64,000 nucleotides of DNA from Candidatus Poribacteria bacterium (GCA_964291315.2 OZ219753.1:2304001-2368000); one strand, 5' to 3'; numbered from the stretch's first letter, positions 1-64,000 are shown. The notes: a model not told the origin generated them from the letters alone. Translations and numbers: made by a program.

Positions 1-1
1 C

Positions 2-199
2 TACGAAAGTGTCGAGCACTTCACCGAATGTCGTGGTCTCGTTTCGCTTGCGGGCGATGTAGCCGTCGAGGGCATCAAGGGTGAATATCCCTACAATTGT
101 GAAAATCAGAGCAATGTCAACAAGACGTGCCCAACCGAATGCAGCAATGACAATGAAGGTCAAAAGAAGGCGAGAAAATGTGATGATGTTCGCAACCAT
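2..199 (-). CDS. CDP-alcohol phosphatidyltransferase family protein (5' part; runs off the window edge)
   Basis: Not in the ORF track. Manual translation MVANIITFSRLLL...FTLDALDGYIARKRNETTTFGEVLDTFV contains the DxxDGxxAR-x7-GxxxD signature; AGGAG SD upstream. Confidence 0.9.
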   Translation of the reverse strand, partial: MVANIITFSRLLLTFIVIAAFGWARLVDIALIFTIVGIFTLDALDGYIARKRNETTTFGEVLDTFV

Positions 200-301
200 A
201 CCCACTTATTCTCCTTATCCTAGTGCGATGTACTTCATTTTCAGGAAGATCCGGTGAGAGAGCTGACATTAAACTTCTCGGAAAAACGATACTAAAAATG
301 A

Positions 302-2098
302 TCACCACTCTGAATGCGCAAATCCTCTACCATCGGACATCTGTTCAATTGCGGCAGTGCGCGCTTTAAAGTTGGGGTGTGTAGACAACATCTCGTTGAA
401 GGTATCCAAGTCTTCAGGAGCATCATTGAGTTGAATCAATTTCCGTAAGGCTTGCAGAAAGACAGCCGGCTCTCCCGTGAGATCTACCGCATACGCATCT
501 GCCTCAAACTCCATCCGATGCCAAAAACGCATCAGACTAAACTGCACAAAGAAAACCATCACACCTGAATGAACGCCCATCAACAGGAGCCAATACAGCC
601 ACTGCGGGATACCCGGGAAAAAATCCAAGAAAAATATATTCAGACGCGCCAATAACAAGTGCCCACCAAAACCGAGGACAATATAGGCAACTTGCTTGAG
701 CAGATGCCGATGTTTCACATGCCCTAACTCATGCGCGAAAATCGCCGCTATCTCATCTGAACGCAGATGATCCAGCAGATAGTCCGTCACAAATACCGAA
801 CGCCACTGCGGGACGATACCCGCAACCCAGGCATTCGCCAACTTGTGGCTCCTGGTTTGTAGTATCGCGATATTTCGGTAATCTATCTCTGCTTCTTCCG
901 CAAGTTGGTGCAGACGGTTGCTGAGGCTGCTATCTTCTAAAGGTTTCCCCTTCCAAATCCAACTCATGACAAAAGGCATCACACACGCAAAGAGGACTGT
1001 TAATATCGCATATTCTGCAAGCAGCAGCCACAGAAAGAACTGAGACGATAGATGTGGAAAGACTGTCCGGGTGGCTAAAAAACAGATTGGGAGCAAGAGA
1101 GCCGGGGTGCCCAGGAGAATCATCCGCAGATTTGTGAGGAAGTTCTCACGAAACGTCCAAGTGGTCTGACGCATATTTTTCTCGTGCTTGTGTAATAAAA
1201 ACACAAAAATTATGAAGGATAGAATCGAGCCTGGGCAGACACCAAGTATGAAGCCCAAGATCCTACTGTGTGTTAGCATAGCCATCACATCGGCGCAACC
1301 TATAGCAGTTAGCAACCATGGTATAATAAGGAATTGTTTATTGATTATGGTGGTTTTGACAAAAGACAACCGAATTTTACCTTTTTTATTGAGAGATACG
1401 CCCTGTCTAAGAAATAGATACAAGGTGGCGTTCGGTAGAAATACCTGAAGAATCAACAGTGGCACTGCCTTTAAGAACCACGTATTGGAAAATGAGATAG
1501 AGGCTCTAAGCACTGGAAGACTTTGGAATTCGGGTGTGTGTGTAGTGTGAAACGTATAGCGAATTTGGTAATTGTACATACCTATCCCCGTTTTTTGGAA
1601 CTGAAACTGGTCTTGCCAGTTCTGCTCTGGCAGCCCATCGGCGTTTAGATCTGTATCAGGGGTGTAGAAATTTCCTTGATAGCGGAGCCCGTTGTGTGCT
1701 TCGATGTTAATAATAACGGTCTTAAAATCAGAGAATTGTGTGCGAATGGCTTCAAAGTTGAGTGTAAGCGTAGTGTTAAGCCGTTCCTTTTCTGAAATGT
1801 TTCCACATTGTCGGCCGACTTTATCGCCTTCTTGATAGACAATTTCAAAGCAGTGTTCGGGGCAGTCCCAGCTGTGTGCGTGTGCTAGTTTTTGGAAGGC
1901 ATCTCGGATCTTCTGTGTGGAGACCGATGTAGGATATTTTATCTCGATCACATCTTCAGTTTTCCAGCTCTGAACCTTGAATGTCAAAAGAAGCGGTTGC
2001 TCTGTAGGAGGTGATTCCTGACCAACCGTGCTACTGCTGAGAAAAATAAAGAAAGCTAATATGAGGATTGGTATTTTTTTCCGGTGGCGATGTTGCAT
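302..2098 (-). CDS. M48 family (Ste24/HtpX-like) membrane zinc metalloprotease with an N-terminal exported domain
   Basis: HELGH zinc motif, ANAW motif, EFEAD third ligand, STHP motif, multiple TM segments, signal peptide. Confidence 0.85.
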   Translation of the reverse strand: MQHRHRKKIPILILAFFIFLSSSTVGQESPPTEQPLLLTFKVQSWKTEDVIEIKYPTSVSTQKIRDAFQKLAHAHSWDCPEHCFEIVYQEGDKVGRQCGNISEKERLNTTLTLNFEAIRTQFSDFKTVIINIEAHNGLRYQGNFYTPDTDLNADGLPEQNWQDQFQFQKTGIGMYNYQIRYTFHTTHTPEFQSLPVLRASISFSNTWFLKAVPLLILQVFLPNATLYLFLRQGVSLNKKGKIRLSFVKTTIINKQFLIIPWLLTAIGCADVMAMLTHSRILGFILGVCPGSILSFIIFVFLLHKHEKNMRQTTWTFRENFLTNLRMILLGTPALLLPICFLATRTVFPHLSSQFFLWLLLAEYAILTVLFACVMPFVMSWIWKGKPLEDSSLSNRLHQLAEEAEIDYRNIAILQTRSHKLANAWVAGIVPQWRSVFVTDYLLDHLRSDEIAAIFAHELGHVKHRHLLKQVAYIVLGFGGHLLLARLNIFFLDFFPGIPQWLYWLLLMGVHSGVMVFFVQFSLMRFWHRMEFEADAYAVDLTGEPAVFLQALRKLIQLNDAPEDLDTFNEMLSTHPNFKARTAAIEQMSDGRGFAHSEW

Positions 2099-2638
2099 CT
2101 TTGTAATTAACTGACATTTCTCAGAATAATGTTTCCGCCAAACTAGGTGTTGATTGAGCGGGAGTGGTCTCCTGAAAATGCGATCTGTCTACAAAATAGG
2201 GTTTGATTTTTAGGGCATGATATAGGATTCTAAGATCTATATCGACTTCTTAGGAGACTACCTCATGTGCGGACATGTTATCAGATATTGGAGGTTTTTT
2301 CGATCGATCTTTCCCGATATGATGCCCGTTCTCTGTGAGAACTTGCTTTCCCCCGGAGTGAGTCTCGGCATCGAGATTTTAGGGATGCCCCTACACAGGT
2401 AGTGACTATATCTAAAGACCTTCAGGAATGTTTCTGGCAGCAAGGCATCCACTTGGTTTACACAGTCCGGGGAAACAAGGCATCGATCTTCGGAGAATAC
2501 ACTCTTGCAGAATGGCTCTGAACTTCATCAGACTAACGAGGGACAAAGTAGCCGTAAACCCTAAACTTTTTTCAAGCTCACTTATTCTATTAACGGCTAA
2601 AAGCGGAGCCTGTGAGCGGTAATCCCGACAGCCAGTTA

Positions 2639-3433
2639 TCACACTTGTTTCAACGGGGGTAAATTATCCCAATCACATTCCAAGCAGAAATAACCGTCTC
2701 TACCGAGACGACGTACTCGACCATCACATTGTGGGCAGTTCGCCAGCCCAGGTACACCTGCCTCCTCGCTTGGCGCTGGAAACATGAGCAGCTGTTCTAG
2801 GGGCAAAGTTTGCTCACTCTCCCTTGCGAGTTCGAGTTGCACATTTTCCATTATATCGCGGGTATCCAATTTAAAGGGTGACGGGGCATTCCGAGTGAGA
2901 TTGATGAAATCACTCCGGTAAACCCGAATTGTATTATCTTCTCGGACCTGCCGTATAAAAAGTGTATATTTGTCCGGGGCAACCAAATAAGCGGCAGTGT
3001 CTAGAACGTGTCTACGGGGTTTGATCACTATTTCGTAACCGCGGTAGTTTAGGGTGGAATGGCTGGACTCATGTTGCATCTGAGAGATTTCAGAAAGTTC
3101 GTGAGAACGGGAAGGTGAGAGAATCAAGGCATATCGGCGACACGGATGTTGTGCAAGCTGCTCAAACGGCAGAAAGCTTTGCGGTTCTGCGCTATCTTGA
3201 AGGAACGTAACAAAGGTTGTATAAGCGCTTTCGGTGGCTTCTTGCAAGATTAGCTGGCTCAACCTTTGGCGGCGTGGTGGATATGCCATATCGATAGGTG
3301 CAAACTCCCGCGAGTACAATTCGAGTTGAACCTCAACATCAAGCTCCTGATTTTCAGCACTAATGCGCTGTAGGCGTTCCACCGGTCTGTCCGCATTCTT
3401 CAGAACAAAAGGTAACATAAGCAACCTGCTCAA
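2639..3433 (-). CDS. Hypothetical protein with a C-terminal zinc ribbon
   Basis: 264-aa ORF with AGGAG SD; CPQC...CLEC near the C-terminus. Confidence 0.65.
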   Translation of the reverse strand: MSRLLMLPFVLKNADRPVERLQRISAENQELDVEVQLELYSREFAPIDMAYPPRRQRLSQLILQEATESAYTTFVTFLQDSAEPQSFLPFEQLAQHPCRRYALILSPSRSHELSEISQMQHESSHSTLNYRGYEIVIKPRRHVLDTAAYLVAPDKYTLFIRQVREDNTIRVYRSDFINLTRNAPSPFKLDTRDIMENVQLELARESEQTLPLEQLLMFPAPSEEAGVPGLANCPQCDGRVRRLGRDGYFCLECDWDNLPPLKQV

Positions 3434-3530
3434 ACTCCTTTAATTAGTTTACGGTTGACTGTAATAAGTTTAGCACACATTCCGACTTTTGTCCAATCAA
3501 TTGTGGCGGATGCGCCTTTAACGATTTAAG

Positions 3531-3559
3531 TTGTATCTTTTTCAGCAGTATGCTATACT
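3531..3559 (+). promoter_or_regulatory. sigma70-type promoter of the yebC-ruv operon
   Basis: TTGTAT-N17-TATACT with an extended -10 TG. Confidence 0.55.
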
Positions 3560-3593
3560 AATTTAATCATAATTATTAGAAAGGATATAAACC

Positions 3594-4340
3594 ATGTCAG
3601 GACATTCTAAATGGTCTACAATCAAACACAAAAAAGCAGCGAACGACTCCCGGCGCGGTAAACTTTTTTCCAAGTTAATTAAGGAAATTACAGCATCGGC
3701 GCGTATCGGTGGCGGCGATGTGGATATGAATCCACGGCTCCGCACAGCAATTGCAGCTGCACGATCAGGTAACGTTCCAAACGATAATATTGAGAAGGCG
3801 ATTCTTCGTGGCACGGGTGAGCTCGAAGGAACTACCTACGAAGAAATTACCTATGAGGGTTATGGACCCGGGGGTGTCGCCCTGATGATAGAGGTGCTCA
3901 CCGACAATCGCAACCGCGCAGTCGCGGCGATTCGACACGCCCTCACCAAGCACGAAGGCAGAATTGGGGAACGTGGGTGCGTCGCTTGGGGTTTTGACAA
4001 ACGTGGCCTGATTGTCGTAGCACCGGATAGTATTGACGAAGAAGAACTTTTCATGATTGCGGCTGAAGCCGGGGCAGAAGATGTCACGCCTTCAGAAGTC
4101 GGCATTGAAATTCTTACACCATTTGAGATGTTCGATAGCGTCTTAACCGCAGTTCAGGGAACATCTGCGAATATTCAACGCGCTGAGACTAGCATGATTC
4201 CGCAAAACACGGTGAAACTTGAAGGAAAAGAAGCTGAACGGATGCTACGGCTCATGGACACCCTCGATGATCTCGATGATGTCCAAAAAGTCTATGCCAA
4301 CTTCGATATTCCCGATAGTCTGCTAGAAGCAGCAGCGTAG
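3594..4340 (+). CDS. yebC: YebC/PmpR family protein
   Basis: [15 protein letters not shown]-terminus, [23 protein letters not shown]. Confidence 0.97.
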
Positions 4341-4489
4341 CGACAAAACAGGGGCAATATTACCGCAAGTAGGTATATTGATGGTGCTATCTCGTCTTGA
4401 TCATGGAGTAGAGGTGTTGGTGCAATGCCGTACTTGTTTTCACAAACAGTTCAACTCAGTGGTAAATATCGACAGTAAGGGCCGTGAGG

Positions 4490-5086
4490 ATGATTTCTTA
4501 CATTAAAGGGGTTCTCGTTCACAAAGATGCAAAACAGGTTACTGTAGATGTAAACGGCATCGGATATGCTGTCGATGTTCCACCGAGATCCTTAACGGAC
4601 CTGCCACCTATAGGGGATACCGTTACCTTCTATACATATTATCACCAAACCCGTGATAATAAGATTACGCTTTACGGATTCATTTCAAGGGACGCGCTCA
4701 AAACTTTTGAGTTGGCGCTGACTGTCACAGGTGTAGGCCCAACACTCGCGCAAAACATCGTTTCAAAATTATCACCTGCACAATTCCAACGCGCTATCCA
4801 CTGTGAAGATATTGCTGTGCTAACGCGAGTTCCACGTTTAGGTAGAGAACTTGCACAAGTGATGATCTCCAAGCTAAAAAAGAATATCGCGAAAATGGAA
4901 TTGGAAGGTGCAGCTGCCCTCGAAAACACTGTGTCTCTAAATGTAGGGGTAATCGAAATACTTATCAACCTTGGTGCCACAGAACTCCAAGCGGAAAAAG
5001 CCGTTGAAAAAGCACAAAAAATTCTGGGAGGCTCTGCAAAACGGGAAGATATAGTGCAACATGCCCTTCGCTACGTCCAAAACTAA
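4490..5086 (+). CDS. ruvA: Holliday junction branch migration protein RuvA
   Basis: MISYIKG, VNGIGY, LYGF, HhH motif VTGVGP; directly upstream of ruvB. Confidence 0.93.
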   Translation: MISYIKGVLVHKDAKQVTVDVNGIGYAVDVPPRSLTDLPPIGDTVTFYTYYHQTRDNKITLYGFISRDALKTFELALTVTGVGPTLAQNIVSKLSPAQFQRAIHCEDIAVLTRVPRLGRELAQVMISKLKKNIAKMELEGAAALENTVSLNVGVIEILINLGATELQAEKAVEKAQKILGGSAKREDIVQHALRYVQN

Positions 5087-5178
5087 GCGCATGTAAGTAT
5101 GTGAATTAAGGCAAACGCTGCCCAAAATCAAAAGATATCGCGAAACGAAACATTATTAAATTTCCGGTAAGACACAAA

Positions 5179-6192
5179 ATGAACAATCACGAAACTCGGA
5201 TGCAAGACTTAGCCATCGAAGACGACGACTTTGGATACAGCCTCCGCCCGGAAACGTTAAATGAATTTATCGGGCAAGAACGAGCCAAGGAACAGCTGAG
5301 TATCCACATTGAAGCCGCTAAGAAACGAGGCGACGCGTTAGAGCACGTTCTTCTCGTCAGTCCGCCGGGGCTCGGAAAGACCACGCTTGCAAAGATTATC
5401 GCTAACGAGATGCAGAGCGGCTTTAAACAAACGATCGGTACTATTATAGAACGCCTCGATCTTGCTTCGACCTTGACAAATCTCGATAAGAGTGATGTCT
5501 TGTTTATTGATGAAATTCATCGAATGAAAGGGTACGTGCAAGAATCTCTCTACCCCGCAATGGAAGATTACCGCCTCGATTTAGCGATTGGACAGGGACC
5601 GGCATCGGATGTCGTACAACTCTCTCTTAAACCTTTTACACTCGTTGGTGCCACGACACGTGAAGGCTTGCTTGCGGGACCTTTCCGAGATCGTTTTGGC
5701 ATTCGCATACACCTCGATTACTATGAAGCAGAAGAGATCCAACAGGCCATTCGCATCAATAGTGGGAAATTGGACATTAACATTGACGAAAACGCAGAGT
5801 ATACATTAGCTCGCCGTTCGCGTGGCACAATGCGAATTGCCAACAAACTGCTCGCTAACGTCAGGGATTATGCCCAGGTCAAAGGTAACGGTGCACTCTC
5901 ACATGAGATTGCAAAAGAGGCATTGGAATTCTTTGGCATTGATGAACGCGGATTAGATGCACAAGACTATGCCTATTTTCAAACACTCATTGAGAAATTC
6001 AGTGGACGCGCTGGTCTTAAAGCCCTCGCCGTGGCACTGAGTGAAGATGAACGCACAGTCTCAGAGGTTTACGAACCGTATTATATCAAAGAGGGTTTTT
6101 TGATGCTCACACCGGGCGGGCGTATCGCCACCGATGCCGCTTATGAATACTTCAACTATCCTGTTAACTCCCAAGCATCACTATTTCAGTAG
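5179..6192 (+). CDS. ruvB: Holliday junction branch migration helicase RuvB
   Basis: LRPETLNEFIGQ, PPGLGKTT, FIDEIHR, LYPAMED, GATTR, RDRFG. Confidence 0.97.
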   Translation: MNNHETRMQDLAIEDDDFGYSLRPETLNEFIGQERAKEQLSIHIEAAKKRGDALEHVLLVSPPGLGKTTLAKIIANEMQSGFKQTIGTIIERLDLASTLTNLDKSDVLFIDEIHRMKGYVQESLYPAMEDYRLDLAIGQGPASDVVQLSLKPFTLVGATTREGLLAGPFRDRFGIRIHLDYYEAEEIQQAIRINSGKLDINIDENAEYTLARRSRGTMRIANKLLANVRDYAQVKGNGALSHEIAKEALEFFGIDERGLDAQDYAYFQTLIEKFSGRAGLKALAVALSEDERTVSEVYEPYYIKEGFLMLTPGGRIATDAAYEYFNYPVNSQASLFQ

Positions 6193-6224
6193 TTGTCAAT
6201 CGTATTTTGTCGTATCCGACTGTT

Positions 6225-7253
6225 ATGAAACTCACAGACTTTGATTATCACCTGCCTTCTGGCCGGATCGCGCAAAGCCCGCTTGAACAACGTGATGCCT
6301 CACGGCTCTTGGTGGTTGATCGCAGCACCCACGCATTTCACCATACGCGTTTTTCACAGATTGGCGAATACTTGCCGGACGCTGCGCGTTTGGTGCTAAA
6401 CGACACAAAGGTTATACCAGCACGGTTAATTGGAAATAAACGTGGCACCGGAGGAAAGATAGAACTCCTGCTTATCCGTGAAACAGAAACTGACACTTGG
6501 GAGATAGTGGCAAAACCGCGGAGGAGTCTCCGGATAGGTACACAGATTGTATTCGGAAACGGTGCATTAACAGCAGAAGTCCTCACAAAACCAGAGGACA
6601 GCAATTGCACTGTTCGTTTCAACTACAGTGGAACGTTTTCAGCTGTCCTTGCGGATGTCGGTAAGATACCGCTCCCCCCTTATATCCGCCGTCCACCGAA
6701 CGCTGAAGACAAAGTACGCTACCAAACAGTTTACGCTGCTACTGAAGGTGCAATTGCTGCACCAACAGCAGGGCTACACTTTACACAAGAATTGTTAGCG
6801 AAATTGGAAAATAAACGGATAGAAACCGCTACGTTAACACTACACGTTGGCCCTGGAACATTCCAACCTGTGAAAGTCGAAGATATTCAGAACCACAAAA
6901 TGTCTGCTGAATACATCCACCTGACTGAAACTGAAGCGCGCTGTATCCGTTCCGCCCGGGAGGCAGGCGTGAAAATTGTCGCTATCGGGACGACCGTGGT
7001 ACGAGCTCTAGAAAGTGCAGCTGCAACCGGTACCGTTCATCCCTACAGCGGTTACAGTGAACTTTTTATCTATCCCGGTCACCGGTTTAATGTCGTAGAT
7101 GCTTTGGTTACTAACTTCCATCTACCCAAATCAACCTTACTCATGCTTGTGAGTGCCTTCGCTGGGAAAGATTTAATTCGGAAAGCGTATCAAGAGGCAC
7201 TCCAACACAATTATCGTTTCTACAGTTATGGAGATGCCATGCTGATTCTTTGA
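6225..7253 (+). CDS. queA: S-adenosylmethionine:tRNA ribosyltransferase-isomerase
   Basis: DFDYHLP, IAQ, NDTKVIPARL, PLPPYI, AAPTAGLHFT, TNFHLPKSTL, YRFYSYGDAM. Confidence 0.97.
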   Translation: MKLTDFDYHLPSGRIAQSPLEQRDASRLLVVDRSTHAFHHTRFSQIGEYLPDAARLVLNDTKVIPARLIGNKRGTGGKIELLLIRETETDTWEIVAKPRRSLRIGTQIVFGNGALTAEVLTKPEDSNCTVRFNYSGTFSAVLADVGKIPLPPYIRRPPNAEDKVRYQTVYAATEGAIAAPTAGLHFTQELLAKLENKRIETATLTLHVGPGTFQPVKVEDIQNHKMSAEYIHLTETEARCIRSAREAGVKIVAIGTTVVRALESAAATGTVHPYSGYSELFIYPGHRFNVVDALVTNFHLPKSTLLMLVSAFAGKDLIRKAYQEALQHNYRFYSYGDAMLIL

Positions 7254-7306
7254 TCTCAACGGCAAGATTTGACTTCAAGCTGTGGCAAAATAGAAGGAGA
7301 CACGCT

Positions 7307-7609
7307 ATGGACCAAATAATAGGTCTGCTTGTTCCGTTTATCGCTATGGGGGCGATCATGTATTTCCTATTATGGCGGCCGGAACAAGCCAAACGAAAAA
7401 AACATCAGAATATGCTGGAGAATCTATCTAAGGGCGACGAAATTGTAACCAACGGCGGATTGCACGGCAAAATTCTCGGTATTAGTAACGATAAGAATAC
7501 TATTCTCATCACTGTCGGAGAAGTGAACAACCAAGAAGTAAAAGTTCAAATCTCACGAAGTGCTGTCGCCTTTCTCAAAAAGGGCGGTGAACTCATCGAA
7601 GGTGAATAA
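7307..7609 (+). CDS. yajC: Preprotein translocase subunit YajC
   Basis: N-terminal TM segment, YFLLWRPE, KGDEIVTNGGLHGKI; AAGGAG SD before ATG 7307. Confidence 0.93.
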   Translation: MDQIIGLLVPFIAMGAIMYFLLWRPEQAKRKKHQNMLENLSKGDEIVTNGGLHGKILGISNDKNTILITVGEVNNQEVKVQISRSAVAFLKKGGELIEGE

Positions 7610-7622
7610 AATCGATCCAGTT

Positions 7623-8327
7623 TCACTGATATAACGGACTGGGAGCGCTTGATGAGTGGGGTTGTATCCATAACTGGTAGCCAACCCCCTTAGACTTTAC
7701 GGACACGATGTGATCTTGTTCTGCAAGCATTAGAACATCGTTGTTGGACAACCGCACGCGTGCCGTTTTTTTCTCATCTACTGTGCACGTGATGTCGCAA
7801 ACAGCAGGCTCCATGGTATGAAGGCCCCTATAGAGGCAGATCGCCTCTCCTTGCGCGGGCATCGCGCACATGTCCGTCGCATTGATATTCAGCTCACTAG
7901 ACCAGGCATTTTCCCAAATTCTGGGGTGTATTTCGGAATCGGCTGCTGCCTCTCCTGCCCCCAGAATCACAGCAGCAGATCCGGTATGTGATTCCACTTT
8001 GCACATTGCGACCTCAACACCGGCTTCCGCTGTGAGCATCTCATAAGTTGTGTGATGCGGGATATACGCCACGCATGCCTCACCTTCAAAAACACTTGGC
8101 CGTTCCCCCAAAACACCGTACGCTTTGTTTCCATTATGTCCGACTAACAAGGTGCAGTGTCCACTCAATGCGATCAGTGCAACTTCGGTATCGTTAGAAT
8201 GATCAAAGAAAGTAGCCTGTGAAGTTAAGGTGAGAATTCCGAAATGGAGTTTAGTGATACCCAGTTCGCCTGGCTTCACAATTTCGGTGTACCCCGCGGT
8301 GGGGATGTAGCTCTTACATGCTGACAT
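7623..8327 (-). CDS. IolB/KduI-like cupin protein (divergent)
   Basis: N-terminal half resembles 5-deoxy-glucuronate isomerase (EVALIALSG, GERPSVFEG, AYIP); the C-terminal half is divergent. Start uncertain. Confidence 0.55.
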   Translation of the reverse strand: MSACKSYIPTAGYTEIVKPGELGITKLHFGILTLTSQATFFDHSNDTEVALIALSGHCTLLVGHNGNKAYGVLGERPSVFEGEACVAYIPHHTTYEMLTAEAGVEVAMCKVESHTGSAAVILGAGEAAADSEIHPRIWENAWSSELNINATDMCAMPAQGEAICLYRGLHTMEPAVCDITCTVDEKKTARVRLSNNDVLMLAEQDHIVSVKSKGVGYQLWIQPHSSSAPSPLYQ

Positions 8328-8928
8328 GGGCTTGAAAATTGGACAAGTGTTCAACAAGGCTCGCTAAAGGCAGCCCCACGACATTGAAATAGCAACCCTC
8401 AATGCGTTTAACGAAAGCAGCACCTCGCCCTTGAATGCCATAGGCACCTGCCTTATCTGCTGCTTCGCCAGTAGCGATATAGTTAGCAATTTCGGCAGGA
8501 TATAGTTTCCGAAAATAAACTTGTGTTGTTTCCGACCAAGCAACCCTCCGTTCCGTTAAAGCATCAATCAGCACAACACCTGTTACCACCTCATGAGAAG
8601 CACCGCTGAGCTGCGTGAGCATTTTCATAGCATCTGCATCATCAGCAGGCTTACCGAGGAGCTGCCCATCTAAGGAAACCAAGGTGTCCGCGCCAATAAT
8701 GACACCTTCTGCACAATGTTGTGCGACAGTCTGCGCCTTGAACAAGGCAAGCTCTTGCGTTATCACATCTCCTTTTTGCTCTGGATAGATGCAGAGCGGA
8801 GGCTCAGGGACATCGCTCGGGCGGGTCTCAAAGGCCAACCCAATTTGTGATAACAACGCTGCACGCTGCGGCGATGCAGACGCTAACACTAGAGGTAAAG
8901 TCTTCAAAGTCGATTCGCGCGCTTGCAT
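8314..8928 (-). CDS. maf: Maf family nucleoside triphosphate pyrophosphatase (YhdE-like)
   Basis: LVLASASP, GADT, LGKP, DKAGAYGIQG, NVVGLP. Confidence 0.95.
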   Translation of the reverse strand: MQARESTLKTLPLVLASASPQRAALLSQIGLAFETRPSDVPEPPLCIYPEQKGDVITQELALFKAQTVAQHCAEGVIIGADTLVSLDGQLLGKPADDADAMKMLTQLSGASHEVVTGVVLIDALTERRVAWSETTQVYFRKLYPAEIANYIATGEAADKAGAYGIQGRGAAFVKRIEGCYFNVVGLPLASLVEHLSNFQAHVSM

Positions 8929-8929
8929 C

Positions 8930-9205
8930 CTATTTCAGGCAATACCAACATGTGTTTTCTTTTTCGCGAATTTGCAACAAATCCACTCGTTTCAATTCTT
9001 CGATGCCAGTCTGAATCTCTATATTAGAAAACCCAATTTTCTTCAGAAACGGATCGCGTTCTGGTATAGAAAACCACCCCGGTTCCTTAGAAGAACGATA
9101 TTTCTTCTTGAAAACTTCTAGTGCATTGTACAGCCGCAGAGTCTTACCGGGCAAACCAACAAGCGGATTAACTTCAATGAAAGATTGAAGGGATTCATTA
9201 AGCAT
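8930..9205 (-). CDS. Small hypothetical protein (possible winged helix)
   Basis: 91-aa ORF ending 1 nt before the maf start, consistent with an operon. Confidence 0.65.
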   Translation of the reverse strand: MLNESLQSFIEVNPLVGLPGKTLRLYNALEVFKKKYRSSKEPGWFSIPERDPFLKKIGFSNIEIQTGIEELKRVDLLQIREKENTCWYCLK

Positions 9206-9450
9206 TACTTCAGTCCATAAATAGCTAATATTATTTCCTAATTTTAAAAATAAAACGTTTCTATTTGAAATAAGTTACAAAAAAGTTTTTTATGAATATC
9301 CGCATCTCCAGCAGTATGAAGAACGGTTAGATACCGGGGCAGGATTCCAACTTTAGTGAAAAAGAAAAACGGAATTTGGTGCACATAGGTTTGCTGTAGG
9401 AGGCATCCGCCAGAAGCTCTCAATAATTCGACATCTTTAACACACTGCAT

Positions 9451-9479
9451 TTGACAATGATTTGACCTTCTGTTAAACT
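9451..9479 (+). promoter_or_regulatory. sigma70-type promoter
   Basis: TTGACA-N17-TAAACT about 30 nt upstream of 9511. Confidence 0.6.
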
Positions 9480-9510
9480 CTACTCAACTCTTAATATAGG
9501 AAGGTCAATA

Positions 9511-11463
9511 TTGCAGCCAACACATGAAAATCGTATCTCAGGACGTTCCATCGTCCTCGGTATCTGCTTCATTATTGCTATATGTTGCCTCGTTTCCTAT
9601 GCTGAATTAGTAATTACCTACATCCAAATCGGGTTTTTACAGCTGCCGCCTGCTGTCATCGGCCTGTTCTTTTTTTTGGTATTAGGGAACCGGCTGCTCG
9701 AAAAACTGAACAACCGATTCAGACTGTCCCCGCGGGAACTCATGAGCATTTACTGCATGATGCTTGTTGCTTCAATGATTTCGTCCCGCGGGGTGATGGA
9801 AAAACTGATTCCTGCCCTCATCGCAATTAACTATTTCACTAACGAAACCAACAGTTGGGATACGCTCTTTTTTTCACATATCAAGCCGTGGCTGATTCCA
9901 TTTTCACCCGAACAGAAAGGACAAGCGGGAATTGCTGTCAGTTTCTATGAAGGTATACAGACCGGGGACGTAATTCCGTGGCGTGCATGGTTGGAACCGC
10001 TGTGTGTCTGGGGCGTGCTTGTCTTTTTTGTGTTCACAGCTTTCCTTTGTCTCGCAGCGATTCTACGAAGACAATGGATCGAAAACGAAAAACTGACTTT
10101 TCCATTGGTCGCGCTTCCACTTGAGTTTGTACATGAAGGGCGCGGCTTTTTTAAAAATCGCCTCATGTGGTTAGGGTTTGCACTGCCTGCTCTCATCTTT
10201 AGCTTAAACGGCCTTCATGAGATCTATCCACAAATTCCGGGTATCTCACTTCAATATCTACTCAATCAACACTTCACGGATCAACCTTTTAATGCCATCG
10301 CCTATACGCCCATTTTCCTCTCTTTCGCAGCGGTAGGATTTTTCTACTTACTGCCGACACAACTACTTTTTAGTTTATGGTTCTTTTTCTTATTCACACG
10401 ATTCCAAGACGTTGTCGCAGCACTGTTTGGTTTGCGGGTGAGTGGGATGCCGCTCTACCCAACGAGACTCTATTTGGGTTATCAAGCCGCTGGGGCTTAT
10501 GTCGTGTTGGTTATTTCGTTTATCTATATGGGATTTCCACACTTTAGACGCGTGTTCCGCCGAGCGTTTACGGCAGATAAAGCAGATGACACTGCAGAAC
10601 TTATGCCTTATCGAATAGCAGTCTGTGGACTCATTGTTAGTTTGACGCTTGCAATAGCATGGTGTTACGCAGCAGGACTGAATTTAGGATTTGCTGCCTT
10701 CGAGATACTTGTTTATATTGGCATTATTGGCGTGGTAATGGCACGCAGCACCGCTGAGGGGGGATTGCTGATGACAGAGACATCGTTTCGGCCCATTGAT
10801 CTCTATCAACTCATCGCCACTAAAGCAACCCTCGGGGCACAGAGCCTCACCATACTCTCGTTTCTTGATGCTATCTTTACTCGAGACCAACGTGGATTAA
10901 TTCTAACAGGTTTCTTAGATGGTTTAAAAATTAGAGACCGGGTCGGCATGTCCTACCGGTCACTCTTGGGGATATTTGTCTTAGGGTGCGCGCTTGCTTT
11001 TTTATGTGCTGCTGCCATCCATTTATGGCTGCCTTATACGCATGGGGCAAATCACATGTATAGCTACACCTATCAAGGCAACCCGCTTTGGGCATTTCGA
11101 GACAACGTCGGCGCGATGGAAGGATTAACGGAAAACTTACGCCCAACAAGCGCCCTCTTTTTCGGGATCGGTGCATTCGTGACGACTGGACTGGTCATTT
11201 TGCGGATGTTATACTGGTGGTGGCCCCTGCACCCGCTAGGGTATGCGTTATCGCCTTCGTGGACGCTTATTGTATTTTGGTTTCCGGTTCTAATTGCATG
11301 GGGGATTAAAACCCCGATCCTGCGTTACAGTGGCATCCGGCAATATCAGCGTCTTCGTCCTTTTTTCCTAGGCATGATCTTCGGTGAATTTAGCATGGCG
11401 GTTGTGTGGACGCTCATCAGCTGGGGTTTAAATGTACCAGCCCCCTTCTTTCCCTGGCCGTAA
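9511..11463 (+). CDS. Polytopic membrane protein, DUF6785/DUF6784-like (putative peptide transporter-like)
   Basis: 650 aa with many TM segments; RRQWIENEKLTFPL, WWPLHPLGY and RPFFLGMIFGE motifs typical of this family. Confidence 0.7.
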   Translation: MQPTHENRISGRSIVLGICFIIAICCLVSYAELVITYIQIGFLQLPPAVIGLFFFLVLGNRLLEKLNNRFRLSPRELMSIYCMMLVASMISSRGVMEKLIPALIAINYFTNETNSWDTLFFSHIKPWLIPFSPEQKGQAGIAVSFYEGIQTGDVIPWRAWLEPLCVWGVLVFFVFTAFLCLAAILRRQWIENEKLTFPLVALPLEFVHEGRGFFKNRLMWLGFALPALIFSLNGLHEIYPQIPGISLQYLLNQHFTDQPFNAIAYTPIFLSFAAVGFFYLLPTQLLFSLWFFFLFTRFQDVVAALFGLRVSGMPLYPTRLYLGYQAAGAYVVLVISFIYMGFPHFRRVFRRAFTADKADDTAELMPYRIAVCGLIVSLTLAIAWCYAAGLNLGFAAFEILVYIGIIGVVMARSTAEGGLLMTETSFRPIDLYQLIATKATLGAQSLTILSFLDAIFTRDQRGLILTGFLDGLKIRDRVGMSYRSLLGIFVLGCALAFLCAAAIHLWLPYTHGANHMYSYTYQGNPLWAFRDNVGAMEGLTENLRPTSALFFGIGAFVTTGLVILRMLYWWWPLHPLGYALSPSWTLIVFWFPVLIAWGIKTPILRYSGIRQYQRLRPFFLGMIFGEFSMAVVWTLISWGLNVPAPFFPWP

Positions 11464-11481
11464 GCGTCGGACTTTATAGGT

Positions 11482-12591
11482 TCACGCAGCACTTCGATCA
11501 CGTGCTGTAACCTCCCAAGTGCCCCGACAATATCCCTCAGCATCTATGACGTAATAAAACGGATGGAGTGCAACACATGGGCAGATATGCGTCGGACAGA
11601 CGTAAATCTCTTGTCCAATGCACATTGGTGCACTGTCAGGAACGTTAATTGCCCAATGCTCTTCATGTTGTTTGTCTACTTCAGCAAGGTCAACATTCAA
11701 AATGACCCCACGGACCCCGTCAGGATCTGCAGCAATGGCTTTATGTCCTAAATCGAGGGTAATCCGATTCCGGGTAGGAATACTGATGACTCGGCTCAGA
11801 AGCAGTGCTGCTGGCGTAAAAGCGAGGTCAGGGAAGTGTGTTGTGTAACCGTAATCATAGAAGACGAAGGTTCCTGGCGATGCTTCTACCCCCGGGGTTT
11901 TTGCATAAATTGGGAATGTCGGTGTGCCGCCGATGACAATCGATGGAATCTCAAACCCTTTGGTAGAAAGTCTGTCCTGCATCTCTTCTACCTGCGCGAG
12001 ACTCTTGTTGCAGGAGGCTTGCCGCTCAGCAATATCTTCATCGTGGATATGTCCATCGTAGACGTGTAAACCCCACGGCTGCAATCCGGCCGACAGGCTA
12101 AGCTGTGTGTAGAGATTAACTGCTGCGTCCCCGACCGGGATTCCTGTGCGGTGCATACCGACATCCAAATCCAGCATGACCTTGACAGTCAAACCTGATC
12201 TCGCTACCGCTGCCGAGAGTGCCGTTACTGCTTCCGAGTGATCTACGACGACCTTAAAACCAGCATCCGGATATGCCAATTGCAGTGAAACAAACCGCTT
12301 GATATTGGGGCCCACCATCTGATACGCAATCAAAATATCCTTTATACCATTTTGTGCTAACATCTCTGCTTCGCGCAAAGTCGAGCATTTGTGCTTATAG
12401 ATACCAGCGTCACGTTCCATAGCAATAATCTCTGCAGTTTTATGTGTTTTCGCATGTGGTCTAAGCTTTGAAACATTCCCATTAACAGTAGCAATCGCTT
12501 GTTCAATATTCTGCCGAACCTGTGCAAGATAGACAACCAGTGATGGACTCGGTATTGTCTCAACGTTCTGAATCTCGTATTTCCTATTCAT
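11482..12591 (-). CDS. D-threonine aldolase/DSD1 family PLP-dependent enzyme
   Basis: RPHAKTHK PLP lysine, DVGMHRTG, YDGH, GGTPT, EEH, PTHICP. Confidence 0.9.
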   Translation of the reverse strand: MNRKYEIQNVETIPSPSLVVYLAQVRQNIEQAIATVNGNVSKLRPHAKTHKTAEIIAMERDAGIYKHKCSTLREAEMLAQNGIKDILIAYQMVGPNIKRFVSLQLAYPDAGFKVVVDHSEAVTALSAAVARSGLTVKVMLDLDVGMHRTGIPVGDAAVNLYTQLSLSAGLQPWGLHVYDGHIHDEDIAERQASCNKSLAQVEEMQDRLSTKGFEIPSIVIGGTPTFPIYAKTPGVEASPGTFVFYDYGYTTHFPDLAFTPAALLLSRVISIPTRNRITLDLGHKAIAADPDGVRGVILNVDLAEVDKQHEEHWAINVPDSAPMCIGQEIYVCPTHICPCVALHPFYYVIDAEGYCRGTWEVTARDRSAA

Positions 12592-12767
12592 GGCATTACC
12601 TCTTTGTGTGAAGTCGGAGATAGTGAAATCGGAAAGATACACCTATTCTACACAATCAGTAAAATAAAGTCAATCTCAATCAGATCATTGCGATTTAGCT
12701 TCCGTATAGGATTGCACCAAATCTCGTCCCGCATTGACCGCTGATTGCTACCTTTATGCTATTTCAC

Positions 12768-12796
12768 TTGCATATAACCTCAAAAATGTATATAAT
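12768..12796 (+). promoter_or_regulatory. sigma70-type promoter
   Basis: TTGCAT-N17-TATAAT. Confidence 0.55.
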
Positions 12797-12902
12797 AATA
12801 TACTACGGTGTTGTGAGGCGTAGTGTGGATGAGTGATGAACGTCAATACCTCCAGTCTCCCCACGGAGTAGAGACGAACAGACGAACAATAGAAGGTTAA
12901 GG

Positions 12903-13122
12903 ATGTATCCATTTTTAGTGTTAATTACCGGTGTTGCTTCCGTTTCAGATTACATGTAGTAATCTGCATTGGCCTATGCGCAGATAACACACCGACCATT
13001 TATTGAAGACGGATGGGGAGGGCACTGGTCTTCGGATAAGAGCGGTACCGATGCAAAAGTCGCTGTTGATGATGTTGTTATCTATCATTGTGCTTTAGAT
13101 AACAAAAAGGTTATGAAGAATT
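12903..13122 (+). pseudogene. Remnant of a secreted LamG-like jelly-roll protein gene
   Basis: ATG 12903 and a hydrophobic leader interrupted by TAG TAA. The same frame continues AYAQ...FIEDGWGGHWSSD and VDDVVIYHCALDNKKVMKN, resembling the first and last motifs of LamG-like domains with the middle missing. Confidence 0.45.
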
Positions 13123-13249
13123 GCCGAACCGTCTTTGATGCTGACCTTCAGGAAAATTTACTATTACGAGGGTTTTCAAAGCTCTCAATTTTCGTAGAGG
13201 CGGCCGAATCCTATCTAGCTGCCTTCCAAAACGGAGGAGTCCAACCGCC

Positions 13250-13813
13250 ATGGCAAAGTTGTACTCTAATATCCCTCAAAAACTACAAGAATTTATCAAA
13301 TCTCAAAAAATCTTCTTTGTCGCAACTGCAACGTCCGACAGTCGGATTAATTTGTCTCCTAAGGGCATGGATTCGCTGCGCGTTCTTAATGAAAACCGGG
13401 TCGCTTGGCTGAACGTAACAGGGAGTGGAAACGAAACTGCTGCACACGTTCAAGAGAACCCTCGGATGACAATTATGTTGACAGCTTTTGCTGAAGCACC
13501 TTTGATCCTCCGACTCTACGGCACTGCAAAGGCTATTCATAAAGACGATGTGGAATGGCAGCACCTCCGCCCACTGTTTCCGCCACTGCCAGGTGCACGA
13601 CAGATCTTCGACATTAATATCGACCTTGTGCAAACCTCTTGCGGAATGGCTGTTCCGCTTTACGACTACACAGGTGAAAGAGAACAACTGAATACTTGGG
13701 CAACCAAGAAAGGTGAACAAGGTGTCACGGCATATTGGAAAGAAGTTAACCACACCAGTCTCGATGGAAAACCGACCCATTTTGCTACCTCAAAGCAAAA
13801 TCAGATACAATAG
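13250..13813 (+). CDS. Pyridoxamine 5'-phosphate oxidase-like FMN-binding protein
   Basis: FFVATA, NLSPKG, TGSGNETAAH, ILRLYG, VQTSCG, SLDGKP; GGAGG SD. Confidence 0.9.
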   Translation: MAKLYSNIPQKLQEFIKSQKIFFVATATSDSRINLSPKGMDSLRVLNENRVAWLNVTGSGNETAAHVQENPRMTIMLTAFAEAPLILRLYGTAKAIHKDDVEWQHLRPLFPPLPGARQIFDINIDLVQTSCGMAVPLYDYTGEREQLNTWATKKGEQGVTAYWKEVNHTSLDGKPTHFATSKQNQIQ

Positions 13814-13832
13814 ACTCAGAGCTGCCGCTAAA

Positions 13833-16439
13833 ATGAAATTGTTACTATCTTCTTTGATCACGTTTTTTATAACGTCCGTTTTTGCTGTACAAGCTCTGCC
13901 CCCGGATCCTGAACTCCAAAGTGCGATTCAGACTGCACAGAAATTCAGAAATCTCAAGCCGAGATACACTGCAGATGAAATCACAGAATGTGCCACCGAT
14001 AGTTTCGTCACGATTGCTAAGAATTGGCGCAATTTACCTTCAATATACCGGGAGGAGCTCAAACCACTTTTTCTACGCCCCGGGCTCCCGGGGAGTTTCT
14101 TCGGTGAGATTGAACTGTCAGAACATTTCAATACGCCGCACTTCAGACTCCACTACACGCGCACGGGTCCGCATGCGCCTCCGCTTGAGGATTTCCATCC
14201 GCGCAACGGTGTCCCGGATTATGTCGATCGCTGTGCCGATGCAATGGAACGTGCGTATCACGTCCAAATTGATTTGATGGACTTCAAGATTCCCTACATA
14301 GACTTTTGGGCAGCACAAAACGGGGGTAACCATAAATACGATGTCTATATCTTTACCTTCCCTGCTCTCGGTATTACAACAGCCGATTGGTTTGAGGGGC
14401 GCGTCTTATCGACCGCGTTGACAATCGCCCCCTATTTCATGATTAATTCCCGTATCTACGATTATGTGGGAAAAATGGAGGGACTCCGTTATCTGGATAC
14501 AACCTGTACTCATGAATTCCTTCACGGTGTGCAGTTCGGGTACAACGCCTATATGCCGACGTGGTTTATGGAAGCATCTGCAACGTGGATAGAGGCGATA
14601 ACCTACGACGGCGGCGAGATTGAAGACGGCGATACGATCCCCGATCCAGATGAACCCAACGAGACGAACGCCTACAACTACTACACCCATCAGCTCCGCC
14701 GCTGGTTTCTAATCCCCGATATCTCGCTCGACAGCCGCATCGGCGACCACGAATACGGCTCCGTTATTTGGACACTGTATATGACTGAACGGTTTGGTTA
14801 CGATGTTGTTCGACAACTTTACAGAAATACCACCGACGGCAGTTACCGCGAGATGGGAAATTTTTATGATGTCTTTATCAATAACGGCACAACGCTCTGC
14901 GAAGCGTTCAAGACCTTTACCGTTTGGAATTATTTCACCTATACGCGCGCCAATACGACCACAGAAATAGAGGGTTACAAAAACGCGCACCGATTTCCGC
15001 CTGTCGCCATTCATCCAAACGACGTTCACACCACCTATCCTGTCCGCATCGATTTCGACTCCGAGTCAATGCCTGAACATTTTTCGGCACGTTACCTTGT
15101 CTTTCGTCCAACAGGCGTTTTCCCAGAATTCGCGATCAAAATTGATGGTGCAGATCTCGGACCTGTGGACCTCCGACGCTTGTCTCTCGAAGATCAAGAG
15201 GACATTCGAAGCGAATTACAACGACACAACGGGACAGGCTTACGCGGATGGGCGGCCAAATTTATTGTCAAAAAACGGAACGGTACTACTGAAATTAGAG
15301 AGGCGTTCACCTACCACCGTTCTCAAGAAGCACAAATGACATTTAAAGACTTTGGCGGCGACATCCAAGAGATCACTCTGATTCTAATAAATATGCATCC
15401 TGACATCGAACGGGTGATAGTTCCGGGCGGCAGTTTCGGAGGATCTGTTACTTATATAGCAGGCGCACCTCCAGCGGGCAAGCTGTCGAACGTACAGGTA
15501 TCCGAGGATTTGAGCGGCCCCATTGTAATGTGGAATGTTGACGACCCCACTGGCATTCGAGAAGTCGCAATCGTAAGAAGACGCTCCCTACTCCTACGTG
15601 AAACGGATGTTCCACTCCGCTTTCAAAATTCAAACGAAGTCCTTGGAGCCGCTGACCATAACAACAACGGCATCCCGGAAGACGATATAACCGTTGTTGG
15701 CCGCGTAGATGTGGCCCAAACACAGTTCCAAGACACGACCCTCTTTGAAAGTATTGATGTCACCAGCGATTCGTTTGATACAAACAACCTACATGCTTAT
15801 TATGCAGTTGTACCTGTTGGCACTAACGGACTTATGGGCACACCGAGTATCATGCAAGACAGCGTTACGCCTGTTGTAGATGCAACAAGCGCAGCCCCTG
15901 CCTTTTTTATTCGTACGCAACCGTACGGCACGGGCGAATGGCAGGTTCAAGTCCGAAGTACGCACCCCCTACAAGATATACCACACCTAAAAGTAGAGAC
16001 TCCCGATAGGAACCGGTATGCCGTGCTTTTAAAGCGAGAAACCGAAACAAAATGGATCGGAACATTTCGTACAACCGGATTTCCCCCGATAGGTACTTAT
16101 TTCTATAAAATCCACGGAGAGACAGCGGGTGGAGTAGCCGGCACACAAATTTGGCAAGGACAAACCTTCAATTATATGGCAAGTCGCGCAAACCAAACTG
16201 TCACAGTTGCACCGAACCCGCTTCACGCCGGGCAGGGGCAACACCTCACTTTCTATCCGAAGGGCTTAACCGTTGAAATCTATGACACCTTAGGGAATCT
16301 AATTAAAGTCCTAAACGATGCTACGCAGTGGGATTGCACCAATGCCCGCGGCGAAATGGTCTGTGCAGGACTCTACTTCTTCCGAGCAACCGATGGAAAC
16401 GGCTTCCAAAGCATTGGAAAATTTTGTGTGGTAAAATAG
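13833..16439 (+). CDS. Secreted putative zinc metalloprotease (MXAN_6640-like) with a C-terminal T9SS-like/FlgD Ig domain
   Basis: Signal peptide, NGVPDYVD, HEFLH...WFMEASATW, C-terminal PNP...IYDTLGNLIKVL...WDC...GLYFFR. Confidence 0.7.
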   Translation: MKLLLSSLITFFITSVFAVQALPPDPELQSAIQTAQKFRNLKPRYTADEITECATDSFVTIAKNWRNLPSIYREELKPLFLRPGLPGSFFGEIELSEHFNTPHFRLHYTRTGPHAPPLEDFHPRNGVPDYVDRCADAMERAYHVQIDLMDFKIPYIDFWAAQNGGNHKYDVYIFTFPALGITTADWFEGRVLSTALTIAPYFMINSRIYDYVGKMEGLRYLDTTCTHEFLHGVQFGYNAYMPTWFMEASATWIEAITYDGGEIEDGDTIPDPDEPNETNAYNYYTHQLRRWFLIPDISLDSRIGDHEYGSVIWTLYMTERFGYDVVRQLYRNTTDGSYREMGNFYDVFINNGTTLCEAFKTFTVWNYFTYTRANTTTEIEGYKNAHRFPPVAIHPNDVHTTYPVRIDFDSESMPEHFSARYLVFRPTGVFPEFAIKIDGADLGPVDLRRLSLEDQEDIRSELQRHNGTGLRGWAAKFIVKKRNGTTEIREAFTYHRSQEAQMTFKDFGGDIQEITLILINMHPDIERVIVPGGSFGGSVTYIAGAPPAGKLSNVQVSEDLSGPIVMWNVDDPTGIREVAIVRRRSLLLRETDVPLRFQNSNEVLGAADHNNNGIPEDDITVVGRVDVAQTQFQDTTLFESIDVTSDSFDTNNLHAYYAVVPVGTNGLMGTPSIMQDSVTPVVDATSAAPAFFIRTQPYGTGEWQVQVRSTHPLQDIPHLKVETPDRNRYAVLLKRETETKWIGTFRTTGFPPIGTYFYKIHGETAGGVAGTQIWQGQTFNYMASRANQTVTVAPNPLHAGQGQHLTFYPKGLTVEIYDTLGNLIKVLNDATQWDCTNARGEMVCAGLYFFRATDGNGFQSIGKFCVVK

Positions 16440-16560
16440 ATGTCAGACACCAATCGTTGGTTATTTGTCAAACATGTGATGGAAGGGAACAGTGTTAACT
16501 GACAGATATGAGAGGCGGCGAGAATTGAAGCCTGATAACTTCTAAAATTGAAAGTTAGTT

Positions 16561-17385
16561 ATGCTAAAAACGTTATACTGTTATTCCACTATTTTCTTTC
16601 TAGCCTTCCTCGCTGCATGCGGAGATGAAGGACTAGTTGATCCATACGGTGAAACCACTCTTCTGCCTCCTGAGACAAGCGGTCTCCGCGCCATCGATTT
16701 TCCGACGGCTACAGGCTCAGCCTGGACGTACATCAACGTTGAAACCGAGCAGGAATTCACAATTCGAATTGAAGGCACACGCGATATTAGCGGCACAACG
16801 CACCGGCAGCTAAGCATCAGTGCAATTACCACTGAAACCCCAGAAGAGTTGATCCTTGACACTGTGGATCACTTGGCAGCAAACGCCTATTACTTTCGAT
16901 TGGATACCGAGTTTTACGACGCGTTCTCATTTCCTGTTTTATCAACATATTTTTTTAAGACCTCACAGGCATTGATAGAATCTGCTTTTGACATCTATCT
17001 ACCTATCGAGAACCCGGTCTATCACGCGAAGCATTTCCCACCGCGTCAACTATGGGATTTTCCGCTAGAAGTAGGAAAACAGTGGACTGTTTTTGATAAA
17101 ACTGTGGGGACACCGGTCACTGTCACACGTTATGTTGTCGAGAAAGACGCTCCGGTCACCGTTCCTGCAGGCAGCTACTCGACTTATGTTGTTCAAGAAG
17201 AAGTACTTTACGCGGATAGCCAAGACCCGTCAATTTTCTTGATTAGTCCGCCTGCGATTTATTGGGTTGCGCCCTCAGTAGGTGTCGTCCAATATCGGTA
17301 TAATCGTTACCGAGCCACCGATGGGTTCTCCGCACAAACTTTTGCGCTCAAGAATGCGTACATCCCAGAATCGGTTGAGGAATAG
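16561..17385 (+). CDS. Hypothetical lipoprotein
   Basis: Lipobox LAAC; FPTATGSAWTY, VTVPAGSY and YWVAPSVGVV beta-rich motifs. Confidence 0.75.
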   Translation: MLKTLYCYSTIFFLAFLAACGDEGLVDPYGETTLLPPETSGLRAIDFPTATGSAWTYINVETEQEFTIRIEGTRDISGTTHRQLSISAITTETPEELILDTVDHLAANAYYFRLDTEFYDAFSFPVLSTYFFKTSQALIESAFDIYLPIENPVYHAKHFPPRQLWDFPLEVGKQWTVFDKTVGTPVTVTRYVVEKDAPVTVPAGSYSTYVVQEEVLYADSQDPSIFLISPPAIYWVAPSVGVVQYRYNRYRATDGFSAQTFALKNAYIPESVEE

Positions 17386-17405
17386 CAGATAACAAATAAC
17401 GTTCT

Positions 17406-18650
17406 GTGCTCAACAAAAGCTCTTTAGCCCATCGCAACATACCCATCACTATCATCGGGGGCGGCATCCATGGTATAACCATCGCCTTTCGGTTGCTTCG
17501 CGAAGCCCCGGTAGCAGCGAAACATCTTGCTATTGTTGATCGGTTCCCTCCACCCCTCACGCAATGGCGACGTAAAACGGAACGCCAAGGCATGATGTTT
17601 CTCCGCTCTCCGGCCGTCCATCATATCTCTGCTGACGCACTCGGCATTGTTGAATACGCCGAACGCCACAACCGCACTTCTGAATTAGCATCACCCTATT
17701 TCCAACCCTCTACCCAACTTTTTTGGGACTTCTGTAGCGATACACTTGCGGAGCTTGATCAACATCGGGTCTATTATCAATTTGATGTGACAAAATTACG
17801 TTGGGACAAAGGCGCAGGTCAATTTCCATTCCGTCTCATCTCAAAAGAAAATGATGGCTTTCGGAGTCGGTGTGTCATCCTCGCTGTTGGCGTTGACGAT
17901 TGCCCTTACATACCCCCGGAGTTTACCGAGTGGCAGTACCAGTATCCAGACAGAATTTTGCACGCTTCCGAATTTAATGTAGCTTGTCAGGATAAACGAG
18001 ACAATGAAGAATTTTTTGTTATTGTCGGAGGCGGGTTGACGGCCGGAACGCTCGCCAAAAGTCTAGGTGAACGAGGACACAGGGTCGCCCTGATTGCCCG
18101 GAACCGGCTCAAGACGGAACAATTTGATTTTCCGCCGGTGTGGCTAGGACCCAAGGCGCTGGCTGAATTCGCAAGCGAGACCAATTTTCAGCGGCGTTAC
18201 GACATAATTCAACAAAGCAGAGGGAAAGGGAGCATTACGCCTGATATTATGAAAGCCTTAAGGCGTGCCTCAAACATCGAGATGTATCCAGAGACTTGCA
18301 TCCAGAATATCGCCTCGGTCGGAGAAGGAAATCAACCACAGCGATTGAAGGTTAGCACAAATCGCCTGAACATTCTGAATGTGTCGTGTGTTATCTTGGC
18401 AACCGGCTATCAATTTGATTTGCACCGCTACGGGTTTTTGAAGACGTTAATCGAACAGCACAAGATTCCACTCGTGTGTGGGCTGCCCCGTCTTGATGCC
18501 GATTTACAACTCTATCCGGTCGAAAATCTATTCGGATCTGGCACTATCGCGCAACTTCAGATAGGTCCCGCTTCAGGCAACATCGCCGGGGCAAGTCTCG
18601 CGTATGAACGTCTACGGGAAAAGCTGCTTGGAATAGCAGTTAGTGGTTAG
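17406..18650 (+). CDS. FAD/NAD(P)-dependent oxidoreductase (lysine/ornithine N-monooxygenase-like)
   Basis: IIGGGIHG, LRSPAVHH, IVGGGLT, ILATGY motifs. Confidence 0.8.
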   Translation: MLNKSSLAHRNIPITIIGGGIHGITIAFRLLREAPVAAKHLAIVDRFPPPLTQWRRKTERQGMMFLRSPAVHHISADALGIVEYAERHNRTSELASPYFQPSTQLFWDFCSDTLAELDQHRVYYQFDVTKLRWDKGAGQFPFRLISKENDGFRSRCVILAVGVDDCPYIPPEFTEWQYQYPDRILHASEFNVACQDKRDNEEFFVIVGGGLTAGTLAKSLGERGHRVALIARNRLKTEQFDFPPVWLGPKALAEFASETNFQRRYDIIQQSRGKGSITPDIMKALRRASNIEMYPETCIQNIASVGEGNQPQRLKVSTNRLNILNVSCVILATGYQFDLHRYGFLKTLIEQHKIPLVCGLPRLDADLQLYPVENLFGSGTIAQLQIGPASGNIAGASLAYERLREKLLGIAVSG

Positions 18651-18987
18651 CAAGTCTTGTGGCAGGTGATACCCTTACGGTCCCTACAAGCGGGTTACTG
18701 ACAACTGAGCTCGGAACGGCTTGACGGAAATCGATAGTCCTGCGTGTCAGTGCTTTTCGCTCTGCACAACATCCACAAGAGGGCTCCACTTTGGTAGATG
18801 TGATCGTTTTCTTCGATGGCATAGCAGATCGTGTAGATGTAGGCGACTTTACGGATGCCCCTGTCTTCGCCGGGGATTGCTTAACTTCCGTTTCAACGGG
18901 TGTATCGGTCGTGTAACCGATAAAAGCAACTAGTATTCCAATAATCGCAAGGGCAGTTACACCATAGCGTATGCGAGTTTCTTTCAT
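18640..18987 (-). CDS. Small membrane-anchored protein with a CGCC motif
   Basis: N-terminal TM segment, Thr/Ser/Pro linker, PSCGCCAERK; ATG directly follows the stop of the upstream gene. Confidence 0.7.
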   Translation of the reverse strand: MKETRIRYGVTALAIIGILVAFIGYTTDTPVETEVKQSPAKTGASVKSPTSTRSAMPSKKTITSTKVEPSCGCCAERKALTRRTIDFRQAVPSSVVSNPLVGTVRVSPATRLANH

Positions 18988-19743
18988 TTAGTTGCCCTCC
19001 ATGTGTTCAGGTTTATAGAATTCGTCACCACTTTCTATGGCCCGTTGTGTTACGGCGCGAAGGCGTGCCGCATGTTCAAAATTTCCTGCTTCTTCCATAT
19101 AATCGGCGACTTGATTCCCAATAGCAACTGGAATCTTGTCGCTTTTCAGGGCCGAAAGTATTAGTCGTTGGATTTTGATTGAGATAAAAGGGTTACCGCC
19201 TTGCATGTGAAGCGTCCCCCGTTCTTGATTTATTCTTAGCAGCTCTTCCTCGAGATCAAGAAGTCTGATCGCGACCCCCGGATTTCCATCCGCGTGGGGA
19301 ACTAGGGCTCTCATCTCAGCTTCAATTTCGCGAAGTCTTTGTGATGCTCTTCTTTTTTTATCTGCTGCTAAGGCTTCGGGCGAAGTTCCTCTTCGCTTTG
19401 GCGGCGGGACAACAACCGTCTCTATGGTTGTTGTTTCATCGGAAGCTTGATTATTATCGAAGTTGCCGTTTTGATGGAACTCAGTAACCGTAGGCGCTCC
19501 ATCAATTCGAGACGAGTGTTTTTGCTCTAACGAATTCTGTGTTTCAGCACCCGAACGCTGGGTTACTTGTATTTGATTACTGTTCTCTCTCTTTTCAAGA
19601 GGGACAGTCTTGTAGACCTTTATAGGCGGTGCCGTCTGCCTGAATAACCAAGCTGTTAATGTGGGTTCAAAGGCGATAATAGATAGAACGCCTATTAGCC
19701 CTAATATTCCGTAGAAGTAGTATTTTTCCAGAAAAGATAACAT
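18988..19743 (-). CDS. Membrane-anchored hypothetical protein
   Basis: N-terminal TM segment, low-complexity linker, helical C-terminal region; GGAG SD. Confidence 0.75.
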   Translation of the reverse strand: MLSFLEKYYFYGILGLIGVLSIIAFEPTLTAWLFRQTAPPIKVYKTVPLEKRENSNQIQVTQRSGAETQNSLEQKHSSRIDGAPTVTEFHQNGNFDNNQASDETTTIETVVVPPPKRRGTSPEALAADKKRRASQRLREIEAEMRALVPHADGNPGVAIRLLDLEEELLRINQERGTLHMQGGNPFISIKIQRLILSALKSDKIPVAIGNQVADYMEEAGNFEHAARLRAVTQRAIESGDEFYKPEHMEGN

Positions 19744-19772
19744 GCGTCAAAATCTCCACTTTTTTAACGGGA

Positions 19773-19803
19773 CCCTTGGCAACATATACACTATTGCCAA
19801 GGG
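19773..19803. terminator. Hairpin upstream of the 19743 gene (terminator-like or processing stem)
   Basis: Perfect 10-bp inverted repeat CCCTTGGCAA-N11-TTGCCAAGGG. Confidence 0.45.
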
Positions 19804-19834
19804 AATCCTGCTGATAAGGCGGTTTCCTCATCTT

Positions 19835-20105
19835 TTACGACGAGGAGGGTTCGTACGGCCAACTATCATACTGGCATGAATACCAGCTATGGGGCTTATT
19901 ATGTCCGTCACACCCCCAGATATGATCCGCCCAATGTTCATCATATTCATCGGTTCCGACTACATGCATCGCAGATGTCTTGGACACCGTCTTTACAATA
20001 TTCTATTTCTTCATAGTAAATGACCAAGCAAACTTCTCTAACATAGCAATCCGCGTAGTATCTGAAGGTGTAGGTAGGCGAACCACAGAAGCCTAATTGT
20101 ATCAT
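19835..20105 (-). pseudogene. Cys/aromatic-rich small ORF pair, possibly one frameshifted gene
   Basis: 20105-19947 (52 aa, 6 Cys) overlaps 19969-19835 (44 aa, Trp/His/Tyr/Cys-rich) in a shifted frame; both are below the ORF-track cutoff. Confidence 0.35.
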
Positions 20106-20216
20106 GAAATGGCGTTGTTCTCTGCGCCGGCCGTTCTACCCGCCTCGACGCATCTCGGAAAAATATTCGGGGACGTGCCTTACAAAACTATTAGGCTTGA
20201 GCTTAGAACAGTGAGT

Positions 20217-21146
20217 CTATCGCGTCAAGGCGTAGGCGACAACATTCATTCCTTGTTCGAATGCCCAGAGCCTTTGATCTTCACCTCCGGGTTCACAAGG
20301 TCTGCCTTCCCACGCGCAATTCAGATCGCTTGGACAGAAGTAGATAATCACGCGATCGTCATCCATAATCGCTTCGTCGTAGTCAGATATATCTGGAATC
20401 CGTTTATCGCCACCGAGGTATTCATCATGCTGATAAAGCGTGTGATAAATCGGGTGGCTCATTTCCAAGCGTTCAAACTTCTTCTCTGGATAAATCTGCT
20501 GGACCATCTCGTAGATGTACGGGCGCAAGCCGCCTCGGTAATTGTAAAGGCGGGCATCGCAGTCTTCTACATGGAGAAAACCGCCACGCTCAAAGTAATC
20601 CCTAAATTTTCGGACCTGTTCTGTAGAGAGGCGGATCCCTCTGTGTCCTGTCATATATAAAAACGGATAGGCGAATAACCCTTCATCGTCAATATCCACG
20701 TATTGTGGATGCTCGCGCACCTCGACATCAATAGTGGTATTTTCGGCAAGGACCTCCGTGAACTTCAAATCCGATTGCCACCGGTAGTAGTTAACAATAT
20801 TCGTGTACCAATCCCCCCCGGGATACTTGAGACGTACAAACGTAAATTTCTCGCCCGTTGGATTCATCTCCGGGTAGTGATGTTCAATTACGCCGTAGCG
20901 CGTCCCGTAATGAACGTCTCGTGCAGCATCGTACGGAATGTATTCTCGGAACCCCCATTGGGCTTCTGTAGGTAGAATTAAGCCACCCGCCGCGAGGGCA
21001 GAGGCGGCAAACCCGATTGAACCTTTCAAAAAGGAACGGCGCGACAGGGGTTTTGGCTCTGATGCCATGCTAGATACAAGCTCCCGCTTTTGGTTGTTTG
21101 CCTTCGATTTTTCGATAGATTTGGGGAGACGACTCTTATTCAACAT
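20217..21146 (-). CDS. Tat-exported DUF4159 domain protein
   Basis: SRRSFLK twin-arginine signal; FTFVRLKY, YPFLYMTGH, GGFLHVED, HPIYH, GMNVVAYALT; AGGAGG SD before ATG 21146. Confidence 0.85.
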   Translation of the reverse strand: MLNKSRLPKSIEKSKANNQKRELVSSMASEPKPLSRRSFLKGSIGFAASALAAGGLILPTEAQWGFREYIPYDAARDVHYGTRYGVIEHHYPEMNPTGEKFTFVRLKYPGGDWYTNIVNYYRWQSDLKFTEVLAENTTIDVEVREHPQYVDIDDEGLFAYPFLYMTGHRGIRLSTEQVRKFRDYFERGGFLHVEDCDARLYNYRGGLRPYIYEMVQQIYPEKKFERLEMSHPIYHTLYQHDEYLGGDKRIPDISDYDEAIMDDDRVIIYFCPSDLNCAWEGRPCEPGGEDQRLWAFEQGMNVVAYALTR

Positions 21147-21222
21147 AATTTTTTCTCCTCCTATTCCAATGCCCATGGGCTCGAATCTGTTACATTTAAC
21201 GGTATACCTGCTTTATTATAAA

Positions 21223-22557
21223 CTAAAACCGGGAAAAAATCAAGATAGCATCCGAAATCGCTCGGCCCTCCTGTCTCGGTATCGGGCGAATTCGACGATT
21301 ACCGCGGGCAGTTCGCGTGTTTTTCTCCGCTGCACCTGCTTCCAATGGTACTTTATTATCCGGCCTCACGTCTTCAGAATCTTTCCTCTTAACACTTACG
21401 ACTTCGTCTCGAATGACTAACATTGATGAATTGCCGCCGTCTAGATTAAGGACGTCCGTGGCCCCCCACTCCAGAAAGAGCTCTGCTAGGTGGGGAAGCT
21501 TAACACCGCGTCGCACCCGCGCCTTTGATGCCGTTATTGTCACAAAAAGTAGGGTGCCATCTGCTTTTTTACCAATTCCCGTGCGTGGATGCCAAAAACT
21601 GTGGAATGTCCGATCAAACCCTTCAAGCTCGTACGCTTGCGTGGGCAAGACAGCCTGATCCTGTAGTAGCAACGGACCTCCACCAAGGATATGCGTAAAA
21701 CTGGCCCACAGATTGCTATCTCCAACGCGTTCGGGAATGATTTTTTCACGAATCTGCACCATATCCCCTTCCGAGACACGCGTCAGTAGATCCCTGCTCT
21801 TCTCACCACTTGCGGATAAAACATAACCGTCAGCAGGAATGCGCGAACTTCCCACTCCATTACGAATATTGGTTACCTCGCCCTTTCTCACAACGACCTC
21901 TATACCATCAGGCATTGTTAGCGTTACGGTATGAAAGTGCGGGCGGTAAATTATCAATTCGTTTCTACCACGCCCCCGATTTATCCCGTCAATTGACAGT
22001 ATTTCTCCGCTCTGCGAAAGGAGCTCCTGTCGCAGGGCTATTCTGTCAATGAACGACTCAATCTTTCCATCAACAGTCCGAAATCCAATGGCCGCCCTCC
22101 CCTGCTCGGGTTCGCTCACCCATTCACCGCCGATCTTCAGCGCACCAACAGACTCGCCTCGAAACGTTCCAACCATCTCAAAGAAACCGCCATTTATTGC
22201 AGCTAGTGCCTTGTGTCGCCGTGCAAGCGACACTAGTGACTCTGTGCCAATTCCCGCACTCAACGCCCGGTAAGGACGAATATCAACGGCATCAGGTGAG
22301 ACCGAAAGAATGTTCGTTAGCAAACCGTTGCGTAATATCTGCCGATGGATAACGCCTTGTGCGACCGTTTTTGTTATATCACTTCGTTCAAAATCTACAA
22401 TAGATCGAAAGTAATCGGTTATTTTGCTGAACTGACTTGTCTGTCCCACCCAAATACCCATACAAAAAATTAGCAGAAAGCCCACTATTGTGAAGATACG
22501 TGGACAGTTTCTAATAAAACGAAAACACCGCCGTCCTAAATAGGTAATATCAAACAT
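21223..22557 (-). CDS. Phosphodiester glycosidase (NAGPA/DUF2233) family protein
   Basis: AAINGGFF, GGGPLL, HPRTGIG, NLDGGNSS. Start uncertain. Confidence 0.85.
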   Translation of the reverse strand: MFDITYLGRRCFRFIRNCPRIFTIVGFLLIFCMGIWVGQTSQFSKITDYFRSIVDFERSDITKTVAQGVIHRQILRNGLLTNILSVSPDAVDIRPYRALSAGIGTESLVSLARRHKALAAINGGFFEMVGTFRGESVGALKIGGEWVSEPEQGRAAIGFRTVDGKIESFIDRIALRQELLSQSGEILSIDGINRGRGRNELIIYRPHFHTVTLTMPDGIEVVVRKGEVTNIRNGVGSSRIPADGYVLSASGEKSRDLLTRVSEGDMVQIREKIIPERVGDSNLWASFTHILGGGPLLLQDQAVLPTQAYELEGFDRTFHSFWHPRTGIGKKADGTLLFVTITASKARVRRGVKLPHLAELFLEWGATDVLNLDGGNSSMLVIRDEVVSVKRKDSEDVRPDNKVPLEAGAAEKNTRTARGNRRIRPIPRQEGRAISDAILIFSRF

Positions 22558-22581
22558 TGTTTCTGAGCCGACAACCTGCAC

Positions 22582-23988
22582 CTAACAATCGACCCCTACT
22601 TCAGAAATCCGTTTTTCCCATTCGTCACATGTCGCGTAGGTACGCCGCACCGATGCCCCGAGGTAATTCGTCGGATCTCGGAGTGCTTCACGTTGGGGGG
22701 CAGTGAGTTTGTCAAGGAACGGACGAAACGTCTCATCTTCCCACAACAGTGTTGTCAGGCTTTTCCCTGTCTGATGCACAGCCCCGATTAACTTCCGAGT
22801 ATGGTCATACGCATCGGGGAATCCGTAATACGCCATTAACAGATAGATAGGCTCGGCGATCGTATCCTCCGCGCTCAGCGCGAGGTTGCGCCGCATGTTA
22901 TCCGCTTTAACATCCATCTCCTCCAATGCCCGCCGAAGTCGGTAGATAGCGTAATCGAACGCAGTGAACAACTCTGTCAAGAAACGGCTTGATGCCGAAT
23001 TCGTCAGATCGCGTTGGTGTTCCAAAATGCTGTCCATGAAAACCGTCTGCATACGGGGTACAAACGCTTTCCACAAGCTTTTGATATTTTCGTAGGTCTC
23101 TGGATTCACTTTGTGGGGCATCGTCGATGAACCGACCAATTGCGGATTATATTTCCTGCCGACCTCAGCAATTTCAGTTCGGTAGAGGTGTCGCATATCA
23201 TCAGCAAAGTTCGCAAGCACAGTATAAGCTGCCGTAATATGATATGCCAAGTCAGAGATAAACTCAGGTTCTACGCATTGCGTCGACGTGTGTGTATCGG
23301 AAGGTTTCAAACCGAGCAATGCTAGGAAATCCGATTCAATCCGTTCTGGATGCTCATGGATCAGTGTGAGTCCGTTAAACGCGCCGACTGCACCAGAGAA
23401 TTGTCCACGCAGGTTTTGACTCGCCTCATGAATCTTTTCAACCCGGGTACCGAGGCGACTCACATAAAGTGCTAATGAATAACCGAATGTTGTCGGTTCC
23501 GCGTGTTGCCCGTGGGTTCTCCCGATTTGCACCGTTTCGGCATGTTCACGCGCCAGTCCAATCAGTTGCTGTTCCAGAGCAACCAGATCCGGAATAATAA
23601 CCTTTTCTGTGAGTGCCTTAAACCGCAAAGCCGTGGCTGTATCCAATATATCTGCGGAGGTCGCGAATAGATGGACGTAGGGGCGCGCTTCAGCACTAAT
23701 CTTCCGCCGAATCACATTGACGAGTGAACGGATGTTATGTCGAATTCGGGACTGTTCTTCGTAGACCTCTTCCGCTGTCACTAGATCCACTGCCGCTTCC
23801 ACCTCGTCAGCGATCGCTGATGTACAGACATTGTAGTTTGCTAAGGTGCGTACTAATGCTGCCTCCACCTTCGCCTGATATGTAACGTAACCTGCTTCAG
23901 AGACATAAGGCAACAACCGCTTCATAAAATTAGGATCGCCGCCATAATACCTAAAGTCTAGAGGACTGACGGCTTCATAAAGTTCCAT
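22582..23988 (-). CDS. purB: Adenylosuccinate lyase
   Basis: AVSPLDFRY, ATSADI, GRTHGQHAEPTTFG, fumarase-family signature GSSTMPHKVNP, HQRDLTNS. Confidence 0.9.
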   Translation of the reverse strand: MELYEAVSPLDFRYYGGDPNFMKRLLPYVSEAGYVTYQAKVEAALVRTLANYNVCTSAIADEVEAAVDLVTAEEVYEEQSRIRHNIRSLVNVIRRKISAEARPYVHLFATSADILDTATALRFKALTEKVIIPDLVALEQQLIGLAREHAETVQIGRTHGQHAEPTTFGYSLALYVSRLGTRVEKIHEASQNLRGQFSGAVGAFNGLTLIHEHPERIESDFLALLGLKPSDTHTSTQCVEPEFISDLAYHITAAYTVLANFADDMRHLYRTEIAEVGRKYNPQLVGSSTMPHKVNPETYENIKSLWKAFVPRMQTVFMDSILEHQRDLTNSASSRFLTELFTAFDYAIYRLRRALEEMDVKADNMRRNLALSAEDTIAEPIYLLMAYYGFPDAYDHTRKLIGAVHQTGKSLTTLLWEDETFRPFLDKLTAPQREALRDPTNYLGASVRRTYATCDEWEKRISEVGVDC

Positions 23989-24017
23989 AGAAAAATATAC
24001 CCCACTTTTTAGGTATA

Positions 24018-24046
24018 ATTATACATGAAATTTAGGGGCCTGTAAA
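24018..24046 (-). promoter_or_regulatory. sigma70-type promoter of purB
   Basis: Minus strand TTTACA-N17-TATAAT. Confidence 0.55.
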
Positions 24047-24190
24047 GCGGTTTTCATTTTGTACTTCAATGGAGGTATTAACAGAATTTTTTTTCTCCAA
24101 AAGGGACTCCCGAGGACCAACCACTCTGGGTTGCATTGGAAAATGTCACCTACACGGAGAAACGATATGTTTGTAGTTTCTAACAAAAAT

Positions 24191-24219
24191 TTGAAAATTT
24201 ATATCTCTTGTGATATAAT
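24191..24219 (+). promoter_or_regulatory. sigma70-type promoter of the helicase-MTase pair
   Basis: TTGAAA-N17-TATAAT with an extended -10 TG. Confidence 0.6.
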
Positions 24220-24254
24220 CCGATAAATGCTACGCAAGGAAAAAACGAACGCGT

Positions 24255-27200
24255 ATGAAAATTCCGACACTCATTGACAATGTAGAAGGCAACACCCTTC
24301 TGAAAGCTCTTGAAAACCTGCTTGTAAAAAGCGTTAGCTTGGATATAGCGACTGGAACATTTGAAATAGGCGTGTTTCTATCGCTCGGCGAGAAATGGCG
24401 GCATTTAGAGAGAATCCGCCTCCTGATGGGGGACGAGACCACACGGCGCACTAAAGAAGCACTCATCAAAACTCTTCAAGAAGTCACCGATGACAACATC
24501 GAATCTGTAAAAAAGCAAGACGACACTCTTCACGGACTAGCTGCTATCCGGGACGCTATTCGCAACGGACGAATTGTTGTCCGTGTTTATGACAAAGCCA
24601 AATTTCACGCGAAACTCAATTTGATGCACGCCCAAAACTCAAGTCTGGTTGACTTCGCGACCGTCGGCAGTTCCAACTTCACCACACCAGGACTCACCCA
24701 AAATGTTGAGTTAAATTCTTTCATTACGGATCCGACACATATTCAGAAACTCAACGCGTGGTTCGATGCCCGTTGGCAGGAGGCATCTGAAGTGAAAGAG
24801 GAGCTGCTCCGCACGGTCGAACGACACCTGAGGGCGTACCCGCCCTTTACCGTCTACGCCAAAGCACTCCATGCCTACTTCAGAGGGCGCGAGAAACCTG
24901 CAGATGCATGGGAAGAAAACGAATCGATGATCTACCGTACGCTTTCGCAATACCAAAAAGACGGTTACCACAGCGCTCTTCAGATAGCAGACACATGGAA
25001 CGGTGCCCTTATCTGTGACGGTGTCGGAAGCGGCAAAACTTACATCGGCTTGATGCTGCTTGAACGCTACCTCCGCGAAAACAAGCGGGTGCTGCTTATC
25101 ACGCCGAAATCGATTGCAGAAAGCGTTTGGCACAGTCAGATCAGTCGTCAACTCCAAGCCAGATACGGCCGCCTGCTCCGCGAACACTACGATATTAAGC
25201 TGCATACCGATCTCGGACGGCAAGGTGGGATTAACGATGAGGACCTCGAATACTTCCGCCACTACAAAGATGTTATTATTATAGACGAAGCACATCACTT
25301 TCGAAATCCACGTTCTAACCGCGGCCAACTCTTGATGGAACTCGCTAAGAACAAAAAACTCTATCTCCTCACCGCCACTCCAATTAATAACAGTCTCGAC
25401 GATATATACCATCTGATTAACTATTTCGCACAGGATAATAAAAATCATTTTTCCGAGCTCGGCGTATATGATTTCCGTAAACATTTTCTCGATATTGAAC
25501 GACAACTTGAGAATGAAGACACCGAAATTGCCGAACAGGTCGAAGAAGACGACGTTTTACGTCAAGACCCATTATTGAAACAGGTACTCATCCAGCGAAG
25601 TCGCGCGTATATCAAAGACGCTGATATCGAATCCGGGACGCAGATCCTGTTTCCAAAACGCGTCATCGAACCAACAGTGAACTACTCGCTCCGCCGGGTC
25701 TATCGGACGCTCTATGAGGAGCTACAAGAAGCTTTTAGCAAAGATTACCCATTTTTAAATTTAGCAATTTACAATACAGTTAGGTATCACAAGAACCCGG
25801 AAAGACACATTGAAAACCGGGAAAAACAAATTATCGGTCTCATCCGAACACTTGTACTCAAACGTTTAGAAAGCTCATGGCGAGCATTTGAGGCGACTGT
25901 TGAAAATTTGCTTCTGAACATGGCGGTCTGGCTCCAAAAATACGCCCCCAAACGTTTTGAGATGTGGGAAGGTACCAATCAGAGATGGTGGAGCGTCGTT
26001 CAGAAACATATCCGGGCAAGACTTCAAAGCGACGGAATCTCATCGCAGCTGTCCCCGGAAAACTTGAAGCGTGCTGTGGTATCGAACCCTTCTGAAGAAG
26101 ACGATGACCTCGCTTCACTTGAAACAGAGGACGATTTCATACCTGCACACCACAATGTGGACAGTTTGTTTGACGATGTCGTTGACGATATGAATTTTTT
26201 GACAGGACTCCTCAGTCGAATGTATAGGCTCTTTTATGCCGACCAGCTCGCAAATGAGCCCGCTACAGAACAAGATGACAAACTCCAGCAGCTCTTGAAG
26301 CTTCTCAAACGGCACCCGAATGAAAAATCCCTCGTTTTCACAGAATTCTGTGATACCGCTCGCTATCTATATACCCAGCTGCAGCGCGCCCGGTTTAAGC
26401 ACGTTGAACAAATTGATAGCCGCCGGAAAGTAGATCGCGAGGAAATTATTCAACGTTTTTCGCCTTGCTATAACGGGGCATCCCCGGAAGCCGTTGATCC
26501 CGTCCATACGCTCATCACAACAGACGTTCTGGCAGAAGGACTTAACCTACAAGACGCAGCTATCATTATCAATTACGACTTGCATTGGAACCCTGTCCGC
26601 CTTATGCAACGGATCGGTCGATTAGACCGCCGACTTGACCCGGCAATTGAAGCCCGCCTTAACCGAACCGACCCTACTGTCCATGTCTGGAATTTCTTAC
26701 CGCCTCAGGAACTTGACGTTCTCCTTAAGCTCCGAAGGCGGGTTGACGGTAAAATCCTCCGGATTAGCCGGACCCTCGGCATCGAAGGAAAGTTCGTTTC
26801 ACCGGATGACGACGATGAAACCCTCCGTCTCTTCAACGAACGTTACGACGGCACAGAGAGCATAGAGGAATTGATGAATCTTGAGCGGCAACGTATCTCC
26901 GAAACGTATCCTGAGTTGTGGAAACAGCTGCCAACCCTTCCTCTGCGCCTCTTTTCTGGCAAGGCTATAACAGAGCATCCCCCGCCTTTCCTCAACCGGA
27001 ACGGCACCTCTATTCCAATCGAACGCATCGAGACTACAGGAATCTTCTGCTGCTACGAAATGCCAAACTGTGAAGTCAAATGGTACTTCTATGCCGACAA
27101 AACAGGAGAAGTCTTTGATAACCTCGAGGAGATTTGGCCGGAAATCCGCTGCGATCAAAATACGGAACGCCGGACTGAAAGAGAACCCAGCAGCCTCAAA

Positions 27201-27359
27201 GACGCACGCAAACACATCGAACGCTACACCCGTTCCTATCTGAAAAACATACAAGCACCGATGGAAACAAATCCTAAACTTATCGCATGGATGGAGATCT
27301 CTGGCCAGCCAGAAAAGTCCTGTGAGCTAACCCTTGAGGAATACCAATGCCAAACATAA
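24255..27359 (+). CDS. PLD-nuclease / SNF2-family helicase fusion (restriction- or defence-associated)
   Basis: N-terminal FHAK...GSSNFT (PLD-like); DGVGSGKT, DEAHH, TATP, AEGLNLQ, WNPVRLMQRIGRLDR. Confidence 0.9.
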   Translation: MKIPTLIDNVEGNTLLKALENLLVKSVSLDIATGTFEIGVFLSLGEKWRHLERIRLLMGDETTRRTKEALIKTLQEVTDDNIESVKKQDDTLHGLAAIRDAIRNGRIVVRVYDKAKFHAKLNLMHAQNSSLVDFATVGSSNFTTPGLTQNVELNSFITDPTHIQKLNAWFDARWQEASEVKEELLRTVERHLRAYPPFTVYAKALHAYFRGREKPADAWEENESMIYRTLSQYQKDGYHSALQIADTWNGALICDGVGSGKTYIGLMLLERYLRENKRVLLITPKSIAESVWHSQISRQLQARYGRLLREHYDIKLHTDLGRQGGINDEDLEYFRHYKDVIIIDEAHHFRNPRSNRGQLLMELAKNKKLYLLTATPINNSLDDIYHLINYFAQDNKNHFSELGVYDFRKHFLDIERQLENEDTEIAEQVEEDDVLRQDPLLKQVLIQRSRAYIKDADIESGTQILFPKRVIEPTVNYSLRRVYRTLYEELQEAFSKDYPFLNLAIYNTVRYHKNPERHIENREKQIIGLIRTLVLKRLESSWRAFEATVENLLLNMAVWLQKYAPKRFEMWEGTNQRWWSVVQKHIRARLQSDGISSQLSPENLKRAVVSNPSEEDDDLASLETEDDFIPAHHNVDSLFDDVVDDMNFLTGLLSRMYRLFYADQLANEPATEQDDKLQQLLKLLKRHPNEKSLVFTEFCDTARYLYTQLQRARFKHVEQIDSRRKVDREEIIQRFSPCYNGASPEAVDPVHTLITTDVLAEGLNLQDAAIIINYDLHWNPVRLMQRIGRLDRRLDPAIEARLNRTDPTVHVWNFLPPQELDVLLKLRRRVDGKILRISRTLGIEGKFVSPDDDDETLRLFNERYDGTESIEELMNLERQRISETYPELWKQLPTLPLRLFSGKAITEHPPPFLNRNGTSIPIERIETTGIFCCYEMPNCEVKWYFYADKTGEVFDNLEEIWPEIRCDQNTERRTEREPSSLKDARKHIERYTRSYLKNIQAPMETNPKLIAWMEISGQPEKSCELTLEEYQCQT

Positions 27360-30300
27360 CCGTTGAAGATGTTGATACTATAACTGACTTTGAGACGCTC
27401 TTAGCGTTTTTTCGTGACACTCTCGACTGGCCGATCCCCGAAGACGTGACGCTCGGCGAGATAGCTTTCCCGTGGTCGTCATCAGAGCTGGAGCTTGATG
27501 AAACGGCTGAGGCACGCCTTGTTGCGTGTGATCAGCTGCCGCCGTTCGCGCGCGAGGCGTTGGGATTTTCTCCCGAGGTCGGCTCGCAGCCGTGGGGCAT
27601 CTTCTTTGTTGAATTCAGTAGCGAGCGGGTGTATCGCACGGAGTTGCGGCGGGTTCTGCGGGGTCTGGTTGAAAGGCGCACCCGAGATGCACGGTTGCCT
27701 GCGTGGGAGCTGGATCATCTGCTATTCATCTGCACGACTGCTGATTTCCAGCGGTTTGCGTTTGCCCACTTCGCAGGTGCGGGTGCGTCTTGGCAGGATG
27801 CGGTGCTGTCTATATTCTCGTGGGATCGTGGGGATACGCACCTTCGGACGCTGTGTGAATACAACCTGCCGGCTCTGGTGTTTCCGCGTGGCGGTTTTTC
27901 GTCGTCGCAAGCATGGGTTGCTAAATGGCAGCGTGCGTTTGATGTGGCGGCTGTGACAGATCAGTTTTTCCGTGAGTATAAGAGCGTCTTCGAATTAGTG
28001 GAGGTGGCACTGTCAGGGATCCCAAAGAGCGAGGCGGATGAGCGTCGGTTGTATACGCAGCGTCTGTTGAATCGTTTGATGTTTCTGCGTTTTCTTGAGA
28101 GAAAGGGTTGGTTGCGGTATGCGGGTCGCCGGGACTACTTGCGTGCGTTGTATGAGGCTGCAATGGGCATCGAGACTCTCTCTGGGAGTGCGGAATCTAT
28201 AAGAAGCGGGGGGGGTAATCTCTGATAAGCATAAGCCGCCTCGGACAGAGAGCTTGCTCAACGACCGGCTCTATTACGTCTTCTTCCACGGTCTCAGCAA
28301 TCCCGCCGGTGAGTCCGGATCCGAAGATGCCGCCGCTCGCACCCGGCGTGGCGATGTGCCGTTCCTCAACGGTGGCCTCTTCGAGATGCAGCCGTATGAT
28401 GAACAACACGCAGTGGATCTGCCGAACGACACCTTCGCTGACATCCTCAACCTCTTTGAACGTTATAACTTCACGATCACCGAATCGACGCCGCTAGACA
28501 TAGAGGTTGCAGTAGACCCGGAGATGCTGGGTAAGGTGTTTGAGGAACTGGTCACGGGGCGGCACGCCAGTGGGAGCTACTACACGCCGCGTGCGGTTGT
28601 CTCTTTCATGTGCAGGGAGAGCCTGAAGCTCTGCTTGCAGAAGCAGACAACGGAGAGCGCGGCGTGCCTGACACAGTTCGTAGACGGTGGCGATGCCACG
28701 GGCATTCGCGATTCAGAGGGCGTGTTAGCGGTGCTGCAGAACTTACGGGTGTGTGATCCTGCGTGTGGGAGCGGTGCGTATCTACTCGGGATGATGGGCG
28801 AACTGCTCCGCCTGCGCGATGCTCTGTTCCAAAGCGATCAGACCGATTCTGGCACGGTGTATGAACGCAAGCTGGAGATTATCCGGAAGAACCTTTACGG
28901 CGTGGACAGAGACGACTTCGCTGTCAACATTGCGATGTTGCGCCTGTGGCTGAGCCTCACAGTAGACTATGAAGGTGCCGTACCGGAACCGCTGCCGAAC
29001 TTGGACTATAAGGTTGCAACCGGAGACAGTTTGACCGGTGCAACCCCCGAACAGCTGACGCTTGAAAGGCCGTTGATCCAAGCGATACAGGAGAAACAAG
29101 CGGACTATTTCATCGCACACGGGGACGCAAAGAAAGAGGCACTCCGAGCGGAGATCGCCGCACTCCGAGCGGATCTTCAAGGCTGGCAAGATGCCCCGGA
29201 GGAGGCGTTTGTCTGGCAGGTCGAGTTTCCGGAGGTCTTCCAAGCGGGCGGTTTTGACATTGTGATTGGCAACCCGCCTTATGTGCGACAAGAACTTATC
29301 AAAGCGATGAAGCCGACTTACAAGCGGCTATTCCCAGAGGTGTATGTCGGCACCGCAGACCTCTACGTCTATTTTTACAAGCGCGGCACGGAGCTGCTGC
29401 GGAGGCACGGCATCTTGGCGTATATCTCCTCAAACAAGTTTTTGCGGGCAGCGTATGGCAGAAAACTGCGTACCTTTTTCAGCGATACCCAACGCATTCA
29501 GCGGCTGCTTGACTTTGGGAGTGTCGCTGTCTTCAAAGCGAGTGTGGATACCTGTATCCTGATCCTTGAAAATGCCACATCAGACGGAGCGCCTGTTTCG
29601 GTGGCGACGTTTCGGGATGCCTCCGATGTGCTGCGGCTGTCTGCGGCGTTTCGGGAGCGGGCGTTTCGGCTGCATCCGCGTGATTTATCAGCGGAGGGCT
29701 GGACGTTGGCATCGCCCGAGACACTGCAGCTCCTGCGGAAACTCGAAACAACTGGCACACCCCTCGGAGAATATGTGGATGGACTTTGGCGCGGGGTCGT
29801 AACAGGATATAACAAGGCATTTATCATCGATGCGGCTGTGCGGCAGCGGCTGATCTCCGAGGATCCGAAGAGCGATGAGCTCATAAAGCCTTTGCTCAGA
29901 GGGCGAGACCTTAGAAAGTGGCGGACGGATAGCACAGGGCAATATCTCATCTTCACACGGCAGGGGGTTGAGATTGACCGATACCCAGCTGTCAAGAAAC
30001 ATCTGAGCCAATATAGAGAGGCACTTGAAAATAGGGCAGCAGGACCCTATCAGTGGTATGAAATACAAGCGAATACCGCTTATTATGACAAGTTCGAAAA
30101 CCGAAGATTGTCTATAGAAGAATCGCAACATCGCTTGACGCAGGCTATGATACTAAAGGGGCATACGGTTTAGACACGATATTCTTCATACCTACTCCGG
30201 ATCTTCCTCTCCTTGCTATTCTAAATAGTAGACTTTTTGATTGGTATGCAAGATACAAAGTTTTACCTCTCAATGATCCGTGGGCAGGCGGCGGTCTGCA

Positions 30301-30526
30301 GTTTTTTTTACAATATATGAAGCAGGTTCCTATAGCAGATCGGACTGATGCACAGAAAGCAGAAGTATCATGTCTCGTTGAACAGATACTGGCAGACCTA
30401 GAGAGCGAGGTCGGGCGTGAGATTGAGCAGGAGATAGACCGGTGGGTGTATCGGTTGTATGAGTTAACAGATGCGGAGATCGCGTTGATTGAGCAGACGT
30501 ATCGTGAGGCGGGGATGGCGCGGTGA
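27347..30526 (+). pseudogene. Eco57I/type IIG-like N6-adenine DNA methyltransferase with TRD, split by two frameshifts (about 1059 aa if restored)
   Basis: Fragments 27347-28225, 28254-30173 and 30101-30526 carry FLNGGLF, LGKVFEEL, GSYYTPR, DPACGSG, GNPPY, (K)PKIVY and ILNS motifs. Frames join at G8 (28208-28215) and A4 (30097-30100). Confidence 0.85.
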
Positions 30527-30626
30527 AAAAGGCATTCCTGCACATTCCACTTATTCACCGCAGGCGCGTCAGTGTCTGCTTAGAAGAAGTTAGCATACCG
30601 CACGTTCTAAGGCGTGCGGGAGTATG

Positions 30627-31394
30627 TCAACGCACGAATGCTTTGAAAAGTGCAACGTAGAGTGCAAGCACCTTCTCAGGATCGGGACCCGTATAAGCGC
30701 ATTCGTTGGATATGTAACCCGTGAAGCCGATTCGGTCTAGCCATTGGAACATCTGACGATAGAGGTCGAACGTTTCGGGTTCTTCCACTCGATGTGTATG
30801 CACTGCAGTAATATGCGAAGCCACACGTGAAAAGAGCGGTTCAATACTTCCGCCGTCGCAACCGATGAACTGTGAATTGAACACAAACCCAACGTTCCGC
30901 AGGTTCACGCCTTCGATGACAGCCATCGCTGAGTCTGGATCGGTGAAGGAGCCGTGCATCTCAATAGAGACGGTAATGTCCTTTTTCACAGCGTATGTGC
31001 CCAAGGCCTTCAGTCCTTCTGTAACGTAACCGATAACGGCATCGCGATTTTCTTCAGTATACCGGTCGCCTAGCACTCGGACGTGGTTGCATTCCATAAA
31101 TTCTGCCATCTCAATCACGCGTGTAACACGCCGGAGGGTTTCCACGCGGTCAGCGGCGTTTTCGGAGTGGAAATTTTGGCAGCTCGTCAGGGAAGAGATC
31201 GCCACGCCGCTTGCGTCCACTTTTGCTTTTAAATCGTCCCACTTTTCTCTGGGCGTGTCCCATTCAAAGCCGTGTTTCTGTTGATAGTCCATTAACAGCT
31301 CGACCCCGTGATAGCCGGTAGCCTCGGCGGTGTCAAGTATGCGATCCAATTCCCACTCTTGGCAGGTCTGATAAGTATTTAATGACCATTTCAT
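30627..31394 (-). CDS. Sugar phosphate isomerase/epimerase (xylose isomerase-like TIM barrel)
   Basis: GYHGVEL, VRVLG, SIEMHG, GFTGYISNE. Confidence 0.8.
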   Translation of the reverse strand: MKWSLNTYQTCQEWELDRILDTAEATGYHGVELLMDYQQKHGFEWDTPREKWDDLKAKVDASGVAISSLTSCQNFHSENAADRVETLRRVTRVIEMAEFMECNHVRVLGDRYTEENRDAVIGYVTEGLKALGTYAVKKDITVSIEMHGSFTDPDSAMAVIEGVNLRNVGFVFNSQFIGCDGGSIEPLFSRVASHITAVHTHRVEEPETFDLYRQMFQWLDRIGFTGYISNECAYTGPDPEKVLALYVALFKAFVR

Positions 31395-31400
31395 ATTTTG

Positions 31401-32471
31401 TTATTCCTGTATTGGGATGGGAAACCAGAGTCCCCCGGTTTTCGTGGTTAGTGCCTTATGCGTAGTGTGATTAATACCGATGACATCAATAGTGATGTTG
31501 TTTTGAACACACTTTATCAACACTTCTGGCAGCTTATAAGAGCCTTTGCTGGCTTCATCGGTAACGAGCACAAAGCGTCGGTTCACGCCTTCTCGGAAGT
31601 TGACCCGCCGCATCGTTTTTATGATAGCATTATGTGCGCGTTCATCGCCTGCAGCTGCGATAACATGTGAAGTGAGCAACCGTTTATATCGTTCATTGTC
31701 TCGTGTTTGCGGATGGATGATTGTGTCCCTATCCAGATACCTGAAAGTAACGATACCAAGCGTGAAATCAACATCTTTTTCTTCAAAAACCTCCACCATC
31801 CGATTAAGTTGTCTGCCGACTGCACGAATATTATCTATCATACTCCCACTAATGTCAAGCAGAAAAACGATGTCAACTGCGGTCTCATTTTCCCCGTCGG
31901 CGACGCTTTCGGCAATGCCTTCCAATGCTTCCCTCATTTGTCCATCTCTGTCGATCGGTTGTGTTGGCGTGTTCTTATCTCCTACTGTTTGGCTTCTATT
32001 TTCCCCTGGCGCTGTTTTAGATTTAGGAGCGATTGTGGGGGCCCGCGTCTGGACGGTCTCAATCGTTTTCCAAGTTGGGGTTTCTGTTTTTTGTTGATGG
32101 GAAAGTGTGCCTTCTGTGATCGGTAGCTGCGCCGCTGTCTCCAATACTGGAATCGACACGCTGGACGCAGGCGGCGTGTGCTGCAATTTGGCAGCACTTT
32201 GGTTAAAAGTAGGCGTGGCCCTCACAGGTGTTGAGCGGCGTGTCGGCATTGCGCGCTTGTGCCTGCTGTTTATGTGGAAACGTTGGAGATCGGTCACTAC
32301 CGTCGCTTCAAAAACGAGGGGTTCTGAAGGGAGCCGCGGGCGGTACCATTGGATATACCCCAAACCTATAATTGCTAACGCGAGGCTATGCAAAATTAAC
32401 GAAAGCAGAAACGCTTTCTGAGTTTTCCTGCGTTTTTGCAGGTGTACATATGAATAGGTATCCAGTAACAT
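31401..32471 (-). CDS. Membrane-anchored vWA domain protein with a TonB-like anchor and Pro/Thr linker
   Basis: SLILH TM segment, Pro/Thr-rich linker, DIVFLLDISGSM MIDAS, VLVTDE. Confidence 0.85.
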   Translation of the reverse strand: MLLDTYSYVHLQKRRKTQKAFLLSLILHSLALAIIGLGYIQWYRPRLPSEPLVFEATVVTDLQRFHINSRHKRAMPTRRSTPVRATPTFNQSAAKLQHTPPASSVSIPVLETAAQLPITEGTLSHQQKTETPTWKTIETVQTRAPTIAPKSKTAPGENRSQTVGDKNTPTQPIDRDGQMREALEGIAESVADGENETAVDIVFLLDISGSMIDNIRAVGRQLNRMVEVFEEKDVDFTLGIVTFRYLDRDTIIHPQTRDNERYKRLLTSHVIAAAGDERAHNAIIKTMRRVNFREGVNRRFVLVTDEASKGSYKLPEVLIKCVQNNITIDVIGINHTTHKALTTKTGGLWFPIPIQE

Positions 32472-32488
32472 ATTATCGGCTTTCTCGG

Positions 32489-35056
32489 CTACAAGGTTTC
32501 AGTAACCGTAGACACTGTTCCGGTATTTCCATTAATGTGCAGCATCTGTCCGTCAACGATATGCCGGGTTGCATTAGGGATGTTGGCAACAGCGGGGACA
32601 CCGTATTCTCTTGCGACAACCGCCCCGTGCGACAGGATTCCGCCGCGCTCCATCACCAAACCGGCTGCGTGCAAAAAGAGCGGTGTCCACGCGGGATCTG
32701 TAGATGGGCAGACGAGGATATAATCTCGGTCAGATGGGCAGGCATCTAATGGGTTTAGAAGCACCCGTGCTTTGCCGGAGGCGCTGCCTGCCGAAACGCC
32801 TACGCCCCTATATCTTTCCGCTACATCGGCAGCTGTCGGTGCACCGATCTGCTCTAGGGCATCGCTGAAAATGACATCTGGCACCTCTATCTGCAGCAGA
32901 AGTTCACGTTCTACCTTACGTTTGGTAATAACGTCGCTGAGATCCTTACCGGCAATCAGTTGTTGTAATTCGTCTGGCAGCAAATAAAAAATCCCACCCT
33001 CAAGTTTATAACGACAATCCAGTTCTAGCAAAGCGCGCCGAATCTGTTCATAGCCGAGCATCAAATAGAATTTTGCTGTCTCTCTGAAGGGCATATAACG
33101 TCTTGTGAAGTCGAGTTCGCTTTCAATCTGTTTTCGTAGACTGCGCTTATCCTTCACCAATTCGGCAAGTTCTACCTCCGCGGCCTCCCGTTGTTGTGTC
33201 TGTTGCTTTGTGTCCTTATCGCCGGAGCCTGACATTTTCCCATTTTCTTGCCGGAAAGATTTAACAAGCTGTTCCAGATAAGTGGTGTCTTCACGCCACC
33301 GCGGTTGTGCCAGTTCAAACTCACCAATACCACGATGCCCGTAATCTTTGAGGAAGTCGCCAAGTGCTAAGTTTCCCGCTGCGACCTGTTGCAGTTTTGC
33401 ATTGGTTTCAACAGTGAGATTGCCGGACAGACCGCCGATAAGTCTACTCACAATAGATTTTGCCGCAGTTTCACCTGCACATTTCTGGAGCGCTGCCTCT
33501 AGCCGCTGCAGCGAGAACCCGGCAAGGAGCGTGGCGGTGAGTGCTTTTGGTGCGAATGTGTCCAACGTTTTCGTGAGCCATGTGTCAAATTTCTTTATTA
33601 ATTCCGTATCCGATAAACCTGAATATGAAATATCGCGTTCGGCTTCTACCTCTGACTGAAACGTTGGGAATACTTCTGCCGTTAACACTGCATCAAAATC
33701 CGATCGGCACTGTCTCAGCCGCATCTCTGCTCTACTCATACGGACGATGTGGAGCGGTAGTTTCAGCCAAAATGCCGCGCTGATCCGTCTAATATCAGGC
33801 GCGGCTTGCGCGTACATCGCCTGCTGTGGATACTCTTTTAACGTGTTAAAATCGTGAGCAAATGGGAACCCCTCGAAGTGAAGTTCTGCCTCGCGGCCCA
33901 AATTAACGTAGATACGCCCACAGACGAGGTCCAGAATCCCGTTACCATCTACACGCCTGCTTGGATAAAACCCGAGATCTCGGTATGCCTTGCCTAAGCC
34001 CCCGGTGCCCGACATAAATTTTCTAACAATGGACCAGGTCATGGGTAGCGGAGCAGACAGCACCTCAGCGAGATTATGATGGGACCAGACGGTGCCATGG
34101 CTGTCAGCATGTTCCGCTAAACGTTGAACCTCCCCCTGACGGAGTTTCTCAACGGATTCTGGGTCTACACGCTCAACCGGAGGCAACCGCTTAGAAGAGA
34201 TTGTAGAAGACATAGTAGTAATCGGGCGCGCCTGCAACAGCAAAAATTGTCCATCCGCTAGGGCCCATTCAATATCCATAGGTTGGCCATAGTGATTTTC
34301 GACGCGTAGGCCGAGCTCCGTAAGCTGCCGCAGTTGCACATCCGTGAGACTCGGAGCGTCTTGTCGGATAGCTGCCACTTCGCTCACACCATGACGGGTT
34401 ACCATCTCTTGTTTTGTGGCGATAGTTCTTGCCAGAACAGCGCCGGTTTCTCGTGACACATGGAAGCTGTCGGGACTTATTGCACCAGACACAACTGATT
34501 CACCCAACCCCCAATTCGATTCAACAATAGAGACTTCTGAACGAAAGGGGCTCACAGTAAAGAGCACACCGGAGACATCTGCGTTGCACATCTCTTGAAT
34601 TACAACAGCCATTGCCAACGATCCCTCAGCAATATCTTGTGTTTTTCTATAGGCGACAGCCCGGTCCGACCAGAGCGATGCCCAACACGCTTTGATGATG
34701 TTTAACAGATCATCAGGAACCACATGTAGGAAGGAGTCTTGTTGTCCTGCAAAGCTGGCTTCTACCAAATCCTCAGCTGTTGCGCTGGAGCGCACTGCCA
34801 CCGTGGCGGTCTGCAACATTTGGTGTGCGCTGTGGATTTCCGCAACAAGCTCCGGAGCCAGTGTGAGTTCTCTAATGCTCCTTGTGTCTTGTTTAGGCAC
34901 GCCTTGAACGGAGGAGCGGTAAGCATCTGTGGTCACACAAAAACCTTGGGGCACCTGAAACCCGGCACATGTCAGTTTGCCGAGATTTAACCCTTTCCCA
35001 CCCACGCGTGGAAGGTCTGCTGCGTTAATTTCTGAGAAGTGCTTGATAAATTGCAT
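32489..35056 (-). CDS. PEP-utilising enzyme with rifampicin phosphotransferase-like architecture
   Basis: N-terminal ATP-grasp (GGKGLNLG, AVRSSATAED, SFAGQ, DIEWA, QARPIT); C-terminal phospho-His swivel (TDPAWTPLF, GGILSHGAVVAREYG). Confidence 0.85.
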   Translation of the reverse strand: MQFIKHFSEINAADLPRVGGKGLNLGKLTCAGFQVPQGFCVTTDAYRSSVQGVPKQDTRSIRELTLAPELVAEIHSAHQMLQTATVAVRSSATAEDLVEASFAGQQDSFLHVVPDDLLNIIKACWASLWSDRAVAYRKTQDIAEGSLAMAVVIQEMCNADVSGVLFTVSPFRSEVSIVESNWGLGESVVSGAISPDSFHVSRETGAVLARTIATKQEMVTRHGVSEVAAIRQDAPSLTDVQLRQLTELGLRVENHYGQPMDIEWALADGQFLLLQARPITTMSSTISSKRLPPVERVDPESVEKLRQGEVQRLAEHADSHGTVWSHHNLAEVLSAPLPMTWSIVRKFMSGTGGLGKAYRDLGFYPSRRVDGNGILDLVCGRIYVNLGREAELHFEGFPFAHDFNTLKEYPQQAMYAQAAPDIRRISAAFWLKLPLHIVRMSRAEMRLRQCRSDFDAVLTAEVFPTFQSEVEAERDISYSGLSDTELIKKFDTWLTKTLDTFAPKALTATLLAGFSLQRLEAALQKCAGETAAKSIVSRLIGGLSGNLTVETNAKLQQVAAGNLALGDFLKDYGHRGIGEFELAQPRWREDTTYLEQLVKSFRQENGKMSGSGDKDTKQQTQQREAAEVELAELVKDKRSLRKQIESELDFTRRYMPFRETAKFYLMLGYEQIRRALLELDCRYKLEGGIFYLLPDELQQLIAGKDLSDVITKRKVERELLLQIEVPDVIFSDALEQIGAPTAADVAERYRGVGVSAGSASGKARVLLNPLDACPSDRDYILVCPSTDPAWTPLFLHAAGLVMERGGILSHGAVVAREYGVPAVANIPNATRHIVDGQMLHINGNTGTVSTVTETL

Positions 35057-35162
35057 CAGCTGAAATGGGGCTACCAGCGGTAGAAGGCAGATTTAAGCAG
35101 AGAGCCTGTTATGAAACTCGTCTCTCTACAGAATCCTGAAGTAACTAAGGATATTAGAGACA

Positions 35163-35807
35163 CTAATCGTCGTCATCATCGTCATGATCGTCGTCATCGT
35201 CATGATCGTCATCGTCGTCATGATCGTCGTCATGATCGTCATCATCGTCATGATCGTCATGATCGTCATGGTCGGCATGATCATGGTCGGCATGATCATG
35301 GTCATCATGATCGTCGGCATTGTCGGCCTGGCGGACGAAATCTGCTGGACGCTCCTGCTGATTAATCCAATCAATAAAAACTTGGATTTCGGCATCAGGG
35401 AGTCGGGGGCCCCCGGGAGGCATTCTGCCTTCAACGATTACTTCAACGATTTCACTCTCTTCAGCATGCCCTGGAATGAATGTGGGGCCGTTTTCTCCTC
35501 CAGCGAGGAAGGATTCGTACGTTCTATAATCGATACCGTCGTGGGCGGCGGCCCCATGACAGCCAGCGAAGGCGCATTTTGCTGTCAAGATAGGGAGAAC
35601 CTTATTTTCAAAGGAGAGCTTGAGCATGTCAGCAGACTGTTCAACTTCGGTAGGTAACGGAATCATGTCGGCAGGTTTTTCAGCTTCGGTAGGTAACAAA
35701 GTAGTGTTGAGACTTAAAACATCTACACCCTCGTCTGCACATCCGAGTATACAAAGCAGCAACCCGATGGTGAGTAATAAAGCGTTTCGTACTATACTGA
35801 TAGTCAT
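35163..35807 (-). CDS. Lipoprotein with a planctomycete-type cytochrome c domain and a His/Asp-rich tail
   Basis: Lipobox ILGC, SFENKVLPIL..KCAFAGCHG, MPP, FIDWINQ; C-terminal tail with 12 His in poly-Asp. Confidence 0.8.
   Translation of the reverse strand: MTISIVRNALLLTIGLLLCILGCADEGVDVLSLNTTLLPTEAEKPADMIPLPTEVEQSADMLKLSFENKVLPILTAKCAFAGCHGAAAHDGIDYRTYESFLAGGENGPTFIPGHAEESEIVEVIVEGRMPPGGPRLPDAEIQVFIDWINQQERPADFVRQADNADDHDDHDHADHDHADHDDHDDHDDDDDHDDDHDDDDDHDDDDDHDDDDDD
35166..35320 (-). repeat. Coding low-complexity GAY/CAT tandem repeat (Asp/His)
   Basis: Repeating catgatcgtcgt/catcgt units on the + strand. Confidence 0.9.
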
Positions 35808-35951
35808 TTGAAATCCTTTCTAAACATAGGGGGAACTTTCAAGTCAATAGTGATTTCGCGACATTGGAAATACTCCACTCACTGTTGGCCTAAAGGAAGG
35901 AGAGATAGCGCATAGAACTACGCTCTCTTCCGACTCATCTCATCGAAGAAT

Positions 35952-35980
35952 ATGATAGCAGATTTTGACGAAATAGTCAA
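35952..35980 (-). promoter_or_regulatory. sigma70-type promoter with an overlapping TTGAC-N6-GTCAA palindrome
   Basis: Minus strand TTGACT-N17-TATCAT; palindrome at 35965-35980. Confidence 0.45.
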
Positions 35981-36044
35981 GCCGCAGACCCATCACTATT
36001 TCCATATCCAACCACGAAATCGTGCTACTGTTTTTTTATCCTTC

Positions 36045-36073
36045 TTGACAAATCCGTGTGACCTGATTAAACT
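36045..36073 (+). promoter_or_regulatory. sigma70-type promoter, near-leaderless for the GT9 gene
   Basis: TTGACA-N17-TAAACT ending 7 nt before ATG 36081. Confidence 0.55.
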
Positions 36074-36080
36074 AAAAAAG

Positions 36081-37217
36081 ATGTTTCAGAATGCAACCGA
36101 AATCCTCACTTTAATCGCCTCCACTGCTGTGCAGTGGCTTCTCTATCGGAAACGCTTGCCGCATGACTTCATCCCCAAACGTATTCTCGTTGTGAAGCTC
36201 GACCATCTCGGAGATGTCATATTAGCCACACCGGTGTTCTCCAACCTGCGTCAGGCGTATCCGAACGCCGAATTACATGCACTTGCCGGAAGATGGAGCC
36301 GCGTGGTTTTAGATAGACATCCTGATGTCGATAAGACGTTGGAATACAATTCACCCCCCTTCTGCCGGACAGGACAAGCCACGTCGCTAAGAGCGACGTT
36401 CGAATTGTATAGACAATTACGCCGCCAGAGATATGATCTGGTGGTAGAGCTTCGATCGGATTGGCGTATCCTCTGTTTCGCACTCTTACGACTCGCACCG
36501 CATCGCCTCAGCCGCGCAGCTTTACAAATTGAAAATAGGTTAGGAGGCTCTCGATTCAGTGGGATGCATGAGACAACGCGCAATCTTGACGTTCTGAGGC
36601 ATGTGGGCATTCCAACCTCAATCCAAACTGCTATTTTCTCAGTGAAACCCGAAGATGAAAAGTGGGCATCTGCTTTCTTGAGATCACACGAGATTGACAG
36701 ACAATATCCGTTGGTTGCCATACATCCGGGATCTCCCGTACCACTAAAACGTTGGGATCCTGAACGGTACGCAGAATTAGCAGACTGGCTGGTTACCCGA
36801 AGGCATGTACAGGCGCTGTTTGTCGGTGTGAAGGACGAAATTCCAATAATAAATGAGATTCAAAGTCTTATGCGCGGAGAATCAACGAATATCGCGGGCG
36901 AAACGACCTTGACGCAATTGGCATCAATCTTGCGTGCATCTCATATGTTTATCGGGAACGATAGCGGCCCGATGCATCTCGCGGCAGCGGTAGGCACACC
37001 GACGATCGGGCTCTACGGACCGGGTGATCCGAGGCGCTTTGCTCCGATCGGCGCACAGTGCCGGACGATTCAGCAGAAGGACGACTGTCCGCCTTGTGCT
37101 GGCGTTACGTGCCAATTCGGAAAAGAGGGATGCATGTCAAAAATCCGAGTTAGGGATGTTATCCAAGTGCTTGAAGATGCACGCTATCTAACATCGGAGA
37201 ATCTTGACAGAGAATAG
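36081..37217 (+). CDS. Glycosyltransferase family 9 (LPS heptosyltransferase-like)
   Basis: ILVVKLDHLGDV, HPGS...KRW, GNDSGPMHLAAAVGTP, GLYGP. Confidence 0.9.
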   Translation: MFQNATEILTLIASTAVQWLLYRKRLPHDFIPKRILVVKLDHLGDVILATPVFSNLRQAYPNAELHALAGRWSRVVLDRHPDVDKTLEYNSPPFCRTGQATSLRATFELYRQLRRQRYDLVVELRSDWRILCFALLRLAPHRLSRAALQIENRLGGSRFSGMHETTRNLDVLRHVGIPTSIQTAIFSVKPEDEKWASAFLRSHEIDRQYPLVAIHPGSPVPLKRWDPERYAELADWLVTRRHVQALFVGVKDEIPIINEIQSLMRGESTNIAGETTLTQLASILRASHMFIGNDSGPMHLAAAVGTPTIGLYGPGDPRRFAPIGAQCRTIQQKDDCPPCAGVTCQFGKEGCMSKIRVRDVIQVLEDARYLTSENLDRE

Positions 37218-37303
37218 GATTTTGGAGGTGCACCGCGCAAACCCGAATAAATTGATGTATAGGCTCACATTTATTAGGGCGAAAAGAGTGCTGACGAATC
37301 ACC

Positions 37304-37332
37304 TTGACATATTTTTAAAAAATAGTTATACT
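37304..37332 (+). promoter_or_regulatory. sigma70-type promoter
   Basis: TTGACA-N17-TATACT. Confidence 0.65.
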
Positions 37333-37426
37333 ATTTTAAATAGCATTAAATGCTATTGTAGGACACAAGTAGCTTGCGGCATTGGCTTGCAAGCGATATA
37401 ATGAACTTAGAGGAGGGATTTAGAAA

Positions 37427-38092
37427 ATGCAATCGAGATTAATGTGGCTTGTGCTTGCCGTGTTCGCGGTGGGCATCATAAGCATCGGCGTTATAGGTTG
37501 CGGGGGCGACAGTGAAGATGACGGCTCTGCCGAGACGCCGAACCCCGCAACTCCAAGTACTGACGAAGGCCCCGCCGTCGCTGCAAAAGAACCTATTGAC
37601 TTTGCCGCGGAGAAAGAGGCAATTCAAGAGGTCTACAGTGCCTTCTATAAAGCCTTCAACGACTTCGATATCAAAGCTGTTCAGGAGACCTTCGAAACTA
37701 GTAAAATCGTTTTTGGAACAATTTTTGCTGGAAATGAACCCGTGCCTTTGGCATCAGGTTGGAACAATGTTAAAACAAATATCGAAGGTTTATGGATCGG
37801 TATCGGCACAAAAGGCAACAAATGGGGGCAAAACGATAAGTTGACAAACTTTTGGATCCGCTATAAAGGCAGCAAAATTGAAGCGAGCGCGATAGGGTAC
37901 AACTGTTATAAAGGTGCGTACCCGGGTGAGACGCATCTCTATTTGTTGAAAGATCCTAAGGATGGCTGGCAGATTCATGAGCTGGATAGCATCACGGAGA
38001 ACAACCTTGGGATATTTGGATTTCATAAAGGTAAAGCGCGGCTAAGTGATGAAGGTAACTTCTTCACATCAGACAAAGATAAAGCCCCGTAA
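37427..38092 (+). CDS. Lipoprotein, NTF2/SnoaL-like fold
   Basis: Lipobox VIGC, EKEAIQEVYSAFYKAFN, C-terminal GWQI; GAGGAGG SD. Confidence 0.75.
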   Translation: MQSRLMWLVLAVFAVGIISIGVIGCGGDSEDDGSAETPNPATPSTDEGPAVAAKEPIDFAAEKEAIQEVYSAFYKAFNDFDIKAVQETFETSKIVFGTIFAGNEPVPLASGWNNVKTNIEGLWIGIGTKGNKWGQNDKLTNFWIRYKGSKIEASAIGYNCYKGAYPGETHLYLLKDPKDGWQIHELDSITENNLGIFGFHKGKARLSDEGNFFTSDKDKAP

Positions 38093-38125
38093 GCTCAACG
38101 CCGACCCGCGGATTTTCCGAAAGAT

Positions 38126-38175
38126 TGCCCGTTTTTGTGCAGCCTAGATAAAGAGACTGCCCGTTTTTGTGCAGC
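38126..38175 (+). repeat. 18-bp exact direct repeat x2 (candidate enhancer-binding-protein sites)
   Basis: TGCCCGTTTTTGTGCAGC at 38126-38143 and 38158-38175, 32 bp apart. Confidence 0.8.
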
Positions 38176-38224
38176 TTAATCTGTATGATGCAGGGATTCA
38201 CTGCAAATTCAACAGCTTTTGCGT

Positions 38225-38240
38225 TGGCACGGAAATTGCA
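38225..38240 (+). promoter_or_regulatory. sigma54 (RpoN) -24/-12 promoter
   Basis: TGGCACGGAAATTGCA matches the TGGCACG-N4-TTGCW consensus exactly, about 70 nt upstream of ATG 38310. Confidence 0.75.
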
Positions 38241-38309
38241 ACTACCCTTGCATCAACAGTTTTATGTTTTCTGTTACGATATACAAATATCCTTTGGAGG
38301 TAATAACAA

Positions 38310-39788
38310 ATGAGTGCAAAACGAACTTCCGGTGCCTTTATGACTTCTCTAGTGCTCCACGTGGTTATTGCGGTCATTGCTGGCGTTTATCTCGTCACGC
38401 AGACTGAACAGTTCAAGGACCTCGTTGGAGCCGAGGTGCTCCAACCGAAGGAGCCACCGAAGCCTAAGGTACGGAAACCCGTCGTCAAACCGGTTATTAA
38501 GCCGACTGTCCCCACACAGAATACCGTTGTTGTTGAACAGGTTCAAGTGCAACCGCGTGTAACAACTGCGTTTGTGGCTAAGTCGAATTTCCAACCACAG
38601 ACGGTTCTTGAATTTTCCAACCAGAGCGTTAATGTAGAAGCGCCAATCAACCCTAACGTTCCGAGAGTTGTGACCCCTAATGCTCCTGTACCGACAGTTG
38701 TAACCCACACCGATCTTCCGGTTTCGGATGCCCCCGGTGCATTGGCATTTTCGGCTCCTGTCGCAACTGCTCCCTCTGCTGGCCCGGCCAACATCGGTCG
38801 CGGTGTTGCAGGCGGGGCAGTACAGGTCAAAGTCGCTTTTGAACGTCCACCCGGACTCGCTATGGTTGAGAACGTCGGCGCAGCACGCGACGCGCTCGGC
38901 GATGTAGTTGAGAACATCACACTCGGTGATGTCGAAGTACCCCCGCTGCCGAGAGGCGAACCTGGGGGACGCGTTATCGGTAAAGGCCGGGACATCCGCG
39001 GCGTATTCCGTTTCACACGGATCCGTCACAGTCTTTCTGACTGGTGGGCTGATGCCTCTTCTCTCAACGCGCTGACGAAATGGCTCAACGAGCGTACCAA
39101 AATCAAAACCGACATGAACGTTGAAGGCGGGGCGCTGAAGTTCACAGATGCCAACCTCTTCAAAACGCCGTTCGTCTTTATGACAGGCCACGATCCGTCT
39201 CTTGTTCGTTCTCGTAATTTGCTGGGACGACAGTACGGTGGCGGCAAGATGGATAGTCGTCTCACCGAGACTGAAGCCGCCGGTATGCGCCGCTACCTCG
39301 TCGAAAAAGGTGGATTCCTCGTCTTTGATGACTGCGGTGTAAACGCACCTGCACAAGCGATGATCCGCCTCTTCTTGGCACAAATGCGCTACGTCATGCC
39401 CGAATACCAGATTGAGCGGATCGCTAACGATCACGAAATTTACGATAACTTCTATGAAATGGGGGGACCCCCTGTCGGATACGATATCTTCTGGTGGGGC
39501 ACACGTCCACCCAAACGGAACTATCTCGAAGGTATCTCCGTCGGTGAGAAACTCTCCGTTATCATCGTGCGTCGTGATTACATGTGCGCAATGGAATCAG
39601 TCAGTCTCCCAACCCGTAGCGTCCACTATTCAGCCGGTGTCTATCGTTTCATGACAAACGTTGTGGTGTATGCCTTGACGCACGGCAAGATTTCTGACTA
39701 TTCCGGTTATGTGCCTGAAAATACATTAGCCAAAAAGGAACTGCCGACTAGCGCGCCTGAGGCCGCGAAAGTCAGCGGTTTTGAATAG
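38310..39788 (+). CDS. Membrane-anchored DUF4159 domain protein with a TonB-like anchor and Pro-rich linker
   Basis: SLVLH TM segment, PKEPPKPKVRKP linker, PFVFMTGH, GGFLVFDD, HEIY, NVVVYALT. Confidence 0.8.
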   Translation: MSAKRTSGAFMTSLVLHVVIAVIAGVYLVTQTEQFKDLVGAEVLQPKEPPKPKVRKPVVKPVIKPTVPTQNTVVVEQVQVQPRVTTAFVAKSNFQPQTVLEFSNQSVNVEAPINPNVPRVVTPNAPVPTVVTHTDLPVSDAPGALAFSAPVATAPSAGPANIGRGVAGGAVQVKVAFERPPGLAMVENVGAARDALGDVVENITLGDVEVPPLPRGEPGGRVIGKGRDIRGVFRFTRIRHSLSDWWADASSLNALTKWLNERTKIKTDMNVEGGALKFTDANLFKTPFVFMTGHDPSLVRSRNLLGRQYGGGKMDSRLTETEAAGMRRYLVEKGGFLVFDDCGVNAPAQAMIRLFLAQMRYVMPEYQIERIANDHEIYDNFYEMGGPPVGYDIFWWGTRPPKRNYLEGISVGEKLSVIIVRRDYMCAMESVSLPTRSVHYSAGVYRFMTNVVVYALTHGKISDYSGYVPENTLAKKELPTSAPEAAKVSGFE

Positions 39789-39845
39789 AGGCACCGTTTA
39801 CAACCTAAGGCGACCTAAAATCGCAAAATAGAGAAGAATGCTTTG

Positions 39846-39880
39846 AGCCGCCAATTCAGATGGATTGGCGGCTTGACTTT
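39846..39880 (+). terminator. Rho-independent terminator-like hairpin
   Basis: AGCCGCCAAT-N8-ATTGGCGGCT followed by TGACTTT. Confidence 0.55.
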
Positions 39881-39891
39881 GGGGGCGTTAT

Positions 39892-40434
39892 ATGAGAAGG
39901 GTTGACTTTTTCCTAATAATAGCAATTCTCAGCAGTGTGTGCTGCCACATCGGTTGTGATCGTGAAACCGAAGAAACTGCACTTATCGAGCAAAATGTGT
40001 CTGATGAAGAGGTTTTGACGCGACAAAAACTTTATGAAACCGCGGATTGGGAGACCCGATGGGAGAGGTCGAGAAAAGCACGCAAGCGATACTTTCTGCT
40101 GAAGGATAAGTACCCAGAAGCCGCTATAAACGCATATATTGAATATCGTAATTGGATGGACTACGGACACCCTTTGGCAGAAAAAGTGGGACGAATCAGC
40201 GCAGAAACGGATATATTAGGCAAGATAAATATCCCCCAAAACTTGCAGCTGCTCAATTGGGAATTACAGATAGCGAAGGATACCGGAGCCAGCAAGGAGT
40301 TTCTTGCTGAGATGGAAGAAAATATCCTTTTTTGGACTGAATTGGGTGAAGACTTAGAATCTGAGGGTCATGATCCGGCGCTTTTTGAAATTTCGTTTGA
40401 AATACAAGAAAAAACGGAGACGAAATCTGAATAG
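39892..40434 (+). CDS. Exported, probably lipoprotein, hypothetical protein
   Basis: Signal peptide ending in HIGC; acidic helical body. Confidence 0.7.
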   Translation: MRRVDFFLIIAILSSVCCHIGCDRETEETALIEQNVSDEEVLTRQKLYETADWETRWERSRKARKRYFLLKDKYPEAAINAYIEYRNWMDYGHPLAEKVGRISAETDILGKINIPQNLQLLNWELQIAKDTGASKEFLAEMEENILFWTELGEDLESEGHDPALFEISFEIQEKTETKSE

Positions 40435-40443
40435 GAGGCACTT

Positions 40444-40731
40444 ATGAAAAGATACTTTCAAAATCGTACGAGATTTTTTTTCTTGCTCTTGATACTCATT
40501 GCGTGTGTGAGCCTCTTTTATTTTGCTTCGGATGCAAAAAAGGAAAACGCTTTGGACGTTAAATCTGAACCTGCCCGCCTTAGAGCGCAGAAAAAGAAAT
40601 GCGCTTGTTGCAAGAAGATCAAAGCGTTTAGAAAAGAGTTTGAGGCACGACAAGCCCAGCGGAAACTTGAAGCCGAGAAAGTATCGCAAAGATCTGTTGG
40701 TACAAAAGACAATACCTCAAAAGAAAAATAA
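40444..40731 (+). CDS. Small membrane-anchored basic protein with a CACC motif
   Basis: AGGAGG SD, N-terminal TM segment, KKKCACCKK. Confidence 0.75.
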   Translation: MKRYFQNRTRFFFLLLILIACVSLFYFASDAKKENALDVKSEPARLRAQKKKCACCKKIKAFRKEFEARQAQRKLEAEKVSQRSVGTKDNTSKEK

Positions 40732-41025
40732 AAAAGTGGATAGAAAGACACTTGTAATCCGTTTGGCGGTGTCCCTCTGCTTCCTCACACATTCAGCATT
40801 GCTCTTGTCTGAGTCCCTTCCTACCTTCTTGAAGCGGTAGCCCCCGCCGTGCGGCGTAACCCACCGATAGCTTTTAAAACCCCAAATTCTGGTTCAAATT
40901 CATCGTAACCAAGCCCCTAAGAAATCCGGGTGCTCTGTGTAAACCGCGATTCAGAGAACATCTGGATTTTATGTGCCGAGTTGTGTTATCATACCTGCAC
41001 TAAACACTCCACTTGAGGTGATAAA

Positions 41026-41850
41026 TTGAAACTCGGTGTATCTACTTATTCCTATTGGCATTTCAAACCAGAACGCGTGCCGATTGAGCATGTCATTGAA
41101 GAAGCCGCACGCCTTGAACTCGACGGTGTCGAAATCTTGCATCAACAGATGGCATCTGAAGCGAATCCGTATCTGCAAAAACTGAAACGGCACGCCTTTG
41201 TCCATGGACTCGATCTCTACGCTCTCTCGATCCATCAAGGCTTTGTGTCGCCAGACGAAGCCACGCGACAAAAAAATATCAACCACACCGTCCACTGCAT
41301 TCGATTGGCACACGAACTCGGCATTCCGTCAATCCGTCTCAACTCAGGGAGATGGGGGACTATCCCGTCCTTCGATGAGTTAATGAAAACCGAGGGGCAA
41401 GAACCAACGCTCCCCGGGCACACAGAAAATGAAGCGTTTGATTGGGTGATAGCTGCGATTGAAAAGTGTCTGCCGGACGCTGAAAAATATGGCGTGGTCC
41501 TGGGGCTCGAAAACCACTGGGGATTGACTTGCACCCCGGAAGGAGTCAATCGTATCGTCTCTGCTATCGACTCGGATTGGCTAAAAGTGACAATGGATTG
41601 TGGCAATTTCCTCTCGGATCCTTACAAAAAACTGACACAGATTGCAGGTGAGGCGGTGCTGGTGCATGCCAAAACCTACTACGGCGGTGGCGAATGGTAT
41701 ACATTGGATCTCGATTATGCTAAAATTGGCTCTATTCTAAAAGAGGTGGGGTTTCACGGATACGTGTCCATCGAATTTGAGGGCAAAGCGGATGCACACC
41801 TCGGGGTCCCACAGAGCGTAAAAATGCTCCGAGACGCGCTTCCTCAATAA
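41026..41850 (+). CDS. Sugar phosphate isomerase/epimerase family protein
   Basis: DGVEIL, GLENHWG, DCGNF, HAK, GYVSIEFEG; GAGGTG SD with TTG start. Confidence 0.88.
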   Translation: MKLGVSTYSYWHFKPERVPIEHVIEEAARLELDGVEILHQQMASEANPYLQKLKRHAFVHGLDLYALSIHQGFVSPDEATRQKNINHTVHCIRLAHELGIPSIRLNSGRWGTIPSFDELMKTEGQEPTLPGHTENEAFDWVIAAIEKCLPDAEKYGVVLGLENHWGLTCTPEGVNRIVSAIDSDWLKVTMDCGNFLSDPYKKLTQIAGEAVLVHAKTYYGGGEWYTLDLDYAKIGSILKEVGFHGYVSIEFEGKADAHLGVPQSVKMLRDALPQ

Positions 41851-41914
41851 CCGGTGTCTTCTAGTATGGGCGAGGTTTTTGTACCTGAACGTTGACTTAC
41901 CCTTGGAGGATTTA

Positions 41915-44626
41915 ATGCACAGAAAAACTGTAATATCAATTCTAGCTTTCGCATTGCTCATGACAATAGGAGGCCGCACAACACTAGCAGAGATAGGAGA
42001 GCTGGCGGGAGCGACGAATGCTTCCCAGGTTTGGCGAGCCTTGCAACGTCTACAGACAACCGCTACTGTGCTACACACTGTTGCACACCCTGACGATGAG
42101 AACGGTGCTTTGCTAACGTGGCTCAGTCGCGGCCGAGGGGTCAGAACCGGACTATACTCAACGACACGTGGGGAAGGCGGCGCAAACCTCATAGGCCCCG
42201 AATTATTCGATGCACTCGGTATCGTCCGCACCGAAGAACATCTCGCTGCTGCCCGATACTACGGTATAGATATCTTCTTTAGCAGGGCTGTCGACTTCGG
42301 GTATTCCAAACGGCTCGACGAAACGTTGGAAAAATGGGATTACCAGATGCTGCTGGAGGATATGGTACGTCTCATCCGACGCTACCGGCCCGATGTCATC
42401 ATTTCTCGATTTCAAGGAAATCGTCAAGATGGACATGGACACCATCAAGCCTCTGGGCTTGTGACCTCAGAGGCGTTCCGCGTCGCCGGCGATCCAAATC
42501 AATTTCCAGAACACCTGACAGCAGGACTGCAGCCGTGGCAACCTAAGAAACTTTATATCACGCGTTCCAGGTGGCAACACGGTAACGCTGAACCTGATGA
42601 TACCCCACTGTTAGAGATTAACACGGGCGAATATAACGCTCTATTAGGACTCTCTTACGCTCAGGTTGCCCGTCAAGGCCTCAGTTACCAACGTTCGCAA
42701 GGGGTCGGACAGACGCGCGCGTCCAAAGGTTCCTCACTCACTCAACTGCGTTTGCTGGATACAACACTTCCCAAGCGATCGGAGACCGAACAGAGTCTTT
42801 TTGATGGCCTTGACACCACAATTATGGGAATGGCAACACTCGCCAACGCGCCTGATTTGAATGCAACATTTACGCAACTTCAGGCAAGCGTAGATGCTGC
42901 GCTGAATGATTATGATGCACGGCAACCTTGGACGGTTGTGCCTCACCTTGCAAGTGGTTTAAAAGCTGTTCGCAGCTTAATTGAAGGGGTCCAGAGCCGA
43001 GAGCTTGATGACGCTACGCGTGCGCATCTGCTTTTTCTGTTACAGAATAAAGAGCAGGAATTGATGGATGCTGCCGACGCCGCCCTCGGATGTTCCCTGG
43101 AGGTACTCGTCTACCCCCAAGGCGCGCAAGAAGGATTCTTCCGTTCACCTGAAACCTTCGCAGTTGCGGTTCCGGGACAAAAATTTTCAATCGGAATGCG
43201 GATAGTGAATCCTGCACCCGTTGTTGCTGAACTTGTTGATGCATTTCTCCGCGCCCCAGAGGGATGGATCGTGCGTCAAACCGCAACAGACGCGGCGGAG
43301 AAAAAGGGGATACCCATGCAAACAAATCAAGCGATCGCTGTCACGTTTGAAGTGGAAGTGCCACAAGATGCGTCGTACACCCAACCGTATTGGACTCGCA
43401 CGTCTGAATATCACGATGCTGTCTATACACTACAACATCCAGAGTTTAGGTACATGCCCTTTGCACCGCCCGAGGTTCAAGGGGTTATAACCTATCGTGT
43501 GGAGGGTGTGGACTTCACACTTACGCGCCCCGCACAAACGGTTTCGATCAACCGCCCTTGGGGCGAAAGACGGCGTTTGCTATCGGTGGCGCCCGCCCTC
43601 AGCCTATCTATGACCCCCCGTATCGGCATTATTCCGATAGCTGAATCCGAAGCAGTAGATCGGAAAACAACCGAATTCACTGCCACGGTGGAGGTGTTGA
43701 ACAACGTGGCAGGTGAAGCAGCAGGCACGCTTTCACTCATCGTACCAGAGGAATGGCGTATGTCTCCTGAAAGCACACCTTTCGCTTTTACCCATGAGGG
43801 AGCCAGCAAGACGTTTACTTTTCAAGTGGGCACTAAGGGTGTAGAACCCGGCAAAAATTATATAATTCAAGCAGTCGCTATCTCTGACGGTGAAGAATAC
43901 ACCACAGGTTATCAAGTTATCGATTTTCCTGATCTTGAGCCTCGACATCTCTATCGTCCGGCGACGATGACGCTACACAGTATTTCGATCGAACTTCCAA
44001 CGGAGCTGGAAGTTGGTTACATCATGGGGGTCGGTGATAGAGTGCCTGAGGCACTGCAGCAGATTGGTATCGACGTTGAGATGCTCGGTCGGGAAGAACT
44101 TCGCACCGGTGATTTGAGTCGCTACAACACGATCTTGGTGGGCATTCGGGCGTATGCCGTGCGGCGGGATCTCATTGCGTATAACGGACGACTTCTCGAC
44201 TACGTCCATAACGGAGGTAACCTTATCGTCCAATACCAGACCCCGGAATTTGACGATGCCCCGTTCGGCCCCTATCCGTATACGATGGGGCACCGACCCG
44301 AGGAAGTCTCCGAAGAAGATGCACCCGTGGGCATTCTGATCCCATCACATCTGATTTTCCAGCATCCTAACCTGATTACAGAAGCTGATTTCGATGGATG
44401 GGTTGAGGAGCGCGGTTCAAAGTTCTTAACTCAGTGGGATTTCAACTATCAGGCGCTCCTGACGTGCAACGACCACAAACAGGAGCCGCAGCGCGGCGGT
44501 CTCCTCTATACCAAATATGGAGAAGGTACCTATATCTACGCTGCTTACGCTTTTTATAGACAGCTCCCGGCAGGTGTCACAGGAGCGTACCGTCTCTTCG
44601 TTAACCTGCTTACGCTCGGCAAGTAG
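41915..44626 (+). CDS. Secreted PIG-L/LmbE family deacetylase with NEW3-like and C-terminal glutamine-amidotransferase-like domains
   Basis: AHPDDE, TRGEGGAN, DFGYSK, HGHHQ, WQPKK, GERGS-type EERGS and FYRQLPAG motifs. Confidence 0.88.
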   Translation: MHRKTVISILAFALLMTIGGRTTLAEIGELAGATNASQVWRALQRLQTTATVLHTVAHPDDENGALLTWLSRGRGVRTGLYSTTRGEGGANLIGPELFDALGIVRTEEHLAAARYYGIDIFFSRAVDFGYSKRLDETLEKWDYQMLLEDMVRLIRRYRPDVIISRFQGNRQDGHGHHQASGLVTSEAFRVAGDPNQFPEHLTAGLQPWQPKKLYITRSRWQHGNAEPDDTPLLEINTGEYNALLGLSYAQVARQGLSYQRSQGVGQTRASKGSSLTQLRLLDTTLPKRSETEQSLFDGLDTTIMGMATLANAPDLNATFTQLQASVDAALNDYDARQPWTVVPHLASGLKAVRSLIEGVQSRELDDATRAHLLFLLQNKEQELMDAADAALGCSLEVLVYPQGAQEGFFRSPETFAVAVPGQKFSIGMRIVNPAPVVAELVDAFLRAPEGWIVRQTATDAAEKKGIPMQTNQAIAVTFEVEVPQDASYTQPYWTRTSEYHDAVYTLQHPEFRYMPFAPPEVQGVITYRVEGVDFTLTRPAQTVSINRPWGERRRLLSVAPALSLSMTPRIGIIPIAESEAVDRKTTEFTATVEVLNNVAGEAAGTLSLIVPEEWRMSPESTPFAFTHEGASKTFTFQVGTKGVEPGKNYIIQAVAISDGEEYTTGYQVIDFPDLEPRHLYRPATMTLHSISIELPTELEVGYIMGVGDRVPEALQQIGIDVEMLGREELRTGDLSRYNTILVGIRAYAVRRDLIAYNGRLLDYVHNGGNLIVQYQTPEFDDAPFGPYPYTMGHRPEEVSEEDAPVGILIPSHLIFQHPNLITEADFDGWVEERGSKFLTQWDFNYQALLTCNDHKQEPQRGGLLYTKYGEGTYIYAAYAFYRQLPAGVTGAYRLFVNLLTLGK

Positions 44627-44635
44627 CCGCTACTC

Positions 44636-45736
44636 CTAGTCCGTCTCCCACGGTGCTACCTTCTCGACGGGTGGCGGTGCTGGGAAGCGACTCACAACAT
44701 CAATAGGGCGACCTGCATCAGACGATTCAATTATCCGTTCACACACTTCTAGCGTGTGCCGTGCTTGGGCACCGTTACAGCGCGGGTTTCGATCGGATCT
44801 AATTGCGTCTGCGAAGTCAGCGACTCCCTTGCCCCAATCTAACCCTACAAAGGATTTTGGTGGCGAAGGTTCGTCTTGCCACTGGTGCTGTGGCGTGAAT
44901 TTTTTGATGCCGCGTCCGTCGTCGTGTGCTTGTAGAGAGAAACCGCCTGTTGTACCGTGAATCTCATAAGGCGGCATCCCGGAGGCAACAGTGAAACTGT
45001 GATAAATGAGTCCGTGTGCGCCGTTTTCAAATTCAAGCACAGCAAATCCGTGATCCTTCTCATTGACCTCAAATTCAGTCCCTTTCCGCGGTCCCTGGTG
45101 TAACGTCCGTTTTGGAACAGCAAGTCGTGCAAAGCCGTGTACCGTTCTAACGGGGGCGATCATAGTTGTCATCGCTGTGAGCGGATATGGGGCGACATCG
45201 CGAAAGGGCCCCGCGTGCATCAGAAACGCATCAGCATTCGGGTGCCAGTGTTCCAAGGGACCACCGAAGTTGCCAATTACAGAGAGGATATCGCCGATCT
45301 CACCGTCCCGGACCCGTTGCCAGACGTTCTGTTGAACGTAGCCGAGGATCGCTGATGGCGCACATGCCAATTTCAAATCTAGTGCATCTGCCGTTTCGAC
45401 AAGCTCGTTTGCTTCGTCGGTTCGGATAGAGATCGGTTTCTCAGAGTAGACGTGTTTTCCGGCTTTCAAGGCCGCTAACGAAATGGGGTAGTGTGAAGTG
45501 TGAATTGTCAAATTCACGATCGTTTCCACGTTTGGATCGTTTAGAACTTCATCGAACGATTTATAAACGCGCCCTCCGTCTCTATCCGCTAATGCTGAGG
45601 CCCGCGTTTCATCTTGATCGTAGTAACCAGCCAGTTCAATGCAGTGTGGATATGCTTGGCATCGTGGTTGGTAGCCGCCTGCAGCTATCATACCACAACC
45701 GACAATCACTGTGCGGACTGGAGTTGTATTGGACAT
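44636..45736 (-). CDS. Gfo/Idh/MocA family oxidoreductase
   Basis: IVGCGMIA, AGKHVYSEKP, GEIG. Confidence 0.9.
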   Translation of the reverse strand: MSNTTPVRTVIVGCGMIAAGGYQPRCQAYPHCIELAGYYDQDETRASALADRDGGRVYKSFDEVLNDPNVETIVNLTIHTSHYPISLAALKAGKHVYSEKPISIRTDEANELVETADALDLKLACAPSAILGYVQQNVWQRVRDGEIGDILSVIGNFGGPLEHWHPNADAFLMHAGPFRDVAPYPLTAMTTMIAPVRTVHGFARLAVPKRTLHQGPRKGTEFEVNEKDHGFAVLEFENGAHGLIYHSFTVASGMPPYEIHGTTGGFSLQAHDDGRGIKKFTPQHQWQDEPSPPKSFVGLDWGKGVADFADAIRSDRNPRCNGAQARHTLEVCERIIESSDAGRPIDVVSRFPAPPPVEKVAPWETD

Positions 45737-46053
45737 TCAATAAGCTCCTTTTTACGTATCAATGTTTTTACGTTTGTAAGATTTAAAGTCTACCAGATTA
45801 TCAGACTGGTTGCAAGCCTGGGCGTGTAAAATTTTGATACGGAATTCACGAGGTCTCCAAAATGGCCCTAACCTCCGGGCAAGGTTGCCGCGCCCATCTT
45901 GGCGTTCGGCAATCCGGGAAACCGTTAGAGACTCTAAATTCCGGTTCAGAACGAAATTCCCAATAAACCCAATTTTTCTCTTGACATAAAAGGCAGACAC
46001 AATGTAATATATAGGGTGTAACTTGGCAACCAATATTATATATAGATCTTGAG

Positions 46054-46518
46054 GTGATAAACGTGCTAAGGGGCCATCAACTCGCTTCTATCGCTATCCT
46101 TGCCTCCCTGATTCTGTCTGGATGTGCTGGATCGCGGGACAGTGACCAGGCTGAGGCTTACAACGCATTCGCGATAAGAGCTGCAGAAGCAGAACTCTGG
46201 AACGAGGCCGTGTTCCGATTGAAACAGGTTATTAATGTTGATCCAGTGAATTCTAAAGCCTATAATAACCTCGGTGTTGCTTACGAAGCCCTCGGGAACA
46301 TAGATGAGGCTGTCGCTGCTTACGAGCATGCGACGGAACTAGAACCCGATAACAAATACTATCGACTCAATTATCGGAGGTGCCGGATACATGTCCGACG
46401 GAGCGGGGCTGATGCTGATACCGCGCAATTGGCAGAAGAGGGGGCTCCACCTAAGAAAAAGGAGCAGAACTCAATATTCGAAACTCGCTTTCAAGTGAAG
46501 ACAGAGATATGCAAATAA
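46054..46518 (+). CDS. TPR-repeat lipoprotein
   Basis: Lipobox LSGC; AYNNLGVAYEALG...AYEHATELEP TPR. Confidence 0.85.
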   Translation: MINVLRGHQLASIAILASLILSGCAGSRDSDQAEAYNAFAIRAAEAELWNEAVFRLKQVINVDPVNSKAYNNLGVAYEALGNIDEAVAAYEHATELEPDNKYYRLNYRRCRIHVRRSGADADTAQLAEEGAPPKKKEQNSIFETRFQVKTEICK

Positions 46519-47222
46519 TGAATAAAATGGCGACCCTCTTTGTGATTTTAACCCTTTGCGGCTGTGGTAGTACTGTCACGCGGGTCTCTATTCCGGTGAA
46601 AGTTCAATCTGAAATTGACATCGGCCGGTATTCCAACTTTGCGGTTTTGCCGTTTATCAATGAAAAGACGGATCGCAACGAGGAAGTGCCTCCAGAGATA
46701 GGTGAGGATATCGCTGCGATACTCCGCAGAGGTTTAGCACGCCAAAAAAGTTTCAAAGTCGTCAGCACGCAGGAAACCGAGAGACTTCTTACCGGTGAAA
46801 CTATAGAGGCAGAGTGGCTGACCAATACCAAGCATCTTAGCCAACTCGGTGAGTATTTTGAGGTGAAAGGTGTTATCATCGGGAGCTTTCGGTTTTATTC
46901 AGACAGTCGTCCAAGACGCTATTATGGGGAGCGGTACTCCATACAACGGCAACGTTACGTCATGGATTATCAGGACTATATGCAGAAAACGTATCTACTT
47001 TCCCTGCGCGTCCTGATTATTGATGTCGAAACCGAGCAGATCATTTGGGATGAATCCTACCGACGAAGCACTGCGGAGGCACATACTATTGGTTCTTTTA
47101 TTTTTTCGCAGGTTGGCCCGCATGCAAATGCCATCCGCGAACTTGGCAAGCGTGCGGCATCAGAGTTTACACGGCAAATTTCCCCACACTACGAGCGCGA
47201 AGATAGATATTTGGTAAAATAA
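46509..47222 (+). CDS. Lipoprotein, CsgG/TolB-N-like alpha/beta fold
   Basis: Lipobox LCGC; FAVLPF, GVIIGS, LIIDVETEQIIW pattern. Confidence 0.65.
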   Translation: MQIMNKMATLFVILTLCGCGSTVTRVSIPVKVQSEIDIGRYSNFAVLPFINEKTDRNEEVPPEIGEDIAAILRRGLARQKSFKVVSTQETERLLTGETIEAEWLTNTKHLSQLGEYFEVKGVIIGSFRFYSDSRPRRYYGERYSIQRQRYVMDYQDYMQKTYLLSLRVLIIDVETEQIIWDESYRRSTAEAHTIGSFIFSQVGPHANAIRELGKRAASEFTRQISPHYEREDRYLVK

Positions 47223-47234
47223 TAGGAAAAACAG

Positions 47235-50200
47235 ATGAGTGGTGAAAAAAAAGAACAAATTCAGAATCGGCAATTAGCAGCCCGCTATTTGCTATTTGTA
47301 GCTTGTTATTTGCTATTTGTTATTTCTTGCGCCTCATGGGCACAGGGATTTGGGAAGAATAAAATCACAGGCCAACGTTTCGAGTGGCACATCCATAGGA
47401 CAGAGCACTTTGATATCCACTATTATCCCAGTGCAGCCAAACTGGTGCCTATTATGGCTGCTATTGCTGAGCAGGCTTACGAACAACACAGCTCTGATTT
47501 TGAACATGAGCTGCAAGACAGAACGCCGCTTATCCTTTACAAATCCCATAAAGACTTCCAAGAAACCAACATAATCCTCCAAGAACTCCACGAAGGCATC
47601 GGGGGGTTCGCTGAGATCTTTAAACACCGTATTGTTATACCTTTCACCGGGTCTCTCGAAGCATTTCGGGAAGTGATCTTCCACGAACTAATCCATATTT
47701 TTCAGTACGACATCATCTATCAAAAACCACATGCCCGCATCTATAGCGGCGAGTTTCTCTATTCTGCACCTATCTGGTTTATAGAGGGGATGGCAGATTA
47801 TTTTGCTGAAGATAACGATGCTATCGGTGAAATGGTGATTCGTGATGCAAGTATGAATAACAATATCGTACCGCTGCCGCAGCTCCACAATTTCAATCGA
47901 TTGAGATCGCCCTTCGTTGGGTATAAGCTGGGACAATTAGCGGTCGCCTATCTCACGGAGACCTATGGACGCGAAAAAATCGCTGAGATTTTGCAAGGAT
48001 TACGACAGAGCAGGACGAAAGATATTAACCAGGTTTTTATAGAAGTACTCGGGGTGAAGCTTGAAGAATTTGATAAGGCATGGAGGCAGACAGTCCGCAA
48101 ACGTTACTGGCCCCTCATTGAGCACAGAGAATTGCCTGACCTCGTAGCGAAGAACCTTACTGAGAAATCGAAATATTCACATAATATCAAACCGGTCTGG
48201 GCTCCTAGCGGCGATATTATCGCCTACGTCACCGGGAATGAAGGGTTTTTGGAAATTGTCCTTATGTCCGCGAAAACCGGAGAACGCATCAAGCGCATCA
48301 CAAAACGATTTTTCCGGGAAAAATACGAGGAAATTCGCACAGATTTCGGGGGATTTGGCAGGAGCCTCGCTTGGGCCCCCGATGGGGATAGGATAGCATT
48401 CATCGCTAAGTATCACGATGCAAACTACCTTCTTGAAGTTAATATTTTGACAGAGGAACTGACGCAGTACTTTGAACTCAATTTTGATAACGCTACCTCT
48501 CCAGACTATGATGGTAGCGGGGAACGTATCATCTTTTCCGCTCTAAAAAGCGGACAGACAGACCTCTATACCATTGAGTTGTTGACTGGTGAAATAAAAC
48601 GTTTAACATTCGACCTTTTCAACGATACCCATCCGTCGTGGCATCCAACAACAGGTAAAATCCTCTATACCTCTGAACGGGGCGGGAAAAATAGGCTCGT
48701 CCTTATGGACCTCAATCGCGGAACGGAACTTGTCCTGACAGATAACACCTATAATGCTGTTAGCCCCACGTGGGCACCAGGCGGCGAATCGATACTTTTT
48801 TGTTCTGATGCTAAAGGCATTTACGATGTTTACGAGCTTGAAATTGTGGAGAAAACCGGCACCGAGGAAAACGCCAATTCCAGAAAAGAGAAGCCCGTTG
48901 CACAACAGGCTAGTAGTGGTGACTCCAAAACAGAACAGGTCGCATCTGCAGAAGGGCATGTGGAGCCTTTAAAGCCATCTTTAGAGCTCAAACTTACGCG
49001 GCTTACCAACATCATGACGGGTTGTTTTAATCCAAGTTTGGCTCCAGATAGAGAGCATCTGCTGTTTAGCGCATACCAGAATGGAAAATACGATATCTGC
49101 CTGATGGATATTGGCAAAACCATTAAAGAGGAAATTGAAGTTTCAGACGGACCAGAACCGTCTGCAATTTTGACAGCAGAAGGCACAGAGAATTATAGGA
49201 TTGCTAAGCGAAAGTACAACACCCGTTCCTCTTTCGCCCTAGATGCAATCTTTCCTAATTTCAGTTTTGGTGCCGACGGTATCCTGAGAAGCACGGTACA
49301 AATCATCGGTAGTGATATGCTCGGCAACCATCGCATCGGAGTTAGTGTGATGAATCAATCCAGCTATCTTGCCCCAGATTTCATCGCGCAATATGGATTC
49401 TTGACACATCGAACCGATATTGGTGCCATGATTTATAACTATCATGAATACCATATTTTGGGCGGCATTCAGAACAGACGTGGTATTTTACAGCGGATTA
49501 CAGGGCTCGGGGCGTATCTCAATTACCCGTTCGACAGGTACCATCGCCTTGATTTTGAATTCTCGATGTACTCAAAGCCGTTTTCCTTTAATTTTCAAAC
49601 GAGGGAGCCTTTGGGACCCTACGCAGACGATAGAGGCTTGCTCACCGTTGGTTCTCTCGCTTTTGTTGGAGATACCACAATGTGGCGTGAGTGGGAGCCT
49701 TATACCGGTTCGCGCTACCGACTCCAACTTGAGCAGTCACTCCCCGCCCTCGGCAGTGATCTCGCGCTAACAAACCTTATTTTTGATGGACGCCGCTACT
49801 TCGGCCTGGGAAGGCGTTCTACGATTGCAGCGCGATTGTTGCTAGGTGGCAACTTCGGCCCTGACCAATCCTACTTCTACCTCGGCGGGATTGATACAAT
49901 CCGTGGTTATGATTACGAAGCTCTGGTCGGCACACGCATCGGACTTCTCAATTTGGAACTCCGTATTCCGTTCATAGATGTACTTCACTTCGGCTGGCCT
50001 GTCCCCTGGACGCTCGGAGGGATCCGTGGAATCCTCTTTGCAGATATAGGCGGCGCATGGTCGGATTGGCAATACGGCCCAGAAAATCCGTTCAGGATCT
50101 TTGTTCGAGAAAAAAATCGACTCCGGCTTGACGATGCTAAGGCAGCAGTTGGACTCGGACTTCGGCTCCAACTTGGAGTGTTTTCAGTCGACTTCGCAGC

Positions 50201-50273
50201 GGCGCGACTCACTGATCTCGCAGGATTCGAACCCGGGGTCAAGTACCACCTCGGACTCGGACAAGCTTTTTAA
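47235..50273 (+). CDS. Omp85/BamA-TamA-type outer membrane protein with an N-terminal HExxH peptidase-like domain and PD40 beta-propeller
   Basis: QGFGKNK, HELIH...WFIEGMADY, WAPSG/WAPDG/WHPT repeats, LGGIDTIRGY (VRGF-like motif), terminal Phe. Confidence 0.85.
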   Translation: MSGEKKEQIQNRQLAARYLLFVACYLLFVISCASWAQGFGKNKITGQRFEWHIHRTEHFDIHYYPSAAKLVPIMAAIAEQAYEQHSSDFEHELQDRTPLILYKSHKDFQETNIILQELHEGIGGFAEIFKHRIVIPFTGSLEAFREVIFHELIHIFQYDIIYQKPHARIYSGEFLYSAPIWFIEGMADYFAEDNDAIGEMVIRDASMNNNIVPLPQLHNFNRLRSPFVGYKLGQLAVAYLTETYGREKIAEILQGLRQSRTKDINQVFIEVLGVKLEEFDKAWRQTVRKRYWPLIEHRELPDLVAKNLTEKSKYSHNIKPVWAPSGDIIAYVTGNEGFLEIVLMSAKTGERIKRITKRFFREKYEEIRTDFGGFGRSLAWAPDGDRIAFIAKYHDANYLLEVNILTEELTQYFELNFDNATSPDYDGSGERIIFSALKSGQTDLYTIELLTGEIKRLTFDLFNDTHPSWHPTTGKILYTSERGGKNRLVLMDLNRGTELVLTDNTYNAVSPTWAPGGESILFCSDAKGIYDVYELEIVEKTGTEENANSRKEKPVAQQASSGDSKTEQVASAEGHVEPLKPSLELKLTRLTNIMTGCFNPSLAPDREHLLFSAYQNGKYDICLMDIGKTIKEEIEVSDGPEPSAILTAEGTENYRIAKRKYNTRSSFALDAIFPNFSFGADGILRSTVQIIGSDMLGNHRIGVSVMNQSSYLAPDFIAQYGFLTHRTDIGAMIYNYHEYHILGGIQNRRGILQRITGLGAYLNYPFDRYHRLDFEFSMYSKPFSFNFQTREPLGPYADDRGLLTVGSLAFVGDTTMWREWEPYTGSRYRLQLEQSLPALGSDLALTNLIFDGRRYFGLGRRSTIAARLLLGGNFGPDQSYFYLGGIDTIRGYDYEALVGTRIGLLNLELRIPFIDVLHFGWPVPWTLGGIRGILFADIGGAWSDWQYGPENPFRIFVREKNRLRLDDAKAAVGLGLRLQLGVFSVDFAAARLTDLAGFEPGVKYHLGLGQAF
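47284..47325 (+). repeat. Six tandem heptamers (GYTATTT) inside the signal-peptide coding region
   Basis: gctattt gctattt gtagctt gttattt gctattt gttattt. Confidence 0.75.
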
Positions 50274-50439
50274 CGGTTATCAATTTTCAATAAAAAAGCA
50301 GTTTTGACAGGTGAGTGCATGGATAATCAACCTATTATGGAGTCTTTCAAAGCTCAGTTTTGAACAGCAAAACAGCTACACATACACACTTAACTAACAG
50401 CCAACCACTGACAACTGACAATTCTTAAGAAGGAGAAAT

Positions 50440-53400
50440 ATGGATTCACGAACCAAACGCTTTATTCCCACTGTTATTGTCCTTGCACTTATCGGAGCGC
50501 TAGTTGCTATTTGGGTTAACCTGTACCCTGACTTCCTGTGGTTTCAGGTAGTGGACTATTGGAGCATTTACACTAAAATTCTCACGACGAAAATCGGGGT
50601 CGGTGCAGTTGTTGGGGGCTGTTATTTAGCGATTCTCCTAACCAATCTTGCCATCATCTACCGATTCACGCCAGCGCATCTCAGCCCCGCATTTATGGGA
50701 GGTGCAGACTTCACAGGCGGTGCAATAGACAATCCGGGCGCTACGCGAAATCTAATTTATGGCGGACTCGCCCTTCTTGCTGTGCTCTTTAGCACCTTGA
50801 TGGGATACGCAGCCAGTGACCGATGGGAGATCTACCTACGTTTTACCAATGCAGATGAACTCACTTTCCCCGCTGCTACATCTATTGTCGTAGACGGGAG
50901 TCTTAACTCCAATGAAGTGCCAGTGGCACAATCGGAGCTCCGAGGAAAAAATATAAGAGCGGGCGATCTTGTAAACGTCCACATTGATGGAGCAAGTCAA
51001 GAGGCACATGTTGAGGCGGTGATGGAGAATGCTATTCGATTGAGTACGCCTGTTCAAATAGAATCCGGACAAAAGGCGTTTCTCACCTCGCCTGCACGCG
51101 ATCCAATTTTCAAAAAGGATGTTTCCTACTACGTCTTCAAAATGCCGATGTGGCGATATATCTGTGGGACCCTTTTCGGCCTTTTCTTGTTGGTTACCAT
51201 TTTCTCAACCGTCATCTACTTTTTCCACGGATTAATCACCGGTGATACCAGTCAATTTCGATTCTGCCCGCCTTTCAATGTGAAGGCACATCTGTTCACG
51301 CTCGTCGGGATAACGCTCCTCTGCCGGGCATGGAACTACGAATTCGCTATGTACGACTTGTTGTACACCTCAAACAACCTCGTACGCGGCGGTGGCGGAT
51401 ACGCCGCTATACAAGCACGGCTCCCTATATTGTGGATTATGCTCTGTATTACGATTATCTGCGCACTAGTTTTTATTGTGAGTATCTTCCTCAAGCGTAA
51501 CACCTTCGCATTCGGTGCCTTCATCGTTTTTCTCATCGCTGGTTTCCTCGGACAAGCCTATCCGGTCGCTATACAAAGGTGGCAAGTTGAACCCAGAAAA
51601 CAGGTATTAGAGGCAGATTATATAGACTATAATATTAAAGCGACACTCCAAGCGTACGGTTTGGCTGACAACACCGTGACCGAAGAAGAGTACCCGCTGA
51701 CCGAACAGCTCAGCTATGAGGACATAAGGAGTCCAGAGAACGCTCCGGTCTTTAATAGCATCCGCCTCTGGGATTGGCGGCCTTTGCGCAGAACTTTCCG
51801 TCAACTCCAAGAATTAAGATCGCAGTACGACTTTAACGACGTTGACATCGATCGCTATGTCGTTGATGGCGAAATTCGACAGGTGATGCTTTCTGGACGC
51901 GAACTCAATATCAACGAACTCCCAGTTGAGATCAGGAATGATTGGTATAAGCAGACATATACATATACGCACGGATACGGTGCAGTCGTGAGTCCTGTCA
52001 ATGAAATAGATAACGGGAAGCCGAACATGTACATTCAAGGGTTACCGCCTATTGACTATAGCGAACAGTGGCAGCACCGGTTTAGCGAAACACCGGGGCC
52101 TCGTATCTACTACGGTGAACGGACAAACCGTTACATTATCGTGCACCCTAATCGCACCCCGGGGCTTGAGTTCGATTACCCACAAGAGGGACAGCAGTAT
52201 GCCGAATACGCCTATAGCGGGCAAGGCGGGGTTCAGTTAAACTCCTTCTGGCGGAAACTGGTGTACATGCTCAAATTTGACAATGAAATTAACTTCGTCT
52301 TGCCGGGTGAAATTTCGTCCACAAGCAAAATCCTCTACGATCGAAATATTAAAAAACGCGTACAGAAAATCGTTCCGTTCTTGCGATATGATGACGATCC
52401 TTACATCGTTATTCATAACGGGCGACTTGTCTGGATAATTGATGCCTATACCATTACGCATCGCTACCCGTACTCCGTTTCTATGGAAGAATTCGTCGAC
52501 GAAAGAAGACGACGGATCGCAAATACGCGGCGAAATAGTGAACCTTGGGGCAACTACATCCGAAATTCCGTTAAAGTAGTCGTTGATGCTTACGACGGAA
52601 AGGTCGATTTTTACGTTATGGAGCGAGAGCGGGACCCTATTGTAGAGTGTTACCGTAAGATCTTCCCGGGCCTTTTCAAACCCTTTGCAGAGATGCCGGA
52701 CGAACTCAAAACACATATCCGGTACCCGACCTCTATGTTCTTCATCCAAGCCCGCATCTATCAGGATTATCACATGAAGGATCCGATAACGTTTTATGCA
52801 GGCGAGGATAAGTGGGAGATCGGCAGGGAACTTTATGACAATACGGATGCACAGACACGGCAGGTTGCGACTCCACAACAGAGAAACCCGTTCGCGCCAC
52901 AACAAGTCCCTCGAAACTCCGGGGTTAATAGTCAACTCGTTAAGCCTTACTATGTTGTCATTAGGCTGCCCGGGGAAGAAAAAGCGGAATTCATGTTGAT
53001 GTTGCCTTTCACACCGCTCAATAAGCCCAATCTTACCGCATGGCTTGCCGCTCGGTGCGATCTACCGCAATACGGACAACTCCTAGTCTATCGTTTCCCG
53101 AAAGGTAAACAGGTAGCCGGCCCCATGCAAGTTGAGAACTTTATTAGTCAAGAACCCGAAATTTCGCAACAGATTAGTCTCTGGAATACACAGGGATCTC
53201 GTGTCTTACGGGGCAACTTATTGATCCTTCCGATGAATAACTCCCTACTTTACGTTGAACCTATCTATATTCAGTCCGAAGACGAAAAAACCGCTATCCC
53301 CGAATTGCGGCGAGTCGTCATCGGATATGGTAATGAGGTCGTCTGGGGCGAAAGTCTTGATGAAGCTCTCGTCAAGATGTTCGGACGCGGAACATCCGAG

Positions 53401-53607
53401 CAAACAACGACTACCGCGACAACAACGGTTGAAACCGCAACTGACCCCGGTACAAATCAAACGCCACTGAGAAGTCTCATTCAACAAGCAAGCCGCCATT
53501 TCAATCAAGCCCAAGAGGCACAACGCACTGGCGATTGGACAGGATATGGGCAGTCACTTCAACTTTTAGAGGAGACTTTGCGTCAACTTGAAAGAACTAC
53601 ACAATAA
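50440..53607 (+). CDS. UPF0182 family membrane protein
   Basis: DPIFKKDVSYYVF, IRLWD, DVDIDRY, YTHGYG, PRIYYGE, NYIRNSVK, GNLLILP, LYVEPIY, PELRRV. Confidence 0.95.
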   Translation: MDSRTKRFIPTVIVLALIGALVAIWVNLYPDFLWFQVVDYWSIYTKILTTKIGVGAVVGGCYLAILLTNLAIIYRFTPAHLSPAFMGGADFTGGAIDNPGATRNLIYGGLALLAVLFSTLMGYAASDRWEIYLRFTNADELTFPAATSIVVDGSLNSNEVPVAQSELRGKNIRAGDLVNVHIDGASQEAHVEAVMENAIRLSTPVQIESGQKAFLTSPARDPIFKKDVSYYVFKMPMWRYICGTLFGLFLLVTIFSTVIYFFHGLITGDTSQFRFCPPFNVKAHLFTLVGITLLCRAWNYEFAMYDLLYTSNNLVRGGGGYAAIQARLPILWIMLCITIICALVFIVSIFLKRNTFAFGAFIVFLIAGFLGQAYPVAIQRWQVEPRKQVLEADYIDYNIKATLQAYGLADNTVTEEEYPLTEQLSYEDIRSPENAPVFNSIRLWDWRPLRRTFRQLQELRSQYDFNDVDIDRYVVDGEIRQVMLSGRELNINELPVEIRNDWYKQTYTYTHGYGAVVSPVNEIDNGKPNMYIQGLPPIDYSEQWQHRFSETPGPRIYYGERTNRYIIVHPNRTPGLEFDYPQEGQQYAEYAYSGQGGVQLNSFWRKLVYMLKFDNEINFVLPGEISSTSKILYDRNIKKRVQKIVPFLRYDDDPYIVIHNGRLVWIIDAYTITHRYPYSVSMEEFVDERRRRIANTRRNSEPWGNYIRNSVKVVVDAYDGKVDFYVMERERDPIVECYRKIFPGLFKPFAEMPDELKTHIRYPTSMFFIQARIYQDYHMKDPITFYAGEDKWEIGRELYDNTDAQTRQVATPQQRNPFAPQQVPRNSGVNSQLVKPYYVVIRLPGEEKAEFMLMLPFTPLNKPNLTAWLAARCDLPQYGQLLVYRFPKGKQVAGPMQVENFISQEPEISQQISLWNTQGSRVLRGNLLILPMNNSLLYVEPIYIQSEDEKTAIPELRRVVIGYGNEVVWGESLDEALVKMFGRGTSEQTTTTATTTVETATDPGTNQTPLRSLIQQASRHFNQAQEAQRTGDWTGYGQSLQLLEETLRQLERTTQ

Positions 53608-53703
53608 GACAACTATTGACAAGCGATTAAAACGTTTGGCTTATACAAACCAGCTCTTAACCGATGACTCACACCTAATATGCCGCTAAAGGAGGTGAAA
53701 CAA

Positions 53704-53949
53704 ATGGCTCTTGATTGGAAACCACGGCACCGAGACATAATTATTGGAAATATCCCATGGTTAGCTAGAATTACCGATAAAGCCAATGCCAAACTGCAAG
53801 GCATTATCGGTGACTATATCTACCCGTGACCACAGGATAAGTTGTTCCTGGAGGAACACAAGATAAGTGCTGAGGCGTTCGTCGAAATGGTACGGAACAA
53901 TCCGTCAGACGATGAAATGATAGCCGCTATGAAGAAATTGGATCGTTAG
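53704..53949 (+). CDS. DUF5069-like protein, candidate selenoprotein (TGA at codon 42 read as Sec), 81 aa
   Basis: Perfect SD AAGGAGGTGA; MALDWKPRHRDIIIGNIPWLARITDKANAKLQGIIGDYIYP-[TGA]-PQDKLFLEEHKISAEAFVEMVRNNPSDDEMIAAMKKLDR*; family-like sequence on both sides of the TGA. Confidence 0.75.
53841..53859 (+). promoter_or_regulatory. Candidate bacterial SECIS hairpin
   Basis: G-(U bulge)-UGUUCC-UGGA-GGAACA-C; the loop starts 20 nt after the UGA and has G at its second position. Confidence 0.6.
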
Positions 53950-54117
53950 GGAAAGAGTTCGCAGCCATCAGCAGTCAGTAGATCGTTGTGGAGATAGCGA
54001 TCATTTTCTCCTGCTACCTGCTCTTTATTAAAAGTGTGGGGAGCCGTTGTGTCTCATTTTTTACCACAAACCGATTCTTCTGATTGCTGATAACTAATAA
54101 CACGGAGACCTATTTCT

Positions 54118-55185
54118 TTGGAACTGACAAAGTACCGTGATCAAATTAACGAGATTGACGACCAGATTTTACATCTTCTACAGAACCGAGCAGAAATTTC
54201 CAAACAGGTCGGTGCAGTAAAAGCAGAAACAGGTGTTGCTAGCGTTTACGTTCCACATCGACACAAGCAGGTCATTGAACGCTTGAAGGTGAAAAATCAA
54301 AACCTATTCCCGGAAGGTGCGTTGGAGGCGATCTGGAGAGAAATTTTATCTGCCTCTCGTTCTTTGCAGGAACCCGAACGGGTTGCTTTTCTCGGGCCCG
54401 TGGGTAGTTTTGGACACTTAGCAGCCCTATGTCATTTCGGTGCCTCGACAGAGCTTATTCCGGTCCGTCCACAGACAGACATCTTTACTGAAGTTGAGTC
54501 TGGCAGAACCGACTATGGTGTGGTGGCTATCCAGAATTCTCTGCATGGCACTGTTCGTGATGTTCTCGAATGTTTTCAACGTACACCTTTATCGATTTGT
54601 GCAGAGGCGTTCCAGCCGATAAGACAGCACCTCTTATCAAAGTCGCCGATCACGGAAATCCGACGTATCTACTCACACCCGCAACCTTTCGCGCAGTGTA
54701 AGACCTGGCTGCAGCGGTATCTCACTAACGCTGAGCAGGTCGAGGTCGTCAGCACGTCTGAGGCAGCAGAACGGGCTGCAGCAGAACCAGCCGCTGCTGC
54801 AATTGCAAGTGAGCTTGCAAGCGAAATTTATCAGATTCCGATCATCGCAAATTCCATTATGGATGAATCTGATAACACAACCCGTTTTTTTATCATCGGA
54901 AAACACCAACCCGACTCAAGCGGGTACGATCGAACTTCGCTCTTCTGTGCCATTCCTGACAAGGTTGGGGCACTACACCAGGCCCTCGGTATATTAGAGG
55001 AAACAGGGTTGAATCTCAGTTATCTGGAATCTTTGCCATCCCGAACCAAACCTTGGGAGTACATCTTCTTTGTTGAAATGGAGGGCCATATCGCCGACGA
55101 CCGCGTCGGCGGGGCTCTTAATCGACTCGAAGCATTGTGCCGCGAAGTTAAGGTTCTCGGATCTTACCCACGCGGTACTCAGTAA
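54118..55185 (+). CDS. pheA: Chorismate mutase / prephenate dehydratase
   Basis: RDQINEIDDQI CM domain, FLGP, SHPQPFAQC, NTTRF, ACT domain with ESLP. Confidence 0.95.
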   Translation: MELTKYRDQINEIDDQILHLLQNRAEISKQVGAVKAETGVASVYVPHRHKQVIERLKVKNQNLFPEGALEAIWREILSASRSLQEPERVAFLGPVGSFGHLAALCHFGASTELIPVRPQTDIFTEVESGRTDYGVVAIQNSLHGTVRDVLECFQRTPLSICAEAFQPIRQHLLSKSPITEIRRIYSHPQPFAQCKTWLQRYLTNAEQVEVVSTSEAAERAAAEPAAAAIASELASEIYQIPIIANSIMDESDNTTRFFIIGKHQPDSSGYDRTSLFCAIPDKVGALHQALGILEETGLNLSYLESLPSRTKPWEYIFFVEMEGHIADDRVGGALNRLEALCREVKVLGSYPRGTQ

Positions 55186-56345
55186 TGCTAACATTAACCG
55201 ATCAAATTCGGGCACAAGCACACAAATTGGGGTTCGAACGCGTTGGCATCATACCTGCAACGCACAGCGAAACGATCGCACGATACCGACAATGGTTGGA
55301 AAAAGGATATGCCGGGCAGATGCACTATCTTGAGAAGCATCTGCCCCTCAAAGCAGATGTGCGCGAACTTCTCGCAGAGGCAAAATCTGTTATTAGCCTC
55401 GCGATGAACTATTATACACTCGACCCCCCAAAGCCACTTGCAACAGATCCAGGGCGCGGCCAGATTTCCCGATATGCATGGGGCGATGACTATCATGAAC
55501 TTATCCGCCAACGGCTTTCGGAGCTTACCGAATTTATTAAACAGACAGCTGAAGGTGAATTGAAAACCCGAATCTGTGTCGATACCGCTCCGATTATCGA
55601 AAGGGAATATGCCCAAAAATCAGGTATCGGTTGGATCGGTAAGAACACCAATTTAATTCATTGGCGTTCCGGCTCGTGGTATTTTCTCTCCGAGATTCTT
55701 GTGAATTTCGCTTTGGAATCCGAGGTGTCCGCCCCGCGTGGAAGTTGCGGCACTTGCACACGCTGTATTGAAGAATGTCCAACGGGGGCGATCATCGAAC
55801 CAAATCTCTTGGATTCCCGCCTCTGCATCTCTTATCTCACAATTGAGCTCAAGGAGAGTATCCCGAAGCAGCTGCGTCCTAAAATCGGGAACTTAATTTT
55901 TGGCTGCGACATTTGTCAAGAGGTTTGTCCCTGGAATAGGAGAGCCGTCCCAACAGCCGAACCAGCATTCCACCCGCGCGACGGGAACCTCGGACCTAAA
56001 TTGCTGTCGCTGATTGGCATGACCCAGCAGGAATTTAGCAGGCGGTTTAAAGGGAGCCCGATCAAACGCGCGAAACGCCGTGGTTTTTTACGCAACGTCC
56101 TTGTTGCAATCGGTAATTGGCGGGATCGGCGTGCGCTGCCCGCACTCAAAAGCGCATTGCGGGATGACGAACCTCTCATCCGAAGCCATGCCGCATGGGC
56201 ATTGGGCAGAATCGGCTGTAAAACGGCTAAACAAATATTAAAGCGAAGATTGACTATTGAAACTGAAATAGAAGTGATTACTGAAATACGAGACGCACTT
56301 TTTGAAATAGAGCGATCAGTCAAGAAAAGCGAGAGAAGTGCCTAA
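55185..56345 (+). CDS. queG: tRNA epoxyqueuosine reductase
   Basis: SRYAWGDDYH, VDTAP, GWIGKN, CGTCTRCIEECPT, CISYLTIE, GCDICQEVCPWN, HEAT repeat. Confidence 0.95.
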   Translation: MLTLTDQIRAQAHKLGFERVGIIPATHSETIARYRQWLEKGYAGQMHYLEKHLPLKADVRELLAEAKSVISLAMNYYTLDPPKPLATDPGRGQISRYAWGDDYHELIRQRLSELTEFIKQTAEGELKTRICVDTAPIIEREYAQKSGIGWIGKNTNLIHWRSGSWYFLSEILVNFALESEVSAPRGSCGTCTRCIEECPTGAIIEPNLLDSRLCISYLTIELKESIPKQLRPKIGNLIFGCDICQEVCPWNRRAVPTAEPAFHPRDGNLGPKLLSLIGMTQQEFSRRFKGSPIKRAKRRGFLRNVLVAIGNWRDRRALPALKSALRDDEPLIRSHAAWALGRIGCKTAKQILKRRLTIETEIEVITEIRDALFEIERSVKKSERSA

Positions 56346-56513
56346 AGCGGCAGCTATTCTATACATCTCTATACATTCACCGCTGCTGATTGTCAGCGCA
56401 CCCACCGCACCGTAATCTTGAAACAGCAAGAGGTCTGCTCTACACAGTCAAACCTTCGCTTATTTTTATGTCCACCGTGTCCACGCGTTGGGTATGACAG
56501 CCCCCTCTCCGCC

Positions 56514-57617
56514 TTATTCTGCACGGATGATGCGCCACGTTTCGGCTTCATTTGCGAAAACCAACGTCAATCTGCCTGAGGTTTGTTCGATTTTTCCGTT
56601 CGCTTTAGGGCTGTATTGTAACGTATACCGGCCGGTTACAATTGCGGTATCATCGGCAATATTTGGGTGAATGTTAATATCTGTCAACGTTATATCAATC
56701 TGATGATGGGCCTCGAAAAACCGGGCCGCCTTTGTTTTCACATCTTCATATGTGCGTCCGTTGGATAAATACATCTCTGAAAAACATGCCATCACCTGTG
56801 CTAGATCCGCCGTGTCATACCCGAGTTCATATTGATTTAAGACGCGCCGGATTATCTCCTTAACCGTGGGTTGAGTTTGCTGTTCAAGCTCTTGGGTTTC
56901 TGTCTGGACGGGACGCGGTGTCGCCGCTGCAGGTATCCCTTGTGCTATCTGCTTCAGGGTGTGCACTTCGGGTGCCGCATACCCCCAGATCTCTAGTTCC
57001 ATCACCCGTGCAACGCCCTCTACTTCATACACCGGGCGGCTGCCTGCCATGTGTTGGTAATTGCGCACCGTGTCGTTTGAGGAGACCGGAACCAGGCGTA
57101 TTTTTCTAGCAATTAAGCGTTCACGGATTGAATGCACCCGCTTACCTTTGGTGTTGTTTCGTGCCGTGTACTGCTTATCCTTCGTATCCCCCGATGGAAT
57201 GAGCCCCCATCCCGTGCCATGCCAGTACTCAATCCGATAGTCTTTCAACCCGAATTGCCGCGCTGGGTATTTCTCCGAGTCAATCGTCCACATCACAATT
57301 TTGCGAATGTCAACCGGTTTAGCAAGTGTCACGGAGATATAAGGGCGTTTATTTAGATCCGACGTGCGTAAGTGTTCTAAGCTGCTACCCCAACCGCTCC
57401 CTTCATCCCAGGTCTCAGAGGTAGTGTCGCCATCAATTATCTCTTCCGGGCGGTGGTTTGGAACAGATTGTGAAGCTTCCGCAGTTGCCCCGTTCCGGAT
57501 CGTCGCGAAATTGGTGAGAGGCAATGGCGGTTTTAAAAGGTGTTCCTGCAAAATTTGTGATTGACAACCCGTTATTGAAAACAAAAGCGTCAGACATAAA
57601 AAATAGACACGAAGCAT
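56514..57617 (-). CDS. Lipoprotein with a discoidin/F5-8-like domain and a C-terminal NTF2/SnoaL-like domain
   Basis: Lipobox ITGC; IIDGD, KDYRIEYW, ARKIRL, ELEIWG; C-terminal WRII. Confidence 0.7.
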   Translation of the reverse strand: MLRVYFLCLTLLFSITGCQSQILQEHLLKPPLPLTNFATIRNGATAEASQSVPNHRPEEIIDGDTTSETWDEGSGWGSSLEHLRTSDLNKRPYISVTLAKPVDIRKIVMWTIDSEKYPARQFGLKDYRIEYWHGTGWGLIPSGDTKDKQYTARNNTKGKRVHSIRERLIARKIRLVPVSSNDTVRNYQHMAGSRPVYEVEGVARVMELEIWGYAAPEVHTLKQIAQGIPAAATPRPVQTETQELEQQTQPTVKEIIRRVLNQYELGYDTADLAQVMACFSEMYLSNGRTYEDVKTKAARFFEAHHQIDITLTDINIHPNIADDTAIVTGRYTLQYSPKANGKIEQTSGRLTLVFANEAETWRIIRAE

Positions 57618-57744
57618 CGTTAACCTCCTTTATCAATGCGCACCTAAATCCAAAAGTATCGCGGAGATATTATCAGCGTAGTTCCGTGATCGTTAGTAAT
57701 AACGCTGTTGGTAAGCGATTTATGTGCGTTTAATCTTATAGTGA

Positions 57745-60252
57745 CTACCTTAAGACCGCTAAGCGTCCGAGGGTTTGCGTTATCTGCTCTCCAGCGGCGG
57801 CCCGTATCTTGTAAAAATAGACCCCGTTGGCGAGTAGGACCCCATCAGCATCTCGAGCGTCCCAAAGGACCTCGTTGTAGCCTTCGTTTCCGGACACTTC
57901 GTTCAGAGCATTTACTACTCGGCCTGATGTAGCGTAGATAAGGATAGAGACCTCATCTGCATCCAGCGATAACTGATACGTAAACGTTGTTCCGCGCTTT
58001 AAGGGGTTAGGATAGTTGTGAACGTCCCAGATTCTGAAGGGAACCTCCTCCGGTGAGAAGTTCACATCGTATTTTCGAAGCGTCTGATAGTCGAAACTCG
58101 TCAACCAGGCAACTTCTGCGTTTAAGGTGCTTAGCAGCTCGGCTTCGATCGTCCGATGTGAGTATCCAAAGAGCGGGACAAACTCCTCTATCGCTTTTAT
58201 ATGGGGTTGTATAGACTTGGAAAACTCTGTAGCGCTCGTAAGTTTTGCGCGGATGGCTTCTTCTGTGCCGGGCTTGTAGCCGAGGATTATTGCATCTACC
58301 AATTTAGCGCGACTTTCAAAAAAGACCGTCCACAACGTCATTAAGTGGACAGCATCGTGCAGATCCTCGGCTGCTTCTGAGTCAAAAGGTTCTGCAATTT
58401 CGCTTGCGGCCCGTATCTCGTTTGCGGCTTGTTGTTGCGGCGCCAGAAGCGCGGTGAACCGATTCGCTGCGACTTTTGCAATCTCCAATTCGGGAACGGC
58501 TAAGGTATCCGCAACGACACGCGGTCCGATCAGGTTCCAAAATCGAGTTGCGAGTCCTGCTGAGCCGCTGCCGTAGGTACCACCGATGGTCAAAGATCCG
58601 GCGTAATCCGAGAAATAACTGGCCATGTTCCATCCATTGACCCGTAGGGCGTTCAGAATATGCGGTGCCGCTTCGCTGCCATAACGGGCTATTAACTCAT
58701 TTTTCAACAGCTGAAAATGGTCGAGCTCAATGTGCCAATTCAGGCGGGCGCTAACAAGGCGGTCAAGGTACCCGAGACCTTGTGTGGCACCTTGAACAGT
58801 AAACCCACTTAAACCAACAACATCCGGATTACTGGCAAGTTGCCGCACACCTTGCACGAAAAGATCGCTTTCCAACATCCAGAGCGGCATCACTTCTTCC
58901 ACTTCATGGGAGAGAATTATGAAGCGGTGCCCCATTTCACCGAGTGCTCTAATCTGGGGGATAGGGATGCCTGCATCGGCAACTGGTTCCCCGTCCGCCC
59001 CCCACTTCCGCGAAAAAATTGTACCTTTTGGCAGCCGGCGCGCATAAGCCCCGGCTGCGTCCTTAAGCCAGCTGCTATCGTAACCGGAGATGTAGAATTT
59101 GAAGTCCGGGCGCACCTGCCTCGCAGCGTTGATAATTGTGAAATACACCTCCCAGAGCTTTTTCTGTCCCGCTTCCGTCCTATCGCCACAATCAGGACAG
59201 TTGCATGCACGCGTCTCATGTCCCCAAGAACGCAGATGGAAACCGCCAAGCGCGGGGTAGGTACGCACAATCGCCTGAATGAGCTCCGTTACAAGTGTAT
59301 GAAACTCAAGTTTCGACCAGCAGAACGGACGGTAGAAGGTCTCGTTGCGAGACGCACCGTAAGCCACCGAGGGGCCTAAGAGCTGAGGACGTTGTTGAAT
59401 TAACGCCTCTGTCGGTTCCCCTGTCACATACATAAAGAGATAGGCATCAATCCCACGCCGTTTGAGCGCATTAAACCTATTTTGTAGCTCTGCAATCCGT
59501 TCTCGTCGCTGTGCTATTGGTTCGTCTTGCAGCCCTTCAAATGCGGGGGTGTCAATATACTTGAACGCTGTTCCGAGTCCGTCTTCAATACCGGTGCCGG
59601 TCCAGACCCCTTCGCCTCCGCTCATGTTGACACGGTGGCGCGCGAGCCAATCCGGGTCTTCTATCTCTAACACAGCGCGCACGGGATAAAACGGGCTTGA
59701 TATGTCGTCCATAAACGGGACGAACAACGCCTCCTTCTTAGCAACTGCTACCTCTGGATGCACAGGCGTTAAACCGCTTAAAGCCGTGATACAGTTTTCA
59801 ATAAAGCCGTATGCCCCATAGATAACCCCTCTGCCCGTATGCGCAGCGACAGCGATAATAATTTCGGCACCGATCGCTATCGTTTTGATACGATACCCCT
59901 CATTCCCGAGTTCGTCTCCCAATGAAAATCCTGTTTCTGACTGGAGTCCCGCGATTGTCGGATTCGACTCTGGAGTGCCTAATACAATTACAGTCGATGT
60001 CTCTGTCTGTTCCCGATTGGTACGGATGTCGAGTTGGGCCCCGGTGAATTGTTGAATGAAAGTCTGTATCTCTTCGGCTGCGAATGCTTCTTGCGGTGAT
60101 GCATTTACCCCGATTTGCAGCGTCGCCCTCGGTTCTTCGGATACCACGATCGGGATTTCGTTACTCTTTGACGGGGCAGCAAGCATCACAACACAAACCG
60201 CAACAATCAGAACGGAAACGCCTCGTTTGTGTACTGTTTTCCTTAGAGACAT
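57745..60252 (-). CDS. Secreted glycoside hydrolase-like protein with a C-terminal T9SS-like/FlgD Ig domain
   Basis: Signal peptide, GH20/GH67-type N-domain (FAAEEIQ, EGYRI, GVIYGAY), C-terminal NYPNP...WDARDADG...NGVYFY. Confidence 0.65.
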   Translation of the reverse strand: MSLRKTVHKRGVSVLIVAVCVVMLAAPSKSNEIPIVVSEEPRATLQIGVNASPQEAFAAEEIQTFIQQFTGAQLDIRTNREQTETSTVIVLGTPESNPTIAGLQSETGFSLGDELGNEGYRIKTIAIGAEIIIAVAAHTGRGVIYGAYGFIENCITALSGLTPVHPEVAVAKKEALFVPFMDDISSPFYPVRAVLEIEDPDWLARHRVNMSGGEGVWTGTGIEDGLGTAFKYIDTPAFEGLQDEPIAQRRERIAELQNRFNALKRRGIDAYLFMYVTGEPTEALIQQRPQLLGPSVAYGASRNETFYRPFCWSKLEFHTLVTELIQAIVRTYPALGGFHLRSWGHETRACNCPDCGDRTEAGQKKLWEVYFTIINAARQVRPDFKFYISGYDSSWLKDAAGAYARRLPKGTIFSRKWGADGEPVADAGIPIPQIRALGEMGHRFIILSHEVEEVMPLWMLESDLFVQGVRQLASNPDVVGLSGFTVQGATQGLGYLDRLVSARLNWHIELDHFQLLKNELIARYGSEAAPHILNALRVNGWNMASYFSDYAGSLTIGGTYGSGSAGLATRFWNLIGPRVVADTLAVPELEIAKVAANRFTALLAPQQQAANEIRAASEIAEPFDSEAAEDLHDAVHLMTLWTVFFESRAKLVDAIILGYKPGTEEAIRAKLTSATEFSKSIQPHIKAIEEFVPLFGYSHRTIEAELLSTLNAEVAWLTSFDYQTLRKYDVNFSPEEVPFRIWDVHNYPNPLKRGTTFTYQLSLDADEVSILIYATSGRVVNALNEVSGNEGYNEVLWDARDADGVLLANGVYFYKIRAAAGEQITQTLGRLAVLR

Positions 60253-60279
60253 CAGCTGTTTTATCCTCGTTAGCGCGTT

Positions 60280-61017
60280 TTAATGAACATGTTTACCCTC
60301 GGATGCTTGTAAAAAGTAGATCGCGCAGAACGTCAGAGCGAAACCGATGACAAACAGGAGCTTTGCAGTACGACTCACATGAACGTTCCCGGTAGGATAA
60401 CGTCCCCGGAACCCCTCCATTACGACATGCAGAAGAGTCCCTACCGCAAATGCTGTGAGGTAGTGTATCAGCTCCGCAAAATATCCGCGGAGCAGCTGTT
60501 CCCCGAGTAGCACACCGATCACCGGCCCAACTATCAGCGGTATCAATCGCCCCAGGGCGCTGCCAAAAGCGAGGTTCCGGAGAAGCACTGCAGTGATAAA
60601 CGTCCCAACTGGCAAACGATGGATGAGTATACCAAACGCAAGCGCACCGCCAAGCGTCTTCTCTCTTGCGGCGATAACCAGATTGAGACCGTCTGCCAGC
60701 GAGTGGAGCGATAAACCGAGTACTGTTAAGTTGATGCCCCACCTCCTATCCGGGCTCACCTCAGCTTCAGCCTGCCGGTGCGATGCCAAACGTTCTGCTG
60801 CCGAAATTAGGAGGAATCCACCCCACATCACGCCGATTGAAACATATCCTACCTCGATGTAAAGATGTATCATCATAACCAAAACCACTCCAAGCACTGC
60901 TCCAGCAATCAATCCGAAGAAGTTGCCAAAGTGTTTCTGATGGGCTTGCGATACAAAAGCGATGCCTGCACCAAGCGGAACCGTCAACACGGCGATTGCA
61001 AGATAAATTGTAAGCAT
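60280..61017 (-). CDS. ZIP family metal transporter
   Basis: LHSLADG and HRLPVG TM motifs, GTLLHV, about 8 TM segments. Confidence 0.8.
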   Translation of the reverse strand: MLTIYLAIAVLTVPLGAGIAFVSQAHQKHFGNFFGLIAGAVLGVVLVMMIHLYIEVGYVSIGVMWGGFLLISAAERLASHRQAEAEVSPDRRWGINLTVLGLSLHSLADGLNLVIAAREKTLGGALAFGILIHRLPVGTFITAVLLRNLAFGSALGRLIPLIVGPVIGVLLGEQLLRGYFAELIHYLTAFAVGTLLHVVMEGFRGRYPTGNVHVSRTAKLLFVIGFALTFCAIYFLQASEGKHVH

Positions 61018-61297
61018 AGTATAAATATAACAGAATTTGGGTTGAAAGGCAATCTAAATTCAGCAAACCGTATTCGATCAGACGAAGCAGCCCAGAAGAC
61101 CCTGTATCGTTCGCGGGAAAATACAAAATGTTCACGTCTAGAGGGGTTTATCATTCTTTACTTTTATGCTTGCCGTGTTTGTCCATTAATGTTATATTAA
61201 GGTTATGATAAGCCGACAAAAATGCAAATTTGCTGCGAATCGGACCTCAGATAGGACTTTATCCAACTTACTTCTGGTAAAGGAGCTATAAAAATAG

Positions 61298-61741
61298 ATG
61301 AAAATGGTAGATAAAATTTTTGATATACTCATAGGGTTTATGCTCAATCGAGATTTGGAAAGAGAGATGGGAGTTTGCCGTAAATTTTTAAATGGAAGAT
61401 TCGCTGAAATTCCAGCAAAGAGTATTGACAGACTGGTCGATTTTCTGATGGGGGCCCGTTACGCTTACTACTTAGAGATGCGCCGGAATATACTCGAAGG
61501 CGGAGTGGTCGAAGTGCCCTCAAATCTCTTTGATTGGAAAGCACTTGAGCGCGCCAGTACTTATTTGCGTGTCTATATGGAAGAGTTTCACGATCGGTTC
61601 AAGAGAGATTACGAAGGAAATTTCCCCGACGAAGATTTCAAGGATTGGTTTTACCGCTTTCATGTCGAACGTCCACAACGCGAAGCAACAAAAAAATCTG
61701 TTTCTGAGGCGCTGCTTTCTGACGATTTACCAAGAGTCTAA
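61298..61741 (+). CDS. Hypothetical protein
   Basis: 147-aa ORF with AAGGAG SD. Confidence 0.65.
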   Translation: MKMVDKIFDILIGFMLNRDLEREMGVCRKFLNGRFAEIPAKSIDRLVDFLMGARYAYYLEMRRNILEGGVVEVPSNLFDWKALERASTYLRVYMEEFHDRFKRDYEGNFPDEDFKDWFYRFHVERPQREATKKSVSEALLSDDLPRV

Positions 61742-61777
61742 GACTACCGGCACCGGAGCGCCGGGTTTAGAGACAAT

Positions 61778-62518
61778 TCAGACCGGCATGTCGTCATAAG
61801 TGCGCCCGTCTAGCTCCCGTCCGGTTTTCGATTTGCGTTTGCCGCCCCACTGCTTAAAGAAAAACGCCACTTCGGCGTTTGCACACTGGTTCCGGATGTC
61901 TATCACCCATTTTTTCTTCATTTCGCGCGCCCCGGGCCCGGACTCACCTCCCACAATCACCCAATCTATGCCATCTAACTCCAGATTTGGGAGAGCACCA
62001 AGTAGAGGCTCAAGTGAGAGGAATTTAATCTGCGCATCGCTCCGACGGAGAGATTCGATTCGATGGGTTTCGCGATGGTATTCAACACTAACGCCCATCC
62101 AAATGTTCGGTGGCCACGGTAAATTTGGGCTGCATTCCAACAGCCATTGTGCCCGTTTTGTGAGAACTTGGAATTGATGCCAATGCGCCCTTTCCATCAC
62201 AGAAAAGACCTCTTGAATGTAGGCGAATTCAATTTTCTCGTGAAACAGATCGCTCATGGAGTTAACAAAGATTCGGCGCGGCTTCTTCCACTTCAGCGGT
62301 GCGTTAAGCAGCTCCGGCACCGGGCGCACCTCTTTCGTCCACCGCGGTCCTGCCGGCGTATTTTCTGCTAAGCCCTCGTAGGCCATGCCCTTGCCTGAAA
62401 ACCGTGACGCTATCCGCTCGGCATAGCAAAATCGACAGCCCTCTGATACGCGCGTACAGCCGCGCACTGGATTCCACGTGGACTCGGTCCACTCGATTTT
62501 TGAGGATTGAGATGCCAT
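61778..62518 (-). CDS. DUF5131 (phage Gp37/Gp68) family protein, radical-SAM-like three-Cys motif
   Basis: IEWTESTWNP, GCTRVSEGCRFCYA, FVNSMSDLFH, LTKR, EPLLG, WVIVGGESG, FFKQWGG. Confidence 0.92.
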   Translation of the reverse strand: MASQSSKIEWTESTWNPVRGCTRVSEGCRFCYAERIASRFSGKGMAYEGLAENTPAGPRWTKEVRPVPELLNAPLKWKKPRRIFVNSMSDLFHEKIEFAYIQEVFSVMERAHWHQFQVLTKRAQWLLECSPNLPWPPNIWMGVSVEYHRETHRIESLRRSDAQIKFLSLEPLLGALPNLELDGIDWVIVGGESGPGAREMKKKWVIDIRNQCANAEVAFFFKQWGGKRKSKTGRELDGRTYDDMPV

Positions 62519-62596
62519 TGGGATCCCTCGTTATATAGAAAGAGTTACGCGTTAACTACTCTTCTCTTAGACCATTCAACCCATAAAACAGTGAGG

Positions 62597-63673
62597 CTAG
62601 AACTCATAAAGCGCTCGCGCGTTTTCTGCCATAATTTTCCGTTTTAAAGACGGCTCAAGACTTCGAGGGAGCGCCCGCTCCGGCGAATCAAAGTCCCAAT
62701 GCGGATAGTCGGTTGCGAACATCAATTTATCATCTAAGTCGAGCTGTACAAGAAGTTGATCGAAGTAGCCCGGCTTAGGGGGTTCTTCCATCGGTTGCGT
62801 GGTAATCCAGAAATGATCGCGGACGTACTCGGAGGGCAACCGTTTCAGCTCAGGAACCTCACCACGCAGTTTTTTCCACGCCCGATCAAGCCGCCACATG
62901 AGCGGCGGCAGCCAAGCAAACCCACCTTCAATCAGAACAACCTTCAACGTTGGAAATTGTTCAAAAACCCCCTCGCAAACGAGACTGGTTACCTGTGTCT
63001 GAAACGCTTGTGTCATGCCAGCATGGTCTTCGATATAGTGTGAGGGTTTACCGACAGCGGTGATCGGTCCCACCCCGACACCCGTGAAGTGAATGCCGAT
63101 CGGCAGATTATGCTGCACCGCTGCCTCATACATCTGCCAGTACCTCCGTCGCCCCAACGGTTCCATGGTTCGAGCCAGCAGCAATATTTGCACAAATCCG
63201 GTATGCGCTGCAAGCCGATGAATCTCGGCAGTGGTGAATGCTGCATCGTCACAGGCAACGATAATTGAGGCGCGGAGTCTCGGTTCTTTTTCAAGCCACT
63301 CTGCAATTTGCCAGTCGTTCACAGCGCTTGCCCACGCCGCTGCAAACGCAAGGTTAGGCATTTCACAGACAGGGGTGAGACAGTTAAGAATACCGTATTC
63401 TATATCAAATAGATCCAAGAGCTGCTCGCGCAGAAAACCGAGGTCGGATCCGGGGCGCTGTCCAGACGGTGTCCAAGCGTCGTATCTTGCACCAAACGGA
63501 TGCGCGCGCGGCACATATGCCCCGACCCGGTCCGTTGTGCCTACCATGCCGTGATGCTTCCGCCAACGTTCGGAGAGATATGGATACAACACCGTCTCGG
63601 AGGCGAGCGTATTGTGAACGTCACAGTCAATGACACGTGGTTTCTGCTGTTCAAATATCTCCGTTTTCGACAT
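62597..63673 (-). CDS. Amidohydrolase_2 family protein
   Basis: IDCDVH, EGVFEQFP, EGGFAW, FATDYPHWD; GGAGG SD before ATG 63673. Confidence 0.9.
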   Translation of the reverse strand: MSKTEIFEQQKPRVIDCDVHNTLASETVLYPYLSERWRKHHGMVGTTDRVGAYVPRAHPFGARYDAWTPSGQRPGSDLGFLREQLLDLFDIEYGILNCLTPVCEMPNLAFAAAWASAVNDWQIAEWLEKEPRLRASIIVACDDAAFTTAEIHRLAAHTGFVQILLLARTMEPLGRRRYWQMYEAAVQHNLPIGIHFTGVGVGPITAVGKPSHYIEDHAGMTQAFQTQVTSLVCEGVFEQFPTLKVVLIEGGFAWLPPLMWRLDRAWKKLRGEVPELKRLPSEYVRDHFWITTQPMEEPPKPGYFDQLLVQLDLDDKLMFATDYPHWDFDSPERALPRSLEPSLKRKIMAENARALYEF

Positions 63674-63816
63674 TTCTTTCCTCCACTTTAAATGTAGCGC
63701 CCACAGGAGGCACACGCTGTTGGTTTCCCGTGCCACGGACTTTTAGCATAACTTGTCGAATTCCGGTGCCACTTTAGAGGCTCCAAATAATTATCAAGAT
63801 CGCATTACCCATCTCA

Positions 63817-63999
63817 TTATTTTTCAGTTTTCAGGCGTTTTATTTCTGCCAATGCCGCTGCGAGTTCTGCGGCTGCAGCGGCTGCCCTGGCATCGGCATC
63901 TGCTGCCCGTGTTTCTGCGCGTTGTCGTGCCTTTGCCTCTGCTTGTGCGCGGGCATCAGCCTCTTGTCGTGCCTTTGCCTCTGCGGCTGCCCTGGCATC
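63817..63999 (-). CDS. 3' end of a gene with an Ala-rich coiled-coil repeat tail (as seen on Uma2-family endonucleases); partial
   Basis: DARAAAEAKARQEADARAQAEAKARQRAETRAADADARAAAAAAELAAALAEIKRLKTEK*; repeated GCCTTTGCCTCTGC units. Confidence 0.6.
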   Translation of the reverse strand, partial: DARAAAEAKARQEADARAQAEAKARQRAETRAADADARAAAAAAELAAALAEIKRLKTEK

Positions 64000-64000
64000 G

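Follow-up and report, generated by a model that had tools for sequence, protein, structure and literature searches.

A Predicted Short DUF5069 Selenoprotein with an In-Gene SECIS-Type Hairpin in Candidatus Poribacteria

Results

Organization of the Locus

The window (the whole stretch of DNA that was analysed, 64 kb, with positions counted from its first nucleotide) belongs to a Candidatus Poribacteria MAG of 4.4 Mb in four contigs. The first-pass annotation had pointed to the apparent gap between a UPF0182 family gene and pheA and had placed there a hidden selenoprotein candidate. All of its coordinates, from the Shine-Dalgarno motif to the final stop, proved correct. The frame starts with the ATG at position 53704 and is composed of 41 sense codons ending in GDYIYP, the TGA, and 39 further sense codons whose translation reads PQDKLFLEE...IAAMKKLDR, followed by a TAG at positions 53947–53949. 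This corresponds to a length of 81 codons plus the TAG (Table 1). Of the 107 distinct sequences upstream of UGA-form orthologues, 106 have an SD-like motif at the corresponding position.

Table 1. Features of the locus, with their positions in the window and the basis of each assignment.
Feature	Position	Strand	Basis
UPF0182 family gene, upstream neighbour	50440..53607	+	Pfam PF03699, E 7e-243
Shine-Dalgarno motif AAGGAGGTGA	53689..53698	+	Read from sequence; 5 nt upstream of the ATG
Predicted selenoprotein gene, short-form DUF5069, Sec at residue 42	53704..53949	+	Translation, Pfam PF16798, orthologues
UGA codon 42, probable Sec codon	53827..53829	+	Aligned TGA in orthologues, Cys in homologues
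Putative SECIS-type hairpin	53843..53858	+	RNAalifold, pair counts, codon usage, co-occurrence with the UGA
Terminator-like hairpin and T-run, 32 nt past the TAG	53981..54002	+	Weak, consensus match only
pheA (chorismate mutase, prephenate dehydratase, ACT), downstream neighbour	54118..55185	+	Pfam CM_2, PDT, ACT

The neighbourhood was examined in 137 loci longer than 3 kb. In 134 of them, the Cys-form family f8 and other orders included, pheA lay immediately 3' of the DUF5069 gene with the same orientation, and a UPF0182 gene was present upstream in 124, the remainder being possibly explained by short flanks. In the window, queG is the next gene after pheA. The terminator-like hairpin sits between the DUF5069 gene and pheA; three such sites were found in a 900-nt region, as compared to 1.0 expected from shuffled sequences. 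Among the public sequencing runs, a search for RNA data sets returned none.

Codon 42 among Relatives

Full-length orthologues (E <= 1e-12) were found in 168 of 176 Poribacteria species genomes. The eight genomes giving no match were two members of a single genus (81% complete each), all three of family f5, and the three of families f10 and f11. Exactly one in-frame TGA was present in 160 of the 168 genomes possessing the gene, at protein identities down to 64%, and this form was spread over the host's order (families f1–f4) and families f6, f7 and f9. In family f8, none of the eight genomes showed a stop, codon 42 being TGC in seven and TGT in one. When the DNA was read directly at 160 extracted Poribacteria loci, among which some genomes are counted twice, codon 42 was TGA in 152, TGC in seven and TGT in one. 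Since these loci come from related MAGs, many of them out of the same sponge studies, the counts overstate independence; many of the closest loci are indeed sponge metagenome bins of Candidatus Poribacteria.

Apart from the in-frame stop itself, nothing speaks for a sequencing or assembly error, a private nonsense mutation or a pseudogene. The same TGA was kept in 160 Poribacteria genomes, drawn from several orders, as well as in 20 loci of the Latescibacterota type, and both halves of the gene are under purifying selection. The comparison of sequences has thus already refuted this explanation, whose probability we estimate as close to nil.

Outside the phylum, 40 of 56 loci were read, the 16 omitted being further Poribacteria, and one of the 40 gave no motif, leaving 39 readable loci. 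The 19 Candidatus Latescibacterota loci and one locus from an unclassified MAG all carried TGA at codon 42 (20/20 Latescibacterota-type loci), as did two Poribacteria-like loci. A Cys codon (TGC or TGT) occupied the position in 17 loci of other phyla: 11 from Chloroflexota, four from Bacillota/Clostridia, one from Eremiobacterota and one from a second unclassified MAG.

More distant DUF5069 members were represented by 160 aligned stretches from the best 150 representatives in a library of 1.8 billion proteins. Residue 42 was Cys in 118 stretches, Ser in 14, Trp in one and another residue in 14; a gap was present in two, and in 11 the protein stopped exactly at residue 41. The occurrence of Ser means that residue 42 is not indispensable family-wide. 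In the structure PDB 3omd, a Cys aligns with residue 42. The proposal that the UGA falls on a conserved Cys was therefore upheld by family f8, by the 17 loci of other phyla, by 3omd and by 118 of the 160 distant stretches.

Protein Family and Predicted Fold

The read-through protein matched the Pfam DUF5069 profile (PF16798) across the UGA, from residue 7 to residue 78 (E 1.9e-12, 47.9 bits for a cut-off of 27), and the search of the whole genome with DUF5069 gave 44.3 bits. The match covered positions 4–75 of the 133 in the profile. The full DUF5069 domain is absent: the protein, which stops after 81 residues, represents no more than the N-terminal 75 of the 133 profile positions and is thus a short form. 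Some Cys relatives are likewise short, with about 85–90 residues. Residue 42 is the sole Cys/Sec site, the protein having no other Cys.

The near-invariant residues of the family were P7, R22, D25, K26, D45 and D69, in addition to the YPCPxD motif. The latter is the best-kept stretch of DUF5069, in agreement with the family motif that the first-pass annotation had given. An AlphaFold2 model built with 86 aligned sequences (mean pLDDT 86.9, pTM 0.72) showed a short N-terminal hairpin followed by helices 20–32, 43–51, 56–65 and 69–80. In this model residue 42 directly precedes helix 2 (43–51). Foldseek aligned the model with PDB 3omd over 74 columns (E 4e-4, rmsd 1.0, TM 0.86 when normalised to the query); all other PDB chains had E values above 3, and the fold gives no function.

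It might be supposed that the UGA terminates translation: a peptide of 41 residues would then be the product, and what follows the UGA would be a remnant in decay or a small ORF translated on its own. Public gene calls, NCBI included, do end at ...YIYP, other records are fragments starting at M-FLEE, and 59 of the 106 distinct sequences have ATG as codon 47, which could offer a start to a second ORF. Against this, some 170 loci from two phyla keep the downstream half as protein in the frame of the upstream half, neither the Pfam domain nor the 3omd fold is interrupted at the UGA, and the Cys-form homologues are continuous. Codon 47 elsewhere encodes Leu, Lys, Val, Arg or Ser, the host included, and there is therefore no conserved start codon. 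We consider termination at the UGA to be very improbable. The gene is continuous across the UGA, and the public records bear out the expectation that gene callers would miss or truncate it.

Gene fusions and gene contexts were considered as a source of clues on function. The fusion partners of distant relatives were mixed (AI-2E transporter, NuoF-like FMN/Fe-S module, methyltransferase, cupin, DUF2249, dienelactone hydrolase), and this approach was set aside on account of their heterogeneity. A locus search with a narrower alignment of the wide family returned Nitrospira only. In Nitrospira moscoviensis, a full-length Cys form adjoins DUF3386 and haem peroxidase genes, a context suggestive, at most, of oxidative-stress biology.

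The Hairpin Downstream of the UGA

A 6-bp stem with a UGGA loop starting 20 nt after the UGA had been described in the first-pass annotation and is located exactly there. It is made of UGUUCC (53843–53848), the loop UGGA (53849–53852) and GGAACA (53853–53858). Within it, a core (53844–53857) is formed by the pairing of GUUCC (53844–53848) with GGAAC (53853–53857), and the sixth pair, U53843–A53858, forms in the host genome. The distance from the UGA to the loop is 19 nt, the first base of the loop being the 20th, and it reaches 22 nt in a lineage possessing one extra codon. The hairpin covers the codons for Phe-Leu-Glu-Glu, residues 48–51.

The description of this hairpin as SECIS-like was supported by comparison and not by thermodynamics. 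The local fold of positions 53827–53890 was no more stable than shuffled sequences (z = -0.19), and the hairpin lay outside the predicted minimum-energy fold; taken alone, it had an energy of -6.5 kcal/mol and a pair probability of about 0.15 in the host sequence. Folding of the single sequence being unconvincing, the case rests on comparison, and there the hairpin was both conserved and associated with the UGA.

RNAalifold applied to 101 distinct 69-nt segments returned the 5-bp stem GUUCC/GGAAC with its UGGA loop and nothing else: no conserved lower stem was found in these segments, nor any other conserved structure within the 57 nt after the UGA. A lower stem CAG(C)/(G)CUG, with strands about 30 nt apart, appeared in several single folds and was set aside, as half of the sequences have CAA at this place. 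When the helix was extended to seven pairs, 91.2% of the cells were paired, compared to 30–71% when the 3' partner was slid by one to three columns. Double changes were seen at three pairs (11 cells), a level reached in none of 500 shuffles; one such change falls in the outermost core pair and the others in the two outer pairs. The outer segment AUG..CAU was replaced by GUG..CAC or AAG..CUU with preservation of the pairs, and the change from GUG..CAC to GUA..UAC is the double change of the lineage with one extra codon. The five core pairs were nearly invariant and so carry little weight on their own, and in two cases (UUC with GAA/GAG) the pairing holds whichever synonymous codon is used. Covariation is thus limited.

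The distribution of the core and its codon usage were more informative. The core followed the TGA in all of the 173 readable TGA loci, 168 times exactly and five times with pair-preserving changes, and it followed none of the 25 Cys codons (108 and 25 distinct 48-nt segments, respectively). In Latescibacterota the 14 nucleotides were identical, with AAG..CUU as flanks. The Cys forms have FLEK, FLER, WLQK, VLAEL or LLKKL in place of FLEE, from which we conclude that the protein sequence is free at this place once the UGA is gone. Synonymous codons were counted in 106 distinct coding sequences devoid of the one-codon insertion. Codon 48 (Phe) was TTC in 106/106, codon 49 (Leu) CTG in 106/106, codon 50 (Glu) GAG in 106/106 and codon 51 (Glu) GAA in 105/106. 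Elsewhere in the gene, the Phe codon 59 was TTC in 57 sequences and TTT in 49, the Glu codon 37 was GAG in 45 and GAA in 43, and six codons were used for Leu 31. The near-complete lack of synonymous change at codons 48–51 clearly indicates selection on the hairpin at the RNA level.

The hairpin was compared to the bSECIS consensus of Zhang and Gladyshev, for which the review PMC13188914 gives a summary. According to the legend of Figure 2 in that review, an apical loop of 3–9 nt, an upper stem of 4–16 bp, a G within the first two bases of the loop and a UGA-to-loop distance of 16–37 nt are expected; the energy threshold quoted in the same summary is -7.5 kcal/mol or lower. The DUF5069 hairpin has a 4-nt loop with G at positions 2 and 3, a stem of 5–7 bp and a spacing of 19 or 22 nt. 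The energies of the hairpin alone were -6.5 kcal/mol in the host (6 bp), -5.7 for the 5-bp variants and -7.7 to -9.9 for the 7-bp variants of relatives.

The small size of the hairpin, which alone misses this energy threshold in the host, might suggest that the invariant 14-nt block is kept as a binding site for another factor or as a translational pause, with Sec insertion depending on another element. The block nevertheless accompanies every readable UGA and occurs in none of the Cys forms, its distance and loop composition are those expected of a bacterial SECIS, and the 57 nt that follow the UGA contain no other conserved structure according to RNAalifold. A role of the block unrelated to SelB consequently appears highly unlikely, and the hairpin is best regarded as a putative SECIS.

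Selenocysteine Machinery and Use of TGA in the Host

The genes whose presence had been named as a check on the prediction, selA, selB, selC and selD, were all found: profile searches of the host genome gave matches above the curated cut-offs for selA, selB, selD and tRNA-Sec. ARAGORN identified the tRNA-SeC with the anticodon TCA, and its gene adjoins selB. Other frames of the host genome possess a single in-frame TGA at the expected active-site position, namely six of the AhpC/TSA family and one SelW-like, and selD itself contains one TGA, in the context VKCAGUASK. The host genome uses Sec widely. At the level of the phylum, 164 of the 176 genomes possess selA; Poribacteria are listed in PMC13582414 among the phyla with Sec-containing group 4 hydrogenases, and selA and selB were described as enriched in sponge symbiont bins in PMC5649159.

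TGA is otherwise an ordinary stop in this genome. It ends 3 of the 26 long frames of the window, and it is the true stop codon in 14 of 152 orthologues of the DUF5069 gene itself. These observations bear on the possibility that the UGA is read as Trp, Cys or Gly through a near-cognate or suppressor tRNA or a variant code. Several ENA proteins do show a W at position 42. They come from contigs of 530–900 bases and are most simply accounted for by gene callers translating TGA as Trp on short contigs. As the homologues carry Cys, and not Trp or Gly, as a complete Sec system is present, and as the SECIS-type hairpin strictly accompanies the UGA, insertion of an amino acid other than Sec is in our opinion highly improbable.

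History of the Sec and Cys Forms

A tree was calculated from 63 proteins of the short form, residue 42 being written as X. The block of loci L027–L136 was thinned to every sixth after the removal of duplicates and of X proteins, and 22 of the 39 readable rows from outside Poribacteria were used. The Latescibacterota Sec forms were placed as sister to all Poribacteria forms (joint clade 100/98). Inside Poribacteria, family f8 with its Cys forms was grouped apart from the Sec forms (87/89 and 93/83, respectively), and the support of the Poribacteria clade was only 80/72. The 14-nt hairpin being identical in the two phyla, the simplest reading would be a single origin of the UGA and its hairpin followed by a Sec-to-Cys change in f8; the root and the weak node allow other orders of events. 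Loss of the Sec machinery was ruled out as the cause of the Cys forms, selA being present in seven of the eight f8 genomes.

Discussion

The segment from 53704 to 53949 is very probably one gene encoding an 81-residue selenoprotein, a short DUF5069 in which the UGA would be decoded as Sec. This assignment is drawn from comparative sequence evidence, and none of the four refuting outcomes listed in the first-pass annotation was observed. In the mechanism that we propose, SelB would bind the small hairpin within the coding part of the mRNA (a 5–7 bp stem with a UGGA loop, 19 nt from the UGA and built of the codons for residues 48–51) and would then deliver Sec-tRNA(Sec), by which codon 42 would be decoded during translation. 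The product would be a four-helix protein with a single Sec within YP-U/C-PxD, just before helix 2.

The prototype of the genes with an intragenic SECIS is E. coli fdhF. The DUF5069 gene resembles bacterial selenoprotein genes of this kind by the UGA at a position where the homologues have Cys, by a stem-loop inside the CDS, spaced by 19 nt, whose apical loop is small and has G-G at positions 2–3, and by the selA, selB, selC and selD genes in the genome. It differs in the hairpin, a predicted SelB target, which is close to the lower size limit (invariant core of 5 bp, 6 bp here, -6.5 kcal/mol) and has no conserved lower stem. Inside the host genome, the SelD, Prx-like and SelW-like genes would depend on the same decoding system. 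The hairpin of the SelD gene is also short (GCUCC-AGG-GGAGC, with 12 nt from the SelD UGA to the stem). The hairpins of these three kinds of genes have other sequences, and several are longer than that of DUF5069; their families, unlike DUF5069, are catalogued and their chemistry is known.

The closest parallels at the level of the evidence are the single-Sec families devoid of CxxU or UxxC in Table 1 of PMC13188914 (DUF523, DUF166 and the hypothetical proteins DG/DW/DF). Like the present one they are predicted from the same kind of evidence (a shared Sec/Cys pair, TGA orthologues and a predicted bSECIS), and the protein family differs. The nearest relative in structure is 3omd, deposited as an "unknown function protein from Leptospirillum rubarum", which matches in both sequence and fold and whose YPCPxD aligns with YP-U-PQD. 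Compared to other DUF5069 members, the protein described here has 81 residues instead of about 145, and Sec instead of Cys. Since DUF5069 is a family without known function, membership explains nothing about activity.

The first-pass annotation had not recognised a characterised selenoprotein family here, and the inventories agree. A review of May 2026 (PMC13188914) counts 119 families or subfamilies in its Table 1 and presents this table as the most comprehensive inventory. DUF5069 is absent from all of that table and PF16798 from the whole paper. No NCBIfam model matched the read-through protein at E values up to 1. The nine new deep-Sep families named in the accessible part of PMC12013277 do not include DUF5069, and the supplementary tables of large selenoproteome surveys may list it under another name. 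A full-text literature search for "DUF5069" found no paper. DUF5069 would thus be a selenoprotein family new to the inventories examined, presumably decoded by the known bacterial mechanism. It adds one more family to more than 110, and the bacterial selenoproteome would gain one with a solved yet unexplained structure, 3omd.

The Sec/Cys pair also gives a first functional handle on this domain of unknown function, and a testable hypothesis: Sec is almost always a catalytic redox residue, so that the single conserved Cys of DUF5069 is probably the active one. In section 7 of PMC13188914, Sec is stated as a general rule to take the place of a catalytic redox Cys. The first-pass annotation had proposed a redox or metal-handling protein, a conjectural role. 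Given this rule, the helix-cap position and the lack of a second Cys, our guess, made by analogy, is that residue 42 might be a redox-active nucleophile in a one-selenol centre (1-Cys-type), for which an external thiol would serve as partner.

A bolder extension can be imagined, which we regard as unlikely. DUF5069 might constitute a new all-helical, non-thioredoxin-fold class of one-Cys/one-Sec redox proteins with the catalytic residue capping helix 2; the Poribacteria-Latescibacterota form might work with the adjacent pheA, for instance in a redox- or selenium-dependent control of aromatic amino-acid synthesis; and the 14-nt hairpin might represent a distinct minimal class of bacterial SECIS.

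The annotation pipelines applied to sponge-symbiont MAGs should recode the DUF5069 gene. The locus also amounts to a natural SECIS experiment, in which Phe-Leu-Glu-Glu is frozen only when the UGA is present. It illustrates how a putative SECIS can constrain the protein sequence, and it is a very clean case of the freezing of four codons.

Orthologues in a second phylum and the hairpin region

A TGA at the same codon as in the Poribacteria gene was found in a second phylum, in the Candidatus Latescibacterota loci L267–L286. The 14-nt GTTCCTGGAGGAAC block was identical in these loci and in Poribacteria, and the protein identity of the Latescibacterota orthologues was only about 50%. Going by the isolate names, the sponge studies that yielded the Poribacteria were also the source of several of these MAGs.

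Ala56 was encoded by GCT in 98 of the 106 distinct coding sequences, the other alanine codons varying far more. In many single-sequence folds, (G)CUG at codon 56 paired with the CAG(C) just 3' of the UGA, and this pairing could be a facultative lower stem. The occurrence of CAA at Gln44 in approximately half of the sequences counts against it.

In the ENA proteins P0002–P0009, P0011, P0013, P0014, P0016 and P0024, residue 42 was Trp. All of them lay on contigs shorter than 1.3 kb, where the gene caller presumably rendered the TGA under a TGA=Trp model.

Gene neighbourhood and C-terminal variation

The small gene was located immediately 5' of pheA, on the same strand, in the window and in 134 of the 137 related loci longer than 3 kb, throughout Poribacteria. 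The same adjacency was present in the Cys-form family, and it may reflect either co-transcription or merely a conserved gene order.

The product carried a lysine-rich C-terminal tail, KPSKKRKSKSRKS, in the Poribacteria family f2 (L137–L143, L055, L108, L130 and L131). The terminal stop of the gene was TGA in these orthologues, and the mRNA therefore contains two UGAs, one a predicted Sec codon and the other a stop.

Other selenoprotein frames and DUF5069 copies

In the window's genome, six frames of the AhpC/TSA family and a SelW-like (Rdx) one were each interrupted at the active-site position by one in-frame TGA, which makes this genome selenoprotein-rich. Two of the peroxiredoxin frames adjoined each other and may constitute a single tandem gene.

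The same genome contained three tandem full-length DUF5069 domains within one 440-residue open frame, and a single-domain copy; no in-frame stop was present in either. A full-length Cys-form DUF5069 gene was observed in a cultured bacterium, Nitrospira moscoviensis NSP M-1, where genes of the DUF3386 and haem-peroxidase families flanked it.

Location of the features described (C1 and C4, contigs of the window's genome)
Feature	Location	Remark
Gene and pheA	window 53704-55185	
CAG(C) 3' of UGA	window 53833-53835	
Ala56 codon	window 53869-53871	
Latescibacterota orthologue match	~2501-2773 of each locus	
AhpC/TSA and SelW-like TGA frames	C4:2301999-2302817	~1.2-2 kb ahead of window start
Further sites of these frames	C4:1108602-1108973; C4:2253622-2253996; C4:2229859-2230080; C1:471388-471774; C1:367055-367390	
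Three-domain DUF5069 frame	C1:171073-172323 (-)	
Single-domain DUF5069 copy	C4:1741028-1741375 (+)	
DUF3386/Cys-form DUF5069/haem-peroxidase-family region	L262:3112-6081	N. moscoviensis locus
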